Positions 1-64,000 of a stretch of DNA of 64,000 bases are shown one piece after another. The position numbers and the translations under genes are program-made. Within the stretch, counting starts at the first letter, position 1, and the number at the start of each line of letters is the position of its first letter. Source of the stretch: Candidatus Bathyarchaeota archaeon (GTDB lineage: Archaea; Thermoproteota; Bathyarchaeia; Bathyarchaeales; Bathycorpusculaceae); contig CAWHVC010000001.1 in NCBI GenBank assembly GCA_963832745.1, positions 448,001-512,000 on the forward strand, given 5' to 3'. Below the pieces are notes generated by a model, which saw only the letters and a program-made list of their open reading frames with translations, was not told the origin of the DNA and did not search any database.

Positions 1-825
1 ACCGTTGTGTTCAAGGGCAACGTTTTCGCCGCATCTCGGGCTAAGCACGCAAAGAGAGGAACAACCCTGCACGTAAGAGGCTAATACGCCGTCGAAAAAC
101 TGGATAAACATGCTGCCGACATCACGCTTTACCCACTCGTCAAAAATCGTATTTAGAAACCTGCCGTACTGAATTGGGTTCACTGAACGTTCCGTGAGAC
201 AGTTTCCTTGCTGGTTTCCTGTGCTGTTGTCTCTTTCAACTATGGGTATAAACTGGATATAAGGCGTTTTAAGTTCATCACGGAAAAAACGGTAAACTTC
301 AAGCGAATGCCAACTGTTAACAGCGTTGACAGTGCATAGAACGTTAAATTCAACCTGATACTTTTGCATAAGCCTAACCGACCTAACAACACGGTCAAAA
401 ACTGAGTTGCCAGCCCTATCTTTTCGGTAAACGTCATGCACATGTTTTGGGCCATCAAGGCTTATGCCAACCAAAAAATTGTTTTCATGAAGAAAACGGC
501 ACCATTCTCCATCAATCAGTACACCATTCGTCTGTAATGTTTGCTCAACTTGGACGCTTGAGTTAACGGTTTTTTTGATTACATCTGTGGAATGGCGGAA
601 AAAGTCTATCCCCATCAGGGTTGGTTCGCCCCCCTGCCATGAGATTGTTACTGTGGGGGCGTCTTGGGATTCTATGGTTTGGCGGATGTAGGTTTCCATT
701 ATTTTGTCTGTCATGCAGAATTTGCTGTTCGGGTAGAGTTGTTTCTTTTTTAGGAAAAAGCAGTAGTCACAGCTAAGGTTGCATCGTGAACCGGTAGGTT
801 TAGCCATAACATGGAATGCACGCAT
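1..825 (-). CDS. Anaerobic sulfatase maturase (radical SAM/SPASM), 3' end beyond window
   Basis: Not in the ORF track. Manual translation from ATG 825: MRAFHVMAKPTGSRCNLSCDYCFF...WQGGEPTLMG...LQTNG...GISLDG...QFIPIVE...ALEHNG, open to the window edge. CxxxCxxC and AnSME-type motifs. Confidence 0.92.
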   Translation of the reverse strand, partial: MRAFHVMAKPTGSRCNLSCDYCFFLKKKQLYPNSKFCMTDKIMETYIRQTIESQDAPTVTISWQGGEPTLMGIDFFRHSTDVIKKTVNSSVQVEQTLQTNGVLIDGEWCRFLHENNFLVGISLDGPKHVHDVYRKDRAGNSVFDRVVRSVRLMQKYQVEFNVLCTVNAVNSWHSLEVYRFFRDELKTPYIQFIPIVERDNSTGNQQGNCLTERSVNPIQYGRFLNTIFDEWVKRDVGSMFIQFFDGVLASYVQGCSSLCVLSPRCGENVALEHNG

Positions 826-896
826 ACTCTTTTCACGTTAAAAAGTTAGATTAAAAAATTTTAAGAAACGGGAAAAAGATTTAATTAAAAATGTGA

Positions 897-1223
897 TTAT
901 AGCCTTGAGAGTAGCCCTATTATTGCGCCGATAACCATTATCCACGCTATAAAGGATGCACCAAGCAAACTTGCAACAATCGCGAGCAGTATGATCCATA
1001 TTGCAGCTCCGATATTGTAAACGAATCTTGAGGATGCAGCGCCTAAAATGCCAATGATAAGCATTGCAAGACCCCAGAAAAACGTGCCTAAAGCGTACAC
1101 TGGATAAAAGATTAACAGGAATATTCCAAACATTGCTCCAAGTCCGACAAGTATCAAAATTATGCTGCCGATTAAGGCTAAAGCAAATCCTATATTTGCT
1201 AATGTTCGAGAAATCTTGTTCAC
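897..1223 (-). CDS. Small hypothetical membrane protein
   Basis: 108 aa, almost entirely hydrophobic helices. Confidence 0.7.
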   Translation of the reverse strand: MNKISRTLANIGFALALIGSIILILVGLGAMFGIFLLIFYPVYALGTFFWGLAMLIIGILGAASSRFVYNIGAAIWIILLAIVASLLGASFIAWIMVIGAIIGLLSRL

Positions 1224-1437
1224 CTCCTAAAAACCAGTTTAATAAATGGGCTACAGATTCATCAGCGAAACTGTTGAGCCTTTTGCTTAAGCTATAAACC
1301 TGCTATTTTGTTCTTAAGCGTTTGTGACTGGTTTAATATTGTAACAAAAATGGAAGCCAAAATCCAGTTGTTGTAGCTGAGCATAGCCTACAAATTCTTT
1401 TTACAATGATTACGAAAAACAGTTATGGTGAAAATAC

Positions 1438-1734
1438 TTGGTAAGTGTTGATGAACTTAAAGGTAAAGAAGTTTATGCCAAGCGAGGAATAAAAATCGGT
1501 AAAGTCGAAGATGTCGAAATAGATGACAACAACTGGTCCGTAAAAGCACTTGACGTCAGAATGAATGATGATATTGCTAAGGTTTATGGTGAGAAAGCAG
1601 GTTTCATGAAAAAAGAAATCATTCCACTTCCGGCAAACATGCTGGGTCCAATAGGCGACAACGTAACGTTAAAGGAAGAAATCAAAGATTTTGATGCACT
1701 TCGAGGCTCAATGAGAACAGAAAGGTCCTTCTAA
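1438..1734 (+). CDS. PRC-barrel domain protein
   Basis: ELKGKEVY...IGKVEDVEID pattern typical of PRC barrels; GGTGA SD upstream. Confidence 0.85.
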   Translation: MVSVDELKGKEVYAKRGIKIGKVEDVEIDDNNWSVKALDVRMNDDIAKVYGEKAGFMKKEIIPLPANMLGPIGDNVTLKEEIKDFDALRGSMRTERSF

Positions 1735-1887
1735 ATCTTTAGTTTTACTTAATTCTGGTTTTAACTATTTTGACATTTTTTAGGTAAAACTAACCTTTCT
1801 CTCTTTTTAGTTACCCTATCTCTTGGAGAAACCAAACCAGCCAGCCCTTAATGTAAAAAAGGCATAGGCGACTGGTAAAAAAAACAG

Positions 1888-2952
1888 TCAATTTTGTTTT
1901 CTAAGAGCAACTGGCACATATGGACATCGAGGGTCCGAACCGTGAATATCTCCAGTGTAAAACAGCGCAGTTGTTCTGCAGCCACCACATAACTGTCTGT
2001 ATTCACAGACGCCACATTTGCCTTTGAGGTTGTTTTTGTCTCGGACTTTGGCGAAGAACTCACTGTTTTCCATGTCCTTCCAAATCTGCATTAACGGTTT
2101 GTCTTTTACGCTTCCAGCACGGTAAACATCGTTGTAACTGCAGGGAATAGCTTCACCGTTTTCGGCTATGCTCATAAATTTGCCAAACCAGCATCTGCCC
2201 AAAAAGAAGTTGTTATACCAATCGTCAAAATTGGGCATTTCTCGTTGTTTGGCGACCCGTGCCATGAATGGAATGTAAACGTTGATTTCTGGTTTACCTT
2301 TGTATTCCAGCATCAAGTCGTAAAGGGTGTTGCATGCCCACTCATACTGTTGCGGCGTAATGTCTGCTTTGATGCTTTCCTTACTGAAAGGAATGAACCC
2401 GTGGAAAACAACCCATCTGGCGCCGTTTTTACGGGCAAGTTCGATTACGTGGACAATGTCTTGCTTGTTAGCGTTGGTTACTCCTTTTTCTGTTTTAGCA
2501 AAAGTGTAAACAAGACAATCCAGCAGGCCGGCTTTGGAGAGTTTTTCTATCGCTGCTACTGCGGCTTTGTAGCTGCCTTTGCTTCGGAGAGCATCATTGG
2601 TTTCTTCGGCGCCGTCTATACTAACTGAAACCCTAACCTTGTTATCTATTATGCCTTTGAATGCGGCTTCATCCATTTTGTGAGCATCAGTAATTATGCT
2701 AACGCTAAGGCCTTTTTGTTTGGCGTAATCGATTATTTCGAAAAGATCCTTGCGTAGGAAAGGTTCACCGCCTGTTAAACCAAAAAAGGTTGCACCAAAT
2801 TCTGCTACTTGGTCAACGATGTGTTTTGCTTCTGCTGTGTTAACTTCGTCTGGTACGGCTTGTTTTCCGCCTGAAGTGCAGTGAACACAGTTACTGTCGC
2901 ACCCAAAAGTGCAACGAAATGGAACAATAAACAGTGGACCTTTACCTGTCAT
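1888..2952 (-). CDS. Radical SAM/SPASM protein (AhbC/AhbD/PqqE-like)
   Basis: CDSNCVHC, TGGEP, C-terminal KCGVCEYRQLCGGCR...DPRC. Confidence 0.9.
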   Translation of the reverse strand: MTGKGPLFIVPFRCTFGCDSNCVHCTSGGKQAVPDEVNTAEAKHIVDQVAEFGATFFGLTGGEPFLRKDLFEIIDYAKQKGLSVSIITDAHKMDEAAFKGIIDNKVRVSVSIDGAEETNDALRSKGSYKAAVAAIEKLSKAGLLDCLVYTFAKTEKGVTNANKQDIVHVIELARKNGARWVVFHGFIPFSKESIKADITPQQYEWACNTLYDLMLEYKGKPEINVYIPFMARVAKQREMPNFDDWYNNFFLGRCWFGKFMSIAENGEAIPCSYNDVYRAGSVKDKPLMQIWKDMENSEFFAKVRDKNNLKGKCGVCEYRQLCGGCRTTALFYTGDIHGSDPRCPYVPVALRKQN

Positions 2953-3032
2953 CTCAACCCTTTACCCCGCGCATTGTATAGTTTGCTAAATCTGAAAATT
3001 GATATTTAACTCTTCATGTTTACCTGGCAGTG

Positions 3033-4013
3033 TTAGATTTCGTTACTAGTTAGCTGGTAAAGGTTTCCAACGCTGTTATGTACGTATACTTGTGGAAACA
3101 GTTTTGCGATGGCGTAGTTTGCTCGCCAGCCTGTGCAGTGGCAGGGAATGAGTAGTTGAGGATTAATCTGCTTTAACTCAACGAGGGTTTGAGGAATTAT
3201 AGTTTCGTTCTCTTGACCACCTAAATGAAAACCGCCAATAACCGCGTAAACCGTGTTGACGCCAGTAATTTCTTGTGCGTAACGCACCGTATTAATGATG
3301 CCTGCATGAGCACAACCAGAAACAACCACCAATCCTCGTCCTTTAAGATTCATGACTATGGCGCGGTCATCTATAACCCAACGGTCAGGCTGCCAATCGT
3401 CATCCTTCCTAATCCTGTTCAACCCGTAGCCCCGCTCGAAACTGGTTTTTCTTGGAATCTCTCCAGTTATAAGGACAGAATGGTTTGCGATTAGACATGG
3501 TTCCTTAGTGTTGATAATTTGGGCGGGGTTTAATTGTTCAGGCGAGGGAAAATCTGGATGGTTTCGTACGCCATGAGGTCCAGCGGTTCCGTGCTGTTTA
3601 AACATGTTTTCATGCGTAATAATTGGCAAATTTTGCTTGTTGATTGCTTTTACAGCAGCTTGTAATCCGCCAAAATGGTCGTAATGCCCATGTGAAAGAA
3701 CTATAACGCTTATTTCTTTTAAGTTGATGCACATTCTTTGAGCGTTAAGAATTATTCCTTCAGCGCTTACGCCAGTGTCAAAAAGAACCGTGCGGCAGTC
3801 TCCATCCGTGTAGACACGTATCAACATGGAAAAGCCGTGTTCAGCAATCGGCATCGGCTTGTGCGTTTGAGCATATTCTTCACCTTGTTGTTCTCTGAGC
3901 CATTTCCATAACGCTTTAACCGCAGGGTTACGATTGGAAGAAGTAAAATCTACGGTGTTATCTATTAGGCTGATGATTTCAATTTTGGATGCTTCCTTAA
4001 ACGTTGGCTCCAT
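3033..4013 (-). CDS. MBL-fold metallo-hydrolase (COG1237/MJ0301-like)
   Basis: AEHGFS, LFDTG, SHGHYDHFGG, GCAHAG, GGFHL, PCHCTG. Confidence 0.9.
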   Translation of the reverse strand: MEPTFKEASKIEIISLIDNTVDFTSSNRNPAVKALWKWLREQQGEEYAQTHKPMPIAEHGFSMLIRVYTDGDCRTVLFDTGVSAEGIILNAQRMCINLKEISVIVLSHGHYDHFGGLQAAVKAINKQNLPIITHENMFKQHGTAGPHGVRNHPDFPSPEQLNPAQIINTKEPCLIANHSVLITGEIPRKTSFERGYGLNRIRKDDDWQPDRWVIDDRAIVMNLKGRGLVVVSGCAHAGIINTVRYAQEITGVNTVYAVIGGFHLGGQENETIIPQTLVELKQINPQLLIPCHCTGWRANYAIAKLFPQVYVHNSVGNLYQLTSNEI

Positions 4014-4025
4014 GCGTTAATCCCC

Positions 4026-4595
4026 TTAGAGTGTCCCACTATAGTGAACGTTTGTTGGGCAGCCTACACATTTTTTTGCTTCTAAACGGTTGCAGGGCGT
4101 GCAGTCCACGTTGCAGGGCGTCATTTTCTTTTGCTTGCTTGACAAGCCCTCGCGTATTTGAAGAAACTGAGAAAAGAAGGTTTCGCTTACTGGATAAAAT
4201 TCGGAACGCCGTATGCCTTTGCTGCATCTTAGGGAACATTTTTCCATGGATATGCTTTCAAGTGTATCTTGGGTTTCAGCGACAACAAGCGCTATTAGGT
4301 TGTAGCCGCCTACTGTTTTGAAGATTTGAACTACTCTTGGGCAGTCTTCAAATCTTTTGAGGAGAGCACGCATGGCATCTCCACTTTCCATTTCCAGCAT
4401 GACTAAAGCGGGGTAGAGTTTGAGGGCAGTTGGGTTGATTAACGCAGATATTTTTATGATGTTGTCTTTTTGTAGTTTGTCTATTCTTTTTTTGGTGCCC
4501 ATGCTTGATAGGCCGATTTGTTTTGCTATGTCTTGTAGTGTTGTGCGTCCGTCTGTTTGGAGGATGCTGATTATTTTTTTGTCTGTTTCATCCAT
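4026..4595 (-). CDS. Lrp/AsnC regulator with Cys-rich C-terminal extension
   Basis: MDETDKKIISILQTDGR HTH, RAM domain, tail PCNVDCTPC...CVGCP; ATG 4595 preferred over TTG 4610. Confidence 0.88.
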   Translation of the reverse strand: MDETDKKIISILQTDGRTTLQDIAKQIGLSSMGTKKRIDKLQKDNIIKISALINPTALKLYPALVMLEMESGDAMRALLKRFEDCPRVVQIFKTVGGYNLIALVVAETQDTLESISMEKCSLRCSKGIRRSEFYPVSETFFSQFLQIREGLSSKQKKMTPCNVDCTPCNRLEAKKCVGCPTNVHYSGTL

Positions 4596-4611
4596 GGCAC
4601 CATGCCTCAAA

Positions 4612-4657
4612 GTTTAGATTCTAAACCAAACCTATTAATATTGTTTAGTTATTAAAC
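4612..4657. promoter_or_regulatory. Two 15-bp palindromic operator candidates in the divergent Lrp/Mrp promoter
   Basis: GTTTAG-ATT-CTAAAC (4612-4626) and GTTTA-GTTAT-TAAAC (4643-4657), 31 bp apart. Confidence 0.65.
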
Positions 4658-4680
4658 TTTTATCCCTCTGGTGTTCAAAC

Positions 4681-5580
4681 ATGGCAAACCCCACTCAAAC
4701 CACAATCCAATGCGAAGAAGAATGCGGAACTTGCAGCTCCTCGAGCAATTGCAGCGACGAGCAAAAAGAAGAACAAAAACTAAAACAACAACTCAAAAAA
4801 ATCAAATACAAAATAGCAGTCATAAGCGGCAAAGGCGGCGTAGGTAAAAGCACCGTAACCGCCAATCTTGCAATGGGGTTTGCCATGCAAGGTTACAAAG
4901 TCGGCGTTCTTGACGCAGACATTCATGGACCATGCATTCCAAAAATGCTGGGTCTAAAAGGGCAAACACTAAACAGCAGTCCCAGCGGCATAATCGCCCC
5001 TGTCGTGGGTCGCTCAGGCGTGAAAGTTGCGTCGATCGATTTTCTGCTTAAAAGCGATGATCAACCCGTAATTTGGCGTGGACCATTAAAAATGAGGCTT
5101 ATCCAGCAATTCCTCTCTTACGTCGCATGGGGCGAACTTGACTTCTTGTTCGTCGACCTACCACCCGGCACTGGCGATGAACCATTGACAGTAACACAGT
5201 TAATCCCTGACATGGATGGCGTGCTCATAGTTACCATGCCCTCAGAACTTTCCGAAGGAATAGTCAAAAAATCTGTTAGTTTTGCCAAACAAGTGGGCGT
5301 TCCAATAATCGGGATAATTGAAAATATGAGTGGATATGTTTGTCCTGACTGTGGAAAAAAGGTTGATATTTTCCAGTCTGGAGGCGGCAAACGCATAGCA
5401 GAAGAGCAGTCTGTCCCATATTTAGGAAGCATACCAATTGACCCTTCAGTTTGTACAGACTCTGACAAGGGTTTATCATCCATAGAGGAAAAGAAGGGTT
5501 CCCCAACAACAAAAGCGTTTACAGAAATTATACAAAAAACAAAACAATTCTTAGAAGAAAATGAGGCGAAGAGAAAATGA
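4681..5580 (+). CDS. mrp: Mrp/NBP35 (ApbC) Fe-S cluster carrier ATPase
   Basis: SGKGGVGKST, DADIHGP, VIWRGP, DLPPGTGD, ENMS...CPDC; N-terminal Cys motif. Confidence 0.95.
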   Translation: MANPTQTTIQCEEECGTCSSSSNCSDEQKEEQKLKQQLKKIKYKIAVISGKGGVGKSTVTANLAMGFAMQGYKVGVLDADIHGPCIPKMLGLKGQTLNSSPSGIIAPVVGRSGVKVASIDFLLKSDDQPVIWRGPLKMRLIQQFLSYVAWGELDFLFVDLPPGTGDEPLTVTQLIPDMDGVLIVTMPSELSEGIVKKSVSFAKQVGVPIIGIIENMSGYVCPDCGKKVDIFQSGGGKRIAEEQSVPYLGSIPIDPSVCTDSDKGLSSIEEKKGSPTTKAFTEIIQKTKQFLEENEAKRK

Positions 5581-5948
5581 AGGTAGCCGTGAGTTCAACC
5601 ACAAATAATTTAGAGGGCCAATTAGACCCTAGATTTGGCAGATGCGCATATCTGCTGATTGTTGATTCTGAAACTATGCAGTTTGAAGCCATCCCTAACG
5701 CTGCAGCTGGAGCCGGAGGTGGCGCAGGGATTCAATCGGCACAGTTGATTGCAGATAAAGGCGCAAAAGCAGTTATAACCGGAAATGTTGGTCCTAATGC
5801 GTTTAGGGCTTTGTCAGCTGCTGGCATCCAAATAATAACTGGAGCTGAAGGAACGGTTAAGGAAACTGTTGAAAAATATAACCGCGGCGAGTTTAACAAA
5901 ACCGTTGCACCCACTGTTGAGGAACACTTCGGTTCTAAACAGGGGTAG
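5577..5948 (+). CDS. NifB/NifX family (COG1433) protein
   Basis: DPRFGRCAY, GGAGIQSAQ, GNVGPNA. Confidence 0.92.
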   Translation: MKVAVSSTTNNLEGQLDPRFGRCAYLLIVDSETMQFEAIPNAAAGAGGGAGIQSAQLIADKGAKAVITGNVGPNAFRALSAAGIQIITGAEGTVKETVEKYNRGEFNKTVAPTVEEHFGSKQG

Positions 5949-6016
5949 TAATTGTTTTGCAACCAGAATATTGTAACCATTTTATTAGACTTGGTTAAAG
6001 TTGGAGGTGAAAAGGA

Positions 6017-6391
6017 TTGACAGAAAAAATTGTTGTTCCAACAGAAAATCAAGAAGGCATAAACGCTGTAGTAGCTGAACACTTCGGTCGCGCACCATAC
6101 TTTACAATTGTTGAATTAGATAACGGCAAAATAGTGAACGTAAGCACAGTTCCAAACACAAGTGAACACGTTGGCGGAGAAGGCTCCCCTTTTGACGTAC
6201 TTGTTAAATTAAACCCTAAAGCAGCCATTGTTAACGGCATGGGTCCAAGAGGCATAACGAACTTCAACAATGCAGGCGTTAAAGTATTAAGAGCCAACGC
6301 ACAAGTCGTCAACAAAATAGTTGAAGCATACATTGCAGGCCAACTTGAAGATTTAACAGAAGGATGCTCTGAGGCACATCATCACCATTAA
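6017..6391 (+). CDS. NifB/NifX family protein
   Basis: EHFGRAPYF, GMGPRG, C-terminal C...HHHH; SD GGAGGTGA. Confidence 0.92.
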   Translation: MTEKIVVPTENQEGINAVVAEHFGRAPYFTIVELDNGKIVNVSTVPNTSEHVGGEGSPFDVLVKLNPKAAIVNGMGPRGITNFNNAGVKVLRANAQVVNKIVEAYIAGQLEDLTEGCSEAHHHH

Positions 6392-6451
6392 AAAACCTCA
6401 AACATTTCCTCTATTTTTTAAAGAAAAAAACAATCAAATGAAGGTTAACAT

Positions 6452-7288
6452 ATGATAATAACGGTTGCAAGCGGTAAAGGCGGCACAGGAAAAACTTCAG
6501 TTGCCGTAAACTTGGCTCTTTCGATAGATAACTGTCAAGTTTTAGACTGCGACGTTGAAGAACCAAACGCACACTTACTACTACGCCCAGAAACAAACAG
6601 GACCGAACCTGTTTACGCTTCAAACGTCAAAATTGACAAAACCTTATGCAGGCAATGCGGAGTATGTGCAAAATTTTGCCGATACAATGCATTGTTCTGC
6701 TCCTTTAAAGGCGTTCTCATTTTCCCTGAATTATGCCACGGCTGCGGCGGATGCATAACAGTTTGCCCCGAAAAAGCAATCAGCGAAGAAAAATACAAAG
6801 TCGGGACCCTGAATTTCTCCCAAGCAGGCAACATCAAGCTGGTTTATGGCGAGCTTGAAGTAGGCAAACCCATGACGAGTCCAATCATTAAAGCAGTAAA
6901 AAAGCAGGCTTCAAAAGACCGACCCGTCATCGTTGATTCGCCGCCGGGAGCGTCTTGCTCTTTTGTTGAAACCGTGCGGAACACCGATTACTGCATCCTG
7001 GTTACCGAGCCAACGCCTTTTGGTTTGCATGACCTAAAAATTACAGTTGAAGTCTTAAAGAAAATGGATGTGCCTTTCGGTGTTATCGTTAATCGTTCAG
7101 GGATAGGCGACAGATCAGTTTATGATTACTGCAAACAAGAAAGCACTCCTATCCTGTTAGAGATTCCCTATGAACGAAAAATAGCGGAATTATACTCAAA
7201 AGGAATAGCTTTTAGCGTTGAAATGCCCGAGTGGAAAACAAGCTTTCAAGATTTATTCAACCAGTTAAGGAGGCTTACAGGGAAATGA
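6452..7288 (+). CDS. MinD-superfamily ATPase with inserted ferredoxin domain (COG1149)
   Basis: SGKGGTGKT, DCDVEEPN, two CxxCxxCxxxC motifs, TEPTPFGLHDL. Confidence 0.92.
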   Translation: MIITVASGKGGTGKTSVAVNLALSIDNCQVLDCDVEEPNAHLLLRPETNRTEPVYASNVKIDKTLCRQCGVCAKFCRYNALFCSFKGVLIFPELCHGCGGCITVCPEKAISEEKYKVGTLNFSQAGNIKLVYGELEVGKPMTSPIIKAVKKQASKDRPVIVDSPPGASCSFVETVRNTDYCILVTEPTPFGLHDLKITVEVLKKMDVPFGVIVNRSGIGDRSVYDYCKQESTPILLEIPYERKIAELYSKGIAFSVEMPEWKTSFQDLFNQLRRLTGK

Positions 7289-8154
7289 AGGAGCTTACCG
7301 TTTTAAGCGGCAAAGGCGGCACAGGTAAAACAAGCATAACAGCATGCCTAGCCGTGTTAGCAGGCAACTCGGTGGTTGCAGACTGCGATGTTGACGCACC
7401 AGACTTGCACATGCTGCTGCATCCTGAAATATTTGAGAGACAAACGTTTATGGGTTCAAAAGTTGCCCAAATTGATGCTTCAAAATGTGTTAAATGCGGC
7501 GCCTGCAAAACAAAATGCAAGTTTGACGCAATTTCGACTAATTTAAACATTGATGCCACCGCTTGCGAAGGGTGCGGCGTGTGCCTTTTAGCATGCAAAA
7601 TCGACGCGATCAGTTTGGTTGAAAGAATTTCTGGCAGCGCTTATATTTCGAAAACGAAGTTTGGATTTATGGCTCATGCAATGCTTTACCCAGGTGAGGG
7701 TAATTCTGGAAAACTGGTTACGTTAGTTAGGCAGAATGCCAAAATTTTAGCTACCAAGGAAAAGCTGGACTTGATAATTGTGGATGGTCCGCCGGGTATT
7801 GGTTGCCCGGTCATTGCGTCTGTTTCAGGAGTTGACGCAGGCTTGATTGTTGTTGAACCTACACTTTCAGGCATTCATGACTTAAAGAGGGTACTGCAGT
7901 TACTTAACCACTTCAAAGTGAAGCCGTACGTTTGCGTTAACATGTATGACATAAACCTTGAAAACACGCAACAAATTAAGGCTTATTGCCAAGAAAACAG
8001 TGTAGAGTTTGTCGGTAATATCCCGTTTGACCCCCAGTTTACCGAAGCCATGGTTAATGGACAAACCCTGATAGAATATGCGCCGACAAGCCCAAGCGCA
8101 CAAGAAATCAAAAGCATCTGGGAAAAAATGAAATCAGCTTTAAGCAGCCAATAA
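7285..8154 (+). CDS. Second COG1149 ATPase/ferredoxin paralogue
   Basis: ATGA overlap with the previous gene; SGKGGTGKT, DCDVDAPD, two ferredoxin motifs, DGPPGIGCP. Confidence 0.92.
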   Translation: MKELTVLSGKGGTGKTSITACLAVLAGNSVVADCDVDAPDLHMLLHPEIFERQTFMGSKVAQIDASKCVKCGACKTKCKFDAISTNLNIDATACEGCGVCLLACKIDAISLVERISGSAYISKTKFGFMAHAMLYPGEGNSGKLVTLVRQNAKILATKEKLDLIIVDGPPGIGCPVIASVSGVDAGLIVVEPTLSGIHDLKRVLQLLNHFKVKPYVCVNMYDINLENTQQIKAYCQENSVEFVGNIPFDPQFTEAMVNGQTLIEYAPTSPSAQEIKSIWEKMKSALSSQ

Positions 8155-8183
8155 TCGGACATAACATTGAATGATGATGAGAC

Positions 8184-8666
8184 ATGGTAAACGAGATAAC
8201 ATACAAACCTATAGGCTTGATACATTCACCTTTCAAAGAGCCAAAAAACGTGCCCATACAAGCTTCCGCATCAGTTACAGTAGGAACGATCGAATTGTAC
8301 CCCGAATATGTCGAAGGGTTAAAAGACCTTGGAGGCTTCTCGCACATCATCCTGCTTTACCATTTTCACCTAATAAAAAACGTATCCATGCTTGTGAAAC
8401 CGTTTTTAGATGATAAATTGCATGGGATATTTGCTACTCGGGCCCCTGCAAGACCAAACCCTATAGGCTTATCAGTAGTGCAACTCAAAAAAGTAGAAGG
8501 CAACATACTACGCATCCAAGACGTTGATATCCTTGATGGTACACCTTTGCTTGACATAAAGCCTTACGTGCCAAAGTTTGACTATCGAGAAAACTGCAAA
8601 ATTGGCTGGTTCAACGAAAACCTTGATAAACTTTCCTCAGCAAAAGACGACGGCAGGTTCTGCTAA
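8184..8666 (+). CDS. tsaA: TsaA/TrmO family SAM-dependent methyltransferase
   Basis: KPIGLIHSPF, GIFATRAPARPNPIGLS, DGTPLLDIKPY. Confidence 0.93.
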   Translation: MVNEITYKPIGLIHSPFKEPKNVPIQASASVTVGTIELYPEYVEGLKDLGGFSHIILLYHFHLIKNVSMLVKPFLDDKLHGIFATRAPARPNPIGLSVVQLKKVEGNILRIQDVDILDGTPLLDIKPYVPKFDYRENCKIGWFNENLDKLSSAKDDGRFC

Positions 8667-8702
8667 AAAGGGTTACTGGCAAGGATTAAAAAAAATAAGT
8701 GT

Positions 8703-8993
8703 TTATTGTTTTTGTTCGTTTAGTTTGGCTTGGATTTTTTCAAGTGTTTGCTGCATTGCTTTGACTTGTGTTTCTAGCGCGTTTTTTTGTTGCGTCAGTA
8801 ATGTGGTTTCGGCTTCTTTTGTTAGGTGTGCTGGTGTTGTGTTTGTTGGTTCAGCTATGTAGTACATGCAGGCGCCTCGTCCGTAGAGGTATCCGGGTCG
8901 TTCCCATGGCGGCAGGTTGCTGAATGGTCCGTTTCCTGGCCAGTTTCTGAAGCATCTTTCTCTTCCATTTCCGTAGCCATATCCATTTCCCAT
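8703..8993 (-). CDS. DUF5320-like Gly-rich/coiled-coil protein
   Basis: GPFSNLPPWERPG motif and C-terminal coiled coil; SD GAGGTGA; usual neighbour of DUF134. Confidence 0.7.
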   Translation of the reverse strand: MGNGYGYGNGRERCFRNWPGNGPFSNLPPWERPGYLYGRGACMYYIAEPTNTTPAHLTKEAETTLLTQQKNALETQVKAMQQTLEKIQAKLNEQKQ

Positions 8994-9012
8994 TGTTTTT
9001 TCACCTCGTTTT

Positions 9013-9056
9013 TGTGCTTATGCACACAATTACTAATTATGAGAATATGCACACAA
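9013..9056. promoter_or_regulatory. Tandem palindromic operator candidates between DUF5320 and DUF134
   Basis: TGTGC-TTAT-GCACA (9013-9026) and TGAGAATATGCACA (9040-9053); TATGCACACAA repeated 27 bp apart. Confidence 0.6.
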
Positions 9057-9101
9057 ATTTATAAGAGTTACGGAATATACACTAATCAAGGAGACATCAA
9101 A

Positions 9102-9407
9102 ATGGGCTACCGACACAGGCATGGAAAAAGAGGCAGAAACCCAAAACAAATCAACCTACCCAACCCCTCAGCAGCCAACACATTCACACCAACAAACCCT
9201 ACAAACCAAGAACCAATCATAATAGATTTAGCAGAAATAGAAGCCCAACGCCTCGTAGATTTTGAAGGATTATCCCAAGAAGAAGCAGGAAAAAAAATGG
9301 GCATCTCCAGAGGAACCATATGGCGCCTCGTACAAAACGCCCGCAAAAAAACCGCTCAAGCCCTAAGCGAAGGACGCCCACTAAAAATCGGTGACAACCA
9401 AACCTAA
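9102..9407 (+). CDS. DUF134 (UPF0251) DNA-binding protein
   Basis: EIEAQRLVDFEGLSQEEAGKKMGISRGT...ARKK; ATG 9102 after AGGAG (ORF-track start is over-extended). Confidence 0.9.
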   Translation: MGYRHRHGKRGRNPKQINLPNPSAANTFTPTNPTNQEPIIIDLAEIEAQRLVDFEGLSQEEAGKKMGISRGTIWRLVQNARKKTAQALSEGRPLKIGDNQT

Positions 9408-9408
9408 A

Positions 9409-9810
9409 CTACAGAGTCTCTTTCCATTCCCAAATCTTTCCAACCCAATTATCAGCCATGTCAGTTTTGTATTCATGCAGACAAATCGCTTTGTTTAGCC
9501 GCATCAGTATTCCTGAAGAAGTCACTTGCGTAGAGGCGCCCCTGCTGATACCACCGTTTCCTGAAGGCCAACCAATCGAATTCATCTGCACATTAACTGT
9601 TTCACCAGCCATAGTTGTTATGATGCCTGTTCCTTCACCCATAAAAAGCCCGTCAGCCATGACACCGACTGTTGTAAATATTATCATTGCATCTATGCCC
9701 ATGATTTTTCCTTTTCCTTGCCCCGAGGTTTCGATTTGTCCGTCAGGTAGCACACGGTAAACAGTGTTTTTTCCTTTAAACTCGGCAATTAACTCTAAAG
9801 TCAACGACAT
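9409..9810 (-). CDS. Hypothetical protein
   Basis: 133 aa beta-rich ORF ending KIWEWK. Confidence 0.7.
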   Translation of the reverse strand: MSLTLELIAEFKGKNTVYRVLPDGQIETSGQGKGKIMGIDAMIIFTTVGVMADGLFMGEGTGIITTMAGETVNVQMNSIGWPSGNGGISRGASTQVTSSGILMRLNKAICLHEYKTDMADNWVGKIWEWKETL

Positions 9811-9937
9811 AACGGTTCACTTCCTAAAGCAGAAATGTGCAGGGGCTAGATATGGTTATGTTGCTACCAGTTTACAGTCACAACATGCTGCCGAAAAAAT
9901 TAAATTGACAAGAAACCCCTTTTATTTGGTGAAACTT

Positions 9938-10357
9938 TTGCCTAAACAAGTAGCAAACGCAAAACTTTTAGAAAATGTAAAAATAGAAATCGACAACGGC
10001 CGAGGACACAAAGTAATCGCTGATTTGCCTGAAGCAAAAGGCGGCACAAACATGGGTCCAACAGCTTTAGAGTTGGCATTAATGGCGTTGGCTGGGTGCG
10101 GAGCCACTATTTACGCCGAAATTTGTAAGAACAGCAAAATTGACCCAGGGACCATAGAAATTAATGTTGAAGCCGAAAAAAGCCCTGAATCACCAATCAT
10201 AACGGGCGTAACCATGAAAGTAAACATTAACTCGCCAGCACGCAAACAACTGGTTGAGGCAGCTTGGCGACGCACAGAAGCAGCATGCCCTGTAGTGTTT
10301 ATTTTCAAAGAAAACATGCCTGTTAAGGTTGAAACTCAGATAACCGCAGGCCAATAA
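9938..10357 (+). CDS. OsmC/Ohr family protein
   Basis: DLPEAKGG..GPTALEL..ALAGC...ACPV; TTG start after GGTGA. Confidence 0.9.
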   Translation: MPKQVANAKLLENVKIEIDNGRGHKVIADLPEAKGGTNMGPTALELALMALAGCGATIYAEICKNSKIDPGTIEINVEAEKSPESPIITGVTMKVNINSPARKQLVEAAWRRTEAACPVVFIFKENMPVKVETQITAGQ

Positions 10358-10399
10358 GTTTCTCCATTATCCACTTTTTTGTTAGGGAGGTGAAAACGT

Positions 10400-10684
10400 T
10401 TGTTGTTTGTAGCCACAAATACCCATCCAGCAGCGCAGTGCCCTTTAAACACTGACCAAGGAAAAATGATGTTAAAACAGAATTTTTCAGAAGCTAACAT
10501 GCAGAAAGCCGGAATAAAGCTTCAAGGCGCCTACGTCAGTTGCCCCAAAGACTCCAGTGCAGAACATAAGGGATTCTTTACTGTTGAAGCAAACAGTGCC
10601 ATAGATGTTACCAAGTTTTTTGGACCTATGACTGTTGAGGTTAGGGAAGTTGTGCCTTTTAGTGAAGTAGCCAAGAAATTGTAA
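10400..10684 (+). CDS. Hypothetical protein (GYD/DUF3303-like)
   Basis: SD GGAGGTGA; H-x4-CP and HKGFFTVEA motifs. Confidence 0.65.
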   Translation: MLFVATNTHPAAQCPLNTDQGKMMLKQNFSEANMQKAGIKLQGAYVSCPKDSSAEHKGFFTVEANSAIDVTKFFGPMTVEVREVVPFSEVAKKL

Positions 10685-10785
10685 GCTAAATCAGTCCGAG
10701 TTTAAAACGGAAATAGTCCGGTTTTGGACATGTTAGAAAATTTTAAATGCAAATCGGCTGAATTAGTGCTTGAGAAGGCTCGAAA

Positions 10786-10971
10786 ATGGAAGAGGACATG
10801 CCATTTGTTACGAGGCAGGCTAACTGTAACCATGCCAAAGAACGCCATTATACACAAAGAAGATTTGACATTCTAAACGGTTACGAATTCAGTTTAACCT
10901 GCTGCATTAACTGCCACAAAACACTAGTCATGGATGTAAAAAAATTCGGAAGCAAAAAAGCTTCAAGCTGA
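10786..10971 (+). CDS. Small putative zinc-binding protein
   Basis: CNH...CCINCHK; TATA-like TTTTAAAT upstream. Confidence 0.55.
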   Translation: MEEDMPFVTRQANCNHAKERHYTQRRFDILNGYEFSLTCCINCHKTLVMDVKKFGSKKASS

Positions 10972-11394
10972 CTCTTTTGAGTCCTCTTTCTCTTTTACCT
11001 GCAAATATGGTTTAGCATCTTTAAGCAGTTCCAGTATGCGTTGGGTCTGCAGAGAAGTTAAGGAGCATTTGTCGGGTTCATTTAGAAAAGGTAGTTTGTC
11101 AGGGGCATTCTCGAGTTGATGTAACTCTTCCCAATTAACTTGAATGTTTTCTGAAACCATGTGCTCGTCAACGTCCATTGCCCAAGCGCCAGAATCCAAC
11201 GCGTCACCGCCCTCGTCTAAGGCAGTGAAGGGTCCAAGCAATGATTTGTCATCCAAGTTATAGAGGAAAACCACTGTGCCAGGCTTGATTTTGCCTTCGG
11301 GTTTGGTTTTTTGGTCTGCGCAAGTGTAAAGTTTTCGGCTTAGGCATTGTTGTTGGGAACTTTTGTTACAGAAAAGCACTATACCTGAATACAT
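10963..11394 (-). CDS. DCD (development/cell death)-domain protein, EVE/PUA-like fold
   Basis: GIVLFCN..S...CLSRKL...IKPGTVVFLYNLDDKSLLGPFTA..GG..LDSGAW follows the DCD pattern. Confidence 0.75.
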   Translation of the reverse strand: MYSGIVLFCNKSSQQQCLSRKLYTCADQKTKPEGKIKPGTVVFLYNLDDKSLLGPFTALDEGGDALDSGAWAMDVDEHMVSENIQVNWEELHQLENAPDKLPFLNEPDKCSLTSLQTQRILELLKDAKPYLQVKEKEDSKESA

Positions 11395-11499
11395 ACTAAT
11401 ACATCACTAACTTAAATGAAAACCAAGCATATAAACAATAAAGAAACAGAAAACCGGCAAAACAAAATTTTCTCTAGTCGGCAACTAGACAAATAATCA

Positions 11500-11700
11500 A
11501 TTAGGACACGTAGCCAAGCCAGTGCGAACGCTTGAGACGTTTCTTTTCAGGAAGATGATTACGAATGTAATCAGCGCCGCAAACGTTTCGAAGCAGTCAG
11601 CTAACCCGAGCCTATTTGGAGCCTAATCGGATCCTATTAGAGGTTCTATGTTGAAACCTATAGGGGGTAGGTCGCTAAGGAACTTCGGCAAGCCAGTAAC
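11500..11700 (+). ncRNA. Candidate structured non-coding RNA of unknown class
   Basis: Nested stems with G-U pairs favouring the + strand; flanked by the 9-nt direct repeat CAAGCCAGT; no ORF. Confidence 0.5.
11616..11671 (+). repeat. Dispersed 56-bp element, copy 1
   Basis: 46/56 identical by manual alignment to the reverse complement of 38112-38166. Confidence 0.8.
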
Positions 11701-11722
11701 ATGATAAAAACTAGCATTTGGG

Positions 11723-12445
11723 TTATTTGCCGCCATCTAACAGGCTTTTAAGGGTCAGACAGTTTTTAGGCGCATAAGCATTCACATCGTTGTTAAAGTA
11801 ACAATACACCTTTTCTGCGTTTACAGCACGAATTTTTTGTGCCCACTCCTGCAGTTCAGCATCAGAGTAATCACCAAGGTACCAACCGTTCCTGCCGTGA
11901 AATCGAACATAAACTACACTCACCGTCTTAACCAAATCCTGAGGCAACCCAAATGACGATACACAGCAAAACACCAAACCCTTCTCCCGCAAAAAATCGT
12001 AAACCTCACCGTTCCACCAGCTTTCATGCCTAAACTCCAATACGTTAACAACCTCAGGATCCATTTGGTCGGCGATTGTTTGTAGCAACTCCATGTTTTT
12101 GTGCATAAACGGCGGCAACTGAAACAGCACACAAGCCAACTTTTCCTTTAGAACCTTTGCGAGTCGGTAGAATTGGGCGGTGGTTTGTTGAGTGTTTTGA
12201 AATTTGCGTGTGTGCGTTATTAGCCGGTTGGCTTTAACGGTAAATTGGAAGCTTTCAGGGGTTTTTGTGTACCAGCCCTGCAGTAACGGTTCAGTTGGAA
12301 AACGGTAAAAAGTACTGTTGATTTCAACCGTGTTAAACTTGCTTGTGTAATATTTCAGCCACTGAGTTTTTGGTGTCCTCTCGGGATAAAACCTGCCGCG
12401 CCAGTGATTGTAGTAAAAACCTGAACAACCCAAAAAATAAGTCAT
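11723..12445 (-). CDS. DUF72 (YecE/UPF0759) family protein
   Basis: GCSGFYY..W...FYP, VEINSTFY, LFQLPP, EFRH.SW, YVRFHG, YFNND. Confidence 0.95.
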   Translation of the reverse strand: MTYFLGCSGFYYNHWRGRFYPERTPKTQWLKYYTSKFNTVEINSTFYRFPTEPLLQGWYTKTPESFQFTVKANRLITHTRKFQNTQQTTAQFYRLAKVLKEKLACVLFQLPPFMHKNMELLQTIADQMDPEVVNVLEFRHESWWNGEVYDFLREKGLVFCCVSSFGLPQDLVKTVSVVYVRFHGRNGWYLGDYSDAELQEWAQKIRAVNAEKVYCYFNNDVNAYAPKNCLTLKSLLDGGK

Positions 12446-12514
12446 CTATTTCAAAGTAATCAAAGGATTGCGGGATAAAAAAGTTAACAAAAACAAAAAA
12501 GAAAAAGGTTGAGT

Positions 12515-15130
12515 TTAGTGCTTACGCACCAAGTTTACTACGCCGATTAGTATGGCAATTATCACTGCTGCCAAGATTGCGACTTCAAAAGTGCTGATTG
12601 GCGCTTGCTCAATCTGTGACGAAGGACTAGGTGTTGATGTTTGAGGACCTTCGACTACGCCGACTGCTGTTGTTGCATATGAACTGCCGTATGACGCGCT
12701 ACCCACGAAGGTTGCCATTACCTTGTATTCACCTGCAAGGTCGGGTTGCCACATGAAACTGTATGTGCCGCTTATGTCGCTGACTGCGTCGCCGATGTGC
12801 ACGTTGTTGCCGTTGGGGTCAACTGCGTCGATTGAAACAGGGACTCCGACTGCGTCAACTGGCATGGGTCTGCCCATATGAAGGTATTCCATCCATGGAC
12901 CCATAAATTCGTCCGAGATGGCTGGCGTATCTGGTGAACCTACAGATTGGTCTAAGACTTGGCCGGTTATCATTAAACTGTCGCCGAGGTTAACTGCGGT
13001 CAATGGTGCATTGATGCTGGTTGAGCTGGGTCCTTTGCCGTAAATGTAGAGGTTTCCGTCGTACTCATTAGTTAACGCTAAGTAGCCATCTGCTAATGCG
13101 CCTTGCCAGTCACGTGAACCTGCAATGCCTTGGGCTAAGGATACGTTCCAGATTTCTGCTCCCGTGTAAGCGTCAAGGCAATAGAGTTTCCAGCCTCTGG
13201 TTAAGGGTTGACTTGGAGTGTGTTCGCAAGTGAAAGTGTAGTATTTGCCGTCGGCTATTTTTGCTGAACTGTGGAAAGCCTGCTCACCGTTGTAGGGTGT
13301 TTCGAAAGGTGCTGCTGGTGCGCTAAATGTCCATTCAATATCTCCGTTTGTCCAGTTGATTGCGTGAACTCCTGCGTAGTCTTCAGTAAAGTAGAAGCCG
13401 TATGCCGACTGTACATCATAAGCTCCGAAGACTCCCCAGGGCCAGTCACTTATTTCACTGTTCCAAACTACCTGACCGGTGTGTAGGTCCCAGCATCTGA
13501 TTGGTCCATCTTGCATGCGGCAAGCAAATTTGCCGTGGTCTGCAACCGCGTCAGAAGTGCTAAAGAATGTTTCAAGACCTGTTGACGCGTCAGTTGATGC
13601 ATTCCATAAAATTTGGCCTGTAAGCAAGTTTGCTGCTTGAAGTGTTTGACCGACTGCGACGCCTTGAGTGCCGTTTGCGCTTATTGAGCCAACGTTCACT
13701 GCAATCATTGATTCAAAATCTTGCGCTGTGCCAATGCTGCTCCAAGGCCAGGTTACGTTGCTTTTGATGCGTTGTGTAAAGTTGTCAACTGTTGTTTGTC
13801 CGCCACCACCGCCTGTTGTCCAAAAGCCCGCGTTGTTCTCAATTGTCCAGTTTATTAAACGGTATTTTCCGCCGCCCTGATTTTGAACACTTAGAACGTA
13901 TGGGTAACCGTACAGTGTGTTGCCAGATAGGTCACCTGATGGCCCGGTTATGTTTGTGACTATTGCACCGGTGAATGGGTCCCACTTGTATATTCTGCCG
14001 GGCGTGTTGCCTGAACCTGAAGTTATGGTGTCAAGGGTTACGGTTACGCCTTCTCTTGCAGTTGCGCCTGCAACTTCTGCGCCTTGTGCTTGATACTCAA
14101 TGAATGTGGGAACCAACGATGAAGTCATTGGGAACATTCCCCACATCAATGTTGTGTATGTGGCTGCTGGTTGTTCCCAGTAGAGTTCGCCTGTACGTAA
14201 ATCATAGCATTTCCAGTATGTTTGTGCGGTTGTTCCTGTACCAGGTTTTGAGTATGCTTCATAGCATCTACCGTTGTAGATTAGGCTTGGGTAACCTGCA
14301 CCTGTTAAGCCGCCTGATACTGTTGTGACTTGTCCTGCTGTTCCTCCGACCAAACCGCCGCTCATGTATGGGGTTTTCCACATTACGTGTGCGCTTTCAG
14401 GTCCCATAACGTAGGGAACGTATTCGTAGTTGCTCATGTACGTGTTTGTGTCTGCGGGCCAAATTGGTCCACCGCCCACAATGCCTGTGGATGGATAATT
14501 GCCCAAATATGGCCACCATTCCCTGTTTTCAGATGAAACGGGCCGTGTCCAGTAATCTGTTGGTGTTCCTGCCGGCGGAAAAGACATCACTTGGTCTTCT
14601 TGCACTGTAAAGTTAATCCACTGTGTGCTTGAGGGTTTGTAGTATGCTGATTCGAAGTAGCCTGATGACGCAAACATGCCTCCTGAAACGTATGCTGCCG
14701 GGAAGTATGTTCCGAGGAATTCAAATTTGGCTTGCCATTCGCCTACTTGGTCTGGCTGGTACTCAAAATATGCTGACGCGTCGCCTGCGTAAGAGTCAAG
14801 AGCTGGCATTACTTGAGTTGTTCCGTCAGGTTTCATGAAGGTTACAACGTAAGCTTGGCTGAAGTTGCGGTTGACGCTTGTTGGGGGGTGAAGCCACATG
14901 TTAACTAGAAGGGTTTGGCCTTTGCCGATTGGGTTAGGTGTTAGGGCTAGGTAAGCGTTTGTGGTTATTGTTACGCCGGGTGTGACGCCGTCAGGAAGAG
15001 CTCCGGTTACTTGGGTGTCGCCGGCTGCTGCGTTTGCTTGTGGGTTTATTGCTAGTGCTGCTGATGCTGTTAGTATTGCAATTACGATTGCTGTTGCGAG
15101 TTTTGTTTTTAAAAATTTGTTTAATTGCAA
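12515..15130 (-). CDS. Secreted membrane-anchored PQQ-like beta-propeller surface protein
   Basis: Signal peptide; YDLRTGELYW / LDAYTGAEIW repeats; Ig-like C-domain, S/T/P linker, TM helix and basic tail. Confidence 0.85.
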   Translation of the reverse strand: MQLNKFLKTKLATAIVIAILTASAALAINPQANAAAGDTQVTGALPDGVTPGVTITTNAYLALTPNPIGKGQTLLVNMWLHPPTSVNRNFSQAYVVTFMKPDGTTQVMPALDSYAGDASAYFEYQPDQVGEWQAKFEFLGTYFPAAYVSGGMFASSGYFESAYYKPSSTQWINFTVQEDQVMSFPPAGTPTDYWTRPVSSENREWWPYLGNYPSTGIVGGGPIWPADTNTYMSNYEYVPYVMGPESAHVMWKTPYMSGGLVGGTAGQVTTVSGGLTGAGYPSLIYNGRCYEAYSKPGTGTTAQTYWKCYDLRTGELYWEQPAATYTTLMWGMFPMTSSLVPTFIEYQAQGAEVAGATAREGVTVTLDTITSGSGNTPGRIYKWDPFTGAIVTNITGPSGDLSGNTLYGYPYVLSVQNQGGGKYRLINWTIENNAGFWTTGGGGGQTTVDNFTQRIKSNVTWPWSSIGTAQDFESMIAVNVGSISANGTQGVAVGQTLQAANLLTGQILWNASTDASTGLETFFSTSDAVADHGKFACRMQDGPIRCWDLHTGQVVWNSEISDWPWGVFGAYDVQSAYGFYFTEDYAGVHAINWTNGDIEWTFSAPAAPFETPYNGEQAFHSSAKIADGKYYTFTCEHTPSQPLTRGWKLYCLDAYTGAEIWNVSLAQGIAGSRDWQGALADGYLALTNEYDGNLYIYGKGPSSTSINAPLTAVNLGDSLMITGQVLDQSVGSPDTPAISDEFMGPWMEYLHMGRPMPVDAVGVPVSIDAVDPNGNNVHIGDAVSDISGTYSFMWQPDLAGEYKVMATFVGSASYGSSYATTAVGVVEGPQTSTPSPSSQIEQAPISTFEVAILAAVIIAILIGVVNLVRKH

Positions 15131-15356
15131 TTTTACAATCTCTCCTTAATTTAGGTAGTCTCTTATGGCTTGCAATTTGCATTTAAATTGTTGTAAGTTA
15201 ATGGTTACTTAACAACTAATTCTTGGCGTGTTTTTTCGATTATAATTCCAAAAATGTATAAAATATTTCTATTAATTCAAAAATTTGAACCTCCAAAAAA
15301 AAATAACAAAAACAAAAAGTTCCACAACCCAAAAAACATAACACCAATAAATCAAA

Positions 15357-17324
15357 CTAATTCTTTTTTGAAGCTGGAATCGCATCCACGACAAGCGCAA
15401 AATACCCCTTTTCAGGGCTATACGCTGCAATCGAAAGCCGCATTTTCAATGGTTTAAAAAAGACTTCAAACCTCTCAGAGGTTCCCGAAAATGATATTCT
15501 GCCAAAAATCTCAAAAAGATTAGGCTCATTATTTTCAATTCCTGGAAAAATATCCGACGCTTTTTTGCCTATAAACAACTCTTTTTTTAAACCAATACTT
15601 TCTACAAGCGCTTGATTAACTTCCAAGAACACGAAATCTACCGGCTTTGAGTTTTCATCAAGAATCATGCGACAATAAGCAAAGCCTTCAAGAATGTTCG
15701 CGAATAATCGCCGGTAGCCTTCTTCACTTTTTTTGAGGGCTTCTTCCATTTCTTTCATTTCTGTAACATCAACGGCAACAACAAAAGCCTTGTCAAGTTC
15801 AGCTCCGTTATAGGTTATTTTCGCGCTTAGGGTAACCCAACGTTTATTGCCATTTTTAGTTACTATTCGGACCAGAACTTTGTCGCTTATTTTTTCTCCT
15901 TTCCAGCTTTTTTTAATAACTTCTTGAAAAACCTCTTTGCTTTCATCGTCTAAAAGGTCAAATGGGCTTTTGGAAAGAATTTCAGCTTTAGAATAACCAG
16001 TTACTTTGCACATGAATTCGTTAGTTGTTAAAAACTTTAAAGTTTTGCAGTCTATTTCATAGACGCCTGCGGGCGCATATTTGGTGAAATATTGCTGTTT
16101 TTCTTCTTTTTCTTCAAGCGCCTTTTGAGCTTTTTTTAGTTCAGTTATTTCGTCAAAAATTGTTGCAAAATATCCTTCTTCAGGCGTGTAGGTGAACACA
16201 GAAAATGTTCTGTTTTCTTTTGGGAAATAGTGTTCTTGATTAACTGCGGTATGGGTCTTTACAACTTCGCCAAAAACTTCAATCATTCTTTGAAGATTTT
16301 GCCCTAAATGAGGCAGGACTTTTGTGGCTTTTTTTCCTTGTAAGCTCTTATCAAAACCAGTTATTTCTTCAAATACGGTGTTTGAAGATAAAATTAAGAA
16401 GTCAACGGGCTTACCTTTTTCGTCAAATATCATTTTGTTATACGAAAAACCTTTGTTTAAGTTTTCAAAAACCCCGTCAAGTCTTGTGTTTGTCTTATTT
16501 TCTCGTTGAGGATATCTTACAGGGTTGAACCATCCTGAATTGAAATAGTTTTGAGCCATCTCCAAGATGCTTGAGTTATTGGCAAAAATGGCTAACGTAT
16601 GAGTGGCCCCAGTTTTTGGTGGTGTGGTCAGCAAAACGCTTTTTCCATCAAATATCCTCAACCAAGCATTCAATGGTCCAGTGATATGCCTAATTTCAAG
16701 GTAGGGGTTATCCTTAATACTGCTAAACTCTTTTGTAACTTGAGAGTTGTTTGGGTATTCAGTGATTACTCGCACATACACTTTCCGTTCTAACGTTTTT
16801 ACAACCAGTTCATAATTGGTGATAAGCCATTGATGCAGCCTCTGCCAAGGAAACATGGCGCACACGTTGTCTTGTGTGTTTTCCATCAGGTTCTTTAGTT
16901 TGAGGTCAATTGCTTCGGTTCCATGGATCAAGATGACTTGGCCGCTTTCCCCGTTTGAGTCTCCATTTCCTTTTTGTTCAAGGCTTTTAACGAGTTCTTG
17001 GGACCTGATTGTGAGGTCTAAGCTTTCTTTTTCTCGTTTTAGATTTAAAACGTTCATTGCATCCATGATTTGCAGAGGCTGGTACATCGTTGGTTTGCCG
17101 ATAATTTTTTCAACCAAACCTAATTCATGCAACTCTAGTAACACACGGTAAGTGTCTGGTCTAGCTACTTTTGAATTGTTTGAAACTTCTCGTACCGACG
17201 CTAAGCCTTTCTCAAGTAATGCAAGGTAAATTTTGGCTTGAGCATTGCTTAGACCATAATCAAATAGTGTTTTAATTTTAAAATCGTCTATACTAACTGC
17301 TCCTCGCTCTGCGCATATTAGCAA
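15357..17324 (-). CDS. TrmB-family regulator fused to PAS domains
   Basis: GLSNAQAKIYLALL TrmB wHTH, effector domain, three PAS-like repeats, no kinase domain. Confidence 0.85.
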   Translation of the reverse strand: MLICAERGAVSIDDFKIKTLFDYGLSNAQAKIYLALLEKGLASVREVSNNSKVARPDTYRVLLELHELGLVEKIIGKPTMYQPLQIMDAMNVLNLKREKESLDLTIRSQELVKSLEQKGNGDSNGESGQVILIHGTEAIDLKLKNLMENTQDNVCAMFPWQRLHQWLITNYELVVKTLERKVYVRVITEYPNNSQVTKEFSSIKDNPYLEIRHITGPLNAWLRIFDGKSVLLTTPPKTGATHTLAIFANNSSILEMAQNYFNSGWFNPVRYPQRENKTNTRLDGVFENLNKGFSYNKMIFDEKGKPVDFLILSSNTVFEEITGFDKSLQGKKATKVLPHLGQNLQRMIEVFGEVVKTHTAVNQEHYFPKENRTFSVFTYTPEEGYFATIFDEITELKKAQKALEEKEEKQQYFTKYAPAGVYEIDCKTLKFLTTNEFMCKVTGYSKAEILSKSPFDLLDDESKEVFQEVIKKSWKGEKISDKVLVRIVTKNGNKRWVTLSAKITYNGAELDKAFVVAVDVTEMKEMEEALKKSEEGYRRLFANILEGFAYCRMILDENSKPVDFVFLEVNQALVESIGLKKELFIGKKASDIFPGIENNEPNLFEIFGRISFSGTSERFEVFFKPLKMRLSIAAYSPEKGYFALVVDAIPASKKN

Positions 17325-17469
17325 TCATGAATTTGTTGTATTGCTTGCTTTTATTGCTTACTTTTTAATGATTTACAACGTAACTAAATAATTTTTTGAG
17401 TTAGAAGAAGTTCTACCAACCACAACTTATAAACAATAATCAAACAATTAATAGGTAAGGCGTTGTATT

Positions 17470-17994
17470 ATGATTTTTGATAACTTAGACAAAAAGATAC
17501 TACAACACCTGAGCAACGGGACAAGTTCTTACGAAGAATTGGCTCATCAATGCAACGTAACAAGAAACACTGTTTATAGACGAATTTCACTTTTAGAAGA
17601 AAAAGGAGTAATAAAAAACACCCTTCACTGCATCATAAACATGGAACAAATGGACATTACAACGGTAAACATTGGCGCAAAAATATTACAAATAAATCAA
17701 GACAAGGCCATCATGCTGCTTTCAAAACATAAAAACGTAAAATTTTTATGGCGAACATACGGGGATTACGACGTGATTATTTTAGCCTTTTGCAGTAAAG
17801 GTCAAGAAGGTCAAGTTATCCATGAGTTAAGAGATATTCTTGAAGATTTGGGTGCTGAATACCTGAGTGTTTCAGTAGGATATGCTTGGGAGAAAGCGAA
17901 TTTTTCGCCATTTGAAGAGAAAAATGAAGGCGGAAACTTGCTTATCCTTGAAGGCTCCAATCGTAAGAAGGAAACGGCAGCAATACTAGGATAG
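17470..17994 (+). CDS. Lrp/AsnC family regulator
   Basis: DNLDKKILQHL HTH; TYGDYD RAM motif. Confidence 0.88.
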   Translation: MIFDNLDKKILQHLSNGTSSYEELAHQCNVTRNTVYRRISLLEEKGVIKNTLHCIINMEQMDITTVNIGAKILQINQDKAIMLLSKHKNVKFLWRTYGDYDVIILAFCSKGQEGQVIHELRDILEDLGAEYLSVSVGYAWEKANFSPFEEKNEGGNLLILEGSNRKKETAAILG

Positions 17995-18396
17995 GTTAGG
18001 TTCTGATTGTATCAGGTTCGGTTTAAGATCTAATAGCACATAGTACCGTAATTCTTTGTCAGCAGCCAACTTTGCTATCACATCAAGGAACAAGTCTGGG
18101 AAAGTTTCCAACCAACTTCGATAGGCTTTTCGGATTGTAACATCTGAAGTTCCTAATACGTCAGCAAGTTCTCGTTGCTTTTTAACTGCATTGAACCTAA
18201 ACCCGAGAAGATAGAATAATCCACCAACCAGGTACCGGTAACTCTTGCCATTAAAGAAAACAAATTTTCTTTTGTATGTTTGGTTCAGGATTTTAACAGC
18301 TTCAGAAGCGATGGTTTCAGAAACAGTTTTTTGGGGCCAAATTTCGTGGGCGGCGTCTGATACTTCGTTTATTTTTATGCGGTTTAGTGTGCTCAT
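17986..18396 (-). CDS. Stand-alone TFB C-terminal cyclin/HTH-like protein
   Basis: GKS...LVGGLFYL...KQRELADVLGTSDVTIRKAYR resembles the second TFB repeat. Confidence 0.6.
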   Translation of the reverse strand: MSTLNRIKINEVSDAAHEIWPQKTVSETIASEAVKILNQTYKRKFVFFNGKSYRYLVGGLFYLLGFRFNAVKKQRELADVLGTSDVTIRKAYRSWLETFPDLFLDVIAKLAADKELRYYVLLDLKPNLIQSEPNLS

Positions 18397-18743
18397 TTTT
18401 TTACCAGCGATAACTTAAAGGTGCCCTATTTTGCTGGTTATCACTTCTGTTCAGGGCAATTTTGCTCTTTTAACAGTGGTTATTTTGAAAAATTATCAAT
18501 GTAGCATTACATTGAACATCAATAAAAATTATAAATTGGGATTATTGCTCAATTTTCAAAATTAGCTTTTTTTGAACAAGCTTAAACAAAAATGGTGAAT
18601 ATGCAAAAAAGCGCAATTTTAATATAAGCACTGAAAAAAAATGCTGCATTTTTGCCTAAACAAAAAACTTATTCCAAAAGAGTCTCGTAATAGCCATTGT
18701 TTAACATGATCAAATTAGCTGCTGTTTAATGACTTAAAGCTGA

Positions 18744-19058
18744 TTATTTTTCTTTTGAAAGTTTTTCTGCTAAGTCAACCCCTTTCGCGCTAAGCGTATA
18801 TTGACGGTAAGCGTTGCGATGTGTATATTTTGTTTGTCCAGTTACTAATTGAGCTTTTTCTAGAACTTTTAGATCGGCTTCCAGTTGGTTGGGGTATTCC
18901 ACTCCTTCAACCGAAGTTATCACGTCCAACGTCTTTTCTGCTGAAACTCTGAATAAAAGCGATTTATAACGGTTTACTCTTTCATCAAATTCAGCACGTT
19001 CCCGAATTTCGTTTTCTGAAGCAATCTCGTTAAGTAAAGCTTTTAATTCTAAAGACAT
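18744..19058 (-). CDS. Hypothetical wHTH-like protein
   Basis: LKVLEKAQLV...YTLSAKG pattern; ATG 19058 preferred. Confidence 0.55.
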   Translation of the reverse strand: MSLELKALLNEIASENEIRERAEFDERVNRYKSLLFRVSAEKTLDVITSVEGVEYPNQLEADLKVLEKAQLVTGQTKYTHRNAYRQYTLSAKGVDLAEKLSKEK

Positions 19059-19181
19059 AAAATCAATCCCAAAACTGTAATAAATTAAATCAAACAAAGA
19101 TTTTAATTTACCGCTAAAGCACACAAGCCACATAGAAAACTGTGCTGCCTATACAAAAAAAGGTAAAGGTTGTATTAACCT

Positions 19182-19835
19182 TTAAGTTCTTGATTTGTTT
19201 GCCGCTTCACCCGTAGGCATTCCCGGAGGTAGATCTGGGAAGTTTGCGCTAATCTTTTGTTCGGCAACTACCGCTGCTTCAGCAAGAATTTTTGATGCAT
19301 CCTCATTGACTGAATTGAAATTCAAAGACATTCCACCGCTTGTTCCAGCTTCAAACATTAAACCGCTGAGCATGTCACCGATTTGACCAAGCTCGTTTTC
19401 TGCTGCTGGCAAGACGCCGCCCATTCCAGCGTTAACACTGCGGAGTACGCCGATGCATGGACCAAGCATTGAAACTACATCGCCCAACTCGGATACAGTC
19501 TTTATTCTCAAGTTTACCTGATCAAGTGCAAGTCTTGCATTCATAACGAGTTTTGACATTTTACGGACTTCTGCAAGTTCAGTAGCGTAAATGTTAGCGT
19601 GTGCCATGTCATGTTGTTGATAGGCATCTACGAGTTTTGAAAACAAAGTGCGGTCTTTTTGTGTAAAGCGTTCATTAGCTTGGTCTAAACGTTGGATTTG
19701 CATGTCAAGTTTTTTGGTTGCAAAATCCAATCTTGGCTTTAATGGTTGTTGTGGCTTTACTGTTTGATTTAGCGAACTGATGAATGAGTTTCCCTCTTTT
19801 TTCGGTTCCCACTTTTTTGCGAAATGTTCAGACAT
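19182..19835 (-). CDS. CdvB/ESCRT-III (Snf7) family protein
   Basis: Helical hairpin, ANIYATELAEVRK, LGDVV..LGP, EDASKILAEAA...FPDLP tail. Confidence 0.85.
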   Translation of the reverse strand: MSEHFAKKWEPKKEGNSFISSLNQTVKPQQPLKPRLDFATKKLDMQIQRLDQANERFTQKDRTLFSKLVDAYQQHDMAHANIYATELAEVRKMSKLVMNARLALDQVNLRIKTVSELGDVVSMLGPCIGVLRSVNAGMGGVLPAAENELGQIGDMLSGLMFEAGTSGGMSLNFNSVNEDASKILAEAAVVAEQKISANFPDLPPGMPTGEAANKSRT

Positions 19836-19934
19836 AGTTAACTTCCTCTAAACCCAAAATCGTCAGGAGATATACTTAATGCTTGCTAACATGCAGATAT
19901 ATACATCAAAAATTTGAGATATATAACAAGTTTC

Positions 19935-20192
19935 AAACTTCTTATTTCGCTTCCAAAACACCTTATGCGTATCAATTTCGACATGGAACTGTATCCAGCT
20001 ATCACAAGCTTCAACACCTCCTTTAAGGTGTCAGCGACTTTAGCTGTGAAATCTTCCCTTCTTGCTTAGATACAGCATCTTATCGATGTACACATAGGCC
20101 TCTTTGATATTGGGCTTTTGTGCCCAAGAATAATTTTAACTCGCTCGCGATCATGGTACTTGTCCTGCATAGTAGTGGCTTTCCAGTGGAAC
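19935..20192 (-). pseudogene. Tyrosine integrase C-terminal remnant
   Basis: Frameshifted translation FHWKATT...VKIILGHKS...YVYID...EDFTAKVADTLKEVLKLVIAGY..FHVEIDTHKVFWKR, with the LGH...Y catalytic region. Confidence 0.75.
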
Positions 20193-20218
20193 AAGTGATT
20201 CTGGAGCAAGTGAAATTG

Positions 20219-20379
20219 AATGTTTTATTCAACCAAATAATTGACAGCCTACTTGCTGGGGCATAACTGGGGTTTCAACATATGTTGCTGCTGGCGGGGT
20301 AGCCTCAATCAGTTCAGCGGTTCTTGCATTTTCGTTGACTTTTCTGAAAAAAATGAAATAATGCAGAAACAAAAAGTGA
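20219..20379 (+). pseudogene. Decayed copy of the small membrane protein at 53718-53912
   Basis: NVLFNQIIDSLLAG/GITGVSTYVAAGGVASISSAVLAFSLTFLKKMK*; frameshift in a G run near 20260 and premature TAA 20359-20361. Confidence 0.85.
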
Positions 20380-20571
20380 TTTGCCGAGGGTAAAGTCAGG
20401 GGTTGCTTAAAGAGGTTGTATATCCTAATTGAAAGGCATGTGCGAGAGGTTGCTTCTGAAAATTATCTTTATCCCCCTAAAAAGAAAAAGTAACGCACCT
20501 TCTTATTCAGGGAAGCAGAAAACATTTAACTGTAAAAAGGCTAAATCCAAAACTGGGGCAGAAAGCAAGGG

Positions 20572-22815
20572 ATGCTTAAGATAAGAAAAAGCAATATTTT
20601 GCTCTTATTGATAACTTGCTTTTCAGCGCTTTACAGGGTCGTGTTTGTTTTGCATGATGTTTTTCCTTCTGGCGCTGATATTGGGTTACATGAAAGCCTT
20701 ATTCACTCAATAACTCAAGGTGGCAACATAAATTTCATGTGGAACGATTACCACATGGGCGGCGGCACCTCAAACACTTTCCCCGGTTTTCATATCTTTA
20801 CTGCCAGTTTAATCCTTTTCACAGGCTTACCTGACTATTTCGCTGAAGCGTTTGTATCAATCATCTTTTCTTCCCTAACTATAGTTGTCGCTTACTTGTT
20901 ATCCAGAAAAATCTTAAACGAGCCAGCTGCCCTAATAGCTGCCTTCCTTGTCAGCGTTTCATACTATGACGTTTACATGCTTCTCTGGTCAGGCTACCCA
21001 AACACCATCACTCTACTGCTTATCCCACTGGTTTTCTACTTGCTGCTGGAAACACGCTATTCACGACTGCCCCGCTTAACCACCACTTCTCTGCTCTGCG
21101 GAGCCATATTTCTCACGCATTCATTAAGCTCCGTCATTTTAGTAACCGTAATTTTCACTTCAGCTATTATAGCGTTAATGTTTAGGCGGTGGGTTAGCAT
21201 TGACAAAAAAGCTGTTCTGGAATGGCTGGTTCCCATTTTTGCTGGAGCCTTGATCGTTTCTCCTTTTCTTTTTCAGGCTGCTCCTTTCTACTTGAACTTT
21301 AATTCGCCACTTTACAGTGGAGGCTTGCCTAAACTGCAGCAAGCCCTGCTGCCCATTCGGCTTGTCCCATTCGAATACGTTTTGCCCTTTTTTGTCTGCT
21401 TCTTTCTAGGCTTCATTTTCTTCAAGTACCTGCATGTAAAATCTCAGCCCTCCAAAATTCTGCTCGCAGTTTGGCTGGTTGTTCCAACTGTTCTAACGCA
21501 GTCTTACATTGCTGGTTTTTACATGGATTATGAACGTTTTCTCTATTTTGCAGCCTTGCCCCTGACCGTTTTGGTTGCCGCAGGAATACTTGCAAGTGCC
21601 AAACTGCTGACTAAATGTGCAAAATGGATATTAGCCAAAAAAAGTAATACTTTTTTCGACCTCAACAAAGCGGTAGCAGTGTTCGTTCTATTGTTGATTC
21701 TGTTGTCGTGTTTTGAGTTGCCTCATTTTTCGATGGCTCCCTCCGAAGGCTTTCAGCTGCAAGACCAACTTCAAGTGATGACTGCCCATGGCTATGAGGC
21801 TGTGCAATGGATCAAAAATTGTACTCCAGCTGATGCCGTCATTGTTTCTGATGCGTTGTATGGGTGGTGGCTGGGCGGTTTTGCAGAGAGGCGGACGGTG
21901 AGTGCTGTGGAACCGGTTTTTATAACTAACCAGCGTGAATTTGAGCCAGCCTTGTTGGCATCAAGGCTTCTTGACAGTGCCTATTTGGTTGATAACGGTT
22001 TAATTCAAGTTAAAGAAGACGGAGGATACCTTGGCAACCGTAACCCAGAGTTTTCCGCTAAAAAAGTTGCTGACTATTACCCTACGACTTTCCTTAACTT
22101 CAACAATAGCCAAACAACTATCACTTACAAGGTAGGCGGCAATTTAACTTCTGTTAAAGTTTCAGACTTGTCGGTCAAGGAGATGCATATTGAAAATTCC
22201 TCCATCAGTGCAGCTATAACCGTTACTTTAGGCAACGAATTTTTCAATCTAACACAAAAAACCACAATATACCAAGGCGTCAATTTCGTTAACATGACCG
22301 AAACATTATCCGGCAGCAACCTTGCCATCAGCTTTGTTGGCATCAAATTTAATGTACAAACAAACGGCAATCTTACCGCTGAAAAGGGCTTCGTCGAGCT
22401 GGATGATCCTGACGTGCACGTTGCTGGCCAAATAATCTTCACAGAAATGCAACCTGCCGTTGTGAACTCGTCAAAAAACCATTTTGAAATGAGCTTTAAC
22501 CTAAACAATCCGCAACAAGCAACAGTTAATTTCTATGTTTCAGTCTTCGAATACCCCAACCTTGGCTCCACAACAGCAACCCAAGCTGGCCTACAAGAAC
22601 TCTTCAATGCCAACACAAAAAACTACACCGAAAAAACAGCAGATTTACCCTTAGACGTTTACGATTATCGCGAAGCAATAGCAGACCTAAACGTTTCCTA
22701 CGTTGCTCTTCGAGATTTTTCTCAGCTTCCAAGGTTTGCAAATGACCCCCTGTTTAGTTTAGTGTACGTAAACAAGGAAGTAGCTATATTGCAGGTTCAC
22801 TCTCCTTCAGAGTAG
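20572..22815 (+). CDS. GT-C fold (AglB/STT3-like) membrane glycosyltransferase, paralogue 1
   Basis: PSGADIGLH loop, many TM helices, AVQWIKNCTPADAVIVSDALYGWWL, soluble C-domain. Confidence 0.75.
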   Translation: MLKIRKSNILLLLITCFSALYRVVFVLHDVFPSGADIGLHESLIHSITQGGNINFMWNDYHMGGGTSNTFPGFHIFTASLILFTGLPDYFAEAFVSIIFSSLTIVVAYLLSRKILNEPAALIAAFLVSVSYYDVYMLLWSGYPNTITLLLIPLVFYLLLETRYSRLPRLTTTSLLCGAIFLTHSLSSVILVTVIFTSAIIALMFRRWVSIDKKAVLEWLVPIFAGALIVSPFLFQAAPFYLNFNSPLYSGGLPKLQQALLPIRLVPFEYVLPFFVCFFLGFIFFKYLHVKSQPSKILLAVWLVVPTVLTQSYIAGFYMDYERFLYFAALPLTVLVAAGILASAKLLTKCAKWILAKKSNTFFDLNKAVAVFVLLLILLSCFELPHFSMAPSEGFQLQDQLQVMTAHGYEAVQWIKNCTPADAVIVSDALYGWWLGGFAERRTVSAVEPVFITNQREFEPALLASRLLDSAYLVDNGLIQVKEDGGYLGNRNPEFSAKKVADYYPTTFLNFNNSQTTITYKVGGNLTSVKVSDLSVKEMHIENSSISAAITVTLGNEFFNLTQKTTIYQGVNFVNMTETLSGSNLAISFVGIKFNVQTNGNLTAEKGFVELDDPDVHVAGQIIFTEMQPAVVNSSKNHFEMSFNLNNPQQATVNFYVSVFEYPNLGSTTATQAGLQELFNANTKNYTEKTADLPLDVYDYREAIADLNVSYVALRDFSQLPRFANDPLFSLVYVNKEVAILQVHSPSE

Positions 22816-22869
22816 AATCCGTAAACGCTTGATAAGGAGCACATTAACGGGTGGGCGGCTGGGGAGCAA

Positions 22870-25164
22870 CTGAAGATAACTAAAACGCATGCTTTAGTGC
22901 TGGTAATCTTTGCTTTGGCGTTTGCTTACCGTTTTGCCTTAGTGTTTTGTCAAACCTATCCGCCCGGTTCGGACATTGGTTTTCATGCAGGCGTTATTAA
23001 CTCGATTGTTAGTCAAGGTGGAGGCACCAATTTTCTGTGGAATCCCTACCAGATGGGTGGGGAGGTGGAACTTGAGTTTCCGGGTTATCACATTTTTGCT
23101 TTAACATTAATGACTATAACGGGCATGCCAAACTACATCGCACAAGGTATTGTTGCGGCTTTGTTGTCATCCTTCACTATTCTGGCTGCTTACCTTGTAA
23201 CTCGAACCGTTTGGAATGAAACGGTAGCCATAATTACTGCACTTTTATTGACGGTTTCACGTTTTGACCTTGAAATCTTGTCATGGTCAGGCTACCCAAA
23301 CCTAACCGTTCTCTTCTTAATGCCTGTCACGTTTTACCTTTTCCTAAAAAGAGACAAACTCACACCGGCGCCTTTTCTGGCGGCGACATCACTCTTAAGC
23401 GCCTCCATACTATTAACTCACTCATTAAGCGCTGCAGTCTACGTAGCCATAACCGCCGCCACCGCATTAATTCTGATGCTTTACCCCAAGCCGTTTGGAG
23501 AAACAAGAAAAAGTAGCCTTCAATTGGTTACGCCCGTTTTATTTGGGGCAATCCTTATTTCTCCTTTTCTGGCAAGCGCTGTTTCACCTTACTTGAACGC
23601 AAGCGCAGCCTTCACCGGCACTACAGCAATTCAACAAGCACTGGTTGATCACCAAACGGTTCCAACTTTGACGGTTTTGGCGCTTTCTGCTTGTGTTCCA
23701 CTGTTTCTGCTGTTTTCTAGACTGGTTAAAAAACGGTTTTTTTCTTTTCAGTTGCTTGTTTTGGTAATGTGGCTTTCGGTTCCGTTGCTTTTGACGCAAT
23801 CCTACTTCTTAGGGTTGTACGTGGATTATATCAGGTTCCCCTATTTCCTCATTATACCATTAATAATCCTCATCGCAATTGCAATCGATTACGTCTCATC
23901 AGGCTTTATGCAGCTGCTAAAAGCATACCAAACCCAAAACATCCCTTTTAGTATTAACAAAGACAAAATCCTTGTCAAATTAGTCAACAAAAAAGTCCAT
24001 GCAATCCTAATCGCAGGTTTAATGCTTCTCTCAATTTTTAGTCTGACCATCTTTATAACGCCATCGGAAGGCTTCGCTCTTCAGAATTATTACCAGATAA
24101 TGAATAACGATGGATACAGGGCAATAGAGTGGACCAAACAGAATTCGCCTAAGGATGCAGTGTTTGTTTCTGACGCTAATTACGGTTGGTGGCTTGCAGG
24201 TTTAGCAGAACGTCCCACTTTGACTGCTGTGGACTTACGTTTCCTGACGCTTGCCCATGAGGTAAACATTGCACGAAATGCCACTTACCTGCTTGACACT
24301 GACTATGTGCTTGACAACGGATATGTTCAAGTCAGGGAAGACGGAGGCTATTTAGACAGACATAACCCCATGTTTCTTGCAGACTTAAACTGGACAAACA
24401 ATCCATATGCCTTCTTCCAATTCAATAGCAGCGAAATAAGTCTGCTCACCCAAAAAGAAGGCAAGCCCCAGCAGATAAACCTAAACGATTTGCCAGTTAT
24501 TAGCATGCAACTTGCTAACGTAGACAGCAACACTGCATCAATAATAGTCAACAGGGCAAACAACGACTTGCAATATACGGAATCCGTATCAGTCACAAAG
24601 GGGGAACAGTTCGCAAACATGACACTAACCATCCAAAGCGGCACCCCCAACACTTCACTGGACTGGCTTAACCTAATAGTCAATTCTCCAGGCGCTTTCC
24701 AGCAACCATTCAACAATACGCTTGCCGTGTTAGATATGGGCATGAAGGAGTGCGGTCAACTGATTTTTGCAAAGCAGCAGCCATCTATCAGAAACTGTAA
24801 CACACAAAACCCCTGCATAACACAGCTTTCATACAACCTTGAGGGTAAACAGAGCATAACTATACAGGTTATGGTTGGAATCTATCAAGTGACAGATAAG
24901 GACATGCAAAATTCAACCTTACAGACGGGTTTAAAAGGAACCTTATATTCAAACCTGAAAAACCCGTTGACGCTTCCAGACCTGCCAATAACAACCTTCG
25001 ACTACAAAATTGCACTAAAACAGTACAATGTCGCTTATGTTGAAAACAGGTTTTCTGAGCTAAACAGCAAATTCGCTGCTGACCCCAAGTTTAGCCTTGC
25101 CTTTATTAATAATGAAGTTGCAATCTTTAAAGTCATAGCTGAAGACGCTTCAGCCCAAGGATAG
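22870..25164 (+). CDS. GT-C fold glycosyltransferase, paralogue 2
   Basis: PPGSDIGFH, AIEWTKQNSPKDAVFVSDANYGWWL; in-frame CTG 22870 after GGGGAG matches the paralogue 1 N-terminus (track start GTG 22897). Confidence 0.75.
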   Translation: MKITKTHALVLVIFALAFAYRFALVFCQTYPPGSDIGFHAGVINSIVSQGGGTNFLWNPYQMGGEVELEFPGYHIFALTLMTITGMPNYIAQGIVAALLSSFTILAAYLVTRTVWNETVAIITALLLTVSRFDLEILSWSGYPNLTVLFLMPVTFYLFLKRDKLTPAPFLAATSLLSASILLTHSLSAAVYVAITAATALILMLYPKPFGETRKSSLQLVTPVLFGAILISPFLASAVSPYLNASAAFTGTTAIQQALVDHQTVPTLTVLALSACVPLFLLFSRLVKKRFFSFQLLVLVMWLSVPLLLTQSYFLGLYVDYIRFPYFLIIPLIILIAIAIDYVSSGFMQLLKAYQTQNIPFSINKDKILVKLVNKKVHAILIAGLMLLSIFSLTIFITPSEGFALQNYYQIMNNDGYRAIEWTKQNSPKDAVFVSDANYGWWLAGLAERPTLTAVDLRFLTLAHEVNIARNATYLLDTDYVLDNGYVQVREDGGYLDRHNPMFLADLNWTNNPYAFFQFNSSEISLLTQKEGKPQQINLNDLPVISMQLANVDSNTASIIVNRANNDLQYTESVSVTKGEQFANMTLTIQSGTPNTSLDWLNLIVNSPGAFQQPFNNTLAVLDMGMKECGQLIFAKQQPSIRNCNTQNPCITQLSYNLEGKQSITIQVMVGIYQVTDKDMQNSTLQTGLKGTLYSNLKNPLTLPDLPITTFDYKIALKQYNVAYVENRFSELNSKFAADPKFSLAFINNEVAIFKVIAEDASAQG

Positions 25165-25171
25165 CTAAGAA

Positions 25172-27517
25172 TTGCAGCGCAAATGGGCAAAAGACCAAAA
25201 ATTTGAAGTCGCATTTCTTGTTGTTTTCTCAGCATCAATAGTTACGCTCTTTTACCTGCTTATTTCAATGAATGGGCTTGTTTTGGGAAATGATCCGGCA
25301 GTCCATTTAATAAAGACCCAAATTTTTCTGCAATCCGGCCAGATTCCTTTGGACAATATTGGTTGGATTCCTCCGCTTTTCGAAATAATGCTTGCATTTT
25401 TGATTACCCTTACTGGTGCAAGTAGTATTGGGCAGATGATTTTTTTGGTTAAAGTTTTAGCGGTGATTGTGGACTGGCTACTTTTTGTCTCTGTCTATTT
25501 GGTCAGCCGTAAGTTTTTCAACAAGAAAGTTGGCGCCGTATCTGCGGTTTTTTTGGCAACTTGTTTTCCCCTATATGAGCTTAACACGTGGGGCGGCTAC
25601 ACAACCGCGCTTGGCCTCGCCTTCTTGGTTTTGCTCTTTTATTACGCTTACATGGCAACTAAACAATCCAGCTACATTGTAGTCGCTTTTTTTGTGGCTT
25701 TCTCGATTATTCTTGCTCATCAATTGACCGCTTTTCTTGCTGTCGTCATAATGTTGCCAGTCATGCTTTTTTTGCTGATAAAATCAAAAGGTGCCTTCCT
25801 CAAGGGCTTTGTTGTGATAATGATCGGTGGTGCAATAGCGTTTTTTGCTTTTTATTTTCCAGCAATCACCACCAATTTAGACATGATTATAAATCACGTG
25901 TTTTTCAGTAACCAAGCATACACAGTCCAAATTCCCTATACAAACGCTGAATCATTCTTTCTTTACTATGGTTTTATACAATTCTTCGCAGTAGGAGGCA
26001 TAGTCGTCAGCTATTTTATGCTTAAGAAACAAAAGAAAACTATCCTGTTCGCAATTTTAATGCTTAGTCTTCTGGTTCCACTGTTCTTTGCCGAATCTTA
26101 CCTGTTCGGTTTTCTGTTGCCATTTGAATGGTTCACGTACTACCTAACGCCTCCTATCGCTATTCTTGGGGCAGTCTTCGCCGTTTTTGCGGCAGAGAAA
26201 CTGTCCGCATACTTCTCAAAAAACCGGTTTGACAAGAGCAAGAAATGGAAAAGACCCCTGTCTGTTGGATTAATGCTTTTGATGTGTGGATTGATTGTTT
26301 TACCAATCTACAATACGTGTGGGCGAGTAGCATGGGCAGGCGAGTATAACGCGACATCCGACCCTTTAGCGTACGACGCTGCAGTTTGGCTAAACCAAAA
26401 CTACCCACAACCCGTAACTTTAGTAGTTACCCAGAACCCAGGAGACTGGTTTTCGGTTTTTTCAAACAAGACAATTATCACACAAACGTATGATTGGGAG
26501 GGCGCAAATGTTGCTGCTGACTCAATTATAGGGTTAGATTACGAGATGCAAGGTTCTATGAGCCTTGTGAAGGCTTACGAGATTAAGGATTCATTTGTTG
26601 AAAACTATGTTTATTTGGATCAGCTTTGGCGTCGAACCGCCTACTCCTCGCCAGTCCAAGATTACATTTCATTTGATCAGGACGGCACAAACTACCAGTA
26701 TGCAATTGTAAACTTGAGCAGAACAATATCCTTTGATAACCCCTCTGACCCGAAAACCTTGGAAATCAATTACTTCAACCATCAAGTAGCATTAAAACGT
26801 ACAGTTACATTGCAAAACGATAGTTACTTAACAAACAATTCTTGGTCCATCACGCCCTTAACTGGCACTATATCCAATGTGAAATTGCATTTAACAACCT
26901 ATTTTGATCTGCAATTCAACTTCGACACTGCACTGATTCCTCAGTTAACGGATTGGGCGAACCCTTGGGATATGCCTCAAAAATTTGCAAGTGGTAACCA
27001 GTGGGCGTCTGTGGACTTTTTAGGCTCTGATTTAACTCAACATTACATAGGTGTATCTGATGGGCAAGCAAAGGTGGCTTTCGGTTTCTACTTCACTGAT
27101 TTGCCTAACAAAGGAAACATCGGGGCATTGGGAAGCCGCCAGATTGACGCAGTAAGATACGAGTACAATTTTGACAGTTTAGATGCCAACCAAACCGCCG
27201 TGCGGCAATACCAAATTTTAACGGTATCCAGAAACAGCAACCATGGCTTTCAACGAGACGACTTGCAGGGCCTCTTCGATGCCAAAACGAGCCAACCAGT
27301 AACATTACATTGCTACAAGGATTTCATTGCTGAAAATAACGTTAGCTTCATCGTTTATGATAAAAACCAAATTGCCGCCCGCGCTTCTTTACCTTTGAGT
27401 GCAACGTTTTTGCCTCAGGCATCCCAATGCAAATTCCTCGAATTATCTTACTCGAACAATAGATATGTCGTTTTTAAAATTTTAGATAATTATAATCAAA
27501 CGCAAATCTGGAAATAG
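25172..27517 (+). CDS. GT-C fold glycosyltransferase, paralogue 3
   Basis: LGNDPAVH, WGGYTT, AAVWLNQNYP...NPGDWF; same architecture. Confidence 0.75.
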   Translation: MQRKWAKDQKFEVAFLVVFSASIVTLFYLLISMNGLVLGNDPAVHLIKTQIFLQSGQIPLDNIGWIPPLFEIMLAFLITLTGASSIGQMIFLVKVLAVIVDWLLFVSVYLVSRKFFNKKVGAVSAVFLATCFPLYELNTWGGYTTALGLAFLVLLFYYAYMATKQSSYIVVAFFVAFSIILAHQLTAFLAVVIMLPVMLFLLIKSKGAFLKGFVVIMIGGAIAFFAFYFPAITTNLDMIINHVFFSNQAYTVQIPYTNAESFFLYYGFIQFFAVGGIVVSYFMLKKQKKTILFAILMLSLLVPLFFAESYLFGFLLPFEWFTYYLTPPIAILGAVFAVFAAEKLSAYFSKNRFDKSKKWKRPLSVGLMLLMCGLIVLPIYNTCGRVAWAGEYNATSDPLAYDAAVWLNQNYPQPVTLVVTQNPGDWFSVFSNKTIITQTYDWEGANVAADSIIGLDYEMQGSMSLVKAYEIKDSFVENYVYLDQLWRRTAYSSPVQDYISFDQDGTNYQYAIVNLSRTISFDNPSDPKTLEINYFNHQVALKRTVTLQNDSYLTNNSWSITPLTGTISNVKLHLTTYFDLQFNFDTALIPQLTDWANPWDMPQKFASGNQWASVDFLGSDLTQHYIGVSDGQAKVAFGFYFTDLPNKGNIGALGSRQIDAVRYEYNFDSLDANQTAVRQYQILTVSRNSNHGFQRDDLQGLFDAKTSQPVTLHCYKDFIAENNVSFIVYDKNQIAARASLPLSATFLPQASQCKFLELSYSNNRYVVFKILDNYNQTQIWK

Positions 27518-27546
27518 CCGCTTGGTAAGGGTAAAGGCGGCTTTTT
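27516..27546 (+). terminator. Hairpin followed by a T-run
   Basis: AGCCGC...GCGGCT then T-run. Confidence 0.5.
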
Positions 27547-27599
27547 CGATGTTCTTAAATAATCCACATTTTAAGGATTAATTCATTGGAGAACCAGTA

Positions 27600-28346
27600 G
27601 TGCCCTCGTTACCTGAACTTATTGTTGACCTAAATTGGATGTTCACGCACCCAATCGACCTCAAAAACCTGCGCAAAGACATTTGGGCATGGGCTTCTGT
27701 CCCACACGTAAAAGGCGTCTTATATCAGCTCCTGTCTGTACTTGAAAAGCACAATGTTGCTTCAACATTTTTTGTTTCAGGAGTTTGCGTACAACAAAAT
27801 AAGACGGAAATATGCTGGATAAGGGATGCTGGGCATGAGATTGGGTTGCACGGGTACAAGCATGTACCTTACAATATGTCGTACCCAGAAATGATGACTG
27901 ACATGTGCCGGGCAGTTTCAGCTTTCAAAGAAATCGACGTTACGCCTAAAGGATTCAGGGCACCATGGCTAATCTCTACACTGGACACTTACCAAGCGGG
28001 AGAAAAGCTTGGTTTACAATACATGTCAAATTTTAAAGAAAAATCAGGCCCACAAAAAACCCGGGGCTTTGATTTGATAGAGTTGCCAATTTACATTGAC
28101 GACGAGACACTAATCGGAGAAAACGCCGTTCAAACTCTGCTTGAAGCCGCTCAGCCCGGAAGAGTTTTTGAGTTTCACCTTCTGTATGTTAGGAAAAACA
28201 TGCATGTGTTAGGTGAGTTTCTTAGCAAACTGAAGACGGACACTGCGACGCTTTCCCAGATTGCGCAAGGTGCTCCTGCTATTGGGCTTTCTTTTGATAT
28301 AGCCTACTTGGACCGGTTTGAATTAGCAAAAAAACTTTTCACATAG
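27600..28346 (+). CDS. Polysaccharide deacetylase (NodB/CE4) family
   Basis: STFFVSG, GHEIGLHGYKH, GFRAPW. Confidence 0.88.
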   Translation: MPSLPELIVDLNWMFTHPIDLKNLRKDIWAWASVPHVKGVLYQLLSVLEKHNVASTFFVSGVCVQQNKTEICWIRDAGHEIGLHGYKHVPYNMSYPEMMTDMCRAVSAFKEIDVTPKGFRAPWLISTLDTYQAGEKLGLQYMSNFKEKSGPQKTRGFDLIELPIYIDDETLIGENAVQTLLEAAQPGRVFEFHLLYVRKNMHVLGEFLSKLKTDTATLSQIAQGAPAIGLSFDIAYLDRFELAKKLFT

Positions 28347-28358
28347 CCGTGGTTTGAC

Positions 28359-29489
28359 TTGACCGAATCTTTTCTAGATACTAAAAATGCGGGTTTAAAG
28401 TATAAGTCAAAAGTTTTCGCGGGAATACTTTCTAAAAAAGCGTTTGTAGGTCCATACATTGCCGTTATAGGAGGCTCGTACAGTTGCAATTACAAATGCG
28501 TTTTCTGCGAATGGTTCTCACCGCTAAGAGAGAAAATAAACAAAGAACTCTTAAACCCTGACTATCATCTTGAAATGGACACATACACCCGATTAGTTGA
28601 AGAGTTAAGTCGACTTGGAACAAAAAACATTCTTATCGATTATCTGGAACCTTTCATGGACCGGCAGTTAATCGAAAAAATCAGAATCGCCAAACAGCAC
28701 AACATGGGCTGCTTCATAATAACTAACGGTTCACTAATAACAAAAGAAAAAGCTGAACAACTTGTCGACCTAAAACTTGATTACTTAAACATCAGCATCA
28801 ACGCAGGCTCACCAGAAACCTACCCCAAAATTCACTTAACAGAAACAGCTGAAACTTTTGAAAGAATAAAATCAATGGTAACTTATATTGAAACATTGAA
28901 AAAACAAAAACAAACCCCTTTCCCAAATACCCGTTTATCGATGGTTGTCTGCAACCGAAATTACTTAGATATCCCCAAGTTGGTTAACGTTTGCTATCAA
29001 ACAGGCACCAAAAATGCTTACGTCAAAAAACTTATTTCTCCAACAGAACGATTCGCCCAAGAATTAGAGTTAAATCCTGAACAGACAAAGAAGATGAACC
29101 GGAGTCTTGCGGAAGCGCGTAAATCAGCAAACGCGTATGGTATTAATTTGGAGATTGAGTGGGAAGAACAGTTTGATTTTAAAAAAACCGGTGATTTGCC
29201 ATGTTATTATGGCTGGTTGTTCTGTTTGATTGATGGCAATGGGGATGTGCATCCGTGTTGTTTCCAGAATCGAGGTTTAGCTTGCACAATGGGGAACATT
29301 AACAAAGAAGATTTTAGAACTATTTGGTTTTCTGAAAAATACTGCGACTTTAGAAAAAAATACAAACAAATTGAGGAACGAAAAAACATGGGTTACTGGT
29401 GTAATGAGCCCTCTTGCTTTTTCAATAATCAGAAAATCCACAAAATGCTGCATCAACCCTACCTTTTACCTTTAACGTATTCACTATAG
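28359..29489 (+). CDS. Radical SAM protein with SPASM/twitch domain
   Basis: CNYKCVFC, EPF, ITNG, CYYGW...VHPCC...GNI. Confidence 0.9.
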   Translation: MTESFLDTKNAGLKYKSKVFAGILSKKAFVGPYIAVIGGSYSCNYKCVFCEWFSPLREKINKELLNPDYHLEMDTYTRLVEELSRLGTKNILIDYLEPFMDRQLIEKIRIAKQHNMGCFIITNGSLITKEKAEQLVDLKLDYLNISINAGSPETYPKIHLTETAETFERIKSMVTYIETLKKQKQTPFPNTRLSMVVCNRNYLDIPKLVNVCYQTGTKNAYVKKLISPTERFAQELELNPEQTKKMNRSLAEARKSANAYGINLEIEWEEQFDFKKTGDLPCYYGWLFCLIDGNGDVHPCCFQNRGLACTMGNINKEDFRTIWFSEKYCDFRKKYKQIEERKNMGYWCNEPSCFFNNQKIHKMLHQPYLLPLTYSL

Positions 29490-29582
29490 CCGCTTCACAG
29501 TGGAATCTGCAAAAATTAAGAAAGCGTGTAAGCGGCAAAAAGTGTCAACATATTTTTTAATAGGAAACACAAGTGGAACAAT

Positions 29583-30287
29583 ATGGAAAACTTGCCGGAA
29601 GTAAGCATTGTTATCCCTGCATACAACGAAGAAGCAACAATAACTGACTGCTTAGAAAGCTTAGACCAAACGTTAACCAGACTGCCGCTTTTGTCAGAAA
29701 TCGTTGTAATTGACGATGGAAGCAAAGACAAAACTTTCCAAACAGCCTCAAAAGTTAAAACGCAATCCAGTTTGCAGATTATAAAAAATAAAAAGAATCA
29801 AGGTAAGGGTTCAGCATTAAAAAGCGGGTTTAACTTGTGCCATGGCAACATCGTCATGTTCATGGATGCCGACCTTAGACTAAACCTAAAAACATGCACC
29901 AAAATCATTGAAACACTTGGCTACGCCGATGTAGTTATTGGCTCTAAATGGTTGCCCGAGTCAAGCGTAAATTATAGTTACAAAAGACGATTGTTAAGTC
30001 ATTCATTTAAGGTGCTTGTATATTTGCTAACTAAACTTCCGTTTTCGGATACCCAATGTGGATTAAAAGCGTTTAGACGCCAAGTGCTGGATTCTCTGAT
30101 GCCCATGACGCAAATAAAAAGATTTGCTTTTGATGTTGAATTGCTTTATTATGCACAAAAATACGGATTCAGCATTAAAGAGATTCCGCTTAAAATTGTT
30201 AACCGAGAAAAAAGTTTGAGATTGCATTCAATGTTAAAAATGGGTGTAGACGTGCTTTCGCTTTCTTATTATAAAGATAATCTTTAA
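29583..30287 (+). CDS. GT2 dolichol-phosphate glycosyltransferase-like
   Basis: IVIPAYNEE, DDGS, NQGKG, DAD, DTQCGLK, FDVELL. Confidence 0.92.
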   Translation: MENLPEVSIVIPAYNEEATITDCLESLDQTLTRLPLLSEIVVIDDGSKDKTFQTASKVKTQSSLQIIKNKKNQGKGSALKSGFNLCHGNIVMFMDADLRLNLKTCTKIIETLGYADVVIGSKWLPESSVNYSYKRRLLSHSFKVLVYLLTKLPFSDTQCGLKAFRRQVLDSLMPMTQIKRFAFDVELLYYAQKYGFSIKEIPLKIVNREKSLRLHSMLKMGVDVLSLSYYKDNL

Positions 30288-30300
30288 CCCAACCCACAAT

Positions 30301-31392
30301 TCATGCTTTCTCAATAATTTCTAAAAAGGCTGAAGCTGTTTTATCCCAACTAAAAGTCCTCGAAAAATCTATCGCGTTCTTTACAAAAGCTCGTCTTTTT
30401 TCTACATCTAAAATTAGAAAGGTTATTTGTTGCGCTAACTCGCTAATGTTTCCTGATTGGGCAAGCAAACCAGTCAGTCCATCCTTAACTGAATCCCTTA
30501 ATCCGGCAACATCATAAGCAACACATGGAACACCCAGCGCGTTAGCTTCAATTACGTTTAAGCCCCACCCTTCTCTTACGCTTGGATTAACCAAAACCCA
30601 TCCTTTTTCAAGCTCCCGACGACGCTCCGCATTTGGTAGGTTAGTGTAGAATTTTACACCTGCCACTGCCTCTTTCTGTAACTTTTGCAGTAATGGGCCG
30701 TCACCCAAAAACACAAGCTCAGCGTTAGGAATTTTTTGCTTGACTAACTTGAAGGCATCTAAAGCATGGTCGGGGCGTTTCGCTTTTGTCAATCTACCGC
30801 TATAGACGATACGGGGATTGCCCGTTTTCTCTTGCGCACTCTGAATAGGTGGAAAGTTTAATCCTTCTGGAACAATTGCGGTTTTTCTAAAGCCTAATTG
30901 CGCCAAATCGTTTCGGGTGCTTTCTGAGATAGTGACCGTTAAGCAATCTTTGTATTTGTTTAGCCAATGTTTCTCTAAAAAGTAGTAACCTGCGAAGTTT
31001 ATTGGAAATGATACTTCATAAAACCAGTATTCTTTCGCTAACTGATGAATAAGTGCTACCACCCTTGTTTCTTTGGCAAATTCAATAGCAAAAAATGGTC
31101 GAGTGTTAATCTCGTCGATAACAACATCATATTTTTCTTTGGGGTTGGTTTCCTCAAAAAACTTTTTTGCTTTTTTGTAAAGCCAATAACGTCCGCTGCC
31201 CACCCTAACGATTCGTATTCCGTCCAAGTTTTCTTCTGTTTTGCAGTTGGGAAAAGTTGAAGTACATAGGGTTACTTGATTTCCCTGCGCTGCCCACCTT
31301 TTGGCGATTTCGTGAGTAAAGACTTCGGCACCACCCATTGCAGGATTGTGCCAGCACCGCCAATTAAAAATAAGTATTTTTAAACGGTTTAA
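30301..31392 (-). CDS. GT4 glycosyltransferase (start uncertain)
   Basis: KILIFNWRCWHNPAMGGAEV, GRL..KRPD, EGWGLNVIEANA; the conserved N-terminus lies upstream of the first ATG (31338). Confidence 0.9.
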   Translation of the reverse strand, partial: LNRLKILIFNWRCWHNPAMGGAEVFTHEIAKRWAAQGNQVTLCTSTFPNCKTEENLDGIRIVRVGSGRYWLYKKAKKFFEETNPKEKYDVVIDEINTRPFFAIEFAKETRVVALIHQLAKEYWFYEVSFPINFAGYYFLEKHWLNKYKDCLTVTISESTRNDLAQLGFRKTAIVPEGLNFPPIQSAQEKTGNPRIVYSGRLTKAKRPDHALDAFKLVKQKIPNAELVFLGDGPLLQKLQKEAVAGVKFYTNLPNAERRRELEKGWVLVNPSVREGWGLNVIEANALGVPCVAYDVAGLRDSVKDGLTGLLAQSGNISELAQQITFLILDVEKRRAFVKNAIDFSRTFSWDKTASAFLEIIEKA

Positions 31393-31803
31393 AGAGCACG
31401 CCCCCTGTTTGCCAACCTATTGAAACACACCTTTTGTTAATGATTATTTGCCGCTACTAATTACTATTACTCGATGCTAAATTTTTCAAAAAGTAAAAGA
31501 TTGCTTTAATATGAAAGCTGACTGGGATGACGCCATTGAAAGAAAGTGCTATAGCAATTGGAAGCAGCGCTATTTTTATTATTGACAATTTTTGTTAAAT
31601 GACCAAAAAGAAAAAGGGGAAAATATTATGGGTAAGGGGAAATCACCATTTTCAGGACATGCAGGTATATACATCAAAAACTCGGAAACAGTTTTGGCAC
31701 TTTTGAAATGAAACTCAACCAAGCAGTAATGGAGAACAAGAAATAAATTGCATCCAACCGATATATTTCTGCAAGGTGTAGAGCAATAGACGATTTTCCC
31801 TCC

Positions 31804-32460
31804 TTGACATTTAAAATTGGAACCGGGCAAACAAAAAATGACCGCGTCTGGATAGCCAAGAAAAAAGAATACTACGAGAAAGCTTGGAAAACATCAGGCT
31901 CAAAAATACTGCGAAGAATCGAAGACGCTTGCGGCGACACCTTCACAAACACAGCCAAAGAAAAGGGAATACTTGTTTATCTTTACAAAAAGACGCCCCA
32001 AAACCGTTACGGCACCCTAAATGAAGATAACCCATTGGAAATCAGCCTTTACCTAACAAAAACAGACAACACCAACACGGCAAAAGAAGTGCTGGTCCGC
32101 ATGCTGGTTCACTCGTTTATTTGGCAACAGTACGAGTTTCATTTTAGGGACCGTGTGCAAACGCTTTTTGAGGACATTCTTGCAGATGAATATGTGACAT
32201 CAATGGCGGCTTTTATGGTGTTGGGGCGTAAGCCTGGGCGTGCAAACTGCGTTAAAGCGTTAGAGCAAGCAGTTGAGGAGACAGTTTGCAGGTTATCTCA
32301 AAAGCAGACTCAATGTAAGCTTGTAGATTTAATGTACAGTTTCTTTCAAGAGGGGAACGGTAAAAATAAAAAGCGGATGGATATCTTGGAAAGTCGGGAA
32401 GAGCTTGTGCTAAAGTTGTTGACGTTTTTGCCCAAGAACCTTAAGGAAGACTTTGAATAA
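31804..32460 (+). CDS. Hypothetical protein
   Basis: 218 aa ORF; zincin-like layout without an intact HExxH (RMLVH). Confidence 0.65.
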   Translation: MTFKIGTGQTKNDRVWIAKKKEYYEKAWKTSGSKILRRIEDACGDTFTNTAKEKGILVYLYKKTPQNRYGTLNEDNPLEISLYLTKTDNTNTAKEVLVRMLVHSFIWQQYEFHFRDRVQTLFEDILADEYVTSMAAFMVLGRKPGRANCVKALEQAVEETVCRLSQKQTQCKLVDLMYSFFQEGNGKNKKRMDILESREELVLKLLTFLPKNLKEDFE

Positions 32461-32649
32461 CTGTTGAACCCATTTGCCTTTTATAGGGTTTGATTAGTTT
32501 TCCTGTTGGGGAGTTGCTTGTTTTGAAAAGGGATATGTCTGTTTTGAGTCAGATGTATATTAAAAGGTGTTTTACGTCTCAAGAGTCAATACGTAATACA
32601 ATTTGATATTGATATTGCGACTAAGGCTTGCTTACTGCAGGAGAAGGTT

Positions 32650-33945
32650 ATGAGTAGAAAAATTGAAAAAGTACTCATCGTAGATAACGATAAAGAAACG
32701 CTTTTTGACTTATCCAAGGCTCTCGAAATTGACGGTTGCCATGTTAAAACAGCCTTTAAAGGCTTTCAAGCTTTACTCATGACTCAAAAAGAGCATTTTG
32801 ACGCCTTCGTAATCGACATAAGTCTTCCAGACATGACTGGCACACAACTGTTAGCCCAAATCCAATCAATCAGCCCAAAAGCAGTCAAAATCATGATAAC
32901 CAACAATCCATCACTAGAAAACGCCACCGAATCCATAAACAAAGGCGCAAACGCCTACTACCAAAAGCCAGTCAACCCCCAAACCCTGCTGCATGACTTA
33001 CGAGAAAAACTGCATGCACACAGCGCCCAAAGAGTTGTGTTGGAACGCAAAAAAGAAGACTGGGTTAAGCAGCGAATAAGCAAAATACAATTAAACGAGT
33101 ACTTACAGTTCGCAGAAGAAACCGCCGCTCTTTTTGGAGTTTTCGGTTTAAGCAAGACCCAAGCCAAAATTTACATGGCACTTAACGCCTTAGGAGTTGC
33201 GACGGCTTCAGAAATTGCGGTCTTATCTAAAATCCGCCGTGAAGAAGTTTACCGGATTATGCCTGAACTTGAGAACCGCGGCGTCATCACCAGCCGACTT
33301 GAAGCGCCAAGAAAATTTGCTGCAACAGAACCAAAAACAGCACTTGATATCTTGGTAAAAATGAAGGTTGAAGATTTAGACAAAGAAATGTTGATGCTAC
33401 AGCAACGAAAAGAAGAGTTGATTTCACGGTTGCTTAACACTTCTTTTGGCATTTATGAAGAAAATTCGGTGGAAGCATTGTCTCGGCAAGTTAATGTTGA
33501 CATGCGGTTAAGCCAGATGACCAAGAAGGCTAAAAATCAAATTTTGCTTGTTTGTTCAATTGATGAAATGAAAAAAATCATTAACGAAATGCAGGAAGCA
33601 GCTGGCCTAATCAAGTTGCGCACAATCGTGGGCGAGGGCGAGTTTCAGGATGAAACAGTTGATTCTGTTGATGGGAAGGAGCTTGGGCATTTTTTGGCTG
33701 CGGCTGGACGGGGCAATTGTAGTGTTGATTTGCGTTTTGTGGCTAAGCGGGCGTTTAATTTGGTTATTGTTGATGGGCGGGAGGCTATTTGGGGTGAGTC
33801 CAAATTGTTGAGGTTTGAACGGCGGGTTCTGTGGACTAATGACCCGGTTCAGGTGGGGATTTTGAAGCGTGCTTTTGAGAATCTTTGGCAAGAGAGTGTA
33901 TCTTGTGAGTGTGAGGCTGAGGTCCGGATGGGGTCTTTGGTTTAA
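32650..33945 (+). CDS. Response regulator: REC + TrmB wHTH + effector domain
   Basis: VLIVDND, IDISLPDMTG, QKP; GLSKTQAKIYMAL TrmB HTH. Confidence 0.88.
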   Translation: MSRKIEKVLIVDNDKETLFDLSKALEIDGCHVKTAFKGFQALLMTQKEHFDAFVIDISLPDMTGTQLLAQIQSISPKAVKIMITNNPSLENATESINKGANAYYQKPVNPQTLLHDLREKLHAHSAQRVVLERKKEDWVKQRISKIQLNEYLQFAEETAALFGVFGLSKTQAKIYMALNALGVATASEIAVLSKIRREEVYRIMPELENRGVITSRLEAPRKFAATEPKTALDILVKMKVEDLDKEMLMLQQRKEELISRLLNTSFGIYEENSVEALSRQVNVDMRLSQMTKKAKNQILLVCSIDEMKKIINEMQEAAGLIKLRTIVGEGEFQDETVDSVDGKELGHFLAAAGRGNCSVDLRFVAKRAFNLVIVDGREAIWGESKLLRFERRVLWTNDPVQVGILKRAFENLWQESVSCECEAEVRMGSLV

Positions 33946-34051
33946 GGGGTGTTAGTGGGTTGGTACACACACATAATTATTATATCTTGAGTCGTAGCAC
34001 ATCAATACATATCTTAAATCGTAAATCATAAAGCACATCAAAGGTTAAGCC

Positions 34052-34363
34052 ATGCAACCCCACAAATCATCAAAACTTGAACTATATTTAGAAATCCTAA
34101 GATCAATAGAAACAAAAAAACCCACAAAACTTGAATCAATCAAAAGACGAACAAACATAGACGAAAACTTTCTGAATCACGCCGTCGTTTTCCTGGAAAA
34201 ACTAAACCTTGTAACCAAACGAAGCATCAACAACCAACTAAGCATCAGAAGCACCTTACGCGGCGAACGCATAAGCAGATACCTCACCGAGTTAGCCCAC
34301 GGCACCTTCTTCTACGTACTACCAAACGACGCAACATGCCCAAACGAACGTTACCCACAATAA
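34052..34363 (+). CDS. Winged-helix protein (COG3432-like)
   Basis: SKLELYLEILRSI...T.RG pattern. Confidence 0.7.
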   Translation: MQPHKSSKLELYLEILRSIETKKPTKLESIKRRTNIDENFLNHAVVFLEKLNLVTKRSINNQLSIRSTLRGERISRYLTELAHGTFFYVLPNDATCPNERYPQ

Positions 34364-34436
34364 ACCAAACCAATTTTTTAATAACATAGCTGGAATTGAA
34401 AGGTATTAATATCGAAAATCAGTTTGCCATACACAG

Positions 34437-35285
34437 GTGCAACAATTGAAAAGGTCCGCAGTCATCGCAACAACTGTTTTAATGATTATTTCGTGTGCTT
34501 CTTTTTTAGGAGCCGCTTCAGCGCAAAGTTATTTGCCGGGTGTGAAGTATGGGGACTTTTTCAAGTATCAATATGAACTTTCTACAAATGTTACGGGCAG
34601 CCGCCAAACTTCGTTACCCTCAGATCCTCTTGTTGAGCAAGCTAAAACAATAGACCATATTGATATATCAATTACTGGAGTCTCGGGTAGTGTTGTTTTG
34701 GCTGACACGATAACACAGTACAAGACGGGAACCCAGCAAGAATACGCTGGAACCTCTAATGTTGCCTCAGGAAACGGTACGCTTGCCCAGTTTTTTATTG
34801 CCGCAAACTTGGCTGCAAATAGTCCATTGCGTGTGGGTAGCGCAGATACAATCAACGGAACAATTACAAGAACTTATACTTCAGGCACAAGAGAACTGAA
34901 TTACCAAAACATTACCAAAGAAACCATTATTCCACCTGACCAACTAACACAATACAACATAACTGTCCCTCTCACTCAAGTTAACACGCAAGTAGCATAT
35001 TGGGACCAACAAACCGGAGCACTTGCACAGCTTACTTACCGCATGGTGTCAACTTCCACACAAGTTAACGCCACTCTAACGCTAACCCTCAACCTGGTTG
35101 AATCCAACGTTTTCGCCGTACCAGAATACCCCACAATCCTTGTCCTGCTGGTCATGGTTATTCCAGCGTTTGCCGCCGTAAAATACCGCAAAAAATTGAA
35201 GCAACTAAATTTTTTTTTGAAAAATGGCAGAGCGGATTCTAACAGGCCACTATTCCTAAAAGATGACTTTTACCAGTTGCGCTGA
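34437..35285 (+). CDS. Secreted surface protein with PEF-CTERM-like sorting signal
   Basis: Signal peptide; GVKYGDFFKY; YWDQQTGAL; VPEYP + TM + KYRKK. Confidence 0.75.
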   Translation: MQQLKRSAVIATTVLMIISCASFLGAASAQSYLPGVKYGDFFKYQYELSTNVTGSRQTSLPSDPLVEQAKTIDHIDISITGVSGSVVLADTITQYKTGTQQEYAGTSNVASGNGTLAQFFIAANLAANSPLRVGSADTINGTITRTYTSGTRELNYQNITKETIIPPDQLTQYNITVPLTQVNTQVAYWDQQTGALAQLTYRMVSTSTQVNATLTLTLNLVESNVFAVPEYPTILVLLVMVIPAFAAVKYRKKLKQLNFFLKNGRADSNRPLFLKDDFYQLR

Positions 35286-35555
35286 ACAGAAAAGGGCTTT
35301 GGTTCCGCCAATCTGGTAGGCAATCCGTAGCGCCTCCAAAATCTCATCTTTTGATGCGCCAGCAGCAAGGGCTCTTTTGCCTAAAACAACGGCGCCTTCA
35401 AGAGCGCCCTCTGCAACATCAATTGCCAAAGCAATAAGAAGCTTAAACTTTGCAGGCAAAGCCCCATCAGAATAAGCCAACCCAACAAGGTTTTGATATT
35501 GTTCAACGAGTTTAGGATCAAGTTCCCTGTATTTTTCAAGCGGATTTATAGACAT
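35256..35555 (-). CDS. Carboxymuconolactone decarboxylase/AhpD family
   Basis: DGALPAKFKLLIALA, GASKDEILEAL. Confidence 0.88.
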   Translation of the reverse strand: MSINPLEKYRELDPKLVEQYQNLVGLAYSDGALPAKFKLLIALAIDVAEGALEGAVVLGKRALAAGASKDEILEALRIAYQIGGTKALFCSAQLVKVIF

Positions 35556-35605
35556 ATCAATCACAAAACATGTTGCATTGACTGGATTAAAAATTTAGTG
35601 TTGTA

Positions 35606-36832
35606 TTAAGGCGGGTAGATTGGCAGTTTAATTTGGAACTTTGTACCCACTCCGACTTTGCTTTTAAAGCCGATGCTGCCGCCTTGAGCCTCAACCAAAC
35701 GTTTGACCACAGCCAACCCTAATCCTTGACCTTTAGCTTTAGTGGTGAACATGGGTGAGAAGATTTTAGCTTTTAATTCTTCAGGTATGCCAACTCCGGA
35801 GTCCGCTATGATGATGCAGATGCAATCGTTTTCTTGGCAGGTGGTGATTTTGAGTTGGCCGCCGTTTGGCATTGCTTGGATGGCGTTGTTGATTAGGTTA
35901 GTTAATACACGTTTGGTAAAGGTGTGTTCTATGCTTATTTCTGGAAGAGGTTTGATTTTAAGAAGCAATTTTATGTTGCTTGGAAAAGTGATTGTTTTAA
36001 TTACTTCCGAGATTAGATTTTCCAAGTTTACTTTTTGAAATTCCGGTTTTAATGGTCTTGAGTAATCTTGTAGGTCTGCAATTATCTTGTTGATATATGA
36101 TATGCCCTGTTCGATGCTGTCTAAGCTCTCGATAATGTTTTGTTTGGTTTGGTTGGGGGGCATGTCGGTTAATTCTGTTTTTATTAGGTAAACTTCACCA
36201 GTGAGTGCTTGCAGTGGGTTGCGGATGTCGTGTCCAACCATGCCTGCAGTTGCACCAATCGCGGCTAACCGTTCTTTGTCCTGAAGTTGCCGGGTACGTT
36301 TCGCCACTAACTCCTCAAGATGCCTACTGTACTGCTGAATTTGGTCTTCAGCCTGCTTCTGCTCCGTCACATCCTGATCCACGCCAACCACAACCGTGAC
36401 TTTTCCCTCAGCATCTACACCAACTACTTGACGCTGGGAACGAATTATGTGAACTGACCCGTCATGCTGGATTATACGGTAATCAAAGCGTTCTCTATGA
36501 TTCAAGGACGAATGCAACATAATCTGCACATTTTTATTGGCTGACTCTAAATCATCCGGATGAATAAAGCTTGCATATTCTTCCCAGGTAAAACCAGTAG
36601 TTCTAGGTTCAAGACCAAAAACACGATACATCCCAGGTGACCAGATGGCTCCAGCTTCTGTCTGTACAATGTCAAGTTCCCAACTGCCAAAATTCGCCAC
36701 CTGCTCCGCTAAAGCAAGAAGCTTCGTATTTTGACTTGCCAAACTGCGTTTCTTCTTTGCAGCAGTTTTCTTCTTTTTAGATAGAATAAAATCAGAATCA
36801 GATACAGAGGCACCCAACAACATTTGCCTCAT
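35606..36832 (-). CDS. PAS sensor histidine kinase
   Basis: PAS_3 (IHPDD); ERLAAIGATAGMVGHDIRNPLQ; NNAIQAM, DSGVG, GQGLGL. Confidence 0.93.
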   Translation of the reverse strand: MRQMLLGASVSDSDFILSKKKKTAAKKKRSLASQNTKLLALAEQVANFGSWELDIVQTEAGAIWSPGMYRVFGLEPRTTGFTWEEYASFIHPDDLESANKNVQIMLHSSLNHRERFDYRIIQHDGSVHIIRSQRQVVGVDAEGKVTVVVGVDQDVTEQKQAEDQIQQYSRHLEELVAKRTRQLQDKERLAAIGATAGMVGHDIRNPLQALTGEVYLIKTELTDMPPNQTKQNIIESLDSIEQGISYINKIIADLQDYSRPLKPEFQKVNLENLISEVIKTITFPSNIKLLLKIKPLPEISIEHTFTKRVLTNLINNAIQAMPNGGQLKITTCQENDCICIIIADSGVGIPEELKAKIFSPMFTTKAKGQGLGLAVVKRLVEAQGGSIGFKSKVGVGTKFQIKLPIYPP

Positions 36833-36947
36833 ATAAAAGAACCTAAAGGCGGCTAATTAAGACTTTCAGACATGAAATTGCCGCTAATCAACCGCGTTTA
36901 GCTGCTTCAAATTTAACCGAAAAAAGCATTCATTTGTCGGAGCCAAA

Positions 36948-37079
36948 CTATTTTCCCTGGACTTTTTGACCTGCCTTCTTTGCTTCATCCTCTGTTTTAT
37001 GTCCCACACTTTTTGCACCTTCTGCAGTTTTGTTTGCGGCTTCTTCTGTTTTCTTTTTTGCTTTACCAAAAACTGACGT
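36948..37079 (-). CDS. 43-aa LEA-like peptide with 11-mer repeats, apparent ACG start
   Basis: GGAGGTGA, 5 nt, then ACG TCA GTT TTT GGT: (M)SVFGKAKKKTEEAANKTAEGAKSVGHKTEDEAKKAGQKVQGK*. Confidence 0.6.
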   Translation of the reverse strand, partial: TSVFGKAKKKTEEAANKTAEGAKSVGHKTEDEAKKAGQKVQGK

Positions 37080-37279
37080 ACACTTCACCTCCTACATAAA
37101 GAAAACTTCTTTACCTTATGATTTTAGACATCAAAAATTAAAGATATGTGACTGTAACAACATCACCCCATTAACTGACAATCAGAACGCTAGTTTGGCA
37201 CTGAAGAAACTTGATTTATGAAATAAAGATAGATGAATCCAGTTTATAAGTAAAAAATAATTTCTCTGTAAGTCAGAAA

Positions 37280-37357
37280 TGGTGGACCGAGCGGGATTTG
37301 AACCCGCGACTTCCTCGTTGCGAACGAGGCGATCATGCCAGACTGATCTATCGGCCC
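37280..37357 (-). tRNA. tRNA-Ala(CGC), CCA encoded
   Basis: Full cloverleaf GGGCCGA...TCGGTCC ACCA, loop TTCGCAA, G3:U70. Confidence 0.97.
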
Positions 37358-37454
37358 AATATAGCTCCTCAATGAATCCATACTTTTGACTTTTAGAGCT
37401 TTCGGTATCCAAACCCTGCTTGCATTGCAGTGCTAACCTGCCACGGAGTATTGC

Positions 37455-37904
37455 TTATATCCAGTCTTCGTCAGCACGCCTATAGTTAACTAAATTTTCC
37501 ATTTGGAAAAATATTTTCATTTCCTCTTGAGCGTTTTCCGCTGAATCAGACGCGTGAATCACGTTTTTTTGTGTTTCCAGTGCCATGTCGCCTCTTATTG
37601 TGCCGGCTGCGGCTTCTTTTGGGTTTGTTGCGCCAATCATGCTGCGGACTGTCTTAACGGCGTCAGTGCCTTCTATCACCATTGCCACGACGGGTGCCGA
37701 GGTGATGTATTCAACTAGGCTTTGGTAGAATGGTTTGCCTTTGTGTACGCTGTAGAGTTGTTCTGCTTCGGTTTGGGTGATTGCATGCATTTTTAAGGCG
37801 ATGATTTTTAGGCCTTTGGTTTCGAATCTTGCGATTATTTGACCGATTAAGCCTCTGGTTACTGCGGAGGGTTTGAGCATTGTAAAGGTTACTTCTTTGT
37901 TCAT
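37455..37904 (-). CDS. ndk: Nucleoside diphosphate kinase
   Basis: [27 protein letters not shown]. Confidence 0.97.
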
Positions 37905-38111
37905 TTGTTATCAGATTGATTTAACGTGGTTTGTTTTAATCTACTTTTTGTTTGCGAAAATTGCTTATATGCGCTGGCTGGTTTGGTTTTGTCGGGGCAG
38001 GTAACAGTTTAACGGTCCGTGCTAGTTGTGCAACTGCATTGTGCTTTCCGATGCTTCTGTTGCTTTGTTTTTAATAACAACTTGTTGGCATACAAATATG
38101 CTTGCTCTGGC

Positions 38112-38166
38112 CCTACCCTCTATAGCGTTCAATATAGAACTCTAATAGCAGCCAAATAGGCGCCAA
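38112..38166 (-). repeat. Dispersed 56-bp element, copy 2
   Basis: Reverse-complement homologue of 11616-11671. Confidence 0.8.
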
Positions 38167-38336
38167 TTTCAAGGTAACTTGTAAATCTGGCGATTCTCAA
38201 GGTTCATATGCTTGGTTTCTGATTGTTATTCGTGTTTTTCTCAGTTGAACTTGAAAGCATTTTGAACATTTCGTTTATTAAAGTGTTTACGGAATTATCA
38301 ATTGTAACACTTCTTTTTCAATAGAGCTGATTATTT

Positions 38337-40211
38337 GTGTCGATAAGCAATCAGAATACAATGAGAAGGCAAATCAAAAATTTTGCTTTACCAAAAAAGA
38401 GGTCTTACAACAAACAAGAACTAATTAAATCAGAAGAAAAATTTAGAGGATTAGTTGAGGCTACAAGCGATTGGATTTGGCAAACAAACCAAAACGGCCT
38501 TTACACTTATGTTAGCCCCAAAATTAAAGACATATTAGGATATGAACCTGAGGAGGTTCTAGGCAAAACACCTTTTGACTTGATGCCTAAAAGGGAAGCC
38601 ACAAAAATATTAAAGACTTTTACAGCTTTTTTAAAAAATAAGCAACCCTTTTTTAATCTTGAAAACTGGAATTTGCATAAGAATGGCCGATTGGTTCTGC
38701 TTGAAACTAGTGGAGTTCCAGTTATTGACGAAAAAGGGCATCTTCTTGGTTACCGTGGTATCGACCGAGATATAACGGAACGCAAAAAAATTGAGGATGC
38801 ATTAAAAGAAAGTGAGCAGCTTTATCGTACCCTGTTTGATAACAGTGACGATGGCTTTCTGCTGCTTGAACCAATCTGTGAAAATGGCAACTTTGATTTT
38901 AGATTTTTAAAACTTAATAAGGCATATGAGCGCCAAACTGGCGTTAAAGCAGAGGCTGTTTTGTGCAAAAGAGCAAGAATTGTTGTTCCTGACCTTAAAG
39001 AAGAAGTGTTCATGAATGTCTTCAAAGTGGCTAAAACAGGCAAATCAGTGCGCACCGAAGAATACACTAAAGCTACCCACAGATGGTTTGATGCCTACTA
39101 TTTTCCTTACGCCGAAGGTAACGTTGGTATTCTTTTCAGGGATATAACTAATCATAAGAAGGCTGAGCAATCTTTGAGGCGTTCTGAAGAGCAGTACCGC
39201 GTTTACGTTGAAAGTTCGCCTGTTGCATTTTTCGTCATTGACTCGAAAGCAAAATATATTCAGGTAAATGATAGAGCATGTAAACTGTTGGGTTACTCTA
39301 GAAAAGAGCTATTGGAAATGACTATTTTTGACATTGTTTTTAAAGAAGATATTCCGTTGACAAATGAACAATACTCTGAATTGAAAGAAAACGGCAAATC
39401 AATACGAGAGTTTAGATTAAAAAGAAAAGATGGAACGCCGATATACGTCATTTTAAATGTAGTGCTGTTGTCCGATGGACGGGCTATGGCTTTCTGCGAA
39501 GATATTACGGAACGTAAAAAGCTGGAAAAGTTACTACAGGTTAAAGAGCGGCTTGCTGCTATTGGGGCTACAGCTGGCATGGTTGGACACGACATCCGCA
39601 ACCCATTGCAAGCCATGTTAAGCGACATTTTTCTATTAAAATCGGAATTGACTTCTCTTCATGAAAACGTTAGAGAGATTGTAACTGAAAGCTTGGATAA
39701 CTTGGAAACTAACATTATGTATATCAACAAAATAGTAGCTGACTTACAAGACTATTCCAGAACCTTGAGTCTTGAATTAAAAACTGTTGAACTTTCTGAA
39801 GTTATTGTTAACGTATTAAACACGGTATATGTTCCAGAAAAGATTGCACTTTCAATCAACATTGACAGCGGGCTTCCAACCATAAAAACTGACCCTATCT
39901 TATTACAGCGTGTATTAACTAATTTGGTCAACAATGCCATTCAAGCAATGCCCAATGGCGGCAAATTAGACATAACCAGCTTAATTAAAGAAAACAATTT
40001 AGTCATTAATGTTTCTGACACTGGAGTCGGCATTCCTGAAGAAATTAAACCTAAACTTTTTGAGCCAATGTTCACTACAAAAGCCAAAGGGCAAGGGCTA
40101 GGATTGGCTGTCGCAAAAAGACTAGTAAAATCATTAGACGGCACTATAACATTCAAAAGCAAAGTGGGTGAGGGAACAAAATTTACAATAGAGTTGCCAC
40201 TTGTTACATAA
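38337..40211 (+). CDS. Multi-PAS sensor histidine kinase
   Basis: Three PAS domains; GHDIRNPLQ H-box; HATPase boxes. Confidence 0.93.
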   Translation: MSISNQNTMRRQIKNFALPKKRSYNKQELIKSEEKFRGLVEATSDWIWQTNQNGLYTYVSPKIKDILGYEPEEVLGKTPFDLMPKREATKILKTFTAFLKNKQPFFNLENWNLHKNGRLVLLETSGVPVIDEKGHLLGYRGIDRDITERKKIEDALKESEQLYRTLFDNSDDGFLLLEPICENGNFDFRFLKLNKAYERQTGVKAEAVLCKRARIVVPDLKEEVFMNVFKVAKTGKSVRTEEYTKATHRWFDAYYFPYAEGNVGILFRDITNHKKAEQSLRRSEEQYRVYVESSPVAFFVIDSKAKYIQVNDRACKLLGYSRKELLEMTIFDIVFKEDIPLTNEQYSELKENGKSIREFRLKRKDGTPIYVILNVVLLSDGRAMAFCEDITERKKLEKLLQVKERLAAIGATAGMVGHDIRNPLQAMLSDIFLLKSELTSLHENVREIVTESLDNLETNIMYINKIVADLQDYSRTLSLELKTVELSEVIVNVLNTVYVPEKIALSINIDSGLPTIKTDPILLQRVLTNLVNNAIQAMPNGGKLDITSLIKENNLVINVSDTGVGIPEEIKPKLFEPMFTTKAKGQGLGLAVAKRLVKSLDGTITFKSKVGEGTKFTIELPLVT

Positions 40212-40255
40212 TCAAAACATTTCGCATGTTTCAACAGTAACCCCACCAAAAAATC

Positions 40256-40828
40256 TTACTTCAAATAGTTGAAGTAGATAACTGAACCACTAAAGCGTTT
40301 ATAATGTTTGTATTTTTCACGAATTTCCCTGTTCTTAAAAGCAAAAGTAGAGATTGCTTCCCAGAGAAAAACCCATCCACCTATACTTATGCCCTCGACT
40401 AGAGTGGAAAATACGATGTTATCAAGAATCAAAGGTCTAAGCGAATACGACGCTAACAGCAGGATAAATGCAGCCAACACATAGAATGCACTTTTTTGGT
40501 GTGAATTTTTTATTTCTATCCTGAGCGAGTTTCTAACATTTGAAAAATATGTCTTTAACCCAGATTTTATTTTTTCTTCCTTAAGCGAATCCTGTTTTTC
40601 TCGGGAGACAGTGAATTTGATTTTTATGTCATGTTTTATCGGTATATCGCTTGAACATTCTTCTAAAAACATGCGCAAATCCCGATTCAAATCGCGAATT
40701 CTGAAAGGTGCAGAGTCTAATTCATTGAAAATATCGTTATAATCCTCGATTGCTACACTGATAATGAATGAATTCGAACCGCTATCAAATTCATATATTT
40801 TCTCTAACGCTTTTTCATCATTTTTCAT
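40256..40828 (-). CDS. Hypothetical membrane protein
   Basis: DIFNELDSAPFR...EGISIGGWVFLWEA; two TM helices. Confidence 0.75.
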   Translation of the reverse strand: MKNDEKALEKIYEFDSGSNSFIISVAIEDYNDIFNELDSAPFRIRDLNRDLRMFLEECSSDIPIKHDIKIKFTVSREKQDSLKEEKIKSGLKTYFSNVRNSLRIEIKNSHQKSAFYVLAAFILLLASYSLRPLILDNIVFSTLVEGISIGGWVFLWEAISTFAFKNREIREKYKHYKRFSGSVIYFNYLK

Positions 40829-41066
40829 AATAAACTAAAACCAAGTAACCATTACTCATAGAATATGTGTACATAAAGAGTAAGCCAGTATATTAACAAC
40901 CTATTTACTTAAAAGAAAATCACCATTAGAAATCAACATTTTAGAGCACCAGTTCAAAGTAAACTGCTTAGCAGTCCTTCCTTGTTATTTTCGCTCAAGC
41001 TAATTGTGTACAAAAGAAAAAGACCTAAAGTAAGCCCTTCACTTAACGAGTAAAGAAGCAAGTGCT

Positions 41067-41324
41067 TTAAGAACTATTTTTGGTTTGTCCCCTAAAAGGA
41101 GCCGGAATTATTTCTCTCTCAAGTAACGCGTAGGCACTAATGCCTCTTCTTTCACTGTTTGTCTGAGGTAACGTAGCTATGTTGGAAAACTTTACAACCC
41201 ATCCGTCTTGAGCTAACTGATTTAGTTCCCTTTCAAACTTTGATGCTACTGAAATTCCAAAAGAAAATTCTCCAGCGTTATCTTCCCAATAAACCACTTT
41301 GTATTCGTTCATAATATGATCCAC
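41067..41324 (-). CDS. DUF4177-like small protein
   Basis: EYKVV...LNQLAQDGW...LLER. Confidence 0.7.
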   Translation of the reverse strand: MDHIMNEYKVVYWEDNAGEFSFGISVASKFERELNQLAQDGWVVKFSNIATLPQTNSERRGISAYALLEREIIPAPFRGQTKNSS

Positions 41325-41486
41325 ACTTCTCAGAGTTTGTGATACAATTTAACACTTTGCTATCAAATATCACAAGAAAATTCAATAACACACAACATGT
41401 ATTTTGGTTTTGGTTTCCTTGAGATGGTCAATACAAAATCGGATTTTTGCTATCTTTGTTGCATAAGTGGCATCTTATGTGCCCCT

Positions 41487-42557
41487 TTATTCTTGTGTTT
41501 TTTGTGGCAGGTGGATTATGAATTTTGTTCCTTTGCCTATTTGACTTTCAAAATCAATAGTGCCCCCTTGAGCTTCTACCAGCCGCTTCACAACAGATAA
41601 GCCCAAGCCTTGCCCTTTTGCTTTGGTTGTCATCATTGGCGTAAACAATTTAGGTTTGACTTCCTCGGGGATGCCTGTACCTGTGTCTTCAACGGTGATT
41701 ATTAGGACGTCTTCTTTTTTGTAAGTGGCGATTGCAAGTTTGCCTCCGAACGGCATGGCTTGAACAGCGTTTGTAGCCAGATTTGTTAGAATACGCTTAA
41801 GAAACGTTAATTCAATTTGGACTTTAAGGTTTCCCAATTTGCATGAGTGAGAAACATCAATATTGTTTGGGATGTCTATGTTTTCCAGAAAGCCTTCAAT
41901 TACCTCACAGAGATTCTCAACCTCAACTATTTCGGGGTTGAGTTTTCTGCTGTAATCCTGCAAGTCAGCCACTATCTTGTTGATGTACGTTACGTTTTTC
42001 TCTATCTCTTCTAAGCTTTCGGCAACATCTCTTTTCATCGGCATTTCTGGCATAGACGACAAAAAATCTTTTAACAAAAAAATGTCACTAGTAATAGCCT
42101 GAAGGGGATTGCGGATGTCGTGTCCAACCATGCCAGCTGTAGCCCCAATAGCAGCAAGCCGCTCTTTCTCTTGAACCTGACGTTCTAGATCCTTGCGATC
42201 AGTAATATCATTAAACAATACGGCGATTTTGTCGGTTGCTACGGGTATAAATTGTGTTTCAAACGTTCTTTTCATTTTGTTGTTATAATATTCGTAGCTT
42301 AGGGTTTGGCCTGTTTTGGCGGCTTCTATGGCGCAATCGTACCAACGTTGCTCCGCGCTTGGTGCGTACTGTTTTTTGCGTTTGCCTATTAGGTCCGCGG
42401 CTTTGGCTCCTGTTTGCCGTTCGTAAGCTGGGTTAACTTCCAAGAAAACAAAATCTTCCACGTTGCATTGCTCATCAAAAATCAACTCTAATAATTCGAA
42501 GCCTTGGTCAAGTCTTTCAATAAATTTAGTAAGAATTTCGTGGCTAAAAATAGACAT
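41487..42557 (-). CDS. PAS sensor histidine kinase
   Basis: PAS plus the same HisKA/HATPase motifs; ATG 42557 preferred. Confidence 0.92.
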   Translation of the reverse strand: MSIFSHEILTKFIERLDQGFELLELIFDEQCNVEDFVFLEVNPAYERQTGAKAADLIGKRKKQYAPSAEQRWYDCAIEAAKTGQTLSYEYYNNKMKRTFETQFIPVATDKIAVLFNDITDRKDLERQVQEKERLAAIGATAGMVGHDIRNPLQAITSDIFLLKDFLSSMPEMPMKRDVAESLEEIEKNVTYINKIVADLQDYSRKLNPEIVEVENLCEVIEGFLENIDIPNNIDVSHSCKLGNLKVQIELTFLKRILTNLATNAVQAMPFGGKLAIATYKKEDVLIITVEDTGTGIPEEVKPKLFTPMMTTKAKGQGLGLSVVKRLVEAQGGTIDFESQIGKGTKFIIHLPQKTQE

Positions 42558-42603
42558 TTTGACTACATGTGATATTCTTGCGAAAAATAATAAACAATTC
42601 GGA

Positions 42604-42900
42604 TTAATCCAGCCCAAAGTTTCTAACGGGCATGCCTATTTTTCTTTCTTTAAACGTGTTTCCGCCAAAAAAAATAGTTATTGCCATTATCACAAAAGCT
42701 TCTATAATTAGAACGGTTTTATTTTGATTTGACCAATTGCTTTCAAGCGTTGATTGAGCCCCAGTTGTTGTAGGTATAGCTGTAAGAGTGTCTGCTGGTG
42801 TTGGTGCAATTACTTTAAAGCTAACCCTATCCCCAAGACTGGTTTGCTTCAACTACAGTGCAAGCCAATATACCTGTTAAAAAAATAGGGAACATTGAAA
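42604..42900 (-). pseudogene. Possible fragment of a membrane-anchored surface protein
   Basis: PT-rich linker, TM helix and basic stretch without an intact N-terminus. Confidence 0.3.
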
Positions 42901-42991
42901 CAAGTAACGCTTTCTTATTTGCTGCTTCATAACTTCGACGATTACTGGATTTCAGTTTGCTTAGAGCTTTATTTCAAAATCCGTTTAAATT

Positions 42992-45490
42992 TCAACTGTA
43001 CGGGTACGCTTCAATATTTAGTATGCTCTCAAACTTTTCAAGGCTTAAATCAGCTTCAACTTTGCAGCCCACCGTTTTAAGCTGGTTAGGCAGCAAATCA
43101 AAAAAGTTATCCTCATAAGCAATCTTGAAGCCTTCAAGTTTGAGGTGCACCCCCTTGGCGTAAACGTTTGAGGCAAGGGTTACTTCAAATTTTCCAACGT
43201 CAGTTTTGCGGATGATAGTTTGGATTTGAGGTTTTGGCAGCTTTAACTCTTTAGGTTCCCTAACTGTTCGTGTATCCATGTAAACCATTTTGCCAGCGCT
43301 CTCCAACGTTACAGCTAAGACGCAGTCATCAAGCAACGGCAAATCTTCACATGCCACCTCCAGAACAGACTCTGAAGTGAAAGCGTCAGGATACACCTGC
43401 TTTTTGGTTTCATGCAGGATTTTGCCGTTAAACCTGAGGACTTGGAATGTAAAGTTAAGGTCAGCCTGCTTGTCTGTTTCGTTTATAGCGTAGCAGGTAA
43501 CTTGGTCGTCTTTTATTATTAGGGAGGCAATGACTGGTTTGAAGGCACGTTTTACAGTGTAATAAGCGGCTTTTGGGTTTACTCCATAATCGATTAAGCT
43601 CCAGCTGATGACGGGCCAGCAATCGTTAAGTTGCCATATCAAGCAACCACTGGTTTTGAACATTCGACTTCTCCAATGGGTAATAGCCGTTTTAAGTGCA
43701 TCACCTTGGTTCAGTTGGCTATAGAGCACAAACAGCCGTAAGTCGTCGGGGACGGGATAATGCACAGCCAAGAGTGCACGTAGAATTTCCAAGCCGCCAT
43801 TCTGCTTCTCGTGAGCTTTGAATGCTTGCGAGTTAGGGTTCAAGTCAGCGTCTTCCAAGTAAGCTTGTAGCAGAGCCATTGTGGGAAGCGCCTGCCAACC
43901 GAATTCCGAAATAAACCGTCCATTGTCTTTAAGGTATGCGGGGTAATCGATGCCTTGGCTCCAAACTTCCCAGTTGTGCCTGTCGCCTTCATGCTTACCG
44001 CTTGAGTCTTCGCCTCCGAACGGGGAGCTTGGACGATACGGGCGTGTTGGGTCAAGAAACTTTGAAGTCTGCAATAGGAGATGCTCGTAGATTTCTGAAC
44101 CGTAGAGGCGTTCAACTTTGTCGCGGGTGCGCCAGAGGATGTTGTGTAGCCACTGGTTTTCGTTGTTGCCGCACCAAACCACAATGGATGGGTGTCCTCT
44201 TAGGCGTAGTACAGCTTCCATGGCTTCTCTTTCAGCTTCACGCAGGAACCATTCTTCTTCAGGGTAACCAGCGCAGACGTACATGAAATCCTGCCAAACC
44301 ATAATCCCCAACCAATCGCACAGACTGTAGAAGGCGTCGTCTTCATATACGCCTCCGCCCCAAACCCGTAACATGTTGAAATTTGCTTCTGCAGCCAACA
44401 TCAACAGTTTGAAGTATTGCTCATAATTTACTTTAGGCAGAAACGAGTCTGCGGGTACCCAGTTTGCGCCTTTACAGAAAACGTTTTGGCCGTTGATTCT
44501 AAAAATGAAGGTTTTGCCTTCCTCATCAGGCTCCTCTATTAGCTCAATTTTTCGTATGCCCACTTTAACGCTGGCATCTTCTAACCGTTCGCTGCCTGAC
44601 CACAGTTGCACGTTGACGTCGTACAGGTTGGGTTCCCCGTAACCTCTGGGCCACCACAAATGCGGCTCTTCCACATCTAAGGTGCATTCAGCAAAGTTCC
44701 TGCCTTCTTTTACCTGCACCACGGTTTCTTGTTTAATGTTTTGCCCAAAACCTACAAGAGCAAACTTGACATTCAACTCGATGTTTTTTATGGCATAAAC
44801 TTCTGCGGCAATCTTGATTTTCGCTTTTTCCTTGAAAACTTCAACTGGTAAACCTGAGATGTAACCGAGCCGTGCAGTGTTGTAAGCGACAACTTTTGCT
44901 TCACGCCAAATTCCTGAAGTAGGCAAAGTGGGTCCCCAGTCCCAACCGAAAGAGTATTGCGCTTTTCGAACGTAAGGTCGGGCTGAGAAGTTGTCCGAGC
45001 AGAGGCATGTGTATTTGTGTTTGTGTTTCTCTTCAAGTTCACTAGCGATTTTGTAAATGGGTTTGAAACGTATTGCAACAACGTTTTTTCCCTCTTTTGC
45101 GACGTCTTTGATGTTGAAACGCCAGGGAGTAAACATGTTGCTTGCTTCCCCCACTTTTACGTCGTTAACCCAAACCGTCGCGTAAGTATCAAGACCAGCA
45201 AAAACCAGCTCTACAACGTCACGGTTTATCATGTCGCTGGTTAGGTCGACTTCTTTTCTGTACCACCATTCGCTCTCGTTTACCCATTGTACTTCACGTT
45301 CGTTATTGCCTCTGAATGGGTCGGGAATTAACTGGTTAGCTAGAAGGTTTGTGTGTGCTGTTAAGGGTGCTTCAGCCAGCAGCCAATCGTCAACTTTGGC
45401 GTCAATGGCATACGCTTTTTGTTCTTCACCGTTTAATTCTTTGAAGCCTTTAAATCTCCAAAGTCCGCCTAAGAGAACTTCAACTGGCAA
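42992..45490 (-). CDS. GH2 beta-mannosidase-like glycoside hydrolase
   Basis: GLDTYA, RKAQYSFGWDWGP, NMLRVWGGG, WCGNNE, RFISEFG, WQLNDCWP. Confidence 0.93.
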   Translation of the reverse strand: MPVEVLLGGLWRFKGFKELNGEEQKAYAIDAKVDDWLLAEAPLTAHTNLLANQLIPDPFRGNNEREVQWVNESEWWYRKEVDLTSDMINRDVVELVFAGLDTYATVWVNDVKVGEASNMFTPWRFNIKDVAKEGKNVVAIRFKPIYKIASELEEKHKHKYTCLCSDNFSARPYVRKAQYSFGWDWGPTLPTSGIWREAKVVAYNTARLGYISGLPVEVFKEKAKIKIAAEVYAIKNIELNVKFALVGFGQNIKQETVVQVKEGRNFAECTLDVEEPHLWWPRGYGEPNLYDVNVQLWSGSERLEDASVKVGIRKIELIEEPDEEGKTFIFRINGQNVFCKGANWVPADSFLPKVNYEQYFKLLMLAAEANFNMLRVWGGGVYEDDAFYSLCDWLGIMVWQDFMYVCAGYPEEEWFLREAEREAMEAVLRLRGHPSIVVWCGNNENQWLHNILWRTRDKVERLYGSEIYEHLLLQTSKFLDPTRPYRPSSPFGGEDSSGKHEGDRHNWEVWSQGIDYPAYLKDNGRFISEFGWQALPTMALLQAYLEDADLNPNSQAFKAHEKQNGGLEILRALLAVHYPVPDDLRLFVLYSQLNQGDALKTAITHWRSRMFKTSGCLIWQLNDCWPVISWSLIDYGVNPKAAYYTVKRAFKPVIASLIIKDDQVTCYAINETDKQADLNFTFQVLRFNGKILHETKKQVYPDAFTSESVLEVACEDLPLLDDCVLAVTLESAGKMVYMDTRTVREPKELKLPKPQIQTIIRKTDVGKFEVTLASNVYAKGVHLKLEGFKIAYEDNFFDLLPNQLKTVGCKVEADLSLEKFESILNIEAYPYS

Positions 45491-45874
45491 CTGTATCCCC
45501 TCAGCAAATACGCTGCTGAATCAAATTAATATTGCTAATGCATAAAAGATTGAATATACTGGGAATAATTTGAAAAAAAAGTTTAAACTTACAAGTTAAT
45601 GCCTGATTAGTTTTCAATTAGTATGTTGTTTGCTAAAAAAGGGGGGCAATGTTAACTTTTTTTTAATTTTTCAAAATTGTTATTGCCTTTTTCTTTACTC
45701 CCTTTTGCTGACGGGTTTGTGCTCAAATTCAGACACGCCAAAAGAGCGGTTTTTGAAATGCCCCTTGATTCGTGGCCATAAATTTTGTAGGGACTGCATA
45801 AACCTTTAATAATTGGAAGACTGATGTGTAAAACGAATTTCATATCTAAGTATAGTTAAAAGAGGAAGTAATGT

Positions 45875-47179
45875 ATGAGCAAATCCGATAAACCCCACTT
45901 AAATATTATCATTATGGGGCACGTTGACAACGGCAAATCAACAACCACCGGACACTTACTGTATCTGGCAGGCGTTATCGACCAAAGAACAATAGACGCG
46001 TACCAAGCAGAAGCCGAAGCAATGGGCAAAGGCACATTCCACTTCGCGTGGGTACTTGACAACTTAAAGGAAGAACGTGAACGCGGTGTCACAATCGACC
46101 TTCGATTCCTACAATTCCCAACAAAGAAATACAACATGACCGTTATTGACGCACCAGGCCACAGAGACTTTATCAAGAACATGATCACTGGCGCAAGCCA
46201 AGCCGACGCAGCAGTCCTCTTCAGTTCAGCCAAGAAAGGCGAATTCGAAGCAGGCATTGGAGCTGGCGGTCAAACACGTGAACACGCATTCCTTGCATTC
46301 ACTTTAGGTATACGCCAATTAATTGTTGCCATCAACAAGATGGACGATAACACAGTTAACTGGAGCAAAGACCGCTACGATGAAATGAAGAACGAAATCT
46401 CAAGAATGCTCCGCATGGTCGGCTTCAAACTTGAGAAAATCAATTTCGTTCCAGTTTCAGGCTGGACAGGCGACAACTTGCTCAAGAAGAGCGACAAGAT
46501 GCCATGGTACACTGGTCCAACCTTAATGGAAGCATTCGACCTATTAGAACTTCCAGCAAAACCAACAAACAAACCACTCCGTGTTCCAGTCCAAGACATT
46601 TACACAATCACCGGCATCGGTACAGTCCCAGTCGGCAGAGTAGAAACAGGCATACTAAAACCAGGACAAAGCCTAATCTTCATGCCATCCAACAAGACCG
46701 CTGAAGTCAAATCCATCGAAATGCACCACACCAGCATCCCAATGGCAGAACCAGGCGACAACATCGGCATGAACGTTAGAGGCATCGCAAAGAACGATGT
46801 TCACCGCGGAGACGTTGCAGGTCCAGTTGACAACCCCCCAACAGTCGCAAAAGAATTCATCGGCCAAATCATCGTTATATACCACCCAACAGCAATCGCA
46901 GCAGGCTACACACCAGTACTTCACTACCACACAGGTCAAATCGCAGTCAAATTCGTTGAACTAATCAAGAAAATCGACCCACGCACAGGCCAAGTGTCAG
47001 AAGAACACCCATCCTTCCTAAAGACAGGAGACGCAGCATGGGTACGCATGGAACCATTCCACCCAATCGCAATCGAAGCATTCACAGACTTCCCAGAACT
47101 CGGCAGATTCGCAATCCGAGACATGGGCACCACCGTCGCAGCAGGCGCAGTCAAAGAAGTAACCAAGAAAGGGCCATAA
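45875..47179 (+). CDS. tuf: Translation elongation factor EF-1 alpha
   Basis: GHVDNGKST, ERERGVTI, DAPGHRDF, NKMD, LGRFAIRDMG. Confidence 0.98.
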   Translation: MSKSDKPHLNIIIMGHVDNGKSTTTGHLLYLAGVIDQRTIDAYQAEAEAMGKGTFHFAWVLDNLKEERERGVTIDLRFLQFPTKKYNMTVIDAPGHRDFIKNMITGASQADAAVLFSSAKKGEFEAGIGAGGQTREHAFLAFTLGIRQLIVAINKMDDNTVNWSKDRYDEMKNEISRMLRMVGFKLEKINFVPVSGWTGDNLLKKSDKMPWYTGPTLMEAFDLLELPAKPTNKPLRVPVQDIYTITGIGTVPVGRVETGILKPGQSLIFMPSNKTAEVKSIEMHHTSIPMAEPGDNIGMNVRGIAKNDVHRGDVAGPVDNPPTVAKEFIGQIIVIYHPTAIAAGYTPVLHYHTGQIAVKFVELIKKIDPRTGQVSEEHPSFLKTGDAAWVRMEPFHPIAIEAFTDFPELGRFAIRDMGTTVAAGAVKEVTKKGP

Positions 47180-47418
47180 ACCCTTTAACCCTTTTTAATC
47201 CTGAATTTTTAGGGTTTTATTTTTTGTTTTTAAATTTTTAAAATATTTTCTTATTGGAATGTTCATTTACCCTTTTTAACGTTCAAACCGCGCTAAACAG
47301 CAATCAGCTTACAGGGTACAATGACTTGTCTGTTAGAACGTACATAAATCATTTTTTTTTATCTTGTGTCCTTTCTGTAATATTTCTTATTATACTGCGG
47401 GTAACATAATTCTACGAT

Positions 47419-47547
47419 ATGAAAACGATAAAGGTTTCAGATGAAGTTCATGCAAAACTAACCAAAATGCTTGGCGAGAGGATTGCTAAAACAGGAAAAA
47501 TAGAGACTTATAATGAAGTGCTCTTGTATCTTCTTAACAAAACTTGA
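47419..47547 (+). CDS. 42-aa RHH/antitoxin-like protein
   Basis: MKTIKVSDEVHAKLTKMLGERIAKTGKIETYNEVLLYLLNKT; below the ORF-track size cutoff. Confidence 0.7.
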   Translation: MKTIKVSDEVHAKLTKMLGERIAKTGKIETYNEVLLYLLNKT

Positions 47548-47589
47548 TTCATTTTTAGATTAAAAAAGAAAAAATTGGATTAACCAATT

Positions 47590-48737
47590 TTATGGTGTTA
47601 CACTGATAGAGTCAACGTTTAATTGTGCGCTGCTTCCATTATTGTATACAAGAACGTTTACATACCTGAACGCGTTGGAAGAGTATCCGCAGTCTATCCA
47701 GCTTGGTGTTGTTGAAGAAATTATTTTGTCCGTTACGGTAGCGGTCCATGTCTGTTTGTCATTTGAGATGTAAACATACATATGGCTATTATAACCCGCG
47801 CTTGAGTAACCATAAATTTCAATTTTGCCCGTAGCTTGTTGGTTTAAAGTTGCGCTAAATCTCCCTGTTTCACCATTATTATATGCATAAATTGTTGCAT
47901 ACTGACCATCGTTGGTATTTCCTTGTACGTATGTGGGGTTATTGACTCTCTCATTGTAAGCGGGGTCTATGCTTGAGGCGTAATAAGATGTATTACTGTA
48001 TGTTTTTTGAACAAAGTCATTATTTTGCTGTAAGGATTATAAATTGCGTTTGAAAGATGCCCTGCACTTACAAAGAGATATTGATTATCGGATATGGTTG
48101 CGTTTTGTCCTATGCTTATTCCATTTCCTCCAACGTGTCCGACTGTTTTCTCATGATTGAAATTGATTAATCCCGCTTTTATTTCGCCGTTAATATACAT
48201 GCCGTTACATGGTTGACTTGACCAAACATTTGCTTTGATAAATGGTGCATGAAGTTTGCAATCTTGTCCTATGTCGATGCCTGTTAAATTTGATGTGTCT
48301 TTCAGCGATATTCCTACATCATCTATATGTGAGAAACTAAAGCTACCTGTACCAGTTCCTTTTGTGAATTGAATTCCTTTATTTACCCAGGCCATGCGGA
48401 TGTGTTCCATTCGTGTGGATTCCGACCATTTATTTGTAGTTGCAGTTACTTTAATTCCTACGTCAACGTTTTTTATACTGATGTTACGGATTTGACAATT
48501 ATAGACATCACTTAATTCGATCGCTGTTTCACTTCCAGTGTCGCCTAAAAGCACGATGTTTTCAATTGATGCGTTTTTGTTTAAATCACCGAAATTTGAT
48601 GCTACTCTGATGATTGGACTAGCGGATGACCTGATGGTGACAATTTTGCTGCCAGTACCTCTGAGAAGTCCATCAGCTGGAAGATCGATAGTATAACTAA
48701 ATGTTTGATCTTGTGAATATTCAATTAAACTACTCAT
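47590..48737 (-). pseudogene. Beta-helix protein with C-terminal beta-sandwich domain, split by a -1 frameshift
   Basis: ORF 47967-48737 overlaps a -1 frame that opens near 48036 and runs to 47590 (NDFVQKTYSNTSYYASS...SHMYVYISND...VTP*). Confidence 0.75.
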
Positions 48738-48921
48738 TTTTTAATTCCTCTTTTGATTTTTCATTTTTCCATTGACAAAAGAAAGCATTAAAGAAGACGA
48801 ATAATTACTGAAATAAGAGATGAAAAAGTTAATTTTGGCGAGAACATTTCAAATTAAAAACAAGATAACTAATTCAAAAAAAATAAGAGTTTGATAGGTT
48901 TAGTGTAAATAACTTTTCAAA

Positions 48922-49758
48922 CTATGCTCTTTTAATATATTCAGGTCTTCCGTAGGTATTAAGTACACTGCCGTTTGGTACAGTGTTAGGCGGTGTACCG
49001 TCATGGTGTAACCCTAATGTTTGTTCGCCAGCACTAAATATTTGTTGATTATAATCTTCGGTGCTTGAAACAGCAACAACAGCGTTTTGGCCTAATTGGA
49101 TTCCATAATTATCATTGTATTCAGAATCCAGACTTTCAGTTGTTAAGTCAATCAAACTATATTTAATTTCGCCATCAACGTACAAACCTCTAAGATTATT
49201 GTCATGTAACTAAACGTTTGCTTTTATGAATGAATTATGCAGCTTGCAACCTGTACTTAAGTAAATGCCTATTCTGCCTCAATCAGATGCCGGGTAGGTC
49301 TGTAAACTCATGCTTGTGTCAGCAATAAACGTAAATCCAAAGTCGCCTGTACTGCCTGTACTTTTTTCAAATAGAATTCCTTTGCGAATATACTTCATTC
49401 GAACATGTTCAATATGGTTTGCTTGACACCACTTTTGATTTGTTCTAAGTTTAATGCCTTCTTTACACCATTGGATGCCAACATTCCTGATCTGGCAATT
49501 GTAAACATCTTCAAGTAAAATTGCAGTTTGTCCGGTTGCTTCGGTTTGATCGGTTCCTCTTAGTATTATATTTTCGATAACGGCACTTTTTGTTATATCC
49601 CCAAAATTTGAATCTACCTGAACAATTGGGTTTGCACTGGAAGTAATTATTACTTTTCTACTTCCGTTAATTCCTCTCAGAATTCCATCAGCAGGTAAAT
49701 GGATGGTCGTTGTTAAAGTTGTTGGGGGATCATTATCAAACTCATAGGTTTCAGACAT
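48922..49758 (-). pseudogene. Beta-helix paralogue with two in-frame stops
   Basis: One frame from ATG 49758, with TGA 49279-49281 and TAG 49210-49212; FIKANV* aligns with FIKANVW/FIKANIW in the paralogues. Confidence 0.85.
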
Positions 49759-49959
49759 ATTTTTTCCTCCATTTTTTTTCAACTAAACATTTCAGCGGAA
49801 GATTACTTTAAAGAAAACGAAATATTACCGAAATATGCCTCCGGTAGTTTGGTCTAATATTTTAAAAACCTCAGAGTAAAAATTGATTAACTGGGTTATA
49901 GCAGTTTGTGAAGACAGCCTGCTACAGTGATTTTAAAAAAAGAAAAATAGACTTTCTTG

Positions 49960-51267
49960 TTATCTCTTTGTTTTACTTTTCCTAAAAAATATGGTTAAAA
50001 TTACAAATGTTACAACAAAAACAATTAATGCGGCTAATGGTATTTGCCAAGTTTCAATGAAACTAGACGCGTTTACAGTTTGTGAAGGTGTTTCGCTTGG
50101 AAGAGTATCATAGACAATTTTAGCCGCCCATATCGCTCTATTCTCCGAGAAGCCTTTGTATCCTGTAAAAATGTAACTGCCATCGTTGGCAACGGCAACC
50201 GATAAAATATATGGTTCTTTACCTTTAGCAAAGTTTTCACTCCATTGTAACTTGCCCGAGGCGCTGCATTTGGCAATAATTCCCACGTCACCGTTGCCTC
50301 CTGCAAAAACGTATCCGCCCTCTTTAGTTTGTGCTATTGATCTAAAAGCAACCGGAAAAGAGTCATTAAAATTTTGGCTCCATTGTATATTTCCCGCAGA
50401 ATCAACCTTAATAATGCGACCAAATTGATCGGAAAATCCGCTAAGCACAAACCCGCCATCGGCACTTTTAATAAGTGAATCGCATTCATCGCCTGAAGAT
50501 TCTCCATAGCGTTTTTCCCACTGGGTATCGCCTACACGGTTAATCTTGACAAGCCACATATCTTGCTGACCTGCTGACTGATATGTGGTGGCTCCAGCAA
50601 AAACATACCCATCACTATTTTCAACAATTGAATAAATGTCGCTGTATACTCCAGGATTTACTTTACCGTAAGTTTTGTTCCATAGTACGTTCCCATTTGA
50701 ATCAGTTTTAACAAGCCTGCCCTCTGAATAAAAATAAGGCTTATCGCCACCACCGACACCGACAATAACAAATCCATTATCACTTGTCTGGATTACTGAC
50801 CTGACTGAAACATCAGACCTATCGGGAAATGTATCATAAGTCTTATTCCATTGAAGGACTCCTTGAGAATCGATTTTACATAAGGTTCTTCCAGACAAGA
50901 CAGCAAAACCGTTATCGCTTGTCAAAATTGCATCATTAATGGAACCAAAAGACCCGTAATTTTTTGTCCATTGAATACTCCCTTGTGAATCAATTTTGAT
51001 GAGCACCATGCTTTCATTACTCCAGCCACCTGGTTCACGCGTCTGTACCCATTGCTCAGTGCCCCCAACTATAAGGTATCGGCGGTCATTCAGCGCTAAG
51101 ATGTTTGTACCATAGAAAGGATTAAACGTTTTATCCCATTCAACATTAGGTATTGCTATATTGTTCGTATTGCTTGGAAGCTGCAGAGTTATCTCAGTAT
51201 AAAAAACGCTAATAATAAGGCATAACATGAAAATTTTTTTAGAGGTTATATTCTTCTTATTAGTCAT
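49960..51267 (-). CDS. Secreted membrane-anchored beta-propeller repeat protein
   Basis: Repeats LIKIDSQGSIQWTKNY / LVKTDSNGNVLWNKTY / DGGFVLSG; C-terminal TM helix. Confidence 0.85.
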   Translation of the reverse strand: MTNKKNITSKKIFMLCLIISVFYTEITLQLPSNTNNIAIPNVEWDKTFNPFYGTNILALNDRRYLIVGGTEQWVQTREPGGWSNESMVLIKIDSQGSIQWTKNYGSFGSINDAILTSDNGFAVLSGRTLCKIDSQGVLQWNKTYDTFPDRSDVSVRSVIQTSDNGFVIVGVGGGDKPYFYSEGRLVKTDSNGNVLWNKTYGKVNPGVYSDIYSIVENSDGYVFAGATTYQSAGQQDMWLVKINRVGDTQWEKRYGESSGDECDSLIKSADGGFVLSGFSDQFGRIIKVDSAGNIQWSQNFNDSFPVAFRSIAQTKEGGYVFAGGNGDVGIIAKCSASGKLQWSENFAKGKEPYILSVAVANDGSYIFTGYKGFSENRAIWAAKIVYDTLPSETPSQTVNASSFIETWQIPLAALIVFVVTFVILTIFFRKSKTKR

Positions 51268-51334
51268 CTTGAATAATACGATATTGCAAAGATATAAATT
51301 TTTTTAAAAAAAGAAAAAAGGAATAAAAATTAAG

Positions 51335-53092
51335 TTAAGTTACAGGTCGAACTTGGATTTTATCGTTGTCGTTGAGATTACTAGGGTATACATTGGTGGA
51401 AAGGTTGTTAGTTGCGAGGAAAAAATCCTGATTGTTCTTAATTGGGCTTGAAATATTAAAATCGACTTTTAATCCTGTTCCACCCGTTGACCCTAATTTT
51501 GATACATATAGATTAACTAATGCCATTCCTCCTAGAGAACTATTACCCGTTTCGTAAGTGCCTATTTTTCGCAGATATACACCTATAGAGTCAGAATATT
51601 GAAGCCAAATGTTTGCCTTTATAAATGAACTATACGTTGTAATATTATTATATTCTTTGTTGGCTTGGGTTTCTATTTTTGGTTCCAAATCAATGCCTAT
51701 ACAGTTTGCCGCGTTGTTAAGTAGTATTCCAACGTCCTCTATATGGGTGTAAGCAAAGCTGTTTTGATCACCATTGGTATTTTCAAAGTAAATCCCTTTA
51801 TTCACATTTGATATTCTTACGTGTGTGATATTTGTTAGTTCAGTCCAACGATTGGTTGAGTTTTTAAGATGGATCCCTATATTGCAGTTATTGATCGAAA
51901 CGTTCCTAATTTGACAATGGCAGGTGCCATTAATGAGAATTCCCGTGTTAGTTCCATTTCCTTGCAAAATGATATTTTCAATCAATGGCGATTCGAGTTC
52001 ATCAATTTCTTCGTTATAATCAGGGCGATTTACAATGATTATAGGTTTGTCTCCTGAAGAAGATATTACCGTATTCTTACTTCCATACCCCGTTAATCGA
52101 GAAAAGTTGCTTATCTCGATTGATCCCCAGTCTCCATGTTGTGGTTCTTGGTTGACATATTTTCGTACTAATCCGTAATCGCTTGTTGTGCCTGTTTGTT
52201 CCATAACAACGGCAGTGTCGAAATGTATTCTAGAAATGTTACCGTTTCCACCACTTGATTGGTTTATTTCTATGTAGTCCCAACATCCGTTCATCCAATT
52301 GGCAATCCACGCGTCTCTAAGGAGTAAGAAGATTGTTACATACTCGTTTTGTGCAGCGCTAACGTCAATGTAATGATCCTGTAAGTCTGGACCCCAAGTG
52401 TAATTGAATGTTTTATCGCAATTATAGAGTAAACCTGCGCCTTTAGTTAGTGGCCAGTTATATGGAAAATCAGCAGTGTTTGATCTTAAGTAAACGCCAT
52501 CGTATATTCGAACACACCATTCGTAAGAATCTTCAAAATAGTTCCAATCACCTTTCCATGACCAACGTAAATATTTGCCGTTGATCCATGATTTTGGAAC
52601 TACCATAAAGGCCCATCCAAATCCAAGACCATTCAAGGGGGAACTCATTTTTAGCCAAGTTGATTGATCAATCGAGAATGTGATGTCAGGGTTGTAACTA
52701 GGAACTACTTTATGTTCACGTAATTGTACAATTCCTGTTGTAAATTGATTGCCTTCTGATGTTGCAGATGGATTGTTATAGTAAACAAATATTGTTTGAT
52801 TTGTACTCGATAAATCGCCAGATACTTTAACCCAGAATGTTGCTTGGGTAGCAGTTGATACACTTTCCATATAATAAGGAAGTAACGTGGTTCCGTCGTC
52901 AGATGTAAAACGTATGTCAGTAAAATCAGTTTTGCAAAATCCGTTCATATTAACGATGTTTCCAGAATCTGAACCGCTATTGTAGTTGACCATTATTTTG
53001 ACCTGATATCCGTTGCCTGCTCCGGGTGAACTTTGAATAACATGGCTCTTTCTACAGCCCCATGCTTTGTCATACCAATCACTATTTACCAT
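51335..53092 (-). CDS. DUF2341 + beta-helix protein
   Basis: DFTDIRFTSDDGTTLLPYYME...FWVKV...YYNNPSA; C-terminal IENIILQG...CQIRNVSI shared with the two paralogues; ATG 53092 after GGAGG. Confidence 0.8.
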   Translation of the reverse strand: MVNSDWYDKAWGCRKSHVIQSSPGAGNGYQVKIMVNYNSGSDSGNIVNMNGFCKTDFTDIRFTSDDGTTLLPYYMESVSTATQATFWVKVSGDLSSTNQTIFVYYNNPSATSEGNQFTTGIVQLREHKVVPSYNPDITFSIDQSTWLKMSSPLNGLGFGWAFMVVPKSWINGKYLRWSWKGDWNYFEDSYEWCVRIYDGVYLRSNTADFPYNWPLTKGAGLLYNCDKTFNYTWGPDLQDHYIDVSAAQNEYVTIFLLLRDAWIANWMNGCWDYIEINQSSGGNGNISRIHFDTAVVMEQTGTTSDYGLVRKYVNQEPQHGDWGSIEISNFSRLTGYGSKNTVISSSGDKPIIIVNRPDYNEEIDELESPLIENIILQGNGTNTGILINGTCHCQIRNVSINNCNIGIHLKNSTNRWTELTNITHVRISNVNKGIYFENTNGDQNSFAYTHIEDVGILLNNAANCIGIDLEPKIETQANKEYNNITTYSSFIKANIWLQYSDSIGVYLRKIGTYETGNSSLGGMALVNLYVSKLGSTGGTGLKVDFNISSPIKNNQDFFLATNNLSTNVYPSNLNDNDKIQVRPVT

Positions 53093-53286
53093 TTTTTTTC
53101 CTCCATTTTCAAGGCTATCATTCCCTGTAGTAAGCATTAAGGAAGACGAAAAAATACTGAAATACATCTTGAACTATAATGGCCTATATATATACATCAC
53201 TTTTACTTACCTCTCCATTTACGAAATTATTCGTTTGATTTAAAGGCTTTTTACTACATTTTGTAACTAAATTGGAGGACTGTGGC

Positions 53287-53625
53287 GTGAATCTCGAAAA
53301 AGTATTGACCTCATCTTGTAGACAAAAGATATTGAAAGAACTTTCAATTTCAAAAAGTATCCATGTGATGGGACTAGTAAGAAAAATTAATAGTACCTAT
53401 ATTGAAGTAAATAGAAATTTGAAAATTCTGGAAAAAGAGGGCGTATTAACTGATAGGCGTGTTGGGCGTATGCGTATGCTTAGATTAAATTATGATAATC
53501 CTAAGACTGTTTTGTTATTACAAGCTCTTAAAATATTAAATTCGCCTATAGCTTCAACTGATTTGCCTGTGAAGCCAATTAAATTTGATGACCCTTGCCT
53601 AAATAATTTAAAAAAGAGGCTTTAA
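53287..53625 (+). CDS. ArsR-like winged-helix regulator
   Basis: SSCRQKILKEL...RNLKILEKEGVL...GRMR. Confidence 0.75.
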   Translation: MNLEKVLTSSCRQKILKELSISKSIHVMGLVRKINSTYIEVNRNLKILEKEGVLTDRRVGRMRMLRLNYDNPKTVLLLQALKILNSPIASTDLPVKPIKFDDPCLNNLKKRL

Positions 53626-53717
53626 TCAAAAAGGTGTTTAATTTAATGAAAAAGGTTAATTCATTTCAGAAGTTAGGCTGTTTAATCTCTGGAAGTTTGC
53701 ATTTGATCAATATTTGT

Positions 53718-53912
53718 ATGGCTTCAGGTCAATCAGACTGCAGTAAACGAAACGTGCTCGTTGACCAAATCATTGATAGCGTGATTGTAGGGGGGATAAC
53801 CGGTGTTTCTACTTATGTCGCTGCAGGAGAAACGATTTCGATTAATTCTGCCATTCTGGCATTTACTCTTACATTTCTTATAAAAATGAAGGAGTATCGA
53901 AAAATAAAATAG
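53718..53912 (+). CDS. Small two-helix membrane protein (holin-like, inferred)
   Basis: 64 aa, two hydrophobic segments, basic tail; a decayed paralogue at 20219-20379 supports coding status. Confidence 0.65.
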   Translation: MASGQSDCSKRNVLVDQIIDSVIVGGITGVSTYVAAGETISINSAILAFTLTFLIKMKEYRKIK

Positions 53913-54279
53913 TTGATAGCTTCAAAATTGAGGTCTTTTTATGGGTGTTTTAAAACGGTTGTATGAACTCATTAGACGGCATGTTAGAGAGGTCGCAATA
54001 GGTTAAGCGCCCTATGCCCCTTTATTTTTTTATTTTATTCATTTTTAGTCATCCTTTTTTTACATGTCAACGTTATTTAACTGTTAACCTAAACCTTGAA
54101 TAACTCCATACTCCCCCTTTTTTAATCTTTTTTGTTTTAACTTTAAATTAGAGTTTTAGACAAATTTCAAAATTGTTACCTTATCATTTTACAAAAAATT
54201 GGTTAAAAGGTTCTTGCTTGCCTTTTAAGCCTAAGTCCTTAATATTTACTAACCTATTTGAAAATTGCTTGTTCCAACA

Positions 54280-54885
54280 TCAATCAACCGCTTCATCATT
54301 TATGAAGCGGAAGTATGTTTCGTTTCCGAAGGTGCTTCCATAAATATATTCGCCAGAGCTAATGCTTTTGAGTTGCATTTCTTGATTTAATTTCAATGAT
54401 TCCGCGTGTCCTGTACCTTCTGCTGATGCAAATGAGGCGCCTAAATGGTACTGAAAAGGGTGAGCATTTAATCCACCTATATTCGATTCAGTCAAGCCCA
54501 TGTTTTCTGTGAATGCTACTAACTTAGAGGTATGAGGGTAGAACCAGTAGGCATTGCTTTCGGAAAAAGTACGTTGATATGAAAAAACTTCGAGGTTTGT
54601 TTGGAATATTTGTATGTCAGTAAGGCGCAAAGTGGCATCAGATGGGTTGGTTATGTTTACAACAAATACATATGAAAGTATGCTACGGAAGGCTACCCCT
54701 GAAGCTTCTGAAGTATTATAAACTTTAAAGTACGCTTGCACTAAAGTGGCATCAATAGGGTATGAAGTGTCAGCGTTTGTCATTGTACCAAAATCAGACT
54801 GGAAAGAAACGAATCCAATTAAGATGCCCACTATAAACGCTGTGCAAATAATTATTATCAATTTCCTTTTAACCATAATTTGCAC
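54280..54885 (-). CDS. Hypothetical N-anchored secreted protein
   Basis: N-terminal TM helix; VVNITNPSD Ig-like motif. Confidence 0.65.
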   Translation of the reverse strand: MQIMVKRKLIIIICTAFIVGILIGFVSFQSDFGTMTNADTSYPIDATLVQAYFKVYNTSEASGVAFRSILSYVFVVNITNPSDATLRLTDIQIFQTNLEVFSYQRTFSESNAYWFYPHTSKLVAFTENMGLTESNIGGLNAHPFQYHLGASFASAEGTGHAESLKLNQEMQLKSISSGEYIYGSTFGNETYFRFINDEAVD

Positions 54886-54978
54886 CCCACGTTAACATAC
54901 AACCTATTGTTTTTTATATTTACATTGAAACCGAATGTTCTAAATCTAATAATAGTCTGAAAATTTTGGATAAAGAAT

Positions 54979-55014
54979 TTGTGACTGTATTTGGCTAGTC
55001 ACAAGTGTATATAT
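54979..55014 (+). promoter_or_regulatory. Inverted-repeat operator candidate and TATA box
   Basis: TTGTGACT-N10-AGTCACAA (54979-55004), then TATATAT (55008-55014). Confidence 0.55.
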
Positions 55015-55034
55015 TTTTTCTCTGCAGCCTAAAT

Positions 55035-55180
55035 GGTAAGGTGCGTGGATGGAGATACCTGAAACCCGAAAAATCAAAAAATTAAGCTCAGACGAAAAGT
55101 TTGGAAGTATAGCTTATTCCCTCAGAGACGTGCCTATTGAGCAAAGGCGCAAAGAAGCAGACAAACCCCTGTACCTTACC
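55035..55180 (+). ncRNA. Candidate ~150-nt structured sRNA
   Basis: 10-bp terminal stem GGTAAGGTGC/GTACCTTACC, two internal hairpins, upstream TATA, downstream T-rich tract. Confidence 0.6.
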
Positions 55181-55268
55181 CGATACGAGTAACATTTTTC
55201 TCTTTTGCAAGTTTAAAGCGTAACCAAAATAAGCTTGAAGCATCGGTTATGCTATGCATTGATGCATT

Positions 55269-56003
55269 ATGTCAGGCACCGAAACGCTTGTTCCATTCAT
55301 TGGCGACAAAAAGAAAGGCGAAGAACCAACAATCATCATTGACAGTCGCGAAGCCAGTAGCGCACAAAAAATCGTCAAAGGCTTAATCGAAAAAAACGTA
55401 ACAATCAAAACTCAAATGCTTGAGAAAGGCGACTACATCATCTCCGACGAATGTGCTGTTGAAAGAAAAACCGTTAACGACTTCGTTTACACCCTGACAA
55501 GACGTTACCTGTTTGAACAACTTTTTCTCTTAAAAGATGTTTATCCAAAAGCCTTGCTTGTTCTTGAAGGCTACCTGCCAATCATTTACAAGTACAGCAG
55601 TATTCAGCCTCAAGCCGTATGGGGCGCAATGTTCAATTTGGCAAAAAACGGCATCGCCATAGTCAACACAGCTTCTCATAAAGAAACCGTGGACTTCCTT
55701 TACACTGCGGCTAAACAGGAACAGATAGTTGAAAAACGCAGCGCCGTCGTGCATGCTTTCAAAAAATGCGAGACTTTGGCGGATTCTCAAATTTACTTTG
55801 TAGCTAGCTTGCCAAATATTGGTAGAGAGAAGGCTACGGCTATTTTGGGTGCTTACCAAACGCCGATTAATGCGTTGATGAATGTAGAACACTGGTCTAA
55901 GACTGTTAATGGTTTGGGTCCTGTAATTACTAATAAGGTGAAAGAGGTTGTTTCTACGCCTTATAAGGAAGCGAAACAGCAGCAGGATTGTAAAACTGAA
56001 TAA
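55269..56003 (+). CDS. xpf: Short XPF/ERCC4 structure-specific endonuclease
   Basis: IDSRE, GDY, VERKT..D, LVLEG, HhH (LPNIGREKA, GLGP). Confidence 0.92.
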   Translation: MSGTETLVPFIGDKKKGEEPTIIIDSREASSAQKIVKGLIEKNVTIKTQMLEKGDYIISDECAVERKTVNDFVYTLTRRYLFEQLFLLKDVYPKALLVLEGYLPIIYKYSSIQPQAVWGAMFNLAKNGIAIVNTASHKETVDFLYTAAKQEQIVEKRSAVVHAFKKCETLADSQIYFVASLPNIGREKATAILGAYQTPINALMNVEHWSKTVNGLGPVITNKVKEVVSTPYKEAKQQQDCKTE

Positions 56004-56045
56004 ATACTGCATCTCCATAAACCATAAAAAGGCTAATGCCTACAG

Positions 56046-56669
56046 TTGCACAGTCCTTTGGTGAGAGAGCATACAATGAAAAAAGTAAAAATTTTACTTT
56101 CTATACTCTCCGTTATAATTATTGTTGCACCGATAGCTGCAGAAGTGCTTATCTATCAAAACAACTTGATAGGCTTAGTTATTCCACCCGAAATCACTAA
56201 CTTACTAAACGGTGACAATATTAGCGGCAACATAGGCACAGTCACCGGCGACATAGCTAGCACACCTTTCGAGCCACCAATGCTTGTAGGCGAACCACAA
56301 TATTTCCCTGAAAACCACACAGTCAAGTTTACCTATAACTTCACAAACCCATTAAGCACGGAAATTAAAGTAACCACTCTGCAAGCAGAAGTTGTCTGTC
56401 ATGAACATGGCTTCTCGCTTGGCAACGTTTCAATTGATCCAGCTACTTTGGAGCCAGGACAAACCATTGATATAACTGCTTTTGGTGTGCTTTCTGACGC
56501 CGCTTTGAAACACATTGCAACTCAGCATGCAGGGCAAAGCAGTATTAACGCTGATTTTAAAAATCTTGACGTTGAAATGGCTGGGGTAACAATTCAGATG
56601 GATCTGCAGCAGTATGTTGGTAATATTCCTATTCCGGTAGAGTACTTGCAATATTTGGGGTTGCAATAA
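56046..56669 (+). CDS. Hypothetical membrane-anchored protein
   Basis: N-terminal TM helix and beta-sandwich (FTNP). Confidence 0.7.
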   Translation: MHSPLVREHTMKKVKILLSILSVIIIVAPIAAEVLIYQNNLIGLVIPPEITNLLNGDNISGNIGTVTGDIASTPFEPPMLVGEPQYFPENHTVKFTYNFTNPLSTEIKVTTLQAEVVCHEHGFSLGNVSIDPATLEPGQTIDITAFGVLSDAALKHIATQHAGQSSINADFKNLDVEMAGVTIQMDLQQYVGNIPIPVEYLQYLGLQ

Positions 56670-56670
56670 A

Positions 56671-57240
56671 ATGATGCTTAGCCGTGTTAACTGGTTTGGC
56701 GTTGCAGGCGGCACATTAACTCTTCTGGTTATTGTGGTTTCAATGTATAATCCTTGGTGGCAGTTAACGATTGGTGAAAACCTAATGAAAGTTAACGCGT
56801 CTCCAATGAATACGAATTTCGGCTTACTGGGTACCCAATTCACGATACCTCTAATTTACGCACTTAACATCGGCAGCATTCTAACTTTCCTGTTCAGCGG
56901 CATCATCATGCTCATCTACTCTGTAATGCCAACCAAACCGTACGCTAAGGACCTGCTTGGGTTTGCATGGAAAAAACCCTTATACGCAATAATCTTCAGC
57001 GTCGTCGGCCTCGCCGTAATCATTCTTATCACGCAAGTTGTTCTGGGCATAAACATTCCACTTGTCGGCACCGGCACAGTTATTTTGCCCTCACAATTCA
57101 CTATGGGCGTTAACATTAGCGTGCTAGTATCTTCAGCCTTCCAGTGGCCCTTATATCTTGCAGCGGTTGCAGCTGGCTTATGCATAACCGCACGAATCTA
57201 CCACAGGAAAGTATCCCACCTCCCAGTAACGGCCGCGTAA
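56671..57240 (+). CDS. Hypothetical four-TM membrane protein
   Basis: PWW motif and four hydrophobic helices; directly follows the previous gene. Confidence 0.7.
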   Translation: MMLSRVNWFGVAGGTLTLLVIVVSMYNPWWQLTIGENLMKVNASPMNTNFGLLGTQFTIPLIYALNIGSILTFLFSGIIMLIYSVMPTKPYAKDLLGFAWKKPLYAIIFSVVGLAVIILITQVVLGINIPLVGTGTVILPSQFTMGVNISVLVSSAFQWPLYLAAVAAGLCITARIYHRKVSHLPVTAA

Positions 57241-57343
57241 ACATTAAAAACTAAACTTTTCTTCTCTTTTTTTAACCGCTAAGGTTTAAAGGCTAAAGCA
57301 GCATTAAACATTAAACCCGACAAACCGTGAGGCTTAAGATAAA

Positions 57344-57421
57344 GGGGCTGTCGGCTAGCTTGGTCCAGGCTTGTAGCCTCGGGCGCTATAGACGCCGGTT
57401 CAAATCCGGCCAGCCCCACCA
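57344..57421 (+). tRNA. tRNA-Pro(CGG), CCA encoded
   Basis: GGGGCTG...CAGCCCC ACCA, anticodon loop CTCGGGC, T-loop TTCAAAT. Confidence 0.96.
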
Positions 57422-57511
57422 CTAAATACGTATTCGAATTTTATGTGTCTCTTGAGTTATGCCGTAAGTTTTTTAATTGATGCTTGACGTACCATTGTAG
57501 AGGACGAGCAG

Positions 57512-57844
57512 TTGCTGTTTAAACGCAAAAGTAAACTTGAAGTTGATTTAGGCGATTTAGAAAAAGAAAAAGAAAACCTGTCAAATTTTCTTCAGCAACA
57601 TCTCAAAGTTGAAGTTACCGTAAGTAGAGGCAATTTGGTTGTAGATGCTGAAAAAGTAGCGATAGGCGACCTGTTTCATGCAGTAAAAAAGTTTGTTTAT
57701 CATCGCGGCCTCAACAATACTCACTATGTTTCAGAGGAAGTTTCAAAAGTAAAAATTAGCCGTTTGAGAGGTCACGAGAAGAAGAAAGAAGACCATAAGA
57801 AAGAACCTGTACATCAAACGGAAGTCCAAACCTGGGGCCTTTAA
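57512..57844 (+). CDS. Ribosomal protein eL22 (L22e)-like protein
   Basis: NLSNFLQQHLKV and DLFHAVKKFVYHRGL resemble eL22 NFEQFLQERIKV and YLKYLTKKYLKKNNL. Confidence 0.55.
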   Translation: MLFKRKSKLEVDLGDLEKEKENLSNFLQQHLKVEVTVSRGNLVVDAEKVAIGDLFHAVKKFVYHRGLNNTHYVSEEVSKVKISRLRGHEKKKEDHKKEPVHQTEVQTWGL

Positions 57845-57858
57845 AGGCAAAAGGGCTT

Positions 57859-58398
57859 CTAACTTTTTTCCTCTTGTTTTTTGAGTAATCCTTTGGCTTT
57901 TTCTGTGTAAGGATTGGGGAACGCTTCGTTTGCCACCTTATTGCCTTCGTTAAAGAAGTCGTCTATTCCTTTACCCATTGCCTTGCCGCGTGCTGTGTGC
58001 TTGTCAAGTGCAAAGTCTGGAATCGGCAAAAACTTGCCGTCACGCTCCCTTTCGGTATAAATTATGTTTTGTAAGTCGTCGGTTATTCTGCTTTTTTGAC
58101 TACGACATAAGCACACTACAGCGTTCATCAGGTAAAGTTTGTAGTTGCTTTCGGCTAGTTTGGATTTTTCAGTCAGGTACTGTTTTTGCAAGTAATCGAC
58201 GAGCAGGGGCATGACGGGGTTTGCTGGACCGACGTCTTCAGATGCAATAATTTTCAGGCGATTCCAAAGCATGGTGGGGTTAAACTCTTCCAGTTCCACC
58301 GCAAAATGCGCTGCCTCGTACTCCATGTTTCGCCGTATACATTTCTGTAGGGCGCTGAGCAGTTCATAATGGTCGTAACCATGTTTAGTGGTAGCCAA
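57859..58398 (-). CDS. Stand-alone RarA/MgsA C-terminal-like domain protein
   Basis: LSALQKCIRR, RLKIIASEDVG, KSR, IPDFALDKHT; no P-loop. Confidence 0.8.
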   Translation of the reverse strand: MATTKHGYDHYELLSALQKCIRRNMEYEAAHFAVELEEFNPTMLWNRLKIIASEDVGPANPVMPLLVDYLQKQYLTEKSKLAESNYKLYLMNAVVCLCRSQKSRITDDLQNIIYTERERDGKFLPIPDFALDKHTARGKAMGKGIDDFFNEGNKVANEAFPNPYTEKAKGLLKKQEEKS

Positions 58399-58484
58399 TA
58401 TGTTTCACTTCTAACCGCAAAAAACCGCTAAGCTAACAAATAAGCTTTCGGTTCGCCTGTTAACTACGTTTAAAAAGGGCACGT

Positions 58485-58852
58485 TTACGTTTTATTTAAA
58501 GAATAATGTAGCTGAACAATGCCTGATTTGTAAGAAACAGTCTCCAAAAGCTCAAGCTTAATTTCCCTTTCTAAACTTGAAAACAAAGAGATGCCTTCTC
58601 CCAAAAGGGTTTGCACAATAAATACATGCATTTCGTCCAAAAGCGTTGAGTTTAGCAATCGTTCAGGATGTAAAAGAGACTGTATGTATGTTCTATCACC
58701 CATAATTGCTGTGTCAACTGTTTTAATAAAAACTGAATAGCCTAATCATCGCCGGCTTGGTATGTTTCCAGCCATGTTATGTCATAGTTTTTGTGTGCCA
58801 CGTACCCTTCAAGACTCATGGCGAAGTGCAAAAGAACTTTAGGGTCTGCCAT
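58485..58852 (-). pseudogene. DHFR/RibD-C family pseudogene
   Basis: MADPKVLLHFAMSLEGYVA..DITWL, frameshift/TAG near 58740, then IMGDRTY joined almost directly to LLDEMHVFIVQTLLGEGISLF (central part missing). Confidence 0.8.
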
Positions 58853-58911
58853 AAGCTTAAAGAACAAAAACTAGGAAAAGAAGGTTTAGACTTATTGTTA
58901 AAAATATTTTC

Positions 58912-59175
58912 TTAGTTGTCCCACCAATGTTGACCAGATGGGATTAATGCGTTTGAAGAAATGAAGTAACGTTCGCTTTCTACAAGCAAGTTTAATTGAT
59001 GTTGGTTGACAAAATCAGTTATTAAAGCTAAATTGTCGTTGTTAACCAGACTCTGTTCAATAGTTAAAATAAACCCGTCATTTAATGTGTCAAGCATTTT
59101 AACGTCTAGATTGCAGCTTGAACATAATTTTCTTTTAAACAACATAGCGTCTGACATTTTCAAATCTTTTTTCAC
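58912..59175 (-). CDS. Hypothetical protein
   Basis: 87 aa ORF with CSSC. Confidence 0.55.
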   Translation of the reverse strand: MKKDLKMSDAMLFKRKLCSSCNLDVKMLDTLNDGFILTIEQSLVNNDNLALITDFVNQHQLNLLVESERYFISSNALIPSGQHWWDN

Positions 59176-59349
59176 CCTTCCAAATTCAGGGGCTCAACTC
59201 TTGCCAAAATGTTTGGGCAGTGAACTCTAAACTCGGACATTAATATTGAACAGTTTTTAAACTCTTAAAGCTATGCCTAAACTATTTTGCAAATGAACCG
59301 TTAAATCTGCGTTTTATCCTTTGATTCCAAAAAATTGTTGATTGAATTT

Positions 59350-60093
59350 TTAAATTTGTAAAACAAAAATTTTTTTGACTACACCCACACCTTTTTGAGT
59401 TATGATATAGTCACCTTTGTTATTTTCCTGAACCACAAGCCCAGCATCCAAAAGCTTTTTGATGTGAAACAGTAAATGCCCTCCTTTTAGACCAGTTATT
59501 TGAGCTATTTTTGAAAAACTTTTTCTTCCTTCAAATGTGCTGATTAAAATTTTGAGTCTTGCAGAGTTAGCTAACGGTTCAAGTACTTCTTCAACAAGAC
59601 GGTCAATGTTTAGTTCTTTGTTGTCTTTGTTCTCGGTTTTTTCTACAAGCACTATTGTTTGGAAAGCTCTTTTTTCGCGACGGAGCTTTTTCTGGAAGTC
59701 TTTGTGGCAAACTTCGCAGGGTGAGCCTTTGGCTTTTTGGATTACTTGCTCCATTTTTTCGATTTTGGTATCTAAGTCGTTTATGGCTTCTTTGATTTTT
59801 AGGTTTTTGATTATTTGGAGGTTTTCTGTTGCCATTTTTTTGAAGAGTTCGAGGCAGTGGTCGTGGTTTTTGCATTTGGCGTCTGGGATTTTTTGTATAT
59901 CTTCGTCGAGTTCGTCTTGGAGTTGTCCAGCGTAGAGTAGAAGACGGTTTTGGGTTAGGGCATCTTCTACGGATTTTATTCTTTCTTTTAGTACTGAATC
60001 TTCGAGCCTGTTTAGTTCGATGCGTAGGTTTTTGATTTCTTGTTTTAGTTCTTGTAGGGCGTTTGTGAGGGGTGGTTTTGGTTGGTCTTGCAT
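59350..60093 (-). CDS. Coiled-coil/Cys + C-terminal ArsR-type wHTH regulator
   Basis: PLANSARLKIL...GLKGGHLLFHIKKL...YIITQKG; CKNHDHC and CEVC. Confidence 0.85.
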   Translation of the reverse strand: MQDQPKPPLTNALQELKQEIKNLRIELNRLEDSVLKERIKSVEDALTQNRLLLYAGQLQDELDEDIQKIPDAKCKNHDHCLELFKKMATENLQIIKNLKIKEAINDLDTKIEKMEQVIQKAKGSPCEVCHKDFQKKLRREKRAFQTIVLVEKTENKDNKELNIDRLVEEVLEPLANSARLKILISTFEGRKSFSKIAQITGLKGGHLLFHIKKLLDAGLVVQENNKGDYIITQKGVGVVKKIFVLQI

Positions 60094-60177
60094 GGTGTTG
60101 CGCCTTTCAGTTTGGTCTATTTTTGTTACCTAAAACTATATAAAAATATCTGATCAAATTGTTAAACAGGGACAAAC

Positions 60178-60618
60178 ATGACAAAAATATTGATAGCCTA
60201 CTACACAAAAAGCGGCAACACCGAAAAAATTGCCAAACTAATCGCAGAAGGCGCAAAAACGGTTCCAGGCACAACCGTTGAAGTCAAAAAAGTAGATGCT
60301 ATAAACCCCGCCGAAGCAGCAGAAGCAGACGCATTCGCTTTCGGATCACCAACCTACTTCAGCATGATGTCAGGGCCCATGCTAACACTACTAACTGAAT
60401 TCTTCTTCATCAAAGACAAGTTAGCCAGCAAACCAATGGTAGCATTTTCAACAGGCGCAGGTAGTCAAACACAAGCAACATCAAACATTGAAAGCGTACT
60501 GAAAGTCTTCAACCCAAAACTCCAAGCAGGACTAGCAGTCGGCAACACTATTTCTGCAACTGACGAACAGTTAGCAAAGAAAACAGGCGAAACCTTAGCA
60601 GCTGCCGCAAAGCAATAG
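60178..60618 (+). CDS. Flavodoxin family protein
   Basis: YYTKSGNTEKIA, GSPTYF. Confidence 0.92.
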   Translation: MTKILIAYYTKSGNTEKIAKLIAEGAKTVPGTTVEVKKVDAINPAEAAEADAFAFGSPTYFSMMSGPMLTLLTEFFFIKDKLASKPMVAFSTGAGSQTQATSNIESVLKVFNPKLQAGLAVGNTISATDEQLAKKTGETLAAAAKQ

Positions 60619-60634
60619 GTAGCATATCAACGGC

Positions 60635-60720
60635 TGAATGAGCTTACAGGGGTTTTAGCAAACTACCCTTCTAAGAAACGCTAATGAACCGCCCACGTTC
60701 ACACCCCTACAGCTCCATCA
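60635..60720 (-). ncRNA. Candidate three-way-junction structured RNA
   Basis: Stems GAGCT/AGCTC, AGGGGT/ACCCCT, TTAGC/GCTAA, TGAAC/GTTCA; G-U extensions favour the - strand. Confidence 0.45.
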
Positions 60721-60762
60721 CACAATCACAACTTTCTTTTTTTTTGAAAAAAGCTTTTTAGT

Positions 60763-61971
60763 TTACGTTTTTGGTTCTTTTGTGAATAGCAAGGTTATTG
60801 CAGTAGTAAATGCCATGCAACCAAAAGCGATTCCCATTACATTATACGAGCCTAAAGCTAAAAGCAAAAAGCTTGCTATGGCCGCAGCCACTGTGTTGCC
60901 TAGTTTTGCGAACAAGCTTGTCATTGCCATCATTGTGCTGCGGGATTGAGGAATCTGGTCAAGAGATAGACAACTCAAGGACGCTAACGCTGCGCCAATA
61001 ATGAAAGTGTGCACCGTGTTTACTATTATTCCTGACCATAAATCGGTCGTTTGGAAAACAGCTACCAGCAAAACCGCGTCTATAAGAAAGAAGGTTATGG
61101 CAACTCTTTTCTTTCCAAACCTATCGATTATTCTACCTGCAAAGAGACCCCCTAATCCGATTGTCCCCCCCGACAACATTAGAATCGCTGAACTTTGTGC
61201 CATACTTATCCCATAAGCTTGTTGCCATACTGCTAGTACATACATACCGACAACTGAACCCAGAAGCAATAATTGACCAAGTAGACAAAACAGGGCAGAT
61301 CTGTTGGTTAAAACTGATTTGAAAGCCGTAAGGTAATCAACTTTTAGTGAGGACTCTTTTTTGGCAGTTGGGTTCTTAGGGATGCCGACGTGAGCTATTA
61401 TTAATGATACAATTGCGATTGGAACGGCATAAAACAGAAATGCCCAGCGCCAGCCGCCCATGCTTGTAAGGAAGCCAACGATTGGGGGGCCAATGATGGC
61501 GCTTAGGTAAAAAGAAAATTGGGTGTAGCTTACTGCTTTTGACTTCTTTTTGGTTGGTACAAAATCACCTATGAGTGAGAGCCCAACAACGGTTATTATT
61601 ACTGAACCGATTCCTTCTAAAGCAAAAAATGCTGCCATAACAGTGAAGGATGGGGCAAAAAAGTTGCCTACCGCCGAGATGGCTATGCATACTATACCTG
61701 CTAGGAACAATGTTTTGTGTTTAAATTTGATTGCTAAAAACCCTATCAGGAATGCGACGACGGCTTCGGCGAGGCTGTTAACTGTGCTCAGTTGACCTGC
61801 AAGGCCTATTGTGCTTGGGTTTGCCGAACCAAAAAACGTGATGGCTATATTTGATAGTAATAGGATGAGAATGCCGTTTTCCATAAATGTTGCGAGAAAT
61901 GGAAAAACTACTGAAGGAACAAAAAGTTTCCCCGGTTGCCCTTCTTCAAGCACCGTTGTTTCGGCATGCAT
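60763..61971 (-). CDS. MFS transporter
   Basis: About 12 TM helices; GRIIDRFGKK; GWRWAF. Confidence 0.92.
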   Translation of the reverse strand: MHAETTVLEEGQPGKLFVPSVVFPFLATFMENGILILLLSNIAITFFGSANPSTIGLAGQLSTVNSLAEAVVAFLIGFLAIKFKHKTLFLAGIVCIAISAVGNFFAPSFTVMAAFFALEGIGSVIITVVGLSLIGDFVPTKKKSKAVSYTQFSFYLSAIIGPPIVGFLTSMGGWRWAFLFYAVPIAIVSLIIAHVGIPKNPTAKKESSLKVDYLTAFKSVLTNRSALFCLLGQLLLLGSVVGMYVLAVWQQAYGISMAQSSAILMLSGGTIGLGGLFAGRIIDRFGKKRVAITFFLIDAVLLVAVFQTTDLWSGIIVNTVHTFIIGAALASLSCLSLDQIPQSRSTMMAMTSLFAKLGNTVAAAIASFLLLALGSYNVMGIAFGCMAFTTAITLLFTKEPKT

Positions 61972-62160
61972 GCCCTACTTAATGCGCCTATTGATATAGC
62001 ATTTGCGGAAAACACAAACATAATTGATAATTCTTTCCCCTGGCAAGGTATTTGTTTATCTATTTTTTTGTTTTTCTTTATTATTCTTTTTTGGCATTTT
62101 ATAAGGTAAAGCCTATAACACTGAAAACCAATCAAAGAACAATAATTTCGGTGAACCTCT

Positions 62161-62721
62161 TTGGATGCTTTGACAGTCGTGCTGATTGCTTTTGGATTAG
62201 CGATGGATGCGTTTGCTGTTTCAATCGCTAATGGCATGACTATTAAAGGTAACCGTAAAAAAGCCGCGTTAATAATTGCGGTTTTCTTTGGGGGTTTCCA
62301 GATGCTTATGCCCGTAATCGGGTGGGCAATAGGATTAAGCTTACAAAGTATAATCATCGCGGTTGACCATTGGATAGCATTCGGGCTGCTAACGTTTATT
62401 GGCGCCAAAATGATTAATGAAGCAGTAAAAAATGACGGCAAAAACGAAGGCGAAAAAACCCTTAAGCTGCACACTCTGCTGACTTTGGCGGTGGCAACAA
62501 GCATAGACGCCTTGATGGTTGGGCTTAGCTTTGCATTTCTTCAAACTTCTATCCTTTTGCCCGTTATAGCAATCGGCGTAGTCACATTTGCACTTTCGTT
62601 TGCTGGCTTCTATTTCGGCGGCTTTCTGGGCAAAACGTTTGGGCATAGAATAGAAATCCTCGGCGGCTTAATCCTAATCGCTATCGGCTTAAGGATTCTG
62701 CTTGAGCACTTATTTGTTTAA
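62161..62721 (+). CDS. mntP: Manganese efflux pump MntP
   Basis: LAMDAFAVS, FQMLMP, DHWIAF, ATSIDAL.VG, EILGGLILI. Confidence 0.93.
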   Translation: MDALTVVLIAFGLAMDAFAVSIANGMTIKGNRKKAALIIAVFFGGFQMLMPVIGWAIGLSLQSIIIAVDHWIAFGLLTFIGAKMINEAVKNDGKNEGEKTLKLHTLLTLAVATSIDALMVGLSFAFLQTSILLPVIAIGVVTFALSFAGFYFGGFLGKTFGHRIEILGGLILIAIGLRILLEHLFV

Positions 62722-64000
62722 TTTTTTATGCGAAAACTCGTCACGCATTTGCATTTCTCTGCGTTTACGGTTATAGCCCAAGGAGAAGTCGTGTGTGGCG
62801 TCTCGGATTTGGCGGATGAGCAGCATCATGCGGCTGTTCTTGTCAAGCTGAATCGGCTCTGGTACGTTTGGCTTGTAAATTTCTTCGTTTTCCTTTGCCA
62901 AACCAATCATTGGAATCTTGAGGTTTAGCGTGTTGAGTGCGGCTTGGGCAGCGCTTACCTGTCCAGGTCCACCGTCAATAATGATGAGGTCTGGCATTTG
63001 GACGTTTTCTTCTTTTAACCGTTTGTACCGGCGTGTAACGACTTCGTTCATTGAAGCAAAATCGTCCTGTCCCACGACGGTTTTGATTTTGAATTTGCGA
63101 TAATTCTTCTTATCCGGCTTAGCATCGGTAAATCGTACCATGCCTGAAACAACGTGTTCTTGCCCCAAGTTGGAAATATCAAAACATTCAATCACCCGAG
63201 GCAGCCGTGGCAGTTCAAGGGCGGTTTGCAGGTCAACTAAGGCGTTGTTGCCGGTTAAGCTGGATTGCAGGTTCTTTTCAGCTAACTGAACAAGACCTAA
63301 CTTGTTACCTCTTTTAGGAACCGTCAACGTTACAGGCGCCAACCGTTTTGCATAAAGGAACTCTTCCAATGCGGCTTTTTCATCGGTGTCTTGCCAGCAA
63401 GGCTTGTTAAGCAAAATTTCCCTTGGAATCTGATTAACGCCGTAAAATGCTTTCAGAAACTCCTGTTCCACTTGAGGTTGACGATCAACACTGAACTCTT
63501 TTTTGCCAAGCAGCACGCCTTTACGCAGCCCCATCTGGATGATGTGTATCTTATCGCCTTCCTGGCAGAAAGCCATCGCATCTTGGTCAAATCGGCGTTC
63601 ATTATCAACAATTTGCCTTTGTGTCAGCAACCGTATTGAAGCCATCTGATTCCGCAACTCTAAAGCGCGTTCAAATTTTTGCTCTTTAGATGCTTGCTGC
63701 ATCTGCTCATCTAAAAGATGCAGTGTACGGTCGAATTTGCCCTCCAAAAACATCCGTGCATTCTTAACCTGTTCAGCATACTGCTCTTTGGAAACCTTTT
63801 CCACGCATGGCGCAGTGCAATTGCCAATGTGGTAATGCAGGCAGGCGCGTTTGTGCATGTTTTTGCAAGTGCGAAGCTTGAAAACTTTGGTTACGAGACG
63901 TTGCAGGTCTTGGCGTGTGTAGCCTTCCGTATAGGGTCCAAAAGATTCAAGTTTAGATGAGACTTTGCGGCTTGTTAGTATGCGTGGGTATTCTTCGCGG
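62710..64000 (-). CDS. uvrC: Excinuclease ABC subunit C, 5' end beyond window
   Basis: Frame open to the edge (EEYPRI...FGPY...LRTC..CLHYHIGNCTAPC), UVR motif, ECFDISN, DDFASM, IDGGPGQ, LAKENE. Confidence 0.95.
   Translation of the reverse strand, partial: REEYPRILTSRKVSSKLESFGPYTEGYTRQDLQRLVTKVFKLRTCKNMHKRACLHYHIGNCTAPCVEKVSKEQYAEQVKNARMFLEGKFDRTLHLLDEQMQQASKEQKFERALELRNQMASIRLLTQRQIVDNERRFDQDAMAFCQEGDKIHIIQMGLRKGVLLGKKEFSVDRQPQVEQEFLKAFYGVNQIPREILLNKPCWQDTDEKAALEEFLYAKRLAPVTLTVPKRGNKLGLVQLAEKNLQSSLTGNNALVDLQTALELPRLPRVIECFDISNLGQEHVVSGMVRFTDAKPDKKNYRKFKIKTVVGQDDFASMNEVVTRRYKRLKEENVQMPDLIIIDGGPGQVSAAQAALNTLNLKIPMIGLAKENEEIYKPNVPEPIQLDKNSRMMLLIRQIRDATHDFSLGYNRKRREMQMRDEFSHKKLNK

Follow-up and report, generated by a model that had tools for sequence, protein, structure and literature searches.

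The window (the whole 64,000-nucleotide stretch analyzed here) very probably holds, at positions 55049-55192 of its + strand, a gene of a conserved small-protein family, with its own predicted palindrome-TATA promoter, a predicted end at a T-rich tract, and a free product that would dock by its C-terminus, a reading to which we assign a probability of about 0.88. The frame carries a Shine-Dalgarno sequence and a stop codon, it ends in a C-terminus that is fixed among relatives, its substitutions follow a third-position pattern, and it stands behind a conserved promoter module at a locus with no conserved RNA structure. An original prediction for this locus had described a complete, regulated transcription unit for a stable noncoding RNA of about 150 nt, or else a leader for the downstream xpf gene, and had seen no ORF. 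Every element on which it was built (the inverted repeat, TATATAT, the closing stem, the inner hairpins and the T-rich tract) could be located in the sequence. Its statement that no ORF is present was mistaken, as a frame of 47 codons runs from an ATG at 55049 to a TAA at 55190-55192, preceded by AAGGTG at 55038-55043. The elements mapped between 54979 and 55206 are:

54979-54986 / 54997-55004, no strand assigned: the two arms of the palindrome TTGTGACT-N10-AGTCACAA, which immediately precedes the TATA box and is predicted to be an operator or an upstream promoter element
55008-55015, + strand: predicted TATA box (TATATATT; TATATAT at 55008-55014), at the same place in relatives
55035-55044, + strand: 5' arm of the closing stem (GGTAAGGTGC), overlying the Shine-Dalgarno, private to the window genome
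55038-55043, + strand: Shine-Dalgarno AAGGTG, 5 nt 5' of the ATG
55049-55192, + strand: 47-codon coding sequence closed by TAA, product MEIPETRK...SLRDVPIEQRRKEADKPLYLTRYE
55083-55088 / 55111-55116, + strand: inner hairpin TAAGCT / AGCTTA, enclosing CAGAC-GAAAA-GTTTG and GAAGTAT
55121-55189, + strand: residues 25-47, the conserved module at the C-terminus, predicted to serve as a docking peptide and made up of a short helix followed by KPLYLTRYE-COOH as an extended tail
55130-55135 / 55145-55150, + strand: hairpin GTGCCT / AGGCGC
55171-55180, + strand: 3' arm of the closing stem (GTACCTTACC), within codons 41-44 (L Y L T)
55195-55206, + strand: T-rich tract TTTTTCTCTTTT, predicted archaeal transcription terminator, with a matching tract in the nearest relative (L002)

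The full product of the frame is MEIPETRKIKKLSSDEKFGSIAYSLRDVPIEQRRKEADKPLYLTRYE, a protein of 5.6 kDa with a pI of 9.1. Start codon, ribosome-binding site and stop codon are all in place at 55049-55192, and (A)AGGTG is found a few bases 5' of the chosen start in most relatives. Across a set of 23 homologues, from which one locus with two extra C-terminal codons (L012) was omitted, pairwise differences over the last 24 codons came to 0.227 at the first codon position, 0.111 at the second and 0.530 at the third, and synonymous and non-synonymous codon differences numbered 2649 and 1282 in frame, compared with 437 and 3272, and 181 and 3574, in the two shifted frames, such that a third-position synonymous bias appears in one frame only. 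Moreover, Arg and Leu are spelled with diverse codons among the homologues, all three stop codons are in use, and differences in length are in frame; the nearest relative is without seven codons of the variable part, exactly at the inner hairpin of the original prediction. The G+C content of 55035-55192 is 0.443, within the range of the neighboring genes (0.42-0.48; EF1A 0.481, xpf 0.419) and unlike that of the tRNAs of the window (0.60 and 0.65).

That the stretch yields instead a structured, stable RNA of about 150 nt in which the ORF is incidental, as originally envisaged, we consider extremely improbable. The helices named in the original prediction do occur in the minimum-free-energy fold of the + strand, promoter-like and terminator-like elements lie on either side, and the choice of the + strand was correct, with the - strand folding worse than its own shuffles (z +1.23). 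However, the + strand structure is not above chance (-35.9 kcal/mol, compared with -31.5 +/- 4.0 for shuffles; z -1.08, with 21/200 shuffles as good), the inner hairpins fall in the part that is variable or deleted among relatives, and both the substitutions and the G+C content are those of coding DNA. The original prediction had proposed two computational checks, an Rfam scan and a search for structural conservation among homologues, and had itself named missing conservation as the result that would speak against it. RNAalifold, applied to the transcripts of 23 homologues, each taken from 20 nt before the start codon to 20 nt after the stop, returned 0 conserved pairs. At gathering thresholds, the Rfam scan of the window reported two tRNAs elsewhere and no family at the small-gene locus; when extended to E<=10 it added nothing usable there, the single match below E 1 being to the SscA RNA (RF00063) at 55042-55105 (+), a local match of 64 nt to a 96-position model that reaches 25.2 bits (E 0.048) where 60 are needed, and that does not make the locus a member. 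Neither an Rfam family at threshold, nor stability beyond that of shuffles combined with conserved or covarying pairs, was therefore found, and the claim of a stable noncoding RNA gives way to a unit that carries a conserved coding frame.

The closing stem (55035-55044/55171-55180) has 10 pairs including one G.U, and 11 with a further G.U. It invites an explanation in which the coding gene bears a lineage-specific add-on, its mRNA regulating itself through a 10-11-bp stem (55035-55045/55170-55180) that would hide the Shine-Dalgarno and gate translation. The stem covers AAGGTG wholly, a G.U pair in it suits the + strand only, and the duplex between the Shine-Dalgarno and the 3' end of the ORF, for segments that were chosen post hoc, amounts to -20.5 kcal/mol where shuffles average -12.7 and 2/200 of them get as low, a strong pairing that is left unexplained if the transcript is a plain mRNA. 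However, uninterrupted stems of at least 10 pairs (G.U allowed) arise in 52/300 dinucleotide shuffles of 55030-55205, and of at least 11 pairs in 18/300, and a transcript beginning near 55038 would forfeit three of the pairs. Furthermore, the pairing was seen in none of the relatives tested (0/23): in the nearest one the same duplex has -10.5 kcal/mol, compared with a shuffle average of -10.0, and in the others it was reached by 21/200 to 182/200 shuffles. As the duplex is unremarkable in all 23 relatives, we take the stem to be private to the window genome, where it relies on the synonymous spelling TAC CTT ACC while relatives use other codons. Such a private stem could be due to chance, and we regard translational gating as quite improbable.

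The coding gene is preceded by a promoter module that is kept among its relatives. Aligned on AGTCACAA, these share TTGTTGnTG, 8 nt, (C)AGTCACAA, 4-5 nt, and then (C/T)ATATAT or TTTTTAT; the spacer between TTGTTGnTG and the right arm is 8 nt long in 15/24 loci, and the start codon lies 44-50 nt past the right arm in 22/24. The 8-mer palindrome is perfect in the window and in the nearest relative, and imperfect in most relatives. The palindrome at 54979-55004 was also scored as a terminator-like hairpin; against this score, we read it as an operator or upstream promoter element because the module recurs in front of TATA boxes. The promoter reading of palindrome and TATA box holds at the level of the sequence, from which both promoter and terminator activity are predicted. 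Transcription in archaea usually starts about 26 nt after the TATA box, and with this spacing the transcript would extend from ~55035-55040 to ~55199-55206, within the T-tract that begins 3 nt past the stop codon of the small gene; xpf (55269-56003) lies on the same strand, 76 nt downstream of the small gene. The resulting mRNA of ~160-170 nt would be close in size to the RNA of ~150 nt first expected, and it reads as protein-coding. Similarly, the proposal of a complete, regulated transcription unit survives in its boundaries, given the promoter module, start-codon distance and Shine-Dalgarno that relatives retain and the T-tract after the stop, and falls in its content, which is not a noncoding RNA.

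We scanned the window genome (G000) with a degenerate form of the module, TTGTTGnTG-N7-9-nA[GA][TC]CACAA, and obtained 11 matches at 9 sites, compared with 0 once the genome was reversed and 0-1 per local shuffle (ten shuffles). At all 9 sites the module lies 3-5 nt 5' of a TATA-like box. Apart from the small gene, the sites are C1:438302(+), C1:8035(-), C2:30349(+), C3:3242 (palindromic), C4:93507(+), C4:233859(-), C5:89821(+) and C5:517255(+). The ORFs downstream of module sites are mostly small, among them a 43-aa Zn-finger-like ORF and its frameshifted copy, a 60-aa double Zn-finger, an 89-aa acidic, an 82-aa membrane and a 120-aa TFS-like protein, which makes the recurrent module a candidate regulon of small proteins. 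Other members of the family bear other upstream elements. A paralog in another genome (G027) has the same architecture in other letters (TTGTTGTAA-N8-CTATAACAA-TGG-TATATAT), and in other subfamilies (L012, L039, L040, L042, L043, L049 and L058; L038, L056 and L057) the conserved sequence upstream is a different one, either ATGAATTT-N-AAATTCAT, a palindrome, or TTTATTAAGTCTTAATATA. The differing elements of these subfamilies suggest that separate paralogs of the small-protein family may have separate regulators.

A six-frame search at E<=1 found the peptide in 34/61 related genomes, including 27/36 other genomes of the genus, and a profile search at E<=0.001 found it in 35/301 genomes of the class. 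Its well-supported hosts among these 301 genomes belong to two families of one order of Bathyarchaeia (f1, 28/48 genomes; f6, 5/6). A third family (f13) gave a single questionable match, partial and lying within a 506-aa frame, and the small protein was not found in the other families of the class that were searched (e.g., 0/71 and 0/43). In a library of 1.84 billion proteins, 235 cluster representatives matched at E<=0.001, of which 64 also passed E<=1e-10; among the matches listed (150), lengths range from 30 to 115 aa, and nearly all matches reach the last residue of the protein. Three matches to fused or longer forms were set aside, two because we judge the ORF calls, on short contigs, to be chimeric or over-extended, and the third, on a 595-base contig, for having lost the terminal part of the tail motif.

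The exact 47-aa product is absent from a collection of 15 billion proteins, so that gene callers had evidently not predicted it, and a word-indexed homology search recovered just 2 relatives; taken together, these two results indicate that the gene has been largely missed or left unnamed. Where family members have a name it is "hypothetical protein", in MAGs of Candidatus Bathyarchaeota/Bathyarchaeia. Pfam and NCBIfam have no family for the window protein at their curated cut-offs, 26 members compared with both libraries gave scattered matches in 1 or 2 members each (all E>=0.014), and a profile search against PDB sequences returned chance-level matches only (E>=0.22). In the ESM Atlas nothing usable was retrieved for the window protein, and one member (P0005) led only to unnamed, unrelated-looking clusters. 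Full-text literature searches brought up nothing about the small-protein family, which thus seems to be without description in Pfam, NCBIfam, the PDB and the literature searched. With no relative in Pfam, NCBIfam or the PDB, we can only infer its function.

The profile used in the class-wide and library searches is an alignment of 26 sequences (A1), which includes 24/30 loci of the six-frame search and leaves out L003, for which a start codon could not be identified, as well as L025, L026, L028, L029 and L030, which are distant or of unclear start. Across the family the C-terminus reads SLKDVPLExRRKEAxKPL[FY]LxRYE, directly followed by the stop. Seven residues are invariant in the alignment (R33, A37, P40, L41, L43, R45 and Y46) and six are nearly so (L25, D27, P29, R34, K39 and E47). 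An AlphaFold2 model computed with this alignment has a mean pLDDT of 71 and a single helix, at residues 30-37; by blocks of ten residues, the pLDDT is 53 and 52 over the first 20 residues and 81, 91 and 80 from residue 21, such that the N-terminus is probably disordered. Because a variable, low-confidence N-terminus is combined with an invariant tail that ends one residue after the Tyr, we interpret the tail as a docking tail, and the conservation and the model together suggest that the product probably acts through it.

Several known systems resemble parts of this protein. Some archaeal small proteins on short independent transcripts, such as sP26 and sP36 of Methanosarcina mazei and examples from Haloferax volcanii, were first taken for small RNAs. 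The window protein is like them in being shorter than 60 aa, in having a predicted promoter and terminator of its own within a gap between genes, where it is easily read as an sRNA, and, by analogy, in that it may be expected to bind a larger protein; unlike them, it is without Zn-finger cysteines and has no sequence relation in Pfam, NCBIfam or the PDB. Proteasome activators dock through a C-terminal tail, the HbYX motif, with which the family shares an invariant penultimate Tyr at a fixed distance from the free C-terminus (RYE are the final residues in 139/153 family sequences). We rejected an HbYX tail, as the Tyr is preceded by an invariant Arg and not by a hydrophobic residue; no proteasome genes occur in the neighborhoods examined. 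Pup and UBact-type proteins are disordered protein modifiers with a C-terminal GG[QE], and they likewise are small and largely disordered, are conserved in their C-terminal half and end in Glu. A Pup-like modifier was nonetheless rejected, as the family ends in RYE and as the PafA/Dop-type Pup-ligase domain PF03136 was not found in the 99%-complete window genome, in a search whose control, the Corynebacterium glutamicum genome, was matched. A PCNA-interacting PIP box (Qxx[LIM]xx[FY][FY]) was discarded too, since the motif is missing from the consensus KEAKKPLFLTRYE.

To place the small gene in its genomic context, we compared 65/98 flanking ORFs with Pfam. In 20/29 relatives' loci (related genomes, not independent samples) the small gene is immediately preceded by the gene for aEF1A, on the same strand, and in the nearest relative a GNAT gene stands between the two. 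Another 18 loci come from other genera; in 8 of these aEF1A is adjacent, and the 8 account for the eight highest-scoring small-gene matches there. A ninth has aEF1A beside a copy of the small gene that is interrupted by an internal stop codon. XPF occurs within the locus in 5/18, and 9 more distant loci contain neither XPF nor aEF1A. In the window itself, aEF1A (45875-47179) is 7.9 kb away from the small gene. The intervening ~7.9 kb (47180-55048) hold mostly minus-strand genes, including a 610-aa DUF2341 protein, a 435-aa PQQ_2/BamB-like protein and ORFs without a Pfam match, and look like a lineage insertion or rearrangement, the two genes being adjacent in most relatives. Beyond these, gene order follows no single theme: an HTH_45 gene immediately precedes the small gene in 4/4 loci of family f6, in two other genera a divergent DUF5752 gene lies next to it, and downstream genes vary from metallo-beta-lactamase-fold and periplasmic binding proteins to genes without a Pfam match.

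Some individual loci show further peculiarities. The G027 genome has a second small-gene copy (L050:2457-2576) with its own palindrome-TATA promoter, 116 nt after the gene for aRF1 (eRF1-domain) and directly before a P-type ATPase; among 81 genomes of the genus an aRF1-linked copy was found in this one only, and we set the link aside as an anecdote. At L015 aEF1A is split into two ORFs, as it is, judging by ORF sizes only, at L051 (G016), and the small-gene copies at L048 (G275) and L051 contain an internal stop or frameshift; these may be pseudogenes or assembly errors. At L036 a heliorhodopsin gene (2097-2918 in G139; PF18761, E 6e-94) is convergent to the small gene. Within the window, the gap after aEF1A contains a 42-codon ORF at 47419-47548 (+) (MKTIKVSDEVHAKL...) with a T-rich TATA-like region upstream, and its product looks like a small protein of the ribbon-helix-helix type.

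The variable downstream side bears on the possibility that the peptide acts in cis, as leader and arrest peptides such as TnaC and SecM do, with a ribosome pausing at the stop codon and thereby controlling read-through of the T-rich terminator into xpf. Conservation that is limited to the last ~25 residues and ends exactly at the stop, a terminator-like tract 3 nt further on, xpf as the next gene on the same strand, and ERCC4/XPF directly downstream in 13/29 relatives' loci would all be in line with such an arrangement. Unlike the situation in TnaC and SecM, however, the downstream gene is not constant and is convergent at L013, L017, L027, L033 and L036, the more distant members adjoin neither xpf nor aEF1A, and the spacer to the next gene usually measures 150-500 nt. 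Downstream genes that vary and are partly convergent argue against a leader for xpf, the second function originally offered for the locus, as the gene is present also where xpf does not follow it, and we judge cis-acting arrest to be very improbable.

These results favor a coding gene with a trans-acting product. According to the mechanism we propose, the small gene would be transcribed from its own palindrome-plus-TATA promoter, transcription would stop at the T-rich tract at 55195-55206, and the product would work as a free small protein that docks onto a partner protein through its 25 invariant C-terminal residues. Gene order alone makes the translation apparatus, in the form of aEF1A, our leading guess for this partner, and an unlikely one. 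More doubtful still is the fuller scenario of a lineage-specific, tightly regulated translation microprotein, in which the tail (helix plus KPL[FY]LxRYE-COOH) might bind aEF1A or an aEF1A-delivered factor, or might plug the ribosome like a hibernation factor, and in which the gene would be part of a small-protein regulon with a TTGTTGnTG-N8-CAGTCACAA operator directly before the TATA box.

The main value of the finding is corrective: what looked like a tidy noncoding-RNA transcription unit is a small gene that had escaped the gene callers in the window genome, an overlooked archaeal small protein that is fairly ordinary of its kind. It belongs to a well-conserved, unannotated family (the 235 representatives above), whose invariant C-terminal peptide invites a search for its partner. 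Furthermore, the palindrome-TATA module, found before mostly small-protein genes, could mark out a regulon, in an uncultured lineage for which next to nothing is known about regulation.
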